From the NCBI GenBank assembly GCA_037447605.1, contig CM074805.1:868001-932000 (forward strand): a DNA stretch of 64,000 nucleotides, read 5' to 3'. A program made the position numbers and the translations under genes. Within the stretch, counting starts at the first letter, position 1. Every line of letters starts with the position of its first letter. Source of the stretch: Zygnema circumcarinatum SAG 698-1b (taxonomy: Eukaryota; Plantae; Zygnematophyceae). Of the stretch, positions 1 through 64,000 are shown piece by piece. Under the pieces are notes generated by a model that was given only the letters and a program-made list of their open reading frames with translations, had not been told where the DNA came from and ran no database searches.

Positions 1-317
1 TTTTATGGCAGACACTTAAACAGGTCAAGCAGCATTGTTGGAAAACGTCGAGAGTTCAGACATAACAGCAAGATTCCAGACTATTGTAGGATGGTGACAG
101 TTTCGGAGAAAACAGCGAACTCGGGGAATAAAACATTTTCAAAAGGAGTTGTACAGATTGATCTACCCCTCTATACAGAAAGAAATCCTACTCTGTCCCG
201 AACATGCTGAAAAAGTTCTGTAATTACAACTGTACAGTAGATTTTCCAAGAGTTTAGAAACAAACTCAATATGCCTATCTAATTTAAGAGGGGACTCTGG
301 CTGGAATCCGAAAAACT

Positions 318-3012
318 TCAAAAGAAAGTTGCTGTTTGATACCAAATGCTGACGATGTCCGTCACCGTCTCGTCCGTGAAAGACAGTCGATAGTTCGCCG
401 GCTTAAATACAAAGTCTGCAGGAAATGAATCGTTGTCTCTGCAGTAAGCTTGAGCACCTGTATACCCCACTTCCGCTTGAACAGGAAGAGGCTTTGGGGC
501 ATCAATGTCATCCGAGAACCCTAAATATCCTATATCATACTCTAAAGCATAAGCCAGAGTGTAGGAATATCCTGCAGACCCCGCACTGTATGCCATTGGA
601 AGATTAGGGAAACCCCCAACAGCGACAACTCGAACATTCATAATCTCTTGAGCAAGATATGCGAATAGGGAACAGGTTGAGTAGCATCCTCCATTTGAAA
701 GAATGAGAATATTGGAAGGATCGAAGAGAGCGGAAGTGTCCGCCAACGGTAGGATGAGCTCGTCAATTCCAAGGGGGCTCGGAAGACGGTCAGGGAAGGA
801 ATAGAGGGAGGAGTATCGAGACGTGGTGTTTCCAAATGTGAGATTTACGGTTGGGAAAAAGTACTCTGAGGATGATGTGAACATTTCATCGTTCGGATAA
901 GGGTATGTATCAAACGCCCAGTTGTATTGGCTAGGGTTCGAGAGCCAGTACTTGGTCTCCTCCATGAGCGCGTTGGATTTGGCGACCATTTTTCTAATGA
1001 GAGGTGTGGCAGGGTTCTGAATGGGATACTGCGGAAATACGACTCCCGGAAACAAGAACTCGAGGAGAACATATGAGAGGTAAGCATATCCTCCTCCGTT
1101 ATCTTGCAAGTCGATGATCAGCCGCTCTGCTCCGTTGGTCCTGTCGATGATAAGGAAACAGCAATGTCATTAGTGAATCCTTTGACAAAACTAAGGCGCA
1201 AGTTGAATGCCAATACCATACATGGTTTCATCCAAGAGTTTGCAAAATTATTCACTCAAATGCATGGCGTGTATGCACCGTGCACTTATTTGAAAGCGTT
1301 TTGCGTAACTCACAATAGGCTGCTGACACCGTTGTACACATCACTCTGCCATTCAGAGTAGTCTCCGCCGGATCCCTCAAAGTCGGGGAAAACCATAACT
1401 CCCGTAATCTTATCTCCAAGAAGGAATGTCTGTCGGTACCACACCAAGCCCCACAGCCACACCCGCAATGAGTCCGTCTCTGTTTATAAAAATAACAACT
1501 TTACTGCTGCAGTTACTGCAATTCTCACTCATGGTTGATTGTAGATTGCTATCAACCACACGTTTCCGGCTACATACCGAGACATAAGAGTCCACCAAGA
1601 CGGACACCCCCGAGGATGGAGATGCGATGCCACCAATGCGCTGCTGAAGCTTCAATCCATCGCGCTCTTTCTTCTTTGGGTTTTCTTTTCCGGTTGAAAC
1701 AGTCTCCTCCACGGCATGCTTCATATGAGCCTTGTCTTTGTGGGGCATCTTCGCCATCACGTGCTGCTTCTTCACAGTCGCTTTCGTAGCCGTTACGTCT
1801 AAACTTGATGACTCGTAGCAGTAGGTTGACCAATACTCCTCCCCGGATTGGAAGGTCGACCCATAGAACAAGACAAGCAATGGCACCACAATTGTTTCCT
1901 GTGTGGTGCTACCAACCCTGAAAGCACACACACACGTTCACTTCTATCAGCATCTTCACACACCGCACACAAAATGATGAAATGTAAGGCTCTGATGACC
2001 CTTATCTTTCGTACAACAAACTGATAATCATCTGCCGGCTTCGAGTGAAAACTCACCTCTGTACAACGAATGTGAGGTTATCTGCTTGTGGTGCTGAGAT
2101 GAAGGGGGTTGCGCAGAGCCCCCCGTAGTAGAGGCTGGTCGCGCCCGCATAGCGGGAGAAGAGCGTGTTGTACCGCGCGTTGATGTCCTTGTAGGTCCCC
2201 GCCTTCTCCGCCGCCTGCACGGCGTACTGCACCGCGCTAATGCCGTCGATCGTGACAACTGTCGCACCGGCATAGATGCCCGGACTCACCCCGAGGGCAG
2301 CTTCCGTGGCGTCATAGACCGCACCAGTGAAGAAATCGACTGCAAAAGGAATCAAGAATATCAAAATCAGCATCAAGTAAAGCTACATTGCTTTAAACTC
2401 CAATCTTTTTTTGGGTTTGCGAATCGTGAATTTTGAAGATATAAGAATATTGTTTATAGAATGTTTGGTTCTTTGAATAAGAGTTTGAATGTGAGCCTTA
2501 CCCTCCGGAGTGATCTTCACCACTTGTTGCCCGCCCTCCACGACACTTATAAGCGGGAAACCGGTGAAGGTAACGAGATACGCATAGTAACAGTAGGGAG
2601 CATAGATGGCATGCCCGTCGTTCAGCGAATTCACAACATCATAAAGCGCCAAATTGAACTCAAAATCGTTATCGTAAACCGTGTTCGCTATCTTCTCCAG
2701 CCCCCCCATCACATCGACCTTCATGGGAAACTCGGGCGTGGGAGAGTCCTTAGAAATGTCTTTGTACACATGCATGTCGAATGTTTTCAGCAGTGTTTCA
2801 ACTATGGCCGCTGACCGGGCGGAGTCATAGGCGAACGATTTCATGCAGGCCATGGCGGCAAGGTTGGAGACGACTCCTCCCGCCGAGAGCGTGGGGCCGA
2901 TCGCTGCACATGGGTCCGTAGTTCCGTTCACCGTAAGAATCCTCGACCACAAGAAGAAGAAGCCCAGAAAGCCCCAAATCGCGGATCCGAGAGCGCATGG
3001 AACGGCGGCCAT
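318..3012 (-). CDS. Secreted fungal-type peptidase S41 family protein (CPAF/ustP-like), about 690 aa, 5 exons
   Basis: GT-AG exons 3012-2502, 2339-2057, 1917-1578, 1429-1314 and 1140-318 join in frame (2073 nt). N-terminal hydrophobic signal segment. S41 motifs LNDGH, LIIDLQDNGGG and LILSNGGCYSTC (catalytic Ser region). Confidence 0.85.
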
Positions 3013-4777
3013 GGCAGCGTTCTGTTACTCTCCGTCCTGAGGAAATGGAGAGAGAGAGGGAGGTAGTGAGTAAGTGTAGGGAGTGGCGCAGAGAGAGAGG
3101 TGAGGGAGAGAGAGAAAGTGAGAGAGAGAGAAGGCATGGAGGGGGGAAAGGAAGAGGGATTAAATTAAGGGGCTTAATCTTACTAGCTCCATCTCCATCT
3201 TACTTCTTCTCTCCCTCCTCTCCCTTCTGCCTCTCATCTTCCTCCTCGAAGACCTCTTCTCTCATTTTCTCTATCTCCTACCCAATTATTCTACCTCTCC
3301 ATATCTTCTTCCTCCCTTCATCCAACCTTCTCCCTCGTGCTCTTCCAATCCCTTCCTCCCTCCTTTTCCCATCGACGGAAGCTCAGAAACAATAAAAAAT
3401 TTCCAGCCAAGTCTCCTCCTCATCTATAATTCAGAATATATCATTCACGAAATATATTTTCAAGCTTCGGTGCTGATTTAAAAAACACCAAAAAGTAAAA
3501 TTTATATCAGCTACACCTTATACATCCTCTCCCCTCTCCTCTTTCCCCTCTCCCCCTCCCCTCCCTCCTTTCTCCTTTCCCCTCTCTCTCTCCACCCTAA
3601 TTCTCTCACTCCTTCCCTCCCTCCCACCAATGCTCCCCTCTCCCCCGTCCTCACTCTCCCCTCACCCTCCCCCACCCCTCCCTCCCTCCCTCCCTACCCC
3701 CCTTCCCTCCAAGCCTCCTTCCCGGTCCCGTCACTCTCCTTACCCTTGGCCCGTGCCTCCGGTCTCTCTCTCTCTCTCTCCTGCGTCTCCCTCCCTCCCT
3801 CCCTCCCTCCCTCCCTCCCTCCCTCTCTCTCTTGCTCCTCCGCCGGGTGGGAGAGAGACGCCGCCTGAAGGGGAGAGTGCGACCATGGGCGGGCGCCGCC
3901 GCTTTATGGGCGGGCCCGCGTCCCGCGCCCCGGGGGGCGGCGGCCAATCAGAGCGAGAGGCGCGCCGATCCGCCAATGGAAACCACGCGCGCGCGCTACC
4001 AGGCGGCTGTACGAACAACCTGACCGTACAAGATCACAATCTTGACCTTTCGCGCACGCGATTGGTCGAAAGGATTCAAGATCTCTGTATGGCCAATAGA
4101 AACTCGTAAATGGCGTAAAAAAAGATTCTACTCTGTGTACTTAGTGTTTTTGAGGGCTCGGATTGGCTAAAATGAATCGGCAGATCTGACATGCGATCTC
4201 AGATCTTGAAGAGATTTGAAGATCTGTTGGAAGTTGATCCAAAGTGAATCCACTGTAATGATCGTCCACGAGTCACGTGTGAATTCGTTTTGCGGTGATT
4301 CAACGTGATTTACGGGCTGATGATTGGCCGGCTCAGAGTCCACGTGGTGAGGAAAAGCCAATGGAAGGCGTCGGTGGGACGCTCCCGGGCGGTCGCTCCA
4401 ATGAGCGGCTGCCACGCGTCGCCCATAAGGGCCCTTTTCCTCCGTCCCACCTTTCCTCGCCTCTGCTCTCCTCTCCCCTCCCACCTCCCCTCCTCTCCCT
4501 CTCACTCCCGCACTCTCTCTCTCTCCACTCCCACTCTCTGCTCTCTTCGCTTCCTCTCTCTCGACATATTTCTCTCGAAGGAGAAGCTTCAATCAGCAGC
4601 GTGCTAAGTAAGGCAGACGATGAATTTACAAAATTTACGCGCAATGCGCAAGATTTGAATTGGCTTTGTAAGAAAGCTATATGCGTCCACTGCCGAACCC
4701 ATAATTTGGTTCGGAGTTTCACGTTCTATTCTAGATACACCTTTTGGCCTCCCTCCCCCCCTCCCCCCGCCCGCATC

Positions 4778-7700
4778 ATGCCTCCCACTGAAGGCGGAGC
4801 CAAGCAGGAGAGCCCCTCCGCTGCGCCCTCTGAAGGTGCTGTAACCCCAAACTTAACCTTTCTCCGTTCGCCTGCGCCAAGCCTGCCTCGCTGCATTAAA
4901 GTTTTTTCCATGGAAATAATGGAACCAGTGAACATGGGCATGATTTCAATTCCTCCCACAATGCAGACCCACGTCCTTTAAATTCCGCATAATTCATTAT
5001 TTGGGATTGTAAATCAACTCATTGACCCCTGCCCCTTCTCTCTCGCTCTCTCTTCCCCCCCCCCCCGCCCCTCTCTCTCTCTCCTCTCTCAATGTTTGTC
5101 TAGAAATTGACACTCCCTTTGCAGATAGAGAGAAGTGTATAGTGAAAATAATTTCAATCCTGCCCTCTCTCCCCATGCAGGCCTTACCCCCCCCAAATCC
5201 GTGGACGAAAGTTTTCCCGGCAGCTATGGGGCCGACGAGACGGGCAGACAGAAGGATGCCAAAGGAGAAGTTTTTTCTGAAGAAAATTCTCCGGTGGAGC
5301 AGGTGGCTTTAACGGTGGCGATTACCGACGATCCTTCCCTCCCCGTCTGGACGTTCAGGATGTGGACACTTGGCCTCCTCTCGTGCGCCCTCCTCTCCTT
5401 CATCAACCAGTTCTTCAGCTACCAGAGGGAGCCTCTAACTGTGAGCGTAATCGCAGCACAGATCGTCGTCCTTCCGTTGGGGCAATTCATGGCTGCTGTG
5501 CTGCCAAAGTAAGCAAAAAGGAAGGAAGGGGGGGTGGGGGGTGGCTGGGGTGAGGGAGAGGGAGAGGGAGAAGGGAGTGAGGAAGAGGGAGAGGGAGAGA
5601 GAGGGAGAGGGGGGGAGAGGGGTGGGGATAGGCAGCAGAGAGGGTCTGATAGTGAATGTGGGGAAATTAACAGTTGGGTTTGAGTAGGCTACAATGTATA
5701 GTTTGCTTTGCTAGGTAGAGACAAGAAGTGGGTTTTCTCTCTGTCTCCCATTTTCCCTTCACATTTGTTTGTTGATTTAGAAGAGATAAGCTTTTCACAT
5801 ATAGGTTTGCTGAGAGTGAGAAGTGTGACCTGAGTGGAGAAAGCCTCAATTGAATTCTATTCTCGTGGATAGTAAATATTTGCTGTAACCGCTTGGAATG
5901 CAATTTTTTGACATTCCGATTTTTCATTCAGTTCAGTTTATGGGGGTCATTTGACAGGGGAACTTGGCTCAATCCGGGGCCCTTTAATCTGAAGGAGCAC
6001 GTCCTCATTACTATTTTCGCCAACGCTGGCACCGCTTTTGGGTCCGGATGCGCTTATGCCATCGATGTGGTTACCATTCAAAAAGCGTTTTATAAGCAGA
6101 CTGTCAGTTTCGCTGCATCTGCTCTCCTTGTCACTACGACTCAGGTGAGAGAGGGATCGCGAGTTATGCGTTGAGTCTTGAGGGGGTGATGTTGAAGTGG
6201 CTTAAATTGAGTTGGTTTAATGGCGATGAATCGATGAGGAACTGATGAGCCGATTGCTGTGGAGTTCAATTTAGAGACATCGAACCATGGGTTCTTTCCT
6301 TTTAATTTTTTTGCTCCTCGTGTCCTCGCAGGTGCTCGGATATGGCTGGGCCGGCCTTGCGCGAAAGTATCTTGTTGAAGTGAGTTAGCGCATTGGGGAG
6401 GGAGGGAGGGAGCGGGAGAGGACAAGGCAGGGAGTTAAGGAGAGAGAGAGAGCGAGAGATGTGTGCACGTGTGTGTGTGTGTAAGAGAGAAGGGATACCC
6501 TGAAGGACATCAAGTAATGAAGGGCAGTGACAGCTCTCTAACGGTTTGCATACATGTGGAGCAGCCCGCCAACATGTGGTGGCCGGACGTCCTTGTGAGC
6601 GTCTCCCTCTTCCGTACACTTCACGAGGCGGAGCCTCCGCACCTTCCCTCGCGCTTCTCCTTCTTCCTCACCGTCGCCTCGCTCTCCTTCGCGTACTATG
6701 TCATTCCGGGGTGAGAGAACGAGAGAGAGAGAGAGAGAGAGAGGGACACACACACTCTTCAAGTGCATCCTTTCTATTACCCCCTCTTCTGTCCAAGCTC
6801 ATACGTTTGCGTCGTCCCAAACCATGAAACATTATTCGTGCCAAGAAGCACATTCTGCTTTCCTCTGCTGTTCTTCCTGACCCGCTATGTGCGGTGCAGT
6901 TATCTGTTCAACGTGGCGACCTGCCTCTCGGTGGCGTGCTACGTGTGGCCGCGTTCCGTGACGGCGCAGCAGGTCGGGTCGGGCCTGTACGGCCTCGGCC
7001 TCGGCGCGGTCGGCCTCGATTGGACGGCCGCCGCGGCGTACCTCGGCTCGCCGCTCTCCACGCCGTTCTTCGCCGTCGCCAATGTGTTCGCGGGCTTTCT
7101 CATCTTCATGTGAGCAACTCACATTGTCACAATACTCATTACTGTTTTGGCCTAGGCGTAGCTTTCAGCTCCTCCCTTTTTTCTTTTGTGCTTAGGTCCT
7201 TTGCGACCAGTTCCTCGTGGTTCCTTCCCCATGCTGATTTTGGTGCATGTACATTTGATGGCCTCGCCACATATATGTACATCGAACAGATCTGCACAAG
7301 TGTAGTGATGCTATATTCCATGCATGCCATCCATATGCACACGCATGCATAGGAGGCTAGAGGGGGCCTTAACGTTTTGTTTCAAAGTTGAGACTTCGTT
7401 TCTAACTTGATCGCTGAGCGTGGGGGGGCTTCAGGTACATCATAATGCCGCTGTGCTACTGGGGGAATGTGTACAACGCCAAGACATATCCTATCTTCTC
7501 CAGCGACCTTTACCTCGCCAATGGCTCTGACTATGGTGCGTGACGTGTCCCTTGTTTTTCTTCTTAATGACTTTGAGTCAGTTTCACTGCTTCAGAAGTG
7601 ACATAGTTGCAACTCCTGCTAGAAAGGACAAGAGCCTGACCTGTTGCTGTTTGAATTGGACGAGCCAAAACCAAAATTCATCACGTTTTATTCTTCAAGA

Positions 7701-9667
7701 CAAGTGAATGTAACTTGTTACTTACCGTCAGCACTTGCTGAACCGATGCGCAGACATCACGGCCATCATGGACACAACTACGATGACATTAGACGTGGCC
7801 GAATATGACGCGTATGGAAAAATTCACATGAGCACTTTCTTCGCCCTCGTCTACGGTGAGTTACTTCTGTCACGCACAAAAGACCTCCCTCTTCCTTTCT
7901 CCTTTCTCCCTCATCACACTCCCCTCCCCCATATCCCCAGTAGTCCAACCAACCAGCCTACCTCCCCTCCCCCCTCCTTGCAGGTATTGGCTTTGCAGCT
8001 CTCGCTGCGACAATAACTCATACCATTCTATGGAACGGCCGCGAAGTTTGGGAGCGGTCAAAGCTTGCCGCCGGAGAGAAGCCGGACGTGCACACGCGCA
8101 TGATGGCGGTCTATGAGGCAGTGCCGGACTGGTGGTTCTATGGGCTCGGAGCAGCCGCTCTCCTTCTCTCAATATACGTATGTGAGGGCTGGAAGTCAGA
8201 GCTGCAGCTTCCATGGTGGGGCCTCCTCTTGGCTGCCGCCTTAGCGTGCTCCTTCACTCTGCCAATCGGAATTCTCGCAGCGACGACTAACCAGGCAAGC
8301 AGTTTTCTTAAACTATAAATGGGATCTTTACTGGGAAAGGAGGGCAGGATGTGGGGTTTGCTTGAACGTGAGGTCTAAACACGGGCATTTTTGTGGGTCA
8401 TTTTTTGGAGCAGGTGCCTGGTCTGAACATCATCACGGAGTATCTGATGGGTCTGCTGCTTCCCGGAGAGCCCATTGCTGTGGTGACATTCAAGACGTAC
8501 GGATACATCAGCATGGCACAGGCGCTGTCTTTCCTACAAGACTTCAAGCTGGGGCACTACATGAAGATTCCGCCGCGTTCCATGTTTATAGTTCAGGTCT
8601 GCCAGCCCTCACGCATTTCCTTCAAAGCTGTTCAAGCGTCTTCCCCTCTCTCATCTTCACTCTGATTTCGGCAACAGCAGAACTAAGTCGGATCTTCTAT
8701 CTTCGTTTTTACTTATTAATGATGAAAATTAAGCACTAATTCAATCATGTTTGCTTGTTTCTTTCCATGCCCAGATTGTGGGCACCATCGCATCCGCCCT
8801 TATCAACCTGATCGTTGCGTGGTATCAGCTTACCACCATTCCCAATATATGTGACACAGATGCTCTACCGGCCTCGAGTCCATGGACCTGCCCTTCTGCT
8901 CGTGTCTTCTTTAACGCTTCAGTTATATGGGGCCTCGTTGGGCCCCGTAGAGTCTTTGGTCCCGAGGGGATCTATGGAGCCATGAATTGGGGCTTCCTTA
9001 TAGGAGCATTAGCTCCGCTGCCCTTTTGGGCTCTCTACAAAGTCTTCCCTCGGCAGGAGGTGAGAAATATTCCCCTATAGATACATAATACAACGAGCCA
9101 AAGACCCTTAAGGAGAGCTTACAGATTTTAAGGCAAGCGGGAGATCATTGCAGTGCTACTCGGATATGATTGATCTATCCACAATTATCAAATTAAAACA
9201 AGAGGAGAGAAAGACAGACAGCGGGAGAGAAAGAGAGCGAGAGAGAGAGAGAGTAAAAGTAGAGTAAAAAATTTAAAAACTGGTGAAAATTTCGACAATT
9301 ACTGAGATGGGTTTTTGATACCTTATCCGTGCAGTGGCTGAGCAAGGTGAGCACGCCCATTCTGATCGGCGGGGTGGGCGCCATGCCCCCTGCGACAGCC
9401 GTGAACTACACCTCGTGGTTTGCCGTGGGCGCGTTCTTCAACTATTACGTGTACAACAAGCACAAGGCGTGGTGGCAGCGCTACAACTACGTCCTCTCCG
9501 CCGCCCTCGACACCGGCGTGGCCTTCATGGCCGTGCTCATCTTCGCCCTTGTCTCCGCCACGGACCTCTCCCCCTCCTGGTGGGGCAACGACGTCGACAA
9601 CTGCCCCCTCGCGTCCTGCCCCACCGCGCCAGGCGTCAACGTCGGGTACCCCTGCCCCGTCTTTTAG
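4778..9667 (+). CDS. OPT: Oligopeptide transporter, OPT family (PT clade), multi-exon; first exon and start uncertain
   Basis: Hallmark motifs [63 protein letters not shown]|[26 protein letters not shown] and C-terminal [16 protein letters not shown]. Exons from about 5129 to 9667 join in phase. The link to the ATG at 4778 is not phase-resolved. Confidence 0.93.
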
Positions 9668-11178
9668 CGTTTCGTATCGGTCGGTACATCGGGATATATC
9701 GTGGAAGGTATCGGCGCTGAGGTCGATATGCCAAGGATGGTATGGGATGATGGAATGAGAAGGCATTTTTTTTTTTTTTTGAAGTGTTACAAAGAATAGT
9801 TAGTCCAGCCCAGGGATTAAAGCCACCTACGGCCCCGGGATGAAATTATTATTTTTAGTAAGTAGAGTTATGTACAAGAAGGGACTTCTAATGACTCCCG
9901 ACTTCTAATGATGTCTTTAATTTACAAGGGGCTCTTGTTAGTTTCTTTAATCCGTGCCATGTTAGTTAAGCAGCAGGGCCTGTTTAGACCAGGCCAGGCC
10001 AGGCCAGGGCCATGCATGGAATAGATTATTAGATTTAGGGTTTTTAGGGTTTTTTGGTTTTTTAGATTATTCTTATTAGTTTAGGAATACCCACGCAATA
10101 CCACGTTGTAAGGCCAGAAACGCAATATATCTGATATCGAGATATCTCGATATCAGGTGTTCCATGAAACGACGCAGTTCTATTCTCTTTCCACAGCAGT
10201 GAACGGGCGACAAACTGCCAAGCATGTGTCGTTTTGTACGAACGTACGGCCCATTCCAGCCCCATGCCGACCGTACGGTCCCTTCCTTTCGCCCAAATTC
10301 ATGGTCGGTGCTGCCAGGCGGCGCCCGCCCGGCCTGCCGCCCGCCACGTCATTGTGGGTCATCGCCACGTCATCCGCATGCACAAGTTTTCACCTCCCCC
10401 AGGTGGTGACCGGCCCTTCTCCAAATGGACTTGCGCCACGTGGTAGTCCTACCTTTAGTCTAGCAAAAGGTTGACGGTGTCCACGTGGCCGATAACGCGC
10501 GGCGGCTCCCCATTGGCCGGAGAGTGTGGTCCCACGTCAGCACCCGTCGATAAATCCGAGGAAGACGTGGCGCGGCGGCGGCCCACATCGGTGGAAACGT
10601 CGCTTTATCATGCGCGGACGCAAAACGATAAGGACCGTACTGTTCGTACGGTCGCCAATGTCGGCTTTTGGATGGAGGGACAAAATGGACCGTACGGCGG
10701 TGGGCGGCACAGCTGGGATTGGCTCTTGTTGACGAGAAAGATTCGTTTCGGGCAGGATGGAAGATTCTTTCGGTCAGAATACAACGTTATTTCGGTCAGA
10801 ATAAAAAAGTCATGGCAATGTAGGCAGCCAATACGAAGCGGCCGATTCCCCGATCGCATTCAACAAAACTCGCTAAAAACTTCTACATCCTGGACTCCAA
10901 CAAATTTCATTACTTCCTGTAAACGCGGTAAGGTTCCAAATTCTCGTTGAAACCGAAAACCACCTGACCCACTCAAAAAAATATATATTCAAAAAGAAAA
11001 ATTGAAATTTATTATCCGTATGAGCCACGTGGTTTGTTCTCATTGGGCCGGACCGCCCGCCCGGCCACCAACCGCCGCCCCGCAAAACCTCCATTTCTTT
11101 CTCATAACGGCCTCGGGCTGCCCGCCACGTCACGTGCACAATCGGACAAAGCACGTCCAGACACGACTAAACAAATCA

Positions 11179-11326
11179 GTACCTCAAATCATCGTGTGAC
11201 CGTCATATATACTACCTCACACAGTACGGATTCTCTTCTAACATCCCGCCAGACTGCCGTGCAACCGCCGCAACCCGCCGCAAAAAACCGTACGAACCGA
11301 CCATGTACGGTATGTACGGTATGTAC
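11179..11326. promoter_or_regulatory. Cluster of GTAC cores (SBP/SPL/CRR1-type sites) upstream of the microprotein
   Basis: GTAC at 11179, 11224, 11290, 11305, 11314 and 11323, with six more at 10236-10692. Function is inferred. Confidence 0.35.
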
Positions 11327-11490
11327 GAGCACATCTGGAAGCTCCCGACCTGAGGAGCATTTGAATCCTCGCCGCCGTCCCCTCCCCAGAGCGCGCTCCC
11401 ACTACTTCCCTCCTGCTCCCGCACTTCCTCCCTCGCTCTCTCTCTCTCACTCTCTCTCTCTCTTGGCGCTCCAGCAGCCCTCAGGCAGCC

Positions 11491-11700
11491 ATGGACAGGA
11501 TACGGAACAAGCCTCTGAGCACGGTGACCATGGCGGCCTGCTGGATCAGCACGCTCGCGTACAGCGCGTACCTGGTGTACGTGTCTGTCGACAACATCCG
11601 CTGGTCGGCGGAGGTGGCGTCAGCCTACGTCACCTCTCTCTCCACGCAGGAGCTTGGACTCTCCGACGCCTTCGCCTCCCTCCGCTCGCACCCGTTCTGA
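11491..11700 (+). CDS. Putative 69-aa single-TM microprotein, unknown function
   Basis: Strong start context (agccATGG) after a CT-rich leader. 62 of 69 codons end in G/C. One hydrophobic stretch (TMAACWISTLAYSAYLVYVSV). No homolog recognised. Confidence 0.6.
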   Translation: MDRIRNKPLSTVTMAACWISTLAYSAYLVYVSVDNIRWSAEVASAYVTSLSTQELGLSDAFASLRSHPF

Positions 11701-13659
11701 GTTGGCTCACAGGAAGGGGCAGCTGAGATGCTGGAGGGAGGGAGGGAGGGAGAGGGAGAGGAAGGGAAGGAGGTTGGAAGGAGGTTTTGCTAGTTTTTAT
11801 AGATGAAGGGGTAAAGGAAAAGAAAGGGATTGAGAGAGAGGATAGGGTGGGGGCCTGGGCCTATTGACATTTCTTATGTCACAGAGCCTACGGTTAGGTT
11901 TTAATGCGCTGTATGGGTATAACAGGTTGTGGGTCCGTCGTTGTAATTTATATGTTCTGCTCTCATACTTGAGAGTCTACGCCCCGATTTTAAAGTTGGC
12001 GGCGCTTATAATGTAGTGAATGTAGCGTATTATATGTCAAAAGTGGCCCGCACCGTCACTCGCGGTCCGAGGCGCAGAACGGAGGAGTTTAGGGTTACTT
12101 TTAGTAGAGCTTAAATGCCACTCTTTCTAACGCTATCGCTACTCCTTTTTATTTAAGGAAAAGCGAGCCGGAGAGCATTATTATGTACACGCCCATTTCA
12201 TAGAGGCATGCTGCCCATGCCACTTTTGGTAGCTTTAGAACGGAAGCATAGAGCAGTTTAGATAGTGCCGGGCGGCGCGATGTTGGTCTCTATGTATCAT
12301 CTTTTATGATGAATGCCTTTGCTGAGAGGAGACGAGTTGGGACTGCCCAACGGAGGGGGAGAGAGGCGGACGAAATGTAGCCTCTTGCTTGCGAGTTTCG
12401 CGAACAAATATTTCGAAGGTGAGCACTGAAAACCTTCTGAAGAATTTCAACCCAACGTGGGCTTTCTGCATCTTTTGAAGGACTGGGAAGACTGCCTTTC
12501 TCCCTCTATGTACCTATGTATTCTTCCTCTATCTCTTTTGCTGCATAGGAAAGCTGGCAATTTCTCACACAGGCTTTTTTCCTTCTCACTCACTCTCTCT
12601 CACTCTCGCTTTCTCGTTCCCCTTCTCCCTCCCCTTTGAGCGCGCTCTCTCTTTCTTGCGTCCCCCTTTCGTTGCTGCCCACCAGTTTCTTCTTTTTTTC
12701 AAAGCTAGTGCGCCTTGCCAGCGCTCCTTTATAGCACTGTCTAAATGTAAAGCTCTAACTTTTTTTTTTCTCTTCCTCTCTCTTGCTCTCCCTGCTCAGG
12801 TGTATTGTGGAGTTTTAATGGTGCCGCTCGTTCGGTGCCAGTTATTTGATGCAACCACTCTGTCAGTCACGCCTTCACGCTGTACCATGAAAGAGGGGAT
12901 TTGTGCTTCGCTGTTCCCTCTTTGTGTATGCCCAAGCTGCATAGGTATTAAGGTTAAACTTCAGTAGCAAGACTACGCCGCCCTCACTTGTAACTCAAGT
13001 CCCCCTTTGAACTGGAGCTTAAATTGTCAAACATTGTACATGTCTGAATATGCGGAAATGAGCCTTCGTAAGATGTATAATATGGTGGAGCCATGATGAT
13101 GTCTAAGAGCGTTGAAGCGGTGTGATTTTCAATTGTGATAAGCTGTCTGGGATGCATGTAGGCAGAGTTGTTTGAAGTGGGGATTACTGTTCTAGGTCTT
13201 GCCAGGAGGGCATGAAGCGTTTTGAGGCAGATAGATGAAAAATCAGCTTGGAAGGGAAACGGGGGGCAGTATTTTCTAGAAAGGCATATCATTAAAGTTC
13301 ACTGACATTTCACTGAAGAACCGTGAGGTGGCTTTCTTCGTAGATTTCTGCAATATTACACTACGAGTCTAATGCTTGTGCTGAAATGTGGCAATATGAT
13401 ATACATCACATAAAAATGAAAATGCGTGTGGAAAAAAGAAGGATGCGTAAGTCAGGACAGAACTTGGCAAGCGAAAGCTTCATTCATTATTGCAATCTTT
13501 GCCTTGCAATCTGTAAATACTCACGTGCATGGAAAATTCCGGCAGTAGAACCTTATATGCTTGACCGATACACATCATGAGAAATGGCGCCTGCAAAGTC
13601 TCAAAATCTTATATGAAGTACGAGCTTCAGAATTGGAAGTATAGCAATGCGTGCGCTCC

Positions 13660-16600
13660 CTACATTATGTCAAAGTCTTGGAATTTCGCCTTAAAGCTCT
13701 CGACCATGGCCGTCTCTTCCTCCTTTGTCAGCTTGCATGCCTTCCAATCCACACGCTCCGGCATGCCCAAGAGCTCCGCCACCACCTGAGCCCCAAAAAA
13801 ATGCCAAAACTAGAGCAATATAAGAATAATAAAGTAGAAAAAATGCCCTAACATTCCCTCGAGCGACATACTTTTTCATGTTATCGCTCCACAAACAAGA
13901 AGGTAATACGGGCTTAAGTCCACAAATAACGTTACTACGAAGCGTTCGAGTACACACCTCCCGTCCAAACTGCATAGGAAACTTGTCTCCCGGAGAGATG
14001 CCGTGTGCCATAGTGATGCCGTCTGGTAGTTCCACCGTGAAGTAATTACCTCCTAACGAAAGCCTCTTTATCTGGTCCAGCACAGCCTGCGGATCACTCC
14101 CTGCAAACACGCGAGCAGCTGTATGAACTCAGCAAAATGCATCACATGGGGAGTCAAACTAAAGCCGTTCCATACAAACCTTCCCCTTGAACTTCTTTCA
14201 AACACCAAACACCAAGTCCACAACCATTCCGCCTCTCCCTTCTCACCTGCAGGAATGACCTGGAAGCTGAATCCTGCACGCTCTGCGGCTGCTTCAAATG
14301 CACCTCGAATGGCACCTGCCTTTGCCTTCGGCAGAGGCACTACCTGAAATTCCAAGCCCCACAATGTCTACGCACTTTAAGGCGCCTTTTAGAAGCTATG
14401 ATCTAAGGAAACCACTGTCCACCGATCGCTGCAGCAGCTGACAGGGACAGAAGCAGAGAGACAACTGAAAACGGAACTTCACCAACCTGCACATGCGCAT
14501 GCGTCCCTGCTCTCAACTGCAGGTATCTCTCAAACAGGAGCAAGGTTTTCCCTTCTTTCGAGAAGCATTGCTTAAGCCCCTCTTTATAACGATGGAGCTC
14601 CGCTAGGGAGTCAGATGGGAGAGAGAGGATGTTGGGAAAATGTTCGATAGGGAGGAGAAGCATGTGGCCCGCAACTAAGGGTCCCTTTGCAAGAGCGAGG
14701 TAACAGTGGTCGGCTACTGACGCCACGAGATGGGCCTCTACTTCTGCAGAGGATAAACAAAACCAGCAGGGCCCTGCAGGGGGGCGTGAAGCCGCCTGCG
14801 CCTCGTTTACTTCCGTGGAATGTTTGAATCTGCGACAGGAACAGCATTTTCAGAGACTACACATGCTTAAGTATGACTAATGAAACTGCATAGAATGCTT
14901 GTGCCAAAAAAGCAAACGTGGATTACAAGAACGACGCTTCATTCTTTGGGATGATTTTCCGGAATCATCAGCATGAAATTAATGTCAAAAGGCATTCCAT
15001 GACCCAAAGTCTGAACTGAAGTCTGAACTCTCTACAAATTGCTGACTGAAGACTCAAAGCAGAACTTTGACCCTTCTTCTGAGCATCACCAGGCCCCTTT
15101 AGGGAAAGACCACCACCCTTTCCTAGGACTCACCTGCAGTCACTTCCTCGTTCACAGGTTCCCTTTCTGAACCAGTCGTAGCACACTCCCTTTGGAGCAC
15201 CCAACAGCGAACCCTCTCCCCCCCCATCCCTCTTCCCCTCCTCGTCCATCGAATGTCTGTATTTGCACTCATCTCCTCGCTCGCATTTTCCCTTACTAAT
15301 AAAATCAAAACAGACCCCCTTTGGAATAGGCTCCCCATCCCCTCTGCTGTGCTTAAACCGACATGCGTCCCCTCTAGAGCACGAGCCTTTATTGATATAT
15401 TCAAAGCAGACTTTCTCTTCTCCTCCACCTCCCTCTTTTCTTCGCTTAGCCGGCGGTGCCGAATATCTCCAATATTGTCCCTCTTGCCCCTCAGCCTCCA
15501 CTTTCGCAGCCCATTGAGGCATTGCTTTGCTTGAAGAGCTGCCATGGACACCTCCCTCTACTCTCCCACTAACTCCATTGTTGCTTTGTTGGCTTCCATG
15601 CCACACATTGGTTGTGGTGCTGGAAGTGGTCTCATATGGAGACGATGTTGAGCCCGGTACAGGGGCCTCTAACTCACTTGCCTTCATTTCTGAAGCTGGC
15701 GTGGGAGAGAGGGCATGAAAAGACTTCTGCGTTCGACATATTTATTGTTTTTGAGTGTGGGAACTGAGAGAGAGGACTTTGAGATACCTTGAGTATGAAA
15801 GAACGCCGCTCTGTCTACGCTCGTCCTGGAATTGAGACTCAGTACCCTCTGCTGCTGCCTCTTCAGCTTTCTGTAAATGGCAACATCTCTACCTTTATCC
15901 TTTTCCGTACGATAAAAACAGTTGGCCACTCACCTGTTTTTTTTCGTTCCCAACAGCTGCCAACCCCAAAAAGCGTGTGACGTATGTCGTCCCCGGATTG
16001 CGATATGGCTCTCGGGCAAAAGAAATCCCTTCAGTGCCTGCTACGTGATACCTGCAAACATGTTGCTCAAGATTTCACGTGTTGCCGGAAACACAGTGCA
16101 TGCAGCTGATTGTGTTGAACGTAAAAAAAAAAAAAAAAAGTTCGATTTTTTTTGGCTCAGTTGTCACGGACGGAGGCTCACCTCGATTTGATTTCTTTTC
16201 CCACCTCAGCAGTTACTGGCGTGCCCACCGTTCGAGGATTTATACCTTCCGGTAAGTTCTTTGTATCCGTTCCGCTCAGGATTCCTTGAGGCCACTCATT
16301 TGTGTGTTCAGGTCAAGGTCACGATTTACAATGTTCCGTTTGTTCGAATAAAGACAACACAACAATGCGATCGTCAAGCTTTCCAGATTTCAAAGAGAGC
16401 GCCAAATCTTAAAATTGAATGCGGAGTGGATATGTGAGCAAGATATCCACAATTCCCACACCAGCAGCATCATCCACCAGCTTCTCAACGTCACCTCGCC
16501 TCTGAATTCCTGTTTCTGGCAAAAGGCCATTTTCATGATAAGCGGTTGGAGAAAACTTCCCTCCCAGATAAGCAACCTGCAGCCCTGCCACCCACCGGGC

Positions 16601-17485
16601 GCGTCGAGTCAACTTTTGCAGCATCTGCAACTTTTGCGCTTTCCCTTCAATACAGAACTTTTAGCCATGCCAGTGCAGCTAGACTTGAAGTAGTGAGCAA
16701 CAGCCAACCTATGTCTGAAAGCCTTCAACAGCATAGAACTTGTTTACAGTCAAATGCCGAATGGCCCCTCACTCACCGCTTATCTTAACTACTCCACTCC
16801 CTCGAAGCCATCGTAAATTGGCACAAATCGGGATCCCTGGAAGTTCCGTATCCTCTTTTCTGTCGTTTTCAGAGTTTGAAAGCTTTGCCAACAATGCTGC
16901 ATCCAGAATTTCTTTGGCACCGACGCCATAGTCACCGATGAAGAAGGTTGGGAGAGGAAGAGATTTGGACCCAGACATGTAATCTTTCAGCTCAAGGTCC
17001 TCTCCAGGTGTGGAAGAGAAGAAGGGACCAACGCATAGAAGACAATCAAACGGCCCATTAACCTTGTTGACCTGCATGTGCGCGCAACTCAGGGTTTGAA
17101 GTTATGCTTCAGGTTTTAGGGCTCAAAAACTAACTCTCCCAGTGTAGGAAACCAAACGCCTTCAAGATACGCCAAACGCCTTCCTTGACCTACAATATTT
17201 CCTTCACTTATGACAGAACACGCATGTTGTACACCAAAAGAAAAAGGGTACTCTCACGGAACATAATACATCACATTCGTAGAAAGCAGATGAATGCTTC
17301 AGAACCTCATCCTCGAAAGGTCCCTTTGCCCCCTGACATGATTCCGCCCCGTGCCCTGTACCCTACTGATGCAGGGGAGGGCGGGAGCCTCTCACGGACG
17401 CAACGCGCTTGCAGAGCTGATGCAGGCGGCCCTCCACATCGCCGCAGAGCAGGACACGTGGCGACGCATTTCCCCCAGACGCCAT
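13660..17485 (-). CDS. CWF19L1: CWF19-like protein 1 (Drn1/CwfJ family; plant zinc-finger CCCH protein 64-like)
   Basis: N-terminal RVLLCGDVEGRLHQLCKRV..NGPFDCLLCVGPF, DILLT|NEWP, R|YHVAG..FAREPY..VTRFLGLA, three CCCH fingers, CWFCLSS, YLALAKGPL..HMLLLPIEH, THAHVQVVP, FPMQFGREV and terminal DWKAC..FKAKFQDFDIM*. Confidence 0.95.
16302..16433 (-). other. AT-AC U12-type (minor spliceosome) intron in CWF19L1
   Basis: 5' end ATATCCAC, branch CCTTGAC about 11 nt from an AC 3' end. Removal restores the conserved DILLT-NEWP. Confidence 0.85.
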
Positions 17486-17557
17486 GGCTGTAGGCTTTGA
17501 GAACCCCCGGCTTCGTGACTCCGCCTTATATTGCGAGCTGGAGCTCCTTTCAAATTC

Positions 17558-17565
17558 TAGGGTTT
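17558..17565 (-). promoter_or_regulatory. Telobox (AAACCCTA) about 75 bp upstream of the CWF19L1 start
   Basis: Exact TAGGGTTT on the + strand. Teloboxes are typical of plant RNA-processing and translation gene promoters. Another lies at 30852-30859, upstream of the second YxPPHKR gene. Confidence 0.45.
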
Positions 17566-17713
17566 GCCGCCGCCGCTCTATGATGCTAGAAGTTCTGTGA
17601 AGGGGAAAGGCTCACATGTGCGGCAAATTTCCTGTTTAATTCCCAGTCTCACGGTGAAGGGAACTGTGTGCATGTGACGGCCATCATCCTCGCCGCAGAA
17701 GCAGATTGGGGTT

Positions 17714-17956
17714 GCGTGGCCGACGTGGCGTCGTCGTGTACGACGACCGATGGGTTCCATGAGACCGTTTCCGCCAACGTGGCGCAGACGTGGCTGCCAC
17801 GTGGTACCGAGGCACAGTTCCACAGAACACTAACTTCCTGCAGCGCGCCGCCTGCCGTCGATTTCGCTTCGCACGCTCAATGTGCGGTCACGATGCGACG
17901 ACTGAATCGGTTGTCCGACGTGGCGCCTATGTGGCGCCTACGTGGTGCCTACGTGG
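17714..17956. repeat. ACGTGG (G-box/ABRE-like) array with about 11-bp unit ACGTGGCGCCT
   Basis: ACGTGG at 17723, 17777, 17788, 17799, 17918, 17940 and 17951, plus variants at 17714 and 17929. Confidence 0.75.
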
Positions 17957-19796
17957 AGTCCTCGCGAGTTCGGGCTCTATGCGTCCGTACACCGTAGCCC
18001 CCGCACGCTGTAGCCCCCGCCGTAACCGCAGCATGTAACCTGTAACTCGAGCGTACGCGTAGCCGTAGCCGTAGCCGGTAGCCGCCGCGCTTCGGGCTGC
18101 ACCGGAGCGGCCCGCGGCCAAGGGAAGCCTCGCACGCGACCGCCCATGTTCCACCCTCGCACACAGCCATGTGGTTATCAGGAGACTCGTACCAAACGCG
18201 TAAGCGTAGGCGTTGTTGTGCCTCGGCGTAGCTTTCCACCTCCTTTCCACGTACTTTTCATGGCTTCGGCATCATGAGCTCAATGCCACTTCCATTACCA
18301 ATCGCTCTTAGCTCCTCTGCGTTTTGCGATTCTTTGGTCGTGTCCACACACATGTCATTCATTTCCCAAAGGCACAAAAGTCATGAAAAGGGAATCATGC
18401 AATATTCATTGTCTAACATGTGTTACGTTTGAGTTTGGTTGTGTGGTTGCGGTTGTTCACGTCTACTTGTGTGTGGTCATATTTGGTTGCGTATGTTTGC
18501 GTGTGATTGTGTATGCATGTGTTTAGTTGTGTTCTTTCGCTTTATATGTATTTTGTGTGTTTGTTCGCATACGGATGCGCGAGGTTGTGATTGATTGCAT
18601 GGTTTTGCATAAGATTGCACCTGTCTGGTTTTGTATGTGTTTGTTTGTGCTTCGCTGTGTTCGTTTGCCTTTGGTTGTGTCGGGTTGCGCGGTTTTTTTT
18701 TTTGGATTGTGTTTGTTGCGATTGGTTCCGTGAGGCTGTGTTTCTTTGCCTTTTGCCTGCTGTGGTTGCTGCTGCTCGTCCCCCCCCCCCCCCCCCTCCC
18801 CACTATCTCTCGCTCTATTTATGTGACTATCGGCGAAAAGAAAAATTTGGTCTCTCACGCAGACGCCCATGTTTTACCAGCAAGTGATGGCGAGATAGGA
18901 CCATGGACAGTGGTTCCCAGTTATGCAATGCCAAGGAATGTAACAAAGAGGGAGGAAGTAGTAAATGCTGAAAGAAAGGGAAAGGGGGAAGGAGAGGGAG
19001 GTAGAGGTGGGTGGGGGAAGGCACTCTTCCTGAGCCTGGCCCAGGGTCCACTTTCTCTCTCGAGTCGCCTCCCTCTCTCCCTTCCTCCCTCCCTCCTTCC
19101 CTCCCTCCCTCCCTCCCTCTCCCTCCCTCCATCCTTTCCATCCCTCCCTCTCCCTCTATCCTTTCTCTGCTTCCCTCCCTCTCCGTTGCTCTAAGCGTTT
19201 GAAATTCTCACAAACGACCCCAGCATATGTCTTGAGGTTTGACATGGCCTTTCATCCAGAGCCCATCCTTTTATTTACAAAGTCGGCCATTTCTCACTAG
19301 TGGAGGCACAATTCAACCCTCAGTTCAGCTAGGGCCTTGCCCACCTCCGGGGTGTCCAATTCTAATTTCAGAACTACGTACGGTCCCGTACTGAGTACGA
19401 TGCAGTCCTGCAACTGCCCCGAATCGTCGTCTGGCACGGCCACGCACGCCTGCACAAGAGTGTAAAAGGGAAAACATTCAGTCGTTTGTATTTAAATTAC
19501 GCACACTTGCATGACGACTCCGACCTTCCGTTTGCTCGACAACTGGAGCGACGCGATAGAGAGGCGGTGAGTGGAATAATTTCCCCCAATTTTTAGCGGA
19601 ATGCGCGCACCAGCGCTGCCAGCCGACGCTCATGTCTTGGGGGGATGGCAGACCGCCCGACAGCGTCCTGGGGTCGGCTCTCCTCTCCTGCCTCTCTCCC
19701 TCCCCTCCCCGTCCCTTTGTCGTCCGCCGTACAGATTGAGTCGGGCGGCAGCAATTGCGATGTCGTGTACGGGATGTACGGCAGGTGTTTTGCTGT

Positions 19797-19806
19797 NNNN
19801 NNNNNN
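19797..19806. other. Assembly gap (10 N) followed by a poly-A tract
   Basis: N run seen directly, with about 24 A immediately after. Confidence 1.
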
Positions 19807-21713
19807 AAAAAAAAAAAAAAAAAAAAAAAACAAATTTGAAAGAAGCGAAACTGTCCTCAAAGCCGCCTTTGCAAGGGGGCGCTCTCATGGCAAGTGACGA
19901 CAGAGTCTTCTTAGACGTTATTCATTTTCGGTGATCTTTCCCAAGAGAGCATTGTTGGAGAAGGCGAGGCCGGAAAAAAGACTCCTCGTTTTTTTTGAAG
20001 GAGGGAAGAAAAGCTCGTCATATGCTCCCGAAAAAACGAATCCTGACGAACAGCAACTGCTAAGGGACAACAACGTGAGCACCAAAGCAACATTAAATAC
20101 TGCGAACCCTCCAGCTTTTAAAAAGATGAATAGACGGACAGGAAGGGCTTAATGATGTATGGTACAAAAATGTAACGGCCGTATCACTGCTAGCTGGGAC
20201 CGGATGGTTAAGTGAAGCCAACACGGAACACCCTTCATTGAGAGAACTCACTATTTACAGCACTCTGCTCCACATCACCACATTTCCAGGACGAACTAAA
20301 CACATGCCTGGCCATTGGCGGGCCTGAGCCACAACACCTAGAAGATCTTGTTCCCTTTACGGTTTAATGTGAGATAGTCTGTCTCTGATTAAGGGGGTAG
20401 AAAGGCCTGCTTACCTCATTCACAGCATCAGAAGAAGAGAGCGAAGCAGATCACCATGACGCCAATTAGCGGAAAGCCACACAAGAGATATCCCCAAAAC
20501 AGTACTGCAGAAGCTTCACTAGCCCCCACACCGTGAAGCTGCGCCATAGTTCCTGTATTTCCCAGCAAACACATCCATTAACTCCATCCCCTGCGTGCGC
20601 TTTGATATCATCGTCTCAGTAATAGGCCCTACCTCTAATACCTTCTCCAAAAAAGAAAGAAAAAAAAAAAAGAAAGGTTTCAGATGATAATACTCACTTC
20701 CCCTTATCATACTCAGGCAATTGACCAGAGAGATAATTGTTGGCCATACCCACCTTCAGAGGAGCTCTTGTGGTTTGTACACGCGAGCCAAAGAGGAGTG
20801 TGGCCCTACTCTACAGGCAAGGCGAGGCGAGGCTCTCCCACCAACACGTGGGCCGCCGCCGAAATCTGAACTGCTGTCACCACCAAACCAAATATAAGCT
20901 TGTTTTAAAGTCAAGCAATATGACTTCATAAAACTGAACACGGATTGAGATAGAAAAGAACCCTAACAAACCCTAAAAGCAGATTTTTTCATGTCAGGGA
21001 GGTATGAAGGGATGCAAGTTGCAGGGAGGAAGGGAGAAGAAGAACAATCACCAAGTTGATGAAGAAAAAGAAAAATATAAAATGCATGGGGAGAAAAGTG
21101 GGCAAAGAAGCTTACTTTAACAATGGCGGCCTTCTCCAAGAAGCGCTGCAAATCTCTACCGCATGTAGTTGGACATTCTAATTTACTTTTATTTCCTTTT
21201 CCTTTTCTCTGCTATACTATAGCCACACATCATTCTTTTGTACTTTACAGCCTTCTCCAAAAAGTCTTTTGCTCGATCAGGTTCTTTTCCAACAATCCCC
21301 AATGCTTCACGAGCATGTCCACTGTTCCCCCTTTTAACAACATCCCACCCTTTTAAAGCCCGGACCAAACCATCAATGGTTTTTGGACTGACAGCCTTCA
21401 TCATTGAAGAGACATTCGCCACTGCCGTTTTCTCGTCTTCACCACCCTCATCCATCCTCCATATAATTTCTATGACAATAGGATACATTCGATTCCACCA
21501 AGCATTTTTCCGATTATTTTCTCCTTGTCGTCCACCACTGTACCAACGCGTCACACCAAAAAATGCCATCAATTCGATGATGGGCTTTTTTCCTTCTGGC
21601 CCGACAATCCAGAACTCCTTCCACAAGCTAAGTACATCTGTGTGCATGCTGACTAAATATCTATCTAACTGTTTCCCAACATGCACTCTAAGTCCCTGAC
21701 CGTCTTTAGCCCC

Positions 21714-21873
21714 TGGCCCCATGGCTGGCCCCATGGCTGGCCCCATGGCTGGCCCCATTCCTGGCCCCATTCCTGGCCCCATTCCTGGCCCCATTCCTGG
21801 CCCCATTCCTGGCCCCATTCCTGGCCCCATTCCTGGCCCCATTCCTGGCTCTATGCCTGGCCCCATTCCTGGC
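21714..21873 (-). repeat. In-frame 12-bp tandem repeat encoding (PGMG/PAMG)n, about 13 units, in the Crypton linker
   Basis: TGGCCCCATTCC / TGGCCCCATGGC units seen directly. Confidence 0.95.
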
Positions 21874-24009
21874 CTGCCTCTCTGACTGCCTTGGCCCCAA
21901 CCGTTTCTTTCCTCGTCCATGCTTGGCCCCGTGCCTCCTTGCATGTCTTGGCCCCTGCCTTCTCTGCCCACATCTGTCCTTTCCTGCATGCCGCCTTGCA
22001 AGTACTCCCCTCTACCTTCGCTTCCCAGCTCTGACCTTTGGTCCATGCCATCACCCCGGCTTTGTCGTCCCACTTGTGTCTGGTGTTCATTGCTCCCCTG
22101 CAAATATTGCTCTTTGCCCATAAATCAACAAAAAAGTTGACACTTGAAAACTATACAACTAGTGTGAAAAGTAGGACTGTAATGAGGATATCAATACAAT
22201 TTTGTTTGATACACTAGAGAGATGAGAGTGATGAGAGTGATGCAGCATGGTTTTACTCACCATAGTTCGAGTCCATGACTGAGATTGTGTTGTCTTAGCT
22301 TGGATCCTGTCAAAGGCCTCCTTCTTCCTCCCCCCCTCGATCCTGGCCGCTCTCGCAAAATTGAGAACTTCTTCACTGAAATAACAACCTCAAGACAGGC
22401 GACGTCCGCCTCACCCCGTTAATGAAGCCCCCTTCCTCCTTCTTACTCTCCGCCTCCACCTCCAATCCGCCCACAGCAACAGCATCACCAACAGCAGCAA
22501 CACAACAAAAGCAAAAAAAGAAGCAGTCGCAGCAGAAAACATAGCAGCAGTAGCAACAGCAGCTGTAGCAGTGTTTTCTCAACAATAGCAAAAACAGCTG
22601 AAACAGGAGCAGCAGCAGCAGAAGCAGAGAAAGGAGCACTAAAAGCAGCAAGTGCAAAAGGGCCAGCAACAAAAAAAGCAGTAACAACCTTGAAAGGAAG
22701 ACCATACCCATTGCTCACCGTTGGAAGAATGGATGATTCGCGAACAATGGAATTTGTGGAGCGAACGATGCATCTTGCAATAAAACACATGCAAAATAAC
22801 GCAGCATGTCCACAAAGCCTCCAGCTGAAAGATTCCGGGACTTAAAAGGCACTCCACGAGTAACCTACACATAAAAACACATAACGTTAACCCTTTCCCC
22901 TCCTCTCAATCTCTTTCACACCCTTTCTCTGTCTTCCAGCCAAAAGATCCATGCAGTATGACATATTACCTGCTGTACAGTAGCTTCAAGGTCGGGAAGA
23001 AATGGGAAAACCATATTCACAAGCGCTTCATTTGGTTTAAGACAAGAACGCTCCAAAAAATAATCATCGCCTTCCTTTTTGAATCCTGCAAGCACCCTAC
23101 AGACGGGAGGGACAATCGAAGAAAGGTAATTGATTGCAAGGGATTTATTTGAAGCTTGGCCCCACCTCCCTGCCACCTGGATTTGATCAAACCCACAAGA
23201 GTGCGCGAAACATTCCCTTGCTGCCGCGCCACGGAATATGTGCAAGGTTCCTGAACAACGGAGATCTAAGTGCTCAATGATTTTTTTCATGAACTTTGAT
23301 TGTGCTTCACGACACATTTCAACCTCAGTGGAGTCTTTGGATGGAAACAATAAGGTTTTGTACCTGCAAATCAACAAACAAACGTGTCAATAAAAACAAT
23401 ACATTTGTGCAAAAATATAAAACAAAATACACAAATAATAGTTGATTGGATAAGTTTAGACTCACCAAAGGTAGTTGCTCCGAAGATCTGGAGGAGGTTC
23501 TTCTGATACAATGAACCTGTGGAACAAATATCGTGATATCCATCCATGACTGCAAAATTCCGGATCTGAATGTCTAAAGGAAGCCCCATATTGGACTGCT
23601 CCTCCCGAGTTCTTTTTCCCCCCACGTGACACCACACCTAGGACAGTACATTCAGATGGGCCAATAGCTGTTGTAGCCATATCATCAATAAATAGATCGA
23701 CCAACCGAATTGATCTTTGGTCATCTCCTCAAAGCATCATTGCTTTTGCTGTAGCTACCATACTACCATACTTTAAATATGTTTCGTTGTTGAATGACCC
23801 CATATACCTTAATTAACTTTTGAAAGTCTGAAAGCGCTAGTTTATACTTAACAGTCCCTCGTTTAGGATCAATGAACATCTAATGAACACAAAAACTAAA
23901 AGAAAGACATTTAGAGGGAGGAGGAGGAGGAGGGAGGGAAGCAAGTAAGGAGGGAGAGAAGGAGAGATCGGGCAGCAAAGAGGGAAAGAGAGAAAGCAGC
24001 AAACAACAA

Positions 24010-25560
24010 GCAGAATGCAGAATGCAGAATGCAGAATGCAGAATGCAGAATGCAGAATGCAGCATGCAGAATGCAGAATGCAAAATGCAGAATGCAGAAT
24101 GCAGAATGCAGAATGCAAAATGCAGAATGCAGAATGCAGAATGCAGAATGCAGAATGCAGAATGCAGAATGCAGAATGCAGAATGCAGAATGCAGAATGC
24201 AGAATGCAGAATGCAGAATGCAGAATGCAGAATGCAGAATGCAGAATGCAGAATGAATGCAGAATGCAGAATGCAGAATGCAGAATGCAGAATGCAGAAT
24301 GCAGAATGCAGAATGCAGAATGCAGAATGCAGAATGCAGAATGCAGAATGCAGAATGCAGAATGCAGAATGCAGAATGCAGAATGCAGAATGCAGAATGC
24401 AGAATGCAGAATGCAGAATGCAGAATGCAGAATGCAGAATGCAGAAAGTAGAAAGCCAAAAGCATACCTTGGCTTTATAGGCATGTCGCGTCTTTGTTCC
24501 TCTTCATCTTCGATTGTCGTTTCCGCTGCAAATATTGTCCTTTCAAGCTCTTCATCTCCTATAATACATCTATTCTTCTTCACTAGATAAGAGGCATCAT
24601 CAAATACGCTCCACGCTTCGTCTTCTGGACTCAACCCTAGATGATGAGGATAGAGATGAGGAATTCTTGGATCCATTTCTGCAATAGAAGAAAGAGGTAA
24701 GTAAACCACGCTGCATAAATGGATGGATAGAAAAAAAGATGGAGAATGCAGAATGCAAAATGCTGAATGCTGAATGCTGAATGCTGAATGCAGAATGCAG
24801 AATGCAGAATGCAGAATGCAGAATGCAGAATGCAGAAAGCAGAATGCAGAATGCAGAATGCAGAATGCAGAATGCAGAATGCAGAATGCAGAATGCAGAG
24901 CAGAAGCAGAATGCAGAATGCAGAATGCAGAATAGAATACAGAATGCAGAATGCAGAATGCAGAATGCAGAATGCAGAATGCAGAATGCAGAATGCAGAA
25001 TGCAGAATGCAGAATACAGAATGCAGAATGCAGAATGCAGAATCCAGAAAGCAAAATGCAGAATGCAGAATGCAGAATGCAAGATGCAGAATGCAGAATG
25101 CAGAATGCAAAAAGCAGAAAGCAGAAAGCAGAATGCAGAAAGCAAAAGCAAAAAGCAGAAAGTAGAAAGCAAAAAGCAGAAAGCACAGAGCAGAAAGCAG
25201 AAAGTGAAAAGCAGAAAGCCAATAGCATACCTTGGCTTTATAGGCATGTCGCGTCTTTGTTCCTCTTCATCTTCAATTGTCGTTTCCGCTGCAAATATTG
25301 TCCTTTTAAGCTCTTCATCTCCTATAATACATCCATTCTTCTTCACTAGATAAGAGGCATCATCAAATACGCTCCACGCTTCGTCTTCTGGACTCAACCC
25401 TAGATGATGAGGATAGAGATGAGGAATTCTTGGATCCATTTCTGCAATAGAAGAAAGAGGTAAGTAAACCACGCTGCATAAATGGATGGATAGAAAAAAA
25501 GATGGAGAATGCAGAATGCAGAATGCAGAATGCTGAAAGCAGAATGCAGAATGCAGAAAG
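24010..25560. repeat. (GAATGCA)n 7-mer satellite blocks filling Crypton introns, interrupted by two copies of an about 300-bp exon-containing module
   Basis: Three heptamer blocks (about 24010-24450, 24745-25210, 25505-25560). Near-identical modules at about 24451-24755 and 25213-25515. Confidence 0.97.
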
Positions 25561-25800
25561 ATGGATAGAGGCGTACCTGCAACACATGCGGTGGTAATGT
25601 GTAAGGGGGCGCGGCCGCCACACACCGCTCTCCGCAAGCAAGCAGGGCCTCCCTCGCTCGCTCGGGCTGTGTAGCAAACACGCCTCCAGCAGAGATCGAA
25701 CTCTAGACCTACCGGTACCAGGACACGATGTTCAATTTCAATGGGCGGTGGGCAAGCGGCGGCGAGCACACCCGAAGTTCAATTTCAGTGGTTTTAAATG

Positions 25801-25878
25801 ACGTGGCGCCGACGTGGATGGACATGTAGACGTGGAATCGACGTGGCAGACGTGGCGCCACCGTGGCATCTACGTGGC
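25801..25878. repeat. Second ACGTGG array, mostly 11-bp spacing
   Basis: ACGTGG at 25801, 25812, 25830, 25841, 25850 and 25872, plus CCGTGG at 25861. Confidence 0.75.
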
Positions 25879-26332
25879 AATCGGCACCGCGGTGACCGCG
25901 CGCTCGGCCGGCGTCGAACGCTCGGGCGCTGCGCCGTACCTGGGAGGACGCTGCAGGGCGGGTGGGCGGCCGGGGGGCGGGGAGCTGCAGCAATTCCGAT
26001 CGTGGCGATCGACGGTGGGGAGGGGGGGAGCCTCGCTGCAGCCGGTGCACAGAATGGCCTTGCCATCGTGAGTTCAATCAAACATCTTTCCTTCATCTGC
26101 ACAACGACATCCTACGTGGACCGTAACGAGCTCGTTAATACGGGCTGATGCCCTCAGAGAGGGCCAGCAGCAGAAGATGTGATGTTTGTCCTCATGTTGT
26201 ATGTGCTGTTCTGCTGCCGTGCTCTCACTCGACCTGCTCATTACAGCTGTCGCTGGATCATTTTGAAGTTCAATAGCGTATGCTTCCCTCCTTTCTGAAA
26301 GTTTCAGCCGCCATCAGACGAAGACAGCAGCC

Positions 26333-29300
26333 ATGCCTTATGTGCCGCCGCACAAGCGCTTAGGAACAAGCGCAGAGCCAGCGGCTCCTCCATCTGACAA
26401 GGCGCCTCCGCAAAGGCTTAATTCGAAAAGGTTAAAGGTGTGGGGACCTTCTCACAGGTTCAACAGTATCATCGTGCCGTGGAATGACTGTGCTGATGAG
26501 CCCCTCCTGATGCAGCTGGTGCCGACTGCAGTCCCGCAACCTTACGCGCACCTGCACGACAAGAAGCTCTATCGGGCGAAGCGTCTGCTTCAGCATGGTG
26601 AGGACGGCATTCTGTAACTGCCTTTTGACGTGAAGAGTGTCCGCTTAGATTTGACTGATTATGCGTAACATGGTGAAAGCAAACAAATATGATAGGGATA
26701 GGACCAAGAGACATGTGTTCGTGGGAAATGTGTTGATGGAACAGTACAGGAGTGGGAGGTCTTTCCTCCCTACAGACTCTTTCCTTAATGCGTTATGAGC
26801 ATTCATACAAAGTTTCTCGTTTGCGAACGAGGGCTAATACATGCGTTTCTCTGCAGACCATTCTTTGCCTCCTAACAGTGCTCGGTCTGAAGACGAAGCT
26901 CCTTCGGAAAGCAATGGAAGCCTATCGTTGGCTCCGGTAGCAATGGAGGAGCACTTGCAAATGTTAGAGATAGGTGCGAGAAATGACGACACTTGCAGTG
27001 GAATCACATCAAATCACAAATCAGTTACGCCTCGCGCAATTGCGGAGAGAATCAGTCTCATTCTGATGGAGGCTCTGGAAAGCCAACAATCTCAGATGAT
27101 GCGTGTAGGGCCCAATATAGATCGCCGTGTAAAGCTGACGCTGCGTTTTTCCAAATTCCTTCTGTATTCACGCTTAAGCAATACGTGAGCCAATGTTTAC
27201 TCACTCTCTCTGCGCTGCCAGAGCATGTGAAGTAGTTAGAACGAATTGGTGGAAATTAATTTTTAGACTTTTAGTACTATCAGGAGCGTGTATATATTGC
27301 ATGTTGTACAATCCTATTTGCAAGTTTATGTGCTATCACAATCTGAAAAGTCTAAAGGAGGTCAGGTAACTCCCTTTCAGTCTTGTACTTTCATTATTTT
27401 TATTTCTCTTTGTTTACTCTTACTGTTTTCTTCGGCACAGACTTAATTTGACGAACGTGAATCCCATCGCTGGGACTTTACTGGAGCATGATCTGTGCCA
27501 GCTTCGAGGTTCAATACGCAAGTGTGTCGAAACCGACATAGAGCCTGCCACATATAGTGAGTTGAAAAAGATCGTATCTGCACAAGCTGCTGTTCAATGG
27601 AAGAAACCTTCGAGATTTCTGATTGTGGTAAGCTATGTCTCAACTTTAAGCGCGCATCGCATTCAGAAACTTTTTCAAAAAAACCCATGGGTTTAAACCT
27701 ATGAGGTTCAATTGTATGCTGTTGTTGACTACAAACTTGGCATGGTTCTTCTACAACTATGCATATCTGCAATAGATAGTTTTAGCCCACATTCAGAAAC
27801 AGACTTTCTTTCAAGTATTGAGCAGCTAAGAGATTTTGCAATTTTTTTAGCTGACTTTTGCAAGGCAGCATGCACCAATGCATGAATCAGGAAGGCACCG
27901 TTCACCAATTCATGAATGTAAGCCATGCCCCAGTCCAGGACTGTGCAGCTCATGGATTCGACTTAGGGAAGCATGCTGTTTGCTCTTTGGGACTACAAGT
28001 TTTGACGTGCTATTTGTGACATTTCTGCACTGTAGGTGAGTGTTGATGGCCTCCTCGAAGCTGCCTTACGTGTAAAATGTGTTGCAACTTCTGAAGGGAA
28101 TTCACAGCTGAGAATCCACAAGGTGAAGTCTTCTTGTCGGGAGACATGCTTTCGCGGACACACTGCTTATGGGTTGTTTACATGATACGGTCATGTTCGC
28201 ATATTTCTGAATCAAGACTTTCAGTTCGAGAATTTAAACTCACCAGATTGAATTGCTCATGTGTCGACTCCCTGAAGCAACAGTGAGACGAGTATTGTCC
28301 TTATCATTGGAGCTTACTAAGAGGAGTAGGGGGGAAGTAGCACGTTTAATGCCTTAAACTCCCTTCAATGCGGTCACCTGAAGGGTGTTCTATGCTGTGC
28401 CTTGTGCTGCAGATCAAGCGACATCTGGTCAGAGAGACGGACGTTGACTTGATGCTGATTGGCCGAAAAGTTGACTTGCGAATTTCGCTGTGTGCAGAAA
28501 ATCGAATCCTCGACCTTGAGGTATTTCTTTCACAATATTATTTTGCTTTGTATTGCCGCTTGAAGCAGAAATATGGGCCACTGATTACCTGGAAAGCTGC
28601 AATCTATAACGCCATAGTATAATCGTACAATCATAAAGTATATGGTAGTACTGTTTACAGTCCACTTCTAGAAACTCAATATGCGACTTTGGTTCTGTAT
28701 AGTGTTAACATCATGTGTGCCGTTTACCGGCTCATCACTTTTTCTATTCCACCTCTCCTCACCTATTCGCTTCTTTCGTCCCCCTGACTTCTCCACCCCA
28801 CTTTTCCCCGTCCTGACCTCTCCACCCCTCTTTTCCCCTTCCCTCTACTTCCCTTCTTCCCCTATCTTCGCCCCTCCTCCCTCCTCTCTTTTAAAATTGT
28901 TTTGCCTCTTTTCCTCTCCTCCTTTCTCTCGTCTGCCTCTCTTCTTCCTCTCTTGACCCTTCCTCGCAATCCTCGATTCCTCCTACTCCATTTTCCTCAC
29001 CCATTCTAGCCACGTCCTGCTCCGAAGGGCTTTTTGGGCTGTACAAGCCCGCCAAATTCTGCCTAGTTTTGTACAGCGTCATAATGCACAGCATTGAACC
29101 ATTGCCTTTCGGCTGTATGTAGGCAAACCCTATGTGCTGCACGCGGTGGTAGGGTATATATATTCGACATACGGACGCTAGAAAACCTAAAATTTGTTTC
29201 CTATATCGAACTGATGAATGTTTATTTCCAGGACGAGAAGGACGCAATTGATGCAATCGTGGCAGCTGCAGTGATTGATCCCACCGTGAAGGGCGGCCTC

Positions 29301-29823
29301 CGCTGGCCACTCGGAGCTATCAAGTGGCCGAAACCAGAAATGAAGCATAGATTCAACATTGTAAGACTCTGCACTTACTTTGATATCGAACGTTACAAGA
29401 GCGAGCGGTGGGAATGGACGTTTCGAACTACCCGAGGCTATAACTTCATTGTGAATGAGGAGCGGTCTGACATCCGTGAAGTCAAGATGACTGCACAGTC
29501 ATGGCGGCAGAGCCTAAAGCATGTGAGACATTCGACCTTTGTTTGATCTGTTCAGTCTCACAAGTGTTATGAAATTGTTTTTAACTCGAATGGTGTTTGA
29601 GCACAATACCTTCCTTGCTGATATAAATTGTGTTTAACTTGGCTAGATCCGGCCGCCACCCGTTCAAGCTGAGCACGCCGAAGTGGAATCAGATGGCAGC
29701 AAAGTGGAGGCTGGGGAGGAAAGGGTCCCGTCGCCGGCCCCGTTTGATCCGAAGGAATGTGTTGCTGAAATTTTGCCTTTGATGGAGTGGATGAAGAACT
29801 GTCTTCCGCAGTCAACTGATTGA
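26333..29823 (+). CDS. Plant-specific uncharacterised 'YxPPHKR' protein (DUF7903-like), copy A, about 8 exons
   Basis: Starts MPYVPPHKR. Contains LTLRFSKFLL, DVDLMLIGRKVDLRISL and DAIVAAAVIDPTVKGGLRWPLG. Last exon 29647-29823 ends PFDPKECVAEILPLMEWMKNCLPQSTD*. Confidence 0.75.
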
Positions 29824-30953
29824 AAGCCGATTGCGTGAAGCTAAGCAATCCAAGATTCCCATATGATCACAATGTCCTAGTGTACATTTTGTACATAGTC
29901 TGTCATCTGTTCGTCCTTTGTTAGGCGAATGGCCCTAAAATCAAGCAGTCTTACTCGGCTGCCTTCCTAGGGAAGGACATGCTCGTCATGGACTCTTATG
30001 AGCAGCGCCACACGCACCGAACACCCCTCATCCCTTGGGAAGTGAGCCCTTGTCGAGTGTTCTTTTTGGAATGGCATGGGGCCATGGTGCTGCTTGGGCG
30101 GTCTATCATGGCATGATGGGCGATCGTCCAAATGGTTTGCTACAACTTTCCGTGTTCTCCATCAACTTGGTTCAACTCTGTTGGCGGTTCAGAAGTCCCG
30201 GGTTCCGTCCAGCGATCACTTGGTGTTGTAGGAAGAAAATGAAAGAACGGAAACTTTCATTGAAAATGGCATTGATCCTTGATGGCGAGGAGACCATCAA
30301 ATGTGCATGGCCAAAATCATCATAAGGAACCACGAGGAACTGGTCGCAAAGGAACTAAGCACAAAAGAAAAAAGCTAAGAGCGGAGCGGTGTTGTGGTTT
30401 GCACGGTTTGCAGCATGATACTGGTAGAAAAGCTTCTATTGGCTACTTTTTCATTTTAACATTTGTCCTTGTGTCGTGTCTTCCTCTGTTAGTTTTCCGT
30501 TCTTTAGGTTTTTAGTTCTTTACTGTATCCCTTTGCAATTCAATCGATTGTTTGTTTTTCACCTTTTTTTCTCTTTTTCTTTATGGTGTTTCCATTTTAG
30601 GTCTTTTTGTTTTTGAAATCAAAACTTCGCAATAGTGCATAAATGCTTTATAAGAAATAATAATAATGAGAAGGACACACAATTTAAATCACAACTTAGC
30701 ACCTAGAGCCTTTCTCATTCTCCATAATATATTTTTTAGTTGCGGATCTTTGATCACCACCTCGTGACCCTTCAAAAAGTCTGTAACCCTAACCTTAATT
30801 TTGCCCGCAACTTCCCGCTCCGCTTCTGCCTCCCCTCGCGGAAGCGCCAGCAAACCCTAATTCGCCCTCGAGGGCCTGCCTGCCTCCCTCCCTCCCTGCA
30901 CGGTACGCCTCTGGAAGCAGGGCAGGGCCCGCTGTTGCACAGAGGGCTCCGCC

Positions 30954-33918
30954 ATGTCTTACGTTCCGCCGCACAAGCGGCCAGGAAGGCAACTGGAGGG
31001 GGCGGCTTCTGGTGCACTGAGAGTGTCTCTGCGACAGTCGAAATTTCCAGACTTGGTCAATGCGCCTGTGTACCGCCAGAACGTTTTAATAGTGCCATGG
31101 GATGACTGTTCTGTCGAGCCCGTTGAGCTGCAGCTGGTGCCGACGGCGGTTCCGCAACCCTATTTCCATCTGCAGGGCAAGCAGCTCTATCTGGTGAAGC
31201 GCTTGCTTCAGCATGGTGAGGGCGGCATTCAAATCTGGGTTCTGCCATCAAGAGAGTTGTCTGAATTAATTTGATGTTGCGCCGTGTTTCTTTTTCCCTT
31301 TAAAAGAAGTGACACAAGTGAAAATAAACTTCGTTAGAGACAAGACAGGCACAAAAGAGATGAGAGATATGAAGTCACAAAAACGAGGCGACTACTCTCC
31401 TTGTACACTTCCGGTAGACAGAAGACCATTCTTGTCACTCCTTTCATTTTCCGAATGCGACACTGACACTTCTATTCGTCCTCCTCTCTCCAATGCGTCT
31501 CTAGACTCCGGAGCTGCTTGCGAAGGCGCAGACCAGGGAGTCACTCTAGAAGCAGTGGAGCAGCACTTTCAAAAGTTAGAAATAGGTGGGAAGAATGAAG
31601 ACACTTGGAGCGGAATCCCGGCAGTCAAATTGGTGCCGCCTATGGAACGCTTTCCAACTGCGATTGGGGAGCGAATTAGACCCATTCTGATGGAGGCTCT
31701 GGAATGCCTACGATTGCAGATGATGCATGTGGGGCCCAGTAGAGATCGTCGTGCAAAGTTAACGTTGCGATTTGCAAAATTCTTGCTTTTCTCACGCACA
31801 TGCAACACGTGAGCTAATGTTTTTTTGGAATTCGCTCCCCGTTTCTAGAGCATTTCAAAGAAACAGAAAAGAAATGAGGAAGTTTTCCTTTAGAGCTTTG
31901 GCACTAGCCGTGGAATGTGATTCGAAAAGAGTGCAGAAATGCAGGGCTACAGTTTCATTGTTGTTGTTTTGGTTTGCTTCACTTTTCTTTGGCGCAGACT
32001 CGATTTAGAGGGCATAAATCCCATCCTCGCTACCAAATTGGAGCGCCTTTTAGATATTAATAGTAACCGGATATCCAAAAGTGTGGAGACCAATCTGGAG
32101 CCCGCCGTATATAGCAATTTGAATGACATTGCATCAGCACAAGCTACTGTTCGTTGGAACTCGCCTTCGACATACTTGATCATTGTAACTATAGTCTAGC
32201 CTTCACATGTGTCTCCCTTCCCCCCTTTTTCGTACTTTCGGATAGTCATCAGTTAAACGCAAATGCCTTTCTCCGAATCAAGAACAGGTAGTAGATGCAA
32301 CATATGGGCTCAATGCAGGCCTCACTTTTTGGAAGGTGCAGCTTAGATGTAGAGTCCTAGGAATATGTATTGTCCTTTGGCCACATGCATGATGAAGTAT
32401 TGACATCCTGAATGCTGGATTCCATTGCAGGTGAAAGTTGATGACCGCGTCGATACGGGGATCCGTGTGTTTTGTGTCCCAACTTCTGATGAAAGTTCGC
32501 AGCTCCGTATTTATAAGGTCAAGTCTGCTCCTGGATAGTCATGCCTTTGTGCGTGCTCTGCTACGAGGACAGATACTTACAGGAGATGTGATTTGGGCTG
32601 TGACGATGTGGTTCTGAATTGTAGTCCTAAGAGATAAGAAAAAATGCGGAAGATACTGAATAGAATTGCCCAGCGAAAAAGTAAAACTTAGTCAGCTCTC
32701 AATGGCATATATCGAGGGGAAAACTGTGCGTTATTGGTACTTTCAATGTCTCATCGTGCTCCAGAAGGAATGTAACTTGTCCACTGCATGCTGTGTTTGT
32801 TGATAAGTTCAACATGTATCGCTGCTCACTTTAATGACCAAGGTTTGAATTTCAGAATGCTTCTAGAAAGTTTCTGGTCATGCCTGGAATTCTTCAAATA
32901 TTTCAACTCTAACAACGTTTTAAGTGGTATCTCCTGTGCAGATTAAACGTTCTACAGTCAGAGCGACCGATATCGACTTGATGTTGCTTGGCCGGATTGC
33001 CGACTGCCGAATCACACTCTGGGCAGAAAACCATTTGACCGAGTTACAGGTACCATTCATCTTTTTGAACGTCTGTATGAACCAATAATGCCTGAGTTTT
33101 ACGCTATAAAAAGGTGCTAGAAAACCCACAATCCGAGGAAATCGGTGAGGCTGAAAAACCACACCTCTGTTCTGAACATGCTAAATCTTTGTAGTTCTTT
33201 TCTCCAGGGGGAAGAAAAAGAAGCAGTTGACGCTATTGTGAGCGCGGCAGTGATCGATCCGACCGTGAAGGGCGGCCTCCGTTGGCCTTTGGGAGGCACA
33301 AGCTCGCCGTGGCCCAGGACGAGGCTGAAGCAGAGACTCACTGTCTATAGTGTGTCTGTGAGATACAATGTCACACGTTACAAGTGTAAGCAGTGGAAAT
33401 GGACGTTCCAATCTGTGAGGAACTACAATTGGGAGACCACTGAGGAGCGCTTCGTGAAGGAAGCCAAGATGATGCCACTGTTGTGGGGCCAAATGTTGAA
33501 GCAGGTGACTGAGGCAGTGGAGTTCCTATCTTTTTCTGAGTAGTGGACTTCCTTTTCTGTTTGTTGTGTTTTCATCATATTAGGGTTTGTTCCATCAGTT
33601 CGTAATGCTGTGGGTTTCCTGCAAGAAAGCTGCTACTGTCATCTTCACCGATGATTTAAACTGGAAACTGAATCAAACTGTGTGAAAGTAATTTCTTCTT
33701 TGTTTTGACGTGTAATGCTTAGTTGTGTGCGTGTTTCCTTTTGCTGCCAGATCCGGCCCCCGAAGGTTGAAGCCAATCACCCCGAAGGGGAGTCAGATGG
33801 CAGCGGAGTATGTGGGGTGAGTGTCCCCCCGCCTCCCCCCTTTGATCCGGAGGCCATAGTGGGGGGCCTTGCGGCTCTCCTCGACTGGCTCAAGGAATAT
33901 TCCGCTGTCAAAGCATGA
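30954..33918 (+). CDS. Tandem paralog, 'YxPPHKR' protein copy B
   Basis: Starts MSYVPPHKR, with the same exon layout and motifs (LTLRFAKFLL, DAIVSAAVIDPTVKGGLRWPLG, PFDPEAIVGGLAALLDWLKE). Confidence 0.75.
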
Positions 33919-34341
33919 AAACGTGAGCGCCTGAACTTGAGCTTTGCAGCGTTTGCAAAGCCGGGCCTCATACTGTACACTCCTTGCATAGCCGTCATTG
34001 GGTCACTTTCTTCGTGAGCTTAGAAGGCAATTAGCATAGGCGAGCAGCAGCTTGTAATGTACAAAGCAGAAAAGGTCAGATCGTCATCGTCCCTCCATCA
34101 GTGTGGCGAGAGCAGCACCTCCTTTAGACAGCTTACTTGGCTGCCTCCTTCCGGGCGGCATGTTCGTCCATTTGTAACTCATGGGCCATGTGTTGTTGTT
34201 CAACATGCTCTAAGCCGCGCCCTCTCATGCACGCCCTTGCTTCCTCTTGTTGTCGTTTGTGGTGGTCCATCATGCCATGTGGCGACTCATGTGACTCATG
34301 CTCTGTCTCATGGCTCTAAACTTCACTTGCGAGTGTTAAAA

Positions 34342-35397
34342 ATGCCATGGCCATGCCATGCCATGCCCTGCCCTGCCCTGCCCTGCCCTGCCCTGCCCTG
34401 CCCTGCCCTGCCCTGCCCTGCCCTGCCCTGCCTGCCCGCCCGCCCTGCCCTGCCCTGCCCTGCCTGCCCTGCCTGCCTGCCCTGCCTGCCTGCCCTGCCC
34501 TGCCCTGCCCTGCCTGCCCTGCCCTGCCCTGCCCTGCCACGCCCTGCCCTGCCCTGCCCTGCCCTGCCCTGCCCGCCCGCCCTGCCCTGCCTGCCTGCCC
34601 TGCCCTGCCCTGCCTGCCCTGCCCTGCCTGCCCTGCCCTGCCCTGCCCTGCCCTGCCTGCCTGCCCTGCCCTGCCCTGCCCTGCCCTGCCCTGCCTGCCT
34701 GCCTGCCCTGCCCTGCCTGCCCTGCCCTGCCTGCCCTGCCCTGCCCTGCCCTGCTGCCCTGCCTGCCCTGCCCTGCCTGCCTGCCCTGCCCTGCCCTGCC
34801 CTGCCCTGCCCTGCCCTGCCCTGCCCTGCCCTGCCCTGCCCTGCCCTGCCCTGCCCTGCCTGCCCTGCCCTGCCCTGCCCTGCCCTGCCCTGCCCTGCCC
34901 TGCCCTGCCCTGCCCTGCCCTGCCCTGCCCTGCCCTGCCACGCCCTGCCCTGCCCTGCCCTGCCCTGCCCTGCCCTGCCCTGCTCCTGCCCTGCCCTGCC
35001 CTGCCCTGCCCTGCCCTGCCCTGCCCTGCCCTGCCCTGCCCTGCCCTGCCCTGCCTGCCCTGCCCTGCCTGCCCTGCCCTGCCCTGCCTGCCCTGCCCTG
35101 CCCTGCCCTGCCCTGCCCTGCCTGCCCTGCCCTGCCCTGCCTGCCCTGCCTGCCCTGCCCTGCCCTGCCCTGCCCTGCCCTGCCCTGCCCTGCCCTGCCC
35201 TGCCCTGCCCTGCCCTGCCTGCCCTGCCCTGCCCTGCCCTGCCCTGCCCTGCCCTGCCCTGCCCTGCCCTGCCCTGCCCTGCCCTGCCCTGCTCTGCCAT
35301 GTCCTACCATGCCCTACCATGCCATGCCATGCCATGCCATGCCATGCCGTGCCATGCGATGCGATATGATGCCATGCGAGGCCATGCCATGCCATGA
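34342..35397. repeat. (GCCCT)n pentamer satellite (about 0.93 kb core, with GCCT variants) capped at both ends by (GCCAT)n
   Basis: Seen directly. Confidence 0.98.
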
Positions 35398-36298
35398 CAC
35401 GTCACGTCACGTCTCTGGTCCCTGCGCACTGTAGTGAACCTTCATTCCGTCCGTCCGTTCGGCCAGAGGGCGGGGACGGCCGGGCCGGTCTCTGCCGCCT
35501 CGCCGGCACGCCGAGCGGCCCTGCCCGCACCGAAAATGTCTTCGCGCCTGCCCGTTCAGGGGCCAATCCGTTGAACGACTGCCCCGACCGTCCGATGCGC
35601 GCGATTTGGCTCCGGAGGGTTGCCCGCGCGACCGGTCAGAGCAGAAACTTTTTGTTTTATGTCTTCGCTTCCTTCAGGCAGGAAACGAAATGTTTTTTGC
35701 GCCGCGACGTTACGGCGGGAGGCCCCGGGCGGCAGACGGCGCCGCCGCATAAATCCAACGGTGAGATACGGCCCTTGGCCGGCCATTACTCGCCAACTGG
35801 CGCCTTTGTCGGCTATTGCCGGCCACCGACACGGCCCGACTTTGTCGCCTCAGTCCGCTTCTCCCCCGCCGCCTCGTGTACGGCACCGACATTAGCCAGA
35901 CAGGTCAAACCCCGCTCCGACATCGGGCAGACAAAACAAACGCTGCCGACGCAGACCGAGCGGCACGAATTTCCACCGGATCTGACGATTCCTTGTTCGT
36001 ACGCATGTCGTGGGACGTACGGACGACTGCACCGACTATACCAGCTGGCGCCCTCAATCATGTGCGGAGCCCCCTTTGGCCGTACGGACTCCGCCCGGCT
36101 GACACCTCCCCCCTCCGCGGCGGGCGCGCCACGTGGCCCGGCGGCCCTCCCCTCAGCACCTCCCTCCCTCCCTCCCTCCCTCCCTCCCTCCCACCCTCCC
36201 TCCATGGCGGACGCGCGCTCTCCCTCCCTCCCTCGCAACGCTGAGCCCTGAACCCTGAACAGCTGCGCGGCGGCTGCAAGGGCCGGTGGGAGGGCGGC

Positions 36299-37322
36299 AT
36301 GGGGTGCTTCGCCTTCGGGCGCTCCAAGCGGAAGGTGCCCGACCAGCGCTCGCCCGACGCGGCGGAGCCGCACCGCCCCAAGGCCGCGCAGGAGGAGAAG
36401 GGGAAGGAGGGGCAGGGGGAGGCTCCACCCACCCCTACCGCCCAAGCACCACCACCAGTAGGAGGAGAAGGAGGAGGAGGAGGAGCTACTGTGATGCTTC
36501 GCTCCTCCACCTTCCCCGCGGGCCCCGCCTCGTCTCCCTCCGCAAAGGCCCTCCTTACCGCCAAGTCCCACAACTCCACGGCGCCTCTGCCACTCCCGCT
36601 GCCCCTCTCGCCCGGCTCTCACGTCTCCCTCTCAAAAGACTCCTCCTCTCCCGCCCCCTCCCTCCCTCTCCCATCCTCCAAGGCGCAGGTTCACCCCATC
36701 CACCCTTCCAAAATACCCCACCCCCGCTCTCCCGGCGCCATTCTCTGGCCCTCCGGCTCCAAGTCTCACAAGTCGTCGCAGCCCCCCTCTCCCGCCACGC
36801 ACTCTCCCCGCTCTCCCTCCTCCTCTACCGCTCCTCCCACTCCCGCAAACTCTAGCCTTAAACATGCGGCCTCTCCCCAGCTCTTCGGGGGAGCCGCCGT
36901 CCCCTTGCCGACCCCCCCCCAGACCTCTCCCGGACCGAAGCTTCGCCGCATTCCATCGCTCGGGGAGCAGATCCCCGCGAATTTGCGGTTCTTTAGTGGA
37001 GCAGAACTTAGAACTGCGACGGATAATTTCTCGGAAGAGCACCTTCTCGGAGAGGGGGGCTTTGGCGCGGTCTATAAGGGCTATGTGGAGGAGTGGGTTC
37101 CTGTGGGAGGCGGTAAAGTCGCTCTCGAAAAGGTCGCTGTGGCAGTGAAGACTCTCAACGAGGATGGCCTCCAGGTACCCACTTCCCCTCTCTCCTTATC
37201 CTCACAATCTCCCACATTACTACATTCGACCGCATTGAGCTCTGGTATCACAAATTTCACCTCACCCTCAGTCAGTTAACCAACCCCATCATGCCTCTAT
37301 CTTTCCCCTCTCCTGCGACCTT

Positions 37323-37411
<89 letters not shown>

Positions 37412-40400
37412 CCCCCTGTGCGAGTGAGTCCCTCCCTCCTTGCAGGGGCAGAAGGAGTGGTTGGCGGAGGTGAACTACTTGGGCAACCTCGCCCACCCCC
37501 GCCTTGTCCGCCTCCTCGGCGCGTGCTCGGAGGCCCCCCCCGGGCGGTGCCGCATGCTCGTCTACGAGTTCGTCGCGAACGGCAGCCTCGACCGCCACCT
37601 CTTTGAGGCGCCCAAGGGCGGGGCCCTCCCGTGGCTCGCACGCCTCCGGGTCGCACTGGACGCCGCGCAGGGCCTCGTGCATCTGCACGAGGAGATAGAG
37701 CCGCCGGTAGGGAGAGGGAGAGGGAGGGAGAGGGGGGTGTTTTGAATAAGGGTGGACATGGACCCCGCGGTGGAAAGTCGCCTCCTTTCCCTCTCTTTCT
37801 CTCCCCTTCTTATCTATGTCCTCCCTTTCTTCCCCTTCCCTTCAGGTGATCTTTCGCGACTTCAAGGCTGCGAATGTCCTCTTGGACGAGGCCCTCCACG
37901 CGAAGCTCTCCGACTTCGGGCTCGCCCGCGCGGGGCCGGAGGGCGACAACACGCACGTGAGCACGCGCGTGGTGGGCACGCCCGGGTACGCCGCGCCGGA
38001 GTACGTCCTCACGGGACACCTCACCGCGAGGAGCGACGTGTGGAGCTACGGCGTGGTGCTGCTCGAACTGCTCACGGGCCGCAGGGCCATGGACGAGGGG
38101 CGGCCCAAGGAGGAGGTCAGCCTGGTCGACTGGAGCAGGCCGTATCTCACGGAGAGGTGGGAGGGGGAGGGAGAGGGAGAGGGGGGAGGGGAGGGAGAGG
38201 AGTGGGAGGGGAAGGGAGAGGGAGAGGAGGAAGGGGAAGGAGAGGAGTGGGTGGGGAAGGGAGAGGGAGAGGAGGAAGGGGAAGGAGAGGAGTGGGTGGG
38301 GTAGGGAGAGCGGAAGAGAAGGGAGTAAGGAGTGAGGGAGGAAAGTGGGAGGAGTGCGAGGACAGGGAGTGGGTGAAGGAGTGGGAGGAAAGGAAGAGGG
38401 GTGGGGGGGAGCGTGGCTGCAGGAGAGGGAGGGAGGGAGGTTGCATTCCCGGCGGAAGTAGAGAAATGGGAGTCGTGGTGGAGCAAAAGACAGGGGAGTG
38501 AGTGTGAGAGATGGGGCGCGGACAGGGGGATGCTCTCTCTGACACGTCACGCACTCTATTGTGATTCTCGCCTTGTTTTTTTTTCCTTTTTCAGTAGGAG
38601 GCTTTTCCGAATCATGGACCCCCTTTTGGAGGGGCGATATTCCGTGAAGGGCGCGCAGAAGGTGGCTGCTCTCGCCCAGCAGTGTCTGCAGAAGAACCCA
38701 AAGCAGCGCCCGCTGATGAGCGGAGTGGTGGCGGCTTTGGAGCCCCTGCAGGAGCTCACGGGTGAGGGAGGGAGGGAGGGAGGGAGGGAGGGAGGGAGGG
38801 AGGGGAGAAGACTGCTAAGTAAAATCTTAAGCAAACTGAGCAGCCTTAAGCACTCTGGGGACTTTCCGTTGTTATGGGAGAGTCGGAGAAAGTGGTAGGA
38901 GGAGTTGCTGGTTGTTATGGGAAGGAGAGTGGTTAAGCATTAAAGCCAAATTTTGGATCTCAGACGACTCAGTTTAGGGCCCTTTCTAAACCAAAAAATG
39001 AGATTTGTGTAGAGTGCCAGGTTGGGATTGTACATGAGGCCACGGCTTGTCTAGTTCGTGTAGTTGCATTTGTAACGCTTTCGAAGCAGGTCCAGTATTT
39101 CTGTTTCAAGGCGTGTGAGCTAATCCTCACATGTCAGTTTAATTTCGTCATATATATACATAAATGACAACGGAAGAGAGCAAGACAAGATTAGAGAGAG
39201 TAGATTAGTCGGAGCGGATAGAGCGAGCGAGAGAGAGAGTAGGGAGGACGGGAGGCAAAGAAGGTGGGGGAAGTGAGGAGAGTGCGAGTAAAGAAGACGG
39301 AGAGTGAAGTGGTACAGTGTACATTGACACTTTTGAAAGACATAGAATATCATCTGAGAGATTGGTAATGCCGATCGACCATGCACAGGCACTCATGTAG
39401 GAAACCTCCCCTCCCTGAACTTCCTTCCGAGCTGTAGAACCTTAGATACTTTAGGTCCATGCCAGAGGTTTGCCTCATTCCCCTAATCCTAACCCTAATT
39501 CTAACCCAACCCTAACCCTTACCCTAATCCTAACCCTAACCCTAATCCCCCTCCCTCCCCCTTGTTTGCTCTGCCTCCTCAGACCTCGCCTGCAGCTCCC
39601 CCATCGGCTCTGAACCCAAAACCCCGACCACCTCCAGCTCGAGGACGCATTCCTCTTCCCGCATTCCAAGTGGCCGCTCGGGAGAGGCTCGCGCTTCCCC
39701 CCGACCTTCAGATCACCGCCACCTGTCGTCCCGGACGCCGTCCGATCAGTTCTCTCCAAGCACGTCGAGCCGTCGATCGCCGCAGTCGCCTTCTCTGAGG
39801 GAGGAGGCGGCAGCGCGGGCGGCAGCTCACAGCCCTCCCAGCAAACACCCGCAACTGCCGCCAGGGAAGGAGGAGTACACGGCGCCGCTAGTGCTCTCCC
39901 TGAGAGAGAGAGCGAGTCAGGGAGGCAGCTTGAAGGACAGGAGAGGAGTGGCCCTAAGTCCTTTGGCTATAGGAAACCCGAAGCTGGGGAGGAGTAAGAG
40001 TCATAGGGGACCTCAGAGTGCTGATTCTAGACATGTGGGAACTGGGATGGGAGGGGGAGTTGAAGGGATAGAGGCACGAAGGCCGGCGACGGTGAAGACA
40101 ACATTGCAGGAGAGGCGGGGGTTAGCGCTGAGTCCTCTTTCGGTGGGAGTGTCCAATGGACAGGAGGGGCAGGAGAAGGGGGAGGGAGAGGTTGCTGGAG
40201 GGAACCACGAGGAACAGAGAGAGAGGAGGGAGAGGAGGTCGAGGAAGAAGGACAGGTCGAGGAGTAGCAGAAGCCTGCGAGCGGCTGCGAGTGTTGAGGG
40301 AGAGGAGGAGGCTGACTCCGGAAGCAGCTCCGAGGGGGTGCTGGAGAGACGGAAGGCGAGCAGGGGCGACTCGGGCAGCGAGGGATCGCGGCGGAGCAGG

Positions 40401-40493
40401 AGAGAGTCAAAGGGCGGCCTCGCGGAGGACACTGCGAGCAGTGGGAGCAGGTCGGGACGGGACGCGGAGAGCGGGCAGCAGGAGGGCGTATGA
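36299..40493 (+). CDS. Receptor-like cytoplasmic Ser/Thr kinase, RLCK-VII (PBL/APK1-like), 5 exons
   Basis: MGCF acylation start. Exons 36299-37174, 37446-37708, 37847-38154, 38598-38761 and 39712-40493. Motifs [82 protein letters not shown] and [18 protein letters not shown]. Confidence 0.95.
37323..37409. repeat. (ATC)n microsatellite, about 29 units, in kinase intron 1
   Basis: Seen directly. Confidence 0.98.
39481..39545. repeat. Degenerate (CCCTAA)n telomere-like tract, about 11 units, in kinase intron 4
   Basis: ccctaa tcctaa ccctaa ttctaa cccaa ccctaa ccctta ccctaa tcctaa ccctaa ccctaa. Confidence 0.8.
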
Positions 40494-42350
40494 AGGCGGA
40501 GGGAGGGAGGGAGGAGGCCCTTTCTCACTGTCAAGGAGCGTTTCTTTTTTTTTTTTTAGTTTTTTTATGTCAATGCTATAGAGTGCGAATGAAAGGTATG
40601 GCCATGGCATGGCATGTGGGGCTGTAGGATATTAACTTCATGACTTTTTTATTTTTGAGTTTGGCCCGTCCATATGGAGATGGGCAATGTCTGTACGTCC
40701 CTCCAAGCAGAATTAGGAAAGCTTTCTCTTTCCGGCCGCTAGTGGCTGTCATGGTTTATTGTTTACTGAACTGTTAGCTTTGAATTACTCTGTCCAGCAG
40801 GTTGTAGGACTACTTTCAGCGATTTTAGGGTTGTGGTGTAACTTTAGGGTTGTTAAATAGAGTTATATTATACCGCAGGTAGTCTCGTGTCAGTCTATAA
40901 GGAGGCCTTCATTCTTTCAGACGAAAACGACGCATGGAGCTTGCTCGGGTGCGCACTCCGTGCGGTTTCCGCTTAGTTTGGCTCGTAGACAAAGAGAGGC
41001 TCCTGCTACTCCAGTTTAGAAACAGCACTCATTCTGTAGCCTCTCTTGTATTGTCCATTTACTTTAGAAAAAAATAAGTCAATAAGGTCCTTGTAGCCGC
41101 TTTTCTTTCTCAAAAGTGGTTGGGTGGAATGGGGATCTGTTCTTTGGTCCTTCGCAGTTTCGAGATCAATGAAGGCCTCAGTAGATACTGCAAAACTGAA
41201 ATCTGAATGGAGGGAGGACAGAAGGCGATGCCCATTTGCTGCAGCCCAAAAACGAAAAATGAAGGAATCGATGCAGACTGTTTACAAGTCCCTTCAATGC
41301 TAGTCACCCGATCCTCACCAGTCATATGATTAATACTACTAAGCGGCGAAATAATGTTAAGATCCATAGAGAAATAGAGGACGCTGGATGGGGGGGGGAT
41401 GACCTAACTGGGCAGGTACTCGATCCGATGGCTTCAGACTGTCAAGGCAGGAAAGGATCTTTGAGAAGCTAAGCTGATTATTGCTAACCCATCAGAATTG
41501 ACTTTTCCAAAAGCAACAGCTCGAAAAAACGAACTGCAATCGTAAAGGGTTATGCAGGGCATGTCTCGGCACGAAATGAAAGCTCCAAGGCTTTTTAAGT
41601 CGCCAACATTCAGTCAAATATGATCCTAAAGGACAGAGGAAAGAGAACTGGGAGACCACTAATGCAGACGCCACTGGAACCTTATTCTTCATCTGCGGTA
41701 ACAATTTTTGTCTCACATACACCAGTTTCAGAAGAATCAGCGACTACATAAAATCAAGAAGAAACAGAACACGAGACAAGATCAACGTAAAGTTGGCGAA
41801 AAGCAAAGTTTCTTCCTTAAAGTCAGTGGTGGGTACAAGCAAATCTTTATTCAGGCTGCTACAATGCCTCAATATTGGAGCCGATTACTACACCTTGCCC
41901 TCACCAAAACAGAACCCTAACCCTGCTCGCTGCCAATATTCCGGCAAATCTTTTCAAATGCTGCAACTCAAATGTACAAAAAAATGATTGCAGCCAATAA
42001 CTGCATAGAAACAATGTGGAACTCGAGCCCCTGCCTGCAGTCACTAAAATTCCCTTGAAAGCCCGCGAGCGACATCATCACTTATTTCTGGAGTCACCAC
42101 AGATTGAAAGAACGACAAAGACGATGACGCTAGCGAGGGAACAGGTAATAGCTTCCGTCATCGTCCATCATGGCTTCCGATCCACACTTCATAACTACCA
42201 GCAGATGGCCGAGCCTCAACTCTTCACGAGATGAAGTTGTCAGGATGGACAACTCTGCAGCGAATTGCACCTGTGAAATTCTCCGTCCAAAACGGGGCAA
42301 ATACATCCTTTTCAAACTCCAGGAGTGCTCAAATGCTACGAGTCACAAGC

Positions 42351-42989
42351 TTACGCCTCGTCACGGGAGTAGGCAGGATCTTCGTTGTATGCTCCATACT
42401 TCTTCTTCATTTTGTCCGCCAATACATGTGCGCTCTTCGCTTCCATCTTCTCCTTCCTCCTCTCCGCCGCCGCTTGCTCCTTCGCTGCTTGCTTGGGATT
42501 CACTTCGACTGTTTGTGCTTCCAAATCTTCATAGAAATCAATGAGCCCGCACTGATAAATGAGGCATGACAAGAGGAAAGTCACGAGCTGGCTGCAGAAG
42601 AGAATGAAGTACAGCGCACCCTCCGCCCGCAGCAAGCTTTTCGCCGTCGACTTCTTCGTGTCATGCCCGATCTCGTTCAGCACGGTGTCAAGTTTGAAGA
42701 AAATCACCAGAAACGAAACGCAGAGCCCTGCAGTCGACAGAAGCATTCCAAGCAGATGGCAGCCAAAGCATCCTCCTTGGCCGGAAGAAATTGCGCCAAA
42801 GAGTCCAGCCACTGTAGTCACCACTCCAAGCGCCACAAAGCCCCAGCCCGCAGGAAAGCTTGGACTGTGCTTGATCACAAACATGATGACGATGGAGGCC
42901 AAAGCGCCCGACACCACCACCCAGTTCACCAGCCTGAGGAAGCCGGTTGAAATATGGGCCACATGGCCCTTCAGAGATCTTCCAGGCAT
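42351..42989 (-). CDS. Conserved plant four-TM membrane protein with charged coiled-coil C-terminus (uncharacterised)
   Basis: ORF from ATG 42989 with four hydrophobic helices followed by FYEDLEA..AHVLADKMKKKYG, resembling a plant 'membrane lipoprotein' family. The 3' end may continue after a GTAAG donor. Confidence 0.75.
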   Translation of the reverse strand: MPGRSLKGHVAHISTGFLRLVNWVVVSGALASIVIMFVIKHSPSFPAGWGFVALGVVTTVAGLFGAISSGQGGCFGCHLLGMLLSTAGLCVSFLVIFFKLDTVLNEIGHDTKKSTAKSLLRAEGALYFILFCSQLVTFLLSCLIYQCGLIDFYEDLEAQTVEVNPKQAAKEQAAAERRKEKMEAKSAHVLADKMKKKYGAYNEDPAYSRDEA

Positions 42990-43738
42990 GGCGCCGCTTC
43001 CCTGCTCCCACAACAAATCAACAGAAACCTCCTCCCTCCTCCTCTCCTCCCTCCTCTCCTCCCTCTACTCTCCTCTCCTCTCCTCTCTCCCTCCCTGTCC
43101 TCTCCTCTGTCACCTCCCTCTCCCCTCTCCGGTCGCTCGCAGTCTCTGCCCCCTCCCTTTCCGACCCGTTGGCTGACGCTCCCGGTGATGTAGTCCGCTC
43201 CAAATGATGTAGGGTCAGCGCTACATCACCCTCCCATGCTGGCGGAAAAGTGATGCAGGCCTGGCCCAAAGTGATGTTGAGCGCTCCGAGTGATGTCGTG
43301 GATGCGGGCGGCGACCGCCGGAAGGGGCGGCGACGGGAACATTCCTCGCCGGCCACGTGGCAGTACGGCGTGAGGGACAGCTCGCGCTCGCACGGGCGAA
43401 CTGCATACCCGACCCATGTGCAGCTGTTATTGTCCTGTTTTCCTCGACAGTGAGACTGTGCACTGAACAGGGAAAGGCAGTTTTCTCTGTCAGCCCGCTC
43501 GGCCAAAAGGCTCCGTTCCGTAAAAGAGAATGCGAATCACGACATTATGACAGGCGGCAAGCCTGGATTGGCTCCGTGTAACGCGGCAACGTCAACGGTC
43601 AACGATCAGTGGCCGGATGGGGCCCGATTGGGGGCGTCGAAAGGGCGAATATGGCATGGGAAGAGTACGCAGGAGGACAGGCCTTGAGGGCGCCCAAGCC
43701 CTCCCCTCCCCCACATCGGCATTGAGCTTCGGGCTGCA

Positions 43739-43827
43739 GCACTGGCACTGGCACTGGCACTGGCACTGGCACTGGCACTGGCACTGGCACTGGCACTGGC
43801 ACTGGCACTGGGACTGGGACTGGGACT
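43739..43827. repeat. (GCACTG)12 grading into (GGACTG)3 hexamer microsatellite
   Basis: Seen directly. Confidence 0.95.
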
Positions 43828-44450
43828 CACTCATAGAAGCATAGTACTTTGTGTTCAGCAGCTCACTACACACCCTGAGAACTCCAAACTTCTGACAAAC
43901 ATCACGGAAGACCCGCTAAGTGTGGTGCAAGGGCTGCTTCAAGATGCGCCCACACAACTCGTGCGCATGTCACAGAAGCCAAACGCAGCCACGAGGCCCA
44001 TGGCTTCCCGCCCAGTGCAGCCGCAGCAGACGGAGGAGGTCAACATCACACAGACACTGTTCGCATGCAAACCAATTACTTCAATCATTGCTTTTCCAAC
44101 TCCAAGACAGTGTACAGAATCCACCTCTTCCAGCTTCACACTCTTATCTTTGTCTGCCACTACTTGAAACCGCAATTCAAACGCTCTAATGGAAGGCCAA
44201 TTGGCGGGTTCCTCCAATCACTGCCATAGGAAATGCGGACACAGGCAAGTAGCCGCAAAGCGGCGCTTGCTTCACTGACATTGAACAGAGAGTACTATTA
44301 CTCTACAAAATATCTGAATAATCCGCCATTTCCCTGACACCAAACAAAATGACCAGGCAAAGCGTAGCAATAAAGAAATGGAATTTCACATCTTCTTACA
44401 AAGCCAGGCCCCGGAAGGGCAGTGGCAGCTTTTCGGTCAAAGGGAGGGCT

Positions 44451-47400
44451 TCAGGAAAAAATTGCCTTGGCGCAGATGCAGACCTGGTCACACTCGCACA
44501 GCAGGCGCGCAGTGCTCTTGTGGAGGTGTTTTCTACACCGCGTAAATATTGAATCATAAAGAATGTCAAAATGGATGCCGGCACGAGCCGGGTTGAGGAT
44601 GAAGGTGATATGGTCTGCCTCGAACAGGGTGTAGTACCTGCGCAGGGAGCAAAGCTCAGAAATACCGTGAGAGGGAGGAGAGGGAAGGGAGGAACGAAAT
44701 TGTGCAGGACAGTGATAGCATTCATCAGCCAAGGTTTGCAGCTACACCAACCAAGGTTCGGCACCTGCAGGAACTGCAACTAATGTGAACGTATGAACAC
44801 ATCATGTTAAGGCTGATCAGTGACATTCGAATCCCATCAAGCTATCGGTTTTAGAGTTTTCAAAGTGATCGTTAAGCTCCTCACCAAATGCCTGGCTCAA
44901 ACCGTTGCCTTCCTTTAAGCTTCAGAGGACAATGCATATGCTTCGTCGGCACGCGAGGGTAGAGCATGGAAATAGTGTTCAGACAGCCGTCATTATCGTG
45001 CCAGTCCTCATCCCTGCTCCCCAACAGCGAAAAGGACGGAGTAATGAGTTGAGTTTTAGCAGCCACCCCTCATTTATTAGTGGAAGATAGCGGTCATTAA
45101 GCCGTCTGCGATACCTTCAATTGCGTCTGCAAACTGTACAGCCCCTAAAGCTGCTCATCTGATGTTACAAGTGAAAGCTTACAGCAGTCACTGCAAGCAG
45201 TACTTGTAGCCCAACCTACCTGTAGCCCTCGTAAGGAGCAACACATGTCTGAGGAAGTCTCCATTGGCTCATTTGAAAAGACCGGATAAGAAAGACCGGG
45301 TGAATGCCTGCTGTGATAGGCAGTGTCCGCCCCATCACTCTCCTTGTCTTCTTTGTCGCATAGCTGCAAGTGGTCATCAGCAGTGCCCACTAGAGTTAAC
45401 CTTGGACAGTTGAAATGCCTACAGCTATTTGAACGGAAAAGTAGATGATGATTATGATGAGGGCTTAGCCAACTGTAAAAAAACATAAATGTAAAAACAT
45501 CTTTAAGTCCTTTGCATACAAAGGCTGAGAGCTCAAGAGGCCATGTGTGTTGAAGAGCAGTAAATGCCAGGAAGGTGCTCCTTACCTAAAGTAGTACGTA
45601 TTTGGATACGTCTTCAGCCGTTTATTGAGTTCCATGCTAGCCTGTAAGCTTAGGTCAGGCAGAATCCAGTCACCGGAATGTAAGGGGCCAATACGCTTCA
45701 TAAGTAGATCCCATAGGCCAACCAATCCAACTTTATGCCATGATAAGTTGAAGTGGTCAAAGCCCCAACTATAGTAGCGCTTCAGGGGTGTGATGTCAAA
45801 CCATTCGGTGAAGATAATGACTAAGTAGAGCACTTGAAGGAGTGTGCATGGGCGCAAAGATAATCCATCACTAGGGCTGCACAATGTTTCACAGAACGAA
45901 CGGCTGAGAAAGTTCCTAGTGCTCCTAGTTCCTAGTGTACCTAACACTAAAACACAGGGATAGCCAGGACTGGTCCCCCGTGCATGTCGAGCTATGTAGG
46001 CGGCCTTTCCCTTTGCTACTAGTCATTCGCTCATGCTTCAATAAAAGTATGTCTCGATGTAAAAGAGATGTAGAGTATGGATTTATAAGGCCTTCTTTCC
46101 AAAAAGTCAATCATTAATAAAAACACTCTCAAATATGCTTTACTGATATGATTAAGGAAATAAACAAAACGAAAGCAAAGGTTAAGAGTACTATAAATTC
46201 ACCTCAGGCCATCAATATACACACGTGTTGAACCGTTCATGGCACCAGATATGGAAGTGAGGCTGGCCACCCAATCAGCATTGCTGTTCTCGAAGCCAGG
46301 GAAATACTGTTTCGGGCACAGAATGAACAAAATACAAATCAGACCACGACCACAGAAGGAGAGATTCACGTTCAGAAGATTGTTATAGAGGTCAGCATGT
46401 CAAGTATCAGATTTCAGGGTCTCTAAATCTTCTTTGGGACATGAAGAGCGCTTTAGGTTCCAAGCCAGAACTTTTTAACAACCCAGCGGTAAAATGCAAC
46501 TTGATTCGTACCTTCTCAGCCAATAAAGTTTGCAGTAACCGCACGACCTGGACTCCAGATGAATGCCCAACAAAATGAATAGGATGATTCTCGTCCCATT
46601 CGGGATAGTGACCTGAGCATACAATTGCAAACGCAATAAGAGTGCTGTATCTCTCAGACTCCATACGGAAGTTGCAACAATCACCCGTCCAAGAGAGCAA
46701 TTGGTGTGCTGTAGTGTGAAAAGGACTAACTGGCTAAGCAGATTCCGCTAAGGAATTGGTGAATGAAGAGATGACTCAACTAACTCAACTCGACTGTTTG
46801 TAACTTACCTATATTGTAAACCCTGCCAAATCGGTTATGTCCAAAATGTTGACTGTGCTCTTTTCCATAGTCCACGGTCCCGCCCTTCAGATAGTAAAAA
46901 AGCTCACAAGCCCTGCGGCAGCGAAAGAGTATTGCATACCACCATCAACCTAACTTGCTAAGTCATCCACTCAACCTATCGGAACCGAAGTTGGCGGAAC
47001 CAATAAATGAGAAAACTGAGCGAGGGTCAGACAAGGGAAAACCACTGATTTGGAAGCTACAGTCCATGGATATCCTCAATGATTCGGCAGAATTGAACAA
47101 AACAGCAATTGCCAGGCGTATATGCTCTAGAATCCTCTCTTTACATTGCGTAATCTCTTGTCGGGCACATGCCATTATTCAAAGGCATGGAGTCCTTCAA
47201 ATCATAACCAAGCTCGTGCAACTACTTGCCTGTCATGCAAACTTGACAACGATCCAAGATCAGGTACGAGGACACGATCGTCCCTTAACTCTGCTCCACC
47301 AAAGTACGAGAGACCCCCCAATTTCTGTTCTGCCAAATGCGACAAAATTCAAAGATTAGAGCTACCTTTCGCAACGATTTCAGGATTTGACTGTTATTAT

Positions 47401-47845
47401 TCAAAGCTTGCACTTGTAGCTAATCAAGCACGCTGGTGCAAAAGCGGTCAGATGTGCACAGCCGAATTTACAACAGTCACACGTCGAGCAGCTTGCTTAC
47501 CCCGTGGCCAAAACCAAAAATACCGTGTACTAGGACAATTGGCGCCAGATTCTGATACAAATTTCCAGCTTTTTCGAAATCATCAGCATTGTAATTCAGA
47601 TTTTCCCCTGAAGCCGGCGGAACATCCGCTGTGAATGTAGAAAGTGAGGCTTCAGTAAACTTCGACACTTTTCTCGGTAGGGCCGATGGGGGCAACTTCT
47701 CGGGAGTGCTCGTAAAAACCCTGAAAAACTTAATAAAGTCACAAACGAGGGCCCATGCTATGACTGTTCCCGCGTAGGTAATGTGAACAATTATACTTAT
47801 TGTAAGTTCCAGCGCACACATAAGTTGCCAAATCCTTTGCAGCAT
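44451..47845 (-). CDS. Alpha/beta-hydrolase, lipase-like (At1g10740-like), multi-exon
   Basis: PIVLVHGIFGFG, KLGGLSYF..VLVPDLGSL..HDR|ACELFYYLKGG, HPIHFVGHSSG (nucleophile motif), GAMNGSTR, WILPDLS, NDGCLNTISM, EADHITFILN. Confidence 0.92.
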
Positions 47846-49609
47846 GTTTCAACGATGCTTTCTACAAGTCCAAATTCTACTTCCAGGTAAAGCTCTCCAC
47901 CAATGGTCGGGTCTCCTATGCTCTCATGAGCTCCTGTTCGATGCCCTTACAGCCTCAGCTGCAGGCGGATTCAAAACTAGCAACAAGCTCTATCTCGCCA
48001 GAAAAGCTGCCAAAACCCAGCATCTAAGTTCAACCGGCGACCCTCGGGCCTGCCAGCTCAAACCATGCCAGGCACGGCAAGCAATCTCAAGCGCCCTTCT
48101 ACATAACAGGAATGGCGGGCGGCGCCTGGAATTCTCCACACTGAACGCTCAGTGGCGGAGCTTTCCGAGGGTCCGCACAAGCTGGATGACCTGGCAGCAG
48201 CCATGGCTGCCCCCCTGGCTGGACCTGGAGCCGCCTCGCGACGCAGGCAGGCAGCAGGACCACTGACAGGCGGGGGCTCCTCGACCAGACCTACGTTTCC
48301 TTTCAGCTGCCCGGAAGCCGGTCGGCCCAATCCCAAAACATATCACATTTCTGTACCAGCTCCGCTCGTTGGACACGTGTCCTTCCACTACTGGCTGGAA
48401 CTAACCGTTTCCAGTTCGTACGGTAACAATTAATTCAAAAATAGGTCAGGAAAAAAGTTGGTGACCGACCCTGTCACACGTGTGACGGCTATATCTGATA
48501 GGCTGTCTGGATTTCCCCCCTGCGGGCAGCCACAAGCTTCCCGGCGGCAGGATCCGCCTCGGGCCGTCCGCCGCCAGTCAACGAAATCCGTACAGAAAGC
48601 CGTCGCACACGCCTAGGAGACGCGTGATTGGTCCAAAATTGTTCGGGCAGGCTGGACAGTTGGCCGGACGTTGTCAGAATCTTCGCTCGAGAAGTTTCCA
48701 GATAAGATTCAATATCGGGATATATCGTCTGGAAATGTTTTGGCGGAAATGGGCGCGGTGGTTCCTGATTGGTCAACTCGTGGTGGCTGTTCGGAACTGC
48801 AATTACTGTATTCCGGTACCGTACTGACTAAATTAACATGGATTCAACTGACTAACGTGACTGACTACATTAGGCTTCATGTCGCTGACCATTGAATTGG
48901 CAACTTTGGCTAATCATCAGCCAATGGCTCTCAACCATCGAATGGCGGATCCAGCCAACCATTGGCAATGGGTTGCAACCACTGGGTTCAATGGTTGGTA
49001 GACATTGCCAATGGTTGGCGTCTTTGAGACAACCATTTTAGTTTGCCCGGTGTGCTGCTTTCCATATCCAGGTTCTGGTTGTGCTGCAGTTTGGCGCTTG
49101 CACATGTTTCGGCAAAAAAGTGGCAATGGTAGGTGAGGGGCTCCATACCAATGGACACATGACATGCGGCATGCCATGCTCAGTGCGTGTGCCATTCATA
49201 GCCATGTGTATTGAGCATTCCCTGCGTGCATGCATGCATGCACCGTGTTCACTGGATGTGCATGCAAGATCGAGATCCCCGTAATAACCACTTTCTTGGG
49301 AATAGTGATGTGTGCTTCCATTGTTCCACGTGAGCCACACCACAAACGACACAGAATGGGGGGATGGCAGAAAGGATCACCAAGAATCTGCACCCTTGCG
49401 GGCTTGGAAGGCACCTCGATGGTAAAAGAATAACGAACTCAAGAATCAATACCTAAAAAACTAGCCATTACATGTCTAACAGTAATAGAAATTCACTGAC
49501 CATTTATTACCTGACAAAGTTCAGCCTCGATCAGAATGACAAGGCGGCCGAGTCACAGAAGCACCTTGGAAAGAAAAAAAAAAATTAAAAAAACGAGGGC
49601 AAGCCGTGA

Positions 49610-52600
49610 TCACAACTCATCATGGTCGTAGTCGCTCGCGAATTCCAGGACGAGTTCTTCAAGATACATCTTCTTCACCATGCGGTATTGGATTGTCAAG
49701 TCGATGAGCCCATTCAGCGCCCCAACATGGCCACAATGCTCCCCAGCGCACTCTGCCTCCTGCTTCCTCCTCCCTACATTGATGGTCTTTTTGTCCATCG
49801 TAATGGTGGTCTTGAACGACTCCAAGATTTCCAGACACCTTCTACTTACCGACACAAAAGCATCCTCCACCTCCACCTCCCAGTCGGACTCATCAGCCGT
49901 CCACGGCCCCCCATGGGTCTCCCTCTCGAGCATAGCAAATGCCCCAATAAGCCGCGAGTCTACAACTCCATTAGGATAAAGCACAAGGGCCTCTCCATGA
50001 GTGTTGTCATGCGGATCAATGTAATCCGACCCCACCGCATTCAAACGATTGGCTAAGTCAGCCCTCCCCACAGACTGCAGCTGCTTCGCAGCTCCCTCCT
50101 TCGCAGCCTCTATGAAGTGCTCAAATGCGTCCTCTGGTATGGCTCTTTTCTTTCCCCGAAATGCTTTATGAAATCTGCACAGATAGTCCACGTCAAAATC
50201 TGTGGCTGAGACCATCCATCACCATCCTATAAACCTCAAATCACTCTTCTGTTCTTCAATTCTCCGTCCTAGACTCTTCCAACGACTGCTGTTACGAGGC
50301 AGAGATGAGTACCTTTTGATGTACCATTCGACAGCTTCAGCCAAGCTGTAGAACAAGACAGTGGAGTCACGTGGATTGGAAGCTGTCACCAGACCGTAAA
50401 ACACAAACATTGCTTCCGTTGTAAGGTCTCCATAGTCCGCCAAAGCCGCACTCCCAATCGGAATATGACCCTGTGCGAGCAGCTCTACGCGGTCACTAAA
50501 AACGCCGACTCCTCGCCAATCAGTGTTGGGCTGCATGCAGAAAAAAGGAGGGCTCACCAAAATGAGGTAGGAAGAATAAGTACGCAGCAGCAACCTCTAC
50601 AAACCGGTGGACATAAATGGCAACAAGCCTCTAACCTTCTCCGCTTCAAAAAACTGGCCAGCTATTTTTCCATCGTGCATTCTCGAGTGACAAAGGCACA
50701 AATATACGACTCACTAAACGTTTCTGTCCCTGTCTCTCTGCCTCTGTCGCGGTTTCAGCCTCAGTTTCCTTCGCAGGCAACAAGTATGATGGCAGCATTC
50801 AAACCTCCACGTGGTGATTTAAGAGATCTGCAATGGGCAGAAACATGTAGCGCCAACTCCCTTCCAGACTTCCCTCACTGCAGGATAAACAGTCGAATAA
50901 TGTATATTAAAATCGAAAAAAAAGGCCAACGACAAAAGCGAAAGCGAATGAAAGAATCGAGCAAACAATTTGGAATGCTTGTTCTTGTTCTCACCTCACC
51001 TTCTGGGTACAAACAACGCGAAAGCGTGATTCCACACCATGGTGAGGGCCCAACCAAAAGCCTCCCATGATGCATATGCGATTGCTTCAGGCTCACAAGC
51101 TTCATAGGCTTCCGCTGCCTCACTCTGAAGGTCCCTGATACGGCGGATGGTGGGCTCATACTGCACTTCAAACAGCTGATCTTGATGGAGATCCATCCAT
51201 GGAATGAGGTGGTGTTGAGGGAAGGTATCAAGGTATGGTTTCCATGGAGACTTATCACCCTGAACCGCATGGAAATAGGGATTCCAAGTCCAAAAGATTA
51301 AACATGTTAGGAATTTAGCTTCACTTGGTCGGTCGGTCTCGACCGAGGGGTTTTCAGATATGAGTGAAAACTACAACCCCCCTCTCCCGCTCCCTCTCTC
51401 TCTCGCACGTTTGTGCTGTTGCTCCCCTCCCTTTCCCCAGAGGCACAGCCTCTACTCGCCTTCACTGCTCCCTCACTGCATTTTGACTTAAGGTTGAAAC
51501 AGAAACCGCATTGTTTTGTCCATATCGACTGCATTCTGCGTCACCTAACTGCATTTCCATGTTGCTTGTTGAGTCAAAGTCTCACCAGTGCTAACTCGCG
51601 CAGGAGCTTTGCCGCAAGAGCAACCTGCCAGTCAGCTCCGTGATAAGGCCTAGGATCATTCTCCTGAAGTTCGAACGCTATAGAGTATGGGATTGTCACC
51701 ATAACATCACCGAATTCAAATGGAGAAACTGTGAAAAGTGCTCTATCATCGGCTTGTACATCGGGCAAGTATATGGACAACTTGTTGTGCGGGGGAAAAA
51801 CCTGTACGGAACAATGAGGAGTGAGAATCAGATAAGCACAGAGTCTTGGAAACGAGAGAAAGTCAATCAAAGAGGAAGGAAAATGAAGAGGGAAAGAGAT
51901 GAAGAATTAGAGTCGGAGAAAGAAACGAGAAAGAACAGAAAAAGGTAGGACAGTTATAGGAGAAAATAGAGAGAATGATAAACTGATGGAGGGTACAGAA
52001 CGAGCTTCACTATCTTGCCTAAAGCGAGATCCAAAGTTAAGACCCAATAGTCTTCACTAGAAATTTCAGGTCTCCTTCAAAACGAAAGTGATCGAGTAAA
52101 ATTGACGAGCTCTAATGCTTGGTATCCCGTGCAAATTCATGTAACCGAGTTTGTTACAGAGAGAGAGAAGCGTTGACAGTGAGCGTGTACACATTGATGC
52201 TAATGAAAAATAGCATGGATGGATCGTACAAGTGCATGGAGCATCCTTGCAGGTTTCAAAGCTCTCATTCTATTCAATAGTCGTTCTGAACTGATACATA
52301 GCGAGAAACTGCATAACTGTATGCTGTCCAAAAGTATGGTCAAATATTCACACGATTAAAGCAAAATACCTGGGGGCAAATTTCTTACAGACATGAGGGA
52401 AAGTAAACACGGTTTTAAACATTCAATGCAGATTTCGAAGTCATTTTATTGCTAATTCCTGACGATCTGACTTGGTTTTGATTCTGTACTTCTGTCTGCC
52501 CTATCAGAATCACCTGGAAGGCTGCCGCTGTCAGGGACAACTAGAAAGCCCTCAGCGCAAAATTTGTTAATTGTTGTGCTTCAAACCTCTCTGGCGAGCA

Positions 52601-53122
52601 CGAGAGGTACCACAAAGACTTTCAATGCCATTTTGTAGGTCACAGCGACTTAGATTCTATAATTACTTGACGCACCGAGCCGATTCGATACTCAAAGAGA
52701 CTGAATGACGATAATTTATACACAAGCAATGCGAATTCTTTTCATATCAACCTTCTGAGATCGAGCGAATTTGAGATTGTTACTGAAATACTGAAATCAT
52801 TTCAAGAGCCTGCCGCAAGATAGCTGTGTTTCTATGTCTGACCGCCCTCCAGTCTGCAAAAGCAGCCTCATCATGCTTCAAGAGGGATCCATGGCGGGTG
52901 CGGATCCCGCAAGGATCTCTCAGGCTATTCCAGGCAGTGATGGCAGAGGTAACGGACCTCGGTCACATTGTTGTGCCGAAGCCAATCCAGAAACACAACT
53001 GTGGCATTGCGATCTCCCGATAAATCGCCTCCTGCCTCTTCCTTCTCGCTCTCTCCGACAGCCATGTCCGAGGCTGCGAGAAGAAATCCAAGAAGCAAAA
53101 GCCATAGCTCGACAGGTGGCAT
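49610..53122 (-). CDS. SET-domain protein methyltransferase (Rubisco-LSMT/SETD3 class), about 498 aa, with signal peptide and C-terminal HDEL
   Basis: GT-AG exons 53122-52958, 51801-51586, 51259-51000, 50877-50805, 50530-50313 and 50174-49610 join in frame. SET motifs FLDWL, DRALF..GDVMVTIP, LAAKLLRE..SPWKPYLDTFP, AFGWALTMV, LPIADLLNH and ADYG..FVFYG..NPRD. LSMT substrate-binding-like end ILESFKTTITMD..QYRMVKK. Terminates YDHDEL*. Confidence 0.88.
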
Positions 53123-53988
53123 CTAGCAGCCGCTCATTAGAAAGACTGCCGTAAACTTCCACTTCCGGCGGACACGCGGCGGCTGCAGAGAGACGATGAA
53201 GGTGCCCCCTTATACCCTTCTCCTGGACGCCGAGACACTTCGCCCATAGCCTGCCCGCGCTGTCACCGCATTATCATCGCGGCTGTTCCAGCGCAGGGAG
53301 GGAGGGAGGTAGGGAGGGAAGGAGGCGGGAGTGAGCAGCGGCAACCCCGTTAAGCTACCGCGACGACCAGCACCACAGCTTAGGGAACCGAGGGACGTAT
53401 CGGCTGTACACTGATGCCATGTCGAATCGAATCGAATCGTATCTTTACTATCTTGACGTGTATCGATATGACAATTATGATCGTTACAAAACGATATATC
53501 GTACGCGCATATCGGTGCTCTGGGATGCCCTCGTCATACGGGCACATTGTTGTCACGTGGCATTACGTTAATGGCTGCGTCCGCGACATGTGGCGTCATC
53601 AGACTGTAGGACAAGGGCTTGACTTTGTGCCACGGGGCGGCAGCTTTGTCGTTTGCGAAAAGGCCACTTCGCCGGCGTGTTGGCTATGACCTTCAGAACG
53701 TGCCGGCGCCGGCAAGCTCGATCGTGTATGGCCGGCAGCTCCGCTGGCCGGCCGAAGTACGGTCAAGGCGCCGGCGGAAAGGCCGGCCGGCACCGGCAAG
53801 CTCTGTCGGTCACAGCCGATACGCTGGCAAGTTTCCGATACGACCACCAATGGCCATGGCTTTGTTGACTTGGCGGTACAGTACTGATGATCACGAGCAC
53901 CGTAATGGTTATAGTCATGGTCATGACTATAAGGGCGAAGATGAAGGGGGCGGGGAGGGAGAGAGGGAGGGGCTGAGGGACGGCGGCC

Positions 53989-55935
53989 ATGGCGGAAAGG
54001 GGCGTCTGGAGAATGCGGTGCTGCGATCCCTGTAGTTATGGCCGCAGCAAGGTTACTTCCAGCGGCAGCTTCAAAATCTTAAGTCACCCGGGTCGTCGTA
54101 AGCCTGAACTGTCGTCTGCAAATGTGAACGGTGTTAGCAACATCCATGGCGGTTACAGGTACAAAATGAGGTTGGATTCTTCTCTATTTTACAGAAGTAT
54201 GGCTATATTTAGGGGTTTTCATGCTGCTTACAAGGAAGACTGTTGCATTTCAGGAGGAAGGTTTGACAATGTTGCTTCAGGCTTGAGGTCAACTTCAAGG
54301 TTAAGGTTAGGGTTAAGTTTAGAGTTAGCTTTAGGGTTAGAGACCGGGTTAAGGAGCGGGCTTATTCACAATACTCGAGTTGTGAAGGCAAGGGCGTCTG
54401 GGTCATTTTTTGAGTTCAACAAAACACCGGCTCGCGATCGAAAATTAGATTTTGGCGCTCATAAGGGTAAGTGGTTAGGGACTGTACCTCCTAAGTATCT
54501 CAAATGGATAGTGAAGGAGGGTTTCAAGCCTGAGTCTGATAAAGTTGAAGTATATAACGAGGATGGTGAACCAGTAGACAACCCTCTTGATTATTGGGCA
54601 GCAGCTGCAAAGGAAGTGCTGTCAGATTCCGTGTATAGGGACCGTATAGAATGGGAAGAAATTTGGGGAGATAGTAAGATAGAGGAAGCTCATTTATGGA
54701 GGACAAAGGAAAAGTCATTCGGTTGGATACCAAGGGAAAATACAGAGGCCTGGAGGGGAGTTGATTATCGCTTGCTTGGAACATCCTTCACAAAACCCAT
54801 TCCCAGGTTAGGAAGTGGTCGCGATAGGAAAGTCATTCTTGAAAAACGTAAGGCTTCAGTGAAACAGGTAGTCTTGCCGGGCGTTGAGAATGACTTGCAA
54901 AGAAGAAGGGCTATGAGACGGAGGCGGAGATTGATGGCGGAGCAAGAGGCCACTGAGGGGACGGCAGTAGAGACCAAGGGATTCGGTATTGAAGGGAAAC
55001 GGGAGGAGGAGGAGGAAGAGGAGGAGGTCGCAAGGGAAGTGGTTACGCCTGCAAGTCTGTTTCCAGGAAGACAGGGGATGCTCTCTCAGTTTAACGAACT
55101 GCGGACAAAGAGCAGGGATGCGACAAGCAGTGAAGAAAAGGAAAGGCAAGGTGAACTTGAGACGGCCACTAGAGCGGAAGGACTGAGCTTCATTTCTAGA
55201 CAGGAGCTGGCAGGGTTGGTCCGGATGGGAGCAGCTCCTCGAGGCAAGCCGACTCGCGGTGACAAGGGAAAGGAGAGTGATGGGACACGCGCCAAGAGAA
55301 GGACAGTGACTAGATCGATGAATGAAGCGTTGAGCAATGAGCTCTTAAGGGTTTCAGAAGGGGATGGTAACGCAGCCAGAGATGACACACAAGCGAATGT
55401 TCAGACTGCTGATGGAGAGAGACAAGGACTATTGGCCAGGTATCTTAAACCAGTAAGGTCAAGGTCTACCATTCGAAGAGTTGAAGGAGATGAGAGTGAG
55501 GGAGTAGAACCGTCAGCTAGGTCTTCCAAGTCTCCCAGGTTGAGGAAGACCTCAAGGAGTCGACATGAAAGGGACGAAAGTGAGGGAGGGGAATCGCTGC
55601 TTGGTGAGGCACGTGAAGCGCGGGTCCCTTCTGCGAGCAGAAAGAGCGGAAATGCAGTTGGATCTTTGTTGACCAAATATTCTAAAGCGGCAAAGTCACA
55701 GGAGCCTTTGGCTGATGCAGGGGTTAATGATGGGAAGGTACAAGAGTCTCCAGTTCACACGGGTGGAGATGGCAATAGTAATGTTGCAGGGAATGGGGAG
55801 AGAGCAACGAAGAAAACGTCTGATGAACGTGCGGAGCGGAAGAAGGGAAAGCAAGGAGTAGGCCTGAAGGGATTGGTGCATAGAGAGCTCGACATGGTCG
55901 AGAATCTTTGGAGTTCGCGAAGTTCTGAAGTTTGA
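53989..55935 (+). CDS. 648-aa single-exon plant protein with a DUF3820/QSregVF_b-like domain and a long charged low-complexity C-terminus; possibly organelle-targeted
   Basis: Intact 1947-nt ORF with RDRKLDFGAHKGKWLGTVPPKYLKW..WAAAAKEVLSDSVYRDRIEWE, VDYRLLGTS..IPR and LFPGRQGML motifs, recognised from a conserved plant family. Confidence 0.8.
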   Translation: MAERGVWRMRCCDPCSYGRSKVTSSGSFKILSHPGRRKPELSSANVNGVSNIHGGYRYKMRLDSSLFYRSMAIFRGFHAAYKEDCCISGGRFDNVASGLRSTSRLRLGLSLELALGLETGLRSGLIHNTRVVKARASGSFFEFNKTPARDRKLDFGAHKGKWLGTVPPKYLKWIVKEGFKPESDKVEVYNEDGEPVDNPLDYWAAAAKEVLSDSVYRDRIEWEEIWGDSKIEEAHLWRTKEKSFGWIPRENTEAWRGVDYRLLGTSFTKPIPRLGSGRDRKVILEKRKASVKQVVLPGVENDLQRRRAMRRRRRLMAEQEATEGTAVETKGFGIEGKREEEEEEEEVAREVVTPASLFPGRQGMLSQFNELRTKSRDATSSEEKERQGELETATRAEGLSFISRQELAGLVRMGAAPRGKPTRGDKGKESDGTRAKRRTVTRSMNEALSNELLRVSEGDGNAARDDTQANVQTADGERQGLLARYLKPVRSRSTIRRVEGDESEGVEPSARSSKSPRLRKTSRSRHERDESEGGESLLGEAREARVPSASRKSGNAVGSLLTKYSKAAKSQEPLADAGVNDGKVQESPVHTGGDGNSNVAGNGERATKKTSDERAERKKGKQGVGLKGLVHRELDMVENLWSSRSSEV

Positions 55936-57349
55936 GGGCGCAATAGTTCTCTTTCTCTCCCTCTTCTCCTATCCTCCCCACCCCTCCCTCTCCCCCTCTC
56001 TCTCAATCCCTTTCTCTCTCCCTCTTTCACTTTCTCTCTCGCTCCCACACTCTCTCACCCTCTCACCCTCTCACTCTCTCCCTGTCATCTCTGCTTGTCT
56101 TTTACAAAAAATCTCGCGCAGCTATAATACATTTTTGAAAGAGGTAACTAACAGTTGAGTGGAAGACTTTTGGAGTGTCAAGAATTTTGGGTTTTTTAAA
56201 GTCTGAACTGCTTCCTGACAGCAACGGCGGGATAAAGCTTGTGAGCATTTGGAGACATCTAAGCATGAAAACAGTGCCAGCAAGAACTGAGGGACGAGCG
56301 ATCGGGTTAATCCGGAATGCTATACTTGTGGAGGACGTAAGTGAGCCCAATGGAGTGTTTAATTGAGCAATTTGATTTTACTTCCGGGGCAAGTTATCGA
56401 ATGTAATTGTTTTCAACATTTCAAATGTCAGGAAGGTAAACTATCGAGGCAATGGTCATTTCCCCCTGCCATCTCTCGCAACACTGACAACCCTAAGGTC
56501 TGGGGAGGGGCCACAAGACGTTTCCCGGCTTCTTCCCACATTACAGTAAGGGAAATCGGCAATTTTGCATTTCCAAAAAATGATTTGCTAGAGCACTTAG
56601 TAACTATCCGAAAAAGCTAATTTTTGTTCTCTCATGTTCTCTTTTCGAACAAAGTATACCAATGTTTCATCATGATATGCCGTACTACTTTCCCGCGCAA
56701 ATTGTAACTTTCATTTGATCAATAAAGTACTTCATAAATGGTTGTTCATACTAACGCAAGCAAAGGATTTGAGATTCCAATTGAGAGAATGAAAAGCTGA
56801 CGTTGAAATGCCTTAGGCACTTCCTAGGAGAACATTACTTTGGTGGTGGTGTGATATTTCACGGAGGTGGTGGCAGCTATGGTCTCAGCGAAAAATGGCA
56901 GGTCCATGACGCAGCGAAAGACCTGCCCACCGCAGGACGTGCCTTTCCTCGTCCCTTCCCTCCTTTTCTCATCCTTCTGACTTTGTCACTCAGAGAGACA
57001 AAGTTTAGTATCCTGTTGCTAGAGCCTTCCGAATGATTGCTACTCCTGGGCGGCAAGGCCGAGATGCCAACCCTCACCACCCCCACACCGGAATGGCCAG
57101 AATCCTCTCTGCCTGAGGCGCGTCTGTACCTTCGACCACCTGCGCTTATTGTCACACCTTCACCAGCAACAGACCTCCACTACTGCTCGACACAAAGGTT
57201 TTCGGGGAGACAAGAAGCAAGAATTAAAGATCAAAATAGAATGCAGTAGCCCTCCAACTGACAGGATTAGACGACGACTTGTATAAAGATTTAAAGCGGA
57301 AGTACATCATGGAAGGCCTTTTGATATACTCAGAGGACCCTTTCGGGTT

Positions 57350-60300
57350 TCAACCAAAGCCGCCAAAGCCTCCATGAAAGAACCCGTTGTCAAAGCCACC
57401 ACCCTGCTGGAAGTGAAACTGCCCTCCACCAAAGGGGTTGAAACCACCCCCTTGATGACCCTCTGGAGGCTCATCCTCCCCACGGTCGAATCTTCCTCTC
57501 TTCTCCTCGTCTCCCAATATCTGCTCATAAAAGGCAACACGCACATACTACAATTAACACAAGGCTTGAAGGCTTTCGTTATAAGCAAAATAAGACATTC
57601 GAAAACTATTATTCTTCTGAAGTACATCAAGAGATATCAGTTAAACATGCTGGACTTCGCTATCCTCCTAATCTAAGGATAGCACATTGGTGTTATCCCC
57701 TGGGTATACTATATACATGTTATCTCCTTCACAGCTTTGTCACAGCATCGTCACCCTCTCATTGCAGTGCCCATCCAATTTCCATTCAGGAGGACCGACA
57801 TTTCTAGAAAAAGGCGAAACCACGAAACAGACAGGATTCAGGTTTTCTTCGCTGCAGAGGAGCAGGGACCTACTCGATTAGCCCATCTCCAGGCAATAAA
57901 AAAATCATGTGTACAAAATTCCCATCCTTTCACTTTTTCTCTCCCACTCTTTCTCACCTCGTATGCCTCCGCGATCTCTCGAAAGTTCTTCTCAGCTTCC
58001 TCCTGATTCCCCACATTCTTGTCTGGATGCCACTGCAGTGCAAGTCTCTTGTATGCCTTCTTGATGGTCACTGAATCTGCATTCTTCTCCACTCCAAGAA
58101 TCTTGTACCAGTCTTTGCGTTTGCTCATTTTCAACAGCTTCTCAGCCTTCATGAGTTTCTCCATTACTCCACGGTCCTGTACGGAAGCCAAGGACGTTCT
58201 GGACTGGTAAGCAGGTTCTGGGCTAACATACTCAGGGTTCCGAAAAGTCATGGAGTTTGTAAGAACACAGATAACTAAGGGAGGGGAAGCTCAAATGAAA
58301 GACACCATGTGCCTGAAACAAATGATTGAGTGGCCGAACATCGCGGATTTGGCCTCGAAAGCTGCTGGTGGTATCAACCTGATGCAGCTATGTACATACC
58401 TGTGGAGCCTTTTCCCGTGCCAGCTTAAAGTCACTGACAGCTGCATCCCACTCCTCCAAGAGAAGGTGTGCGTCTCCTCTCTGCAATTGCACACATATCC
58501 TTGCCGACTCAGTTGCTATACACTTGAAAGGTTGGAAAAATGCCCAGCTTGACACAGAGACTCAGCTACACTGGGAAATCCAAATCGTAACAGACAAACT
58601 GAGAGAGGGGAATTCGGACCACATTTGCGTAAGCTTTTTGCATAGTCAGATGTTTCCAAGAGGCAGATAGCAATAGCAAGGCCTCACATTTGTCACAGCT
58701 TCCACGAGTTCTTCATCGATCTCTAAGGCTGATGAGCACGCTTTCAATGCGTCCTTTCCCCTCCCTAACTTTACCAACGTCTTGCAAAGCCCAAGGTACA
58801 ACTTCACGTTGAAGGCTGAATGAGTAGGGTCCACCTGTTCCCGCTCATCCCTTGCGTTCTCATGACTCTACTTCACAACCAGGAATTTCACTCGCCTCGC
58901 CTCGCTTACACAGAAAAGGGAATAAATAAAAAAATAAATAGGGCAGGAGAGGAGAGCTTTCCTGGTGCATTACGTCATCTTCAAGGGCCCTAGGCTATGC
59001 ATTCACTCCCTCTCTAAGCTAACAAGCGTAGGCCCTTTTTACTTGAGCCCGAAGTAAAATCCCACCGATGTGCTTTGATCTTCCGTGGCAAGAATCAAAC
59101 ATGGTAGATAAACGAACAGTTATTTTCACCTCTAACGCTGCTTGAAACTCCTCTGCCGCACTCCTCAGTTTACTCTTCGCCAACGACTCCTCAGCCTGCC
59201 AGTCATTCAGTCCTTAACTTTAGAAACCCGAGAGAGGCAAAGGCAATATTTTGCTTAGGCTACAGTCACAATTTAGTCTGTGAGGTAGGTCAAGGAAAGC
59301 CGTGGACATCAGAAGATGGAATGGAAGAAGCATACAGAGGCGTGGTGAAGGATTCGGCACAGAATGGAATCTACTTACAGCTTTATATTTTTTCTCAAGG
59401 TTTTTCAGCTTGCGATACTCCTTTTTCAGTTCAGTGTGCTCAGGGTCTGAACGAAGTCCAGCTTGGAAGTGTCTGTCAGTGAAAAGCGATATCATCCCCC
59501 TTATAAGTACGATACCAACTCATATTGTTTACATTCACAGAACGTGTTGAACGAGAGTTCTCATATTAGAACCATCCTTTCTAGACTACTTTGGTATTGA
59601 GATCGAGTTCAGAAACGGGGACCAAAACCTCCCCCTCTCCCTCTCCCATCAAAAGTGTCCGTCTCCCTGACTCCGTTCTCAAATCTCCCTAATGAAAGTC
59701 AGGATCTGTCCACCTTTCATGACTTTTGATCACTTTGCCAGGGAAAGCAGACCTTACCTCAGGGCCAACTCATGATCGGCGATGTAATAGTAACCCTTGC
59801 CACGGAGCAAAAGCCCTCGCAGGTCATTCTCATCTGCTTTCAGCACCTTTCCTGCCTCTGCAACAGCTCCTGCATAATCCTTTTCACCGAGCAGGATTTC
59901 GGCCTTCAAGAGGTGTGCCTGGAAGATTATGAAGAAAAAGAATGTGAGGATATCAGCGACGCTTCAGAAGATTGTTACATGCCGCAAAATTTTGTGCAGT
60001 CCCTGTGTTGGGTTACATGTAGGTGTAGTCAGCATGTGAGGTTATGCGTGTATGTGAGAGCTTGTAGACCCAAACCTCTCGGCAATCAGGAGAGTGGAGC
60101 AGAACTATTTGATCTAAATGCCCTTTGGCATTTGCCATGTCGTTCCGGGATAGCCATTCCTTAGCAAACCCCAAGCTTTCTTCCGCTGCTTTCGCGTCTT
60201 TCAGCTCCTTCTCTGCTGCCGCATGGCCCGGCCTCATTTCCAATATCTTTTCGAAATCAGCCAGAGCGCCCACAAACCTGTTCTCTCAACATAAAAGTTG

Positions 60301-61998
60301 AACAATGTTATTGAAGACTTCGAGTGGCTGTGAAAATTCAGACCTTCAGGAACACAAATGCATTAGGATACAATGGAAGTGTTTCCACTGAATAAGCAAT
60401 GTAGCCTTGTTTGACAGCAATAGCTGGCCGAGGGCAGAGGGAGAGAAATAAAGAGTTGAGAGTGAAGCTGGGAAGGCTACTCACTGGCAGGTCTGCCTAA
60501 GAAGGCGACCTCGATGCAAGTAACCCTGGAGAAAGGAAGGGTCCACCTCCACTGCCATGTCCAAATCCTTCAACGCTTCACCATTCTTCCTTTGCTGCAG
60601 GTACGCCGCAGCACGCTTGGTATAACCAAGAGGTGCTTTAGGATCAGCTCCTGTCAGGTATACAAGTTGCGAAGGATAGAGGTTATTAGGAAGAATTGTG
60701 ACGAGAGGGCTGTGATAATGGAAAAACTTTGTTATGGGTAATAGTCCATACAATCGCATCACCTGATACTGATTGGCCTCGAATGCAATCATGCCTATGA
60801 TGGAACATTCAGTAGTCGGATCAATTCTCAAAAACACTCTAGAATTGAATAAAGTAAGTGGTTTGCAACTTAACGGCATGAGTACACCAGTGTCCAATAA
60901 AACGAGAAGATGCACATTGGTAAAGAATTCATCTTGTCAATAATTTCAGTTGCCAAGAGCCCGTAGTCCCAAAATTATGACATGGAAAATGCTCATAACT
61001 TTGGAGCAAAGAGTTGACGAAAATTCATAGCTTATCATAGTTATGGTCAGTCTAGACAAAAGGAACACAAGCCTAAACAACAGAATTGAGGCCTCCAGAT
61101 ATTGACAAGCACATATCCTTTGATGCTCTATGGATGTTGACTGAGCACTCTGGTTGTTGTAAATAAATAGCTGTAGTTAAAGCAGTTTTACATTCTGCCA
61201 AAACCCAACATATGTAATGATAAAGTTCAACTTTATAGAAAATGCAAACGCATGTAAAAAGCAAAAAAGCGGGCGGAGCACAACTATGCCACACACTTGA
61301 AATGGCTGTAATCCCACCACTTCCATTACAATTGCATCCGCGTCCCACCGATAGGATGATTCCTTAATGCAAACCATCCAGCCACTTGTGGAAATGACAG
61401 TATTCATAATCTTTCTTATCCTATATTCCGCGGCCACCACCTAATCAGTAAACATAGGCATTCTTGGTCGAATTGTCATTCGGCTGTCAAGCACTGTAAG
61501 TAGCTCAGGTTATGGTAGAAGGGTCTCACCAATAAAGTCACTGTAGTGTTTAATGGCCGCCGTGAACTCCCCTCTCGAGATAGCCTGGTCTCCTGCTTGC
61601 AAGAGAGAGCCTGCTCCCACAAGATCACAACATAGAGGAAGAGCATCAGCTCTATAACCTTCCCACTGAACCGCTGTTAAATAGGATCGTGAAGTAACAA
61701 CTTTGTGTTCCTGACACGTGACATTACCACAGTACAAGACACATAGCAATTCCGGAAACGGAAATTTGTCGAGATCATTACTAGTCCTCAGAAGGTCAAG
61801 ATTTGGGCATCTTCATATAAATGTGATTTGAAATAAAGACTTACCTGCGTCCGCTGAAACACTCCTTATGAATGTAGCAGCAATAAGAGAAACAGCGATT
61901 TGAGCTGCTGAAGCTGATAAATGACGACTTCTTGAATTGCAAAGTGATCCCATCAGGAGAGGTGCACCCGAAAATCTGCAGATAGACAGTCCCGCCAT
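57350..61998 (-). CDS. P58IPK: ER-luminal TPR + J-domain co-chaperone P58IPK (DNAJC3 homolog), multi-exon
   Basis: Signal peptide ending SVSADAG. TPR exons ([48 protein letters not shown]). J domain [35 protein letters not shown]|[15 protein letters not shown]. Gly/Phe-rich tail. Confidence 0.95.
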
Positions 61999-64000
61999 TA
62001 TGTAAAGGTGTCAGCAAACGGCTTCATCAGCCGTCTAGGTTTGTCGGCCGACAGCAGATCAAGCAAACAATCAAATCCGCAGAGTGGCGCCTTTTTTTTT
62101 ATTTTTTCCTTGCAGAAACTTTTACTTTTCAACGACGAATTCTAAAGTTAAAAATGCGAAGGCTTGAACGTTCATGAGTCAGCTCGATTATATGCAGAAG
62201 ATTCTGAGCAAACCTGGTGGGTTCTTGTTCCCGTCGGTGTTTGAATCTCCCCATCGAACGCGGATTAGTCAGAATTGCTCTAAAGGAAGAAACGGACGTT
62301 TCTGAGGGCAGCTAGTGATGTCAAACCAGCATTTTTGAAAAAGACGAACTCATCCCCTTCTGTACCCTAAAATCATTAAATCTTAAAAATAAAAGGCAAA
62401 ATGAGTGGACACAGCACTGCAACTTCAATCAAACAAGCTATCTCCTAATTCCTCGCGACGTTCGACTTGCCAGACTCCAACGCAACCGCTTGCAATTGAC
62501 GTCCTTCACCATGGATGCTGATCCTCCCTGCGATTCCTGTAGCATCTATTCACATCTGCAGCCGCATCCTGCACTCTGCATTCCTGCGTGCCCCAGGTCG
62601 ACCTAATCCTGAACCTGCACCATTCCAAAGAGCAGCAATGGTGGCAGTACAAGGTACAAGGCACTAACCTACAAAGCGACCGAACCGGATTACGTCAAAC
62701 CAATGTGAGCGCCACAACGACGTCCGCATGTGGCGAACGTGTGAGCGGACCGCTAGAAATTTTTCATTCCGAATTGGATGGTACCGATGAGCCCTGGCTC
62801 GGAGGGGGCTGTTTCTGACCGTCCGATATGACCGACAAAAGCAGCAAAACGATGCGCTGACCGTGGAAGGATCTCGATTGTCGACGACTTTCCAACGATT
62901 TGCTCCATCTCTCATTGGGTGAAAAAAACAACCAATGACCATATGCCACGTAGGAGAGCTGCAATTTTTTTCTGACGTGGCGTTGCGCGATTGGGCGAAG
63001 TGAGTCGATGGGAGTGCACCCGTCCCAGAGTGCCCTCCCTCCCTCCCTCCCTCCCTGTCCCTGCGCCGTCCCTTGGTCCTTGGTGCCCTCTCCACTCCTC
63101 TCCTCTCCTCATGGCTTCCTCCTCTCCCGGCTCGTGCGCAAACCCAGCCCTACCTGCCCGACGGGGAAAAATGGAAAGGGATGTTGCATTTATCTCACAG
63201 AAAAAGAGGCTCCACAGTCTGCACATGCGCATATGCGGTACATGACTGCAGTGGAGTTGGAGCAACCGGTCATGAGTCACACACCGGACGGTCCAATCCA
63301 GTCCAATGGCTTTGTAAAGTCCGTCCTCCCTGGTCTGTTCATGATGCGCACTGATGATTGAAGGTTTGCAATGTTACGGTGGAACAGCGGCCTCGTTACA
63401 AACACACGACAGCGCAGGAAGAAACTGGTCTGGCGAGACGGTAACCTCACTGTCGTTGACGGTAAAAGAGCGCTAAGAGCGTTCGCATCCTGCTCAGGGC
63501 CTCTAATTTGGCGGAGAGTGTGTGCTCGGCCTGCTTGCCTGCCTGCCTGCTTTTCATCATCATAGGCACGCGGGATGAAACCTCCATACAAGTCCTGCCT
63601 ACCGCAAGCTGACTACTGTGCATCCCTGGATTCAGCCCTCGCCAGATAGAGCAGCAACATGAATGAGGGAGGCCGAGCTGCAGGATAGAAAAAGGAGTTC
63701 TTGGTTCAGATGGAGCTGCAGAACTTGCAGAGGAGGAGCTAAGACGACGGAAGTGTCACATGACAGTTACGGACAATTGACAATAATGTCAGCAGTGATA
63801 TGGAGTTTCTGCTCTGACAGAATTGATGATTTTACTAACTACCTCTTCTATCTCAAGTCACTTCCCGATTCTTGATTTTAATAGCATTGCTAGTTTACGA
63901 GACCATTGGCGGTTAGTTCATAGATATATTTGATAATTCTTTGCGAAGCTGCCTGACTGCTTAGGCATACAACTTTCTGCTTTAATGCTCAGTGTGTTTT

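Follow-up and report, generated by a model that had tools for sequence, protein, structure and literature searches.

Background

Methyltransferases with a SET domain are known to occur in the nucleus, the cytosol and plastids. SETD3, the actin-histidine N-methyltransferase, is a cytosolic protein without signal peptide or HDEL, and SETD6, Rubisco LSMT and LSMT-like proteins, yeast Rkm4, SETD4 and Arabidopsis SDG40 are cytosolic, nuclear or plastid enzymes; we know of no enzyme of this latter type that carries both a signal peptide and H/KDEL. PAP7/pTAC14, also a SET protein, has a structural role as a subunit of the RNA polymerase of plastids. The ER-retrieval signal is described in PROSITE by the pattern [KRHQSA]-[DENQ]-E-L at the very end of a protein; to our knowledge, no ER resident of the H/KDEL class is a SET-domain enzyme, nor is protein lysine methylation among the modifications of the ER lumen as they are counted.

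METTL9 is an N-glycosylated and disulfide-bonded protein methyltransferase that enters the ER by a signal peptide (10.64898/2025.12.23.696137; PMC8571522); protein methylation dependent on S-adenosylmethionine (SAM) therefore exists on the luminal or extracellular side. The fungal NHMT is located in the ER and methylates secretory proteins (at the N-terminal His of LPMOs), and its authors raise the supply of SAM to the ER as an open issue (PMC10349129). The import of SAM into the plant Golgi, by GoSAMT, has been documented (10.1101/2021.07.06.451061, PMC9946043).

Gene structure and transcripts

The window analysed here, a stretch of 64,000 nucleotides from Zygnema circumcarinatum SAG 698-1b (contig CM074805.1, positions 868,001 to 932,000), contains a gene that a first-pass annotation had read as encoding an ER-luminal SET-domain methyltransferase. 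The whole coding span (49610-53122 of the window, on the minus strand, as are all the gene features given below) comprises six exons and five introns, all of the latter GT-AG, and the joined exons yield one open frame of 1497 nt, corresponding to 498 codons plus the stop. All five exon joints were present in RNA contigs from four runs (X1, X2, X5 and X7) belonging to three studies, and the RNA depth was 10 to 50 times higher in the exons than in the introns. The open frame, the intron borders and the exact match of the RNA contigs to the first and last exons confirmed the proposed gene model; a different first or last exon in the transcripts would have refuted the annotated reading. The joint of the predicted intron ahead of the HDEL exon (50175-50312) was among those seen in the contigs, while the annotated number of six junctions had to be corrected to five.

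Exon 1 (52958-53122, 165 nt) holds the start codon, the predicted signal peptide, an acidic stretch, two sequons and the motif FLDWL. The N-terminal SET strands (DDRALFT..GDVMVTIPYS), which align with motif I of class VII SET proteins, are encoded in exon 2 (51586-51801, 216 nt), where the inserted helical (iSET) region also begins; this region continues through exon 3 (51000-51259, 260 nt), with WNHAF at its end. The short exon 4 (50805-50877, 73 nt) carries the cofactor-binding motif LPIADLLNH (A230, N234 and H235), and exon 5 (50313-50530, 218 nt) the C-terminal part of SET with ADYG (Y271) and FYG (Y283). Exon 6 (49610-50174, 565 nt including the stop) encodes a C-terminal helical domain that resembles the substrate-binding domain of Rubisco LSMT, together with the Cys pair C453/C458, a variable acidic linker, HDEL and the stop.

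The 5' leader (53123-53436) is unspliced and contains several short upstream ORFs; the RNA contigs covering it were collinear with the genome from 52956 to 53286/53287 (X1, X2 and X5) or to 53436 (X7). A TAG at 53125-53123 directly adjoins the main ATG and closes an in-frame upstream ORF of four codons. It had been suspected of being a splice acceptor, a possibility that was ruled out because the contigs run collinear through it, from 52956 to about 53287, placing it within the unspliced leader. The 3' UTR (49365-49609), with a poly(A) site near 49365, was deduced from the X7 contig, which stops at 49365 and ends with 24 unaligned T (plus strand), and from the X1 contig, which starts at 49296, past this site.

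Relatives of the Zygnema protein

A search of 1.8 billion representative proteins yielded only seven relatives, which group in a clade of their own with a long stem (100/99). The ortholog P0001 shares 62% identity with the window protein. An AFDB entry of 793 aa, A0A2R6XJH1, with 23% identity, is a candidate for membership of the clade. In another member, the L005 gene, the lengths of the first five exons are identical to those of the window gene (exon 1 is also 165 nt long), so that this architecture is ancestral. Word-indexed homolog searches using P0001, the alignment A1 and P0002, with scoring confined to the 8000 candidates that had the most words in common, recovered almost only the queries, and no named land-plant orthologs were among the results. 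The mature proteins are acidic (pI 4.8-5.6), and the Cys pair, which lies in a loop, is kept in four members with variable spacing and is missing in the L005 gene.

SET fold, motifs and substrate pocket

The window protein bears the intact motifs LPIADLLNH (aa 227-235), ADYG (Y271) and FYG (Y283), as had been annotated, and matches outgroup class VII proteins in the cofactor and catalytic motifs PxxDxxNH, xYG and (Y/H/S)GF. The Pfam SET domain was recognized in P0001 (30.1 bits for a cut-off of 22.4, 6.9e-7, residues 80-277); Pfam searches with five single-exon translations of the window gene gave nothing useful, since the domain is split by introns over four exons. For Rubis-subs-bind (cut-off 21.6), P0002 and P0003 scored 24.9 and 23.2 bits, respectively, and both P0001 and the exon 6 piece remained below the cut-off; the C-terminal helical domain is nevertheless covered by the fold match and by a second stretch of the SETD3 profile alignment. 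Matches of exon 6 to GBP_C and Sey1 in the Atlas were discarded as sub-threshold helical look-alikes (scores under 0.9).

Compared with the PDB, the family profile matched SETD3 (2e-13), PAP7 (2e-11), SETD6 (2e-9) and LSMT (2e-6). Structural comparisons were made with an AF2 model of the ortholog P0001, not of the window protein; this model (pLDDT 79.7, pTM 0.75), built from 16 sequences, replaced a first one from nine sequences in which the SET core was unmodelled (pLDDT 63). Its alignments to SETD3, SETD6 and LSMT span some 490 columns (TM 0.55-0.67, E 1e-14 to 1e-11). Profile matches, fold and motifs thus all bear out the assignment to the LSMT/SETD3/SETD6 class.

In the substrate pocket, H205 and F207 of WNHAF align with SETD3 R253 and N255 in the profile alignment, and the position of SETD3 W273 is occupied by Ala230. 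The lysine-converted N255F/W273A mutant of SETD3 was the best PDB match (6.6e-15, versus 2e-13 for the wild type). Y271 aligns with SETD3 Y312, and Y283 with the Tyr of SETD6 'MYGFV', which we take to be the position of LSMT Y287 and SETD6 Y285. Judged from these aligned residues alone, the pocket looks lysine-type, and the residues point to that rather than to the histidine-type pocket of SETD3. A SETD3-type histidine specificity was rejected on Phe207 and Ala230, and, of the "Lys/His methyltransferase" annotated earlier, the lysine alternative is the one favoured by the pocket residues, the activity itself being an inference.

Some relatives are substituted at positions that are otherwise invariant: NH is replaced by SH, and the Tyr of FYG by His, in both P0002 and P0003, while the Tyr of ADYG is Trp in P0002 and Phe in the L005 gene, there with Gly changed to Asp; the window protein itself has His at the position of SETD3 R253. 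The family may for this reason not be uniformly catalytic, and the SET fold could serve for binding or scaffolding within the ER, as a luminal pseudo-methyltransferase comparable to PAP7/pTAC14, which moreover ranks second among the PDB relatives matched by the family profile. We nonetheless regard a non-enzymatic role as unlikely, given that NH and both Tyr are retained in the window protein, in P0001 and in the Closterium homologs, that the class VII SET proteins P0012 and P0014, outside the family, likewise have His in place of the FYG Tyr, that SETD3 itself carries Ser there, and that conservation within the family is highest in the SET motif blocks.

Putative targeting signals at both ends of the protein

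The window protein begins with MPPVELWLLLLGFLLAASDMAVG, in which a hydrophobic core of 12 residues, LWLLLLGFLLAA, occupies positions 6-17 and is followed by small residues suited to cleavage at AAS|D or AVG|E. Its best 11-residue Kyte-Doolittle window (2.72) begins at residue 6; no second membrane-like segment was detected, all the top 19-residue hydrophobicity windows being N-terminal. On these grounds codons 1-23 (53054-53122) are predicted to encode a cleavable signal peptide, in agreement with the annotation, although the call is heuristic, based on hydrophobicity and the -3/-1 rule and not on a trained predictor. The features of a plastid transit peptide are absent, as the N-terminus has no basic residue and consists of a Leu-rich core and then an acidic stretch, and a plastid or mitochondrial presequence was rejected on this composition. 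In the relatives the hydrophobic core is kept without sequence identity. In P0002, P0006 and, with a true ATG start, P0003, this core is preceded by 20-40 residues, and for that reason the N-terminal segments of these three may be signal anchors. The two annotated sequons, NAT (aa 39-41, 53008-53000) and NVT (aa 52-54, 52969-52961), are both present in the window protein, but they are conserved only in the nearest ortholog.

At its other end, the protein terminates exactly in YDHDEL-stop, as annotated, with the HDEL codons at 49624-49613 and the TGA stop at 49612-49610, and the tetrapeptide fits the pattern for retrieval by the K/HDEL receptor. Five homologs show H[DE]EL without exception at their extreme C-terminus, whereas the linkers that precede it differ in length and sequence; the ending is HDEL in P0001, P0002 and the L005 gene, and HEEL in P0003. 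Since a given C-terminal tetrapeptide is expected by chance in roughly one protein in 10^5, its recurrence in five homologs with differing linkers is more than chance. In the AF2 model of P0001 the equivalent tail is unstructured (residues 500-505, pLDDT under 50). The combination of signal and H[DE]EL occurs in relatives from at least four other species, and four full-length relatives have both an N-terminal hydrophobic signal and an HDEL or HEEL end, the neighbouring sequence being unconserved. Loss of either element in the orthologs would have refuted the annotated ER-luminal address; the closest homologs keep both, and the address is supported at the level of sequence, the localisation itself being inferred.

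Alternatively, an active enzyme might have its main site of action in the cis-Golgi, or act chiefly on passing cargo (such as wall or secreted proteins), with HDEL tuning only its residence time. The SAM import known from plants is that of the Golgi, through whose cis side HDEL proteins are established to cycle. The Closterium homologs lack HDEL, a missed HDEL exon having been looked for downstream of the Closterium gene and not found, and one Closterium model has a long hydrophobic, membrane-anchor-like N-terminal segment (19-residue window, 2.79) that resembles those of type II Golgi enzymes. However, the Closterium N-termini derive from uncertain gene models, some of them fused to a neighbouring BRK-domain gene, and the strict retention of H[DE]EL in five lineages argues that ER residence matters, which leaves a mainly post-ER role improbable. 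Even less credit is due to non-functional targeting signals, with a cytosolic or dual location (for instance through leaky scanning to Met20) and an HDEL without role: the weak context of the main ATG (T at -3, C at +4), the strong one of the Met20 ATG (G at -3, G at +4) and five upstream ATGs would allow it, yet no homolog shares Met20, in contrast to the conserved hydrophobic core and H[DE]EL, and an invariant tetrapeptide beside a variable linker is not expected without selection. A signal-less isoform starting at Met20 remains conceivable in this species.

Proposed function

The gene model, its transcription, the class VII SET fold, the intact motifs and the conservation across the clade of an N-terminal signal and H[DE]EL have been demonstrated here. 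With a confidence somewhat better than even, we read the locus as a nuclear gene that is expressed and whose product is a soluble and acidic SET protein of ~54 kDa and of the LSMT/SETD3/SETD6 class, with an address in the early secretory lumen and an inferred role in luminal lysine methylation. The signal peptide would carry the protein across the ER membrane and be cleaved near residue 18-23, and in the cis-Golgi the K/HDEL receptor would bind the exposed HDEL and return the protein to the ER. There, the luminal SET domain may use SAM to methylate the epsilon-amine of lysine in a small number of proteins, perhaps a single one, that reside in the lumen or pass through it and are selected, presumably, by the helical C-terminal domain. 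The cofactor could be imported, for example by a carrier of the GoSAMT type as in the plant Golgi; for the ER proper of plants, as far as we know, no SAM import is on record. For the window protein, ER residence, activity, luminal SAM and substrates are all inferred and have not been shown.

The combination of signal and HDEL in the relatives points to a hitherto undescribed protein lysine methylation within the ER. A broader hypothesis, held tentatively and with rather less than even confidence, is that a dedicated lysine methylation of the ER lumen exists in streptophyte and other green algae, in which an ancient clade of HDEL-retained SET enzymes, supplied by an unknown ER import of SAM, acts on luminal chaperones or secretory cargo, land plants having apparently lost the clade or remodelled it strongly. 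If true, a conserved SET enzyme bearing the classic address of luminal proteins would enlarge the set of modifications known from the ER, and would imply a SAM supply to the ER/cis-Golgi lumen beyond polysaccharide methylation. The family would exemplify the natural transfer of an old enzyme fold to a new compartment, and the hypothesis is directly testable in a culturable alga.

Comparison with known systems

SETD3 (3smt, 6ict) was both the best PDB profile match (2e-13) and the best Foldseek match, and judged by profile and fold it has a three-part build in common with the family, in which a SET domain is split by a helical insertion and a further helical domain, apparently for substrate binding, makes up the C-terminal part; however, the identity is only ~18%, and SETD3 N255, W273 and R253 are Phe, Ala and His in the window protein. 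With SETD6, Rubisco LSMT and LSMT-like proteins, Rkm4, SETD4 and SDG40, the fold is shared over nearly the full length (TM 0.53-0.67), together with the PxADLLNH, xYG and YGF motifs and a lysine-type pocket, whereas the identity is 14-19% and the window family constitutes its own clade. What the protein has in common with BiP, PDI and calreticulin is an acidic, soluble chain that combines a cleavable signal peptide (predicted here) with H/KDEL at its end.

Literature searches gave no report of a luminal SET-domain enzyme, or of a SET protein with signal peptide and H/KDEL. The earlier statement that no pathway of this kind has been described in plants stands in this respect, but it has to be qualified by the precedents for secretory-pathway methylation outside plants. 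METTL9 differs in being an animal enzyme of the seven-beta-strand fold that methylates N-pi-histidine in HxH motifs and is secreted, not HDEL-retained, and the fungal NHMT in being an integral enzyme with seven transmembrane segments, of unrelated fold, whose target is an N-terminal histidine. GoSAMT indicates that plant endomembrane lumens can receive SAM, although it has been described for the Golgi and not for the ER. What appears to be new, in that we found no report of it, is a SET enzyme with a luminal address, whereas protein methyltransferases of other folds in the secretory pathway and the import of SAM into the plant Golgi were already known.

Gene structure and expression

Joining of six exons on the minus strand (53122-52958, 51801-51586, 51259-51000, 50877-50805, 50530-50313 and 50174-49610) gave a single open reading frame of 498 codons plus TGA, with introns that were all of the GT..AG type. 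The encoded SET-domain protein begins with MPPVELWLLLLGFLLAASDMAVG, a TAG standing immediately 5' of its ATG, carries the sequons NAT (aa 39-41) and NVT (aa 52-54) and the SET motifs LPIADLLNH (aa 227-235), ADYG (Y271) and FYG (Y283), and has YDHDEL as its C-terminal residues. When re-read in the joined exons, the start, sequons, SET motifs and terminus reported in the first-pass annotation were all accurate, the sole correction being that its six junctions are five introns.

RNA contigs from four runs belonging to three studies were aligned to positions 48600-54000 of the window, and joints were read after shifts of 1-2 bases. Five joints (50174|50313, 50530|50805, 50877|51000, 51259|51586 and 51801|52958) were found in all four runs, and word depth in the exons was 10-50 times that in intron 1, establishing the gene and its expression. 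The first of these joints, which links the HDEL exon (exon 6) to the rest of the gene, had been predicted at exactly this position. From 52956 the contigs stay collinear past the start codon, as far as about 53287 (53436 in run X7), which places the TAG preceding the ATG in an unspliced leader and rules out the earlier suggestion that it could be a splice acceptor. The poly(A) end was located close to position 49365. In run X5 only, a donor at 52512 within intron 1 was joined on the minus strand to 51801 (exon 2) as a minor alternative, at about one fifth of the main-joint depth; with translation from the normal ATG, the part of intron 1 that is retained brings in a stop after 65 codons.

The reading frame upstream of the main ATG is closed twice. 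Five upstream ATGs precede it in the leader (53123-53436, minus strand), located at 53420 (21 codons), 53277, 53271, 53247 (36 codons) and 53137, the last opening an in-frame uORF of four codons whose TAG abuts the main ATG. The context of the main ATG is weak (T at -3, C at +4), which together with the uORFs suggests translational control by uORFs, or reinitiation. The context of Met20 is strong, and this residue is not conserved among the homologs; an isoform without the signal could exist in this species, though not as a feature of the family. Short CT/GA-rich low-complexity stretches at 51383-51404 (intron 2) and 53288-53335 (leader or promoter) attached unrelated RNA contigs, and their reads were skipped as repeats.

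A divergent, apparently intronless reading frame of 648 codons (53989-55935, plus strand) has its start about 870 bases from the start codon of the SET gene. It is transcribed, with RNA depth from 53849, is rich in charged low-complexity stretches, and matched no Pfam family at E up to 0.001. Long minus-strand reading frames were also observed at 21189-25769.

Relatives and conservation of the address labels

When 1.8 billion representative proteins were scanned in full by HMMER, with the 187-residue translation of exon 6 as query, only seven had E values of 0.001 or below. The nearest ortholog, P0001 (505 aa, from transcript contigs), is 62% identical overall, begins with MKLPSVYSSRPLLVLLLTCLLV... 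and ends in HDEL. P0002 (517 aa, from a transcriptome) has a hydrophobic segment at residues 30-40 and ends in HDEL, P0003 (550 aa, from a transcript contig) has an N-terminal hydrophobic segment and ends in HEEL, and P0004, also ending in HDEL, is the last exon of a gene on the genomic contig L005. This gene was rebuilt (L005:595-2487), and its product starts with MNIQTLNFHKHFFFYVSVIFIFNASCIF and ends in HDEL. Its exons measure 165, 216, 260, 73, 218 and 556 nt, those of the window gene 165, 216, 260, 73, 218 and 565 nt, with the same intron phases; despite the identical lengths of the first five exons, the two proteins are only about 37% identical. The L005 contig is AT-rich, and the G+C content of the family loci ranges from 37% to 64%, indicating different source organisms. 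A PPR-protein gene adjoins the SET homolog on L005.

Aligned across the family, the N-terminal regions have no common sequence, only a hydrophobic core. A linker of variable length (4 to 18 residues) leads to an invariant H[DE]EL at the terminus. Judged from sequence, a conserved core and an invariant tetrapeptide beside variable sequence are the pattern expected for a selected signal peptide and retrieval signal. The start of P0003 was called at a GTG, and an upstream in-frame ATG adds 41 residues before the hydrophobic core, so that the segment in P0002, P0003 and Closterium may represent either a signal anchor or a long signal peptide, and both would place the SET domain on the luminal side.

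For Closterium sp. NIES-64 (L004:1-10646; P0005 and P0009), several deposited models, with products of 890 and 1383 residues, fuse the SET gene to an upstream BRK-domain gene. A separate SET model of 726 residues exists alongside them, and the fusions are probably annotation artefacts. One Closterium model has a strongly hydrophobic N-terminal segment (2.79 in a 19-residue window). These homologs end in ..EGIAEA, and no downstream HDEL exon was present at the Closterium gene.

In a maximum-likelihood tree the seven members formed a single clade (100/99) on a long stem, apart from the other collected class VII SET proteins (the LSMT/SETD3/SETD6 type, with a split SET and a Rubis-subs-bind domain); branching inside the clade was unresolved. 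The best AFDB cluster match was a 793-aa SET protein with 23% identity. The clade appears to be absent from land plants, as judged by a lone scan whose only query sequence was the C-terminal domain.

Fold class and active site

Profile, fold and Pfam results were obtained on P0001 and on exon pieces, not on the whole window protein. By Pfam, P0001 has a SET domain and both P0002 and P0003 a Rubis-subs-bind domain; the family profile matched the solved structures of SETD3 (2e-13), PAP7/pTAC14 (2e-11), SETD6 (2e-9) and Rubisco LSMT (2e-6). The AlphaFold model of P0001 (pLDDT 79.7, pTM 0.75), which has no ordered structure in residues 1-35 or in the final six, matched SETD3, SETD6, LSMT, SETD4, Rkm4 and Arabidopsis SDG40 over nearly the whole length at 14-19% identity. 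By these profile and model matches, the family branches off deeply and separately within the LSMT/SETD3/SETD6 class.

In the profile alignment, SETD3 residues R253, N255, W273, N277-H278 and Y312 correspond to H205, F207, A230, N234-H235 and Y271 of the window protein. The counterpart of Y283 in SETD6 is the Tyr of 'MYGFV', which we take to be the position of LSMT Y287 and SETD6 Y285. The best PDB match of the family profile was the SETD3 N255F/W273A mutant, engineered into a lysine methyltransferase, which fits a lysine-type pocket, a reading that remains predictive. All these motifs are kept in the window protein, P0001 and Closterium. P0002 and P0003 have SH in place of NH and a His at the FYG Tyr, P0002 a Trp at the ADYG Tyr, and the L005 gene Phe-Asp at the Tyr-Gly of ADYG. 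That family proteins are non-catalytic was kept as an alternative, mainly because the Asn-to-Ser change is unusual; against it, unrelated class VII proteins can likewise carry His at the FYG position, where SETD3 has a Ser.

Proposed luminal function

No second hydrophobic segment was found in the window protein. Mature family proteins are acidic (pI 4.8-5.6), and the NAT and NVT sequons are common to the window protein and P0001 only. A cysteine pair in a loop of the C-terminal domain is kept in four members with variable spacing, the loop being absent in the L005 gene; a disulfide is possible, without distance data. The most likely mechanism is that the SET protein would enter co-translationally through its signal peptide, with cleavage predicted around residues 18-23, and that the K/HDEL receptor would return it from the cis-Golgi, both steps being inferred. 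Once in the lumen, it would use SAM to methylate lysines of luminal or transiting proteins, which its helical C-terminal domain would select; activity, SAM supply and substrates are likewise inferences. Demonstrated are the gene and its expression, the class of fold, the motifs and the conservation of the address labels.

Comparison with known systems

In the full-text literature no paper was found that describes a luminal SET enzyme, or a SET-domain protein bearing both a signal peptide and H/KDEL, and the compartments listed in genome-wide SDG surveys are software predictions only. There are precedents for protein methylation on the luminal side: METTL9, which carries a signal peptide, is a secreted, N-glycosylated protein (10.64898/2025.12.23.696137; PMC8571522), and fungal NHMT is an ER membrane methyltransferase acting on secreted LPMOs, whose authors noted ER SAM supply as an open point (PMC10349129). 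Golgi SAM carriers (GoSAMTs) have been described in plants (10.1101/2021.07.06.451061; PMC9946043). The new element would be the combination of a SET fold and putative lysine chemistry with the address of a soluble ER resident, conserved within a small clade of algae.
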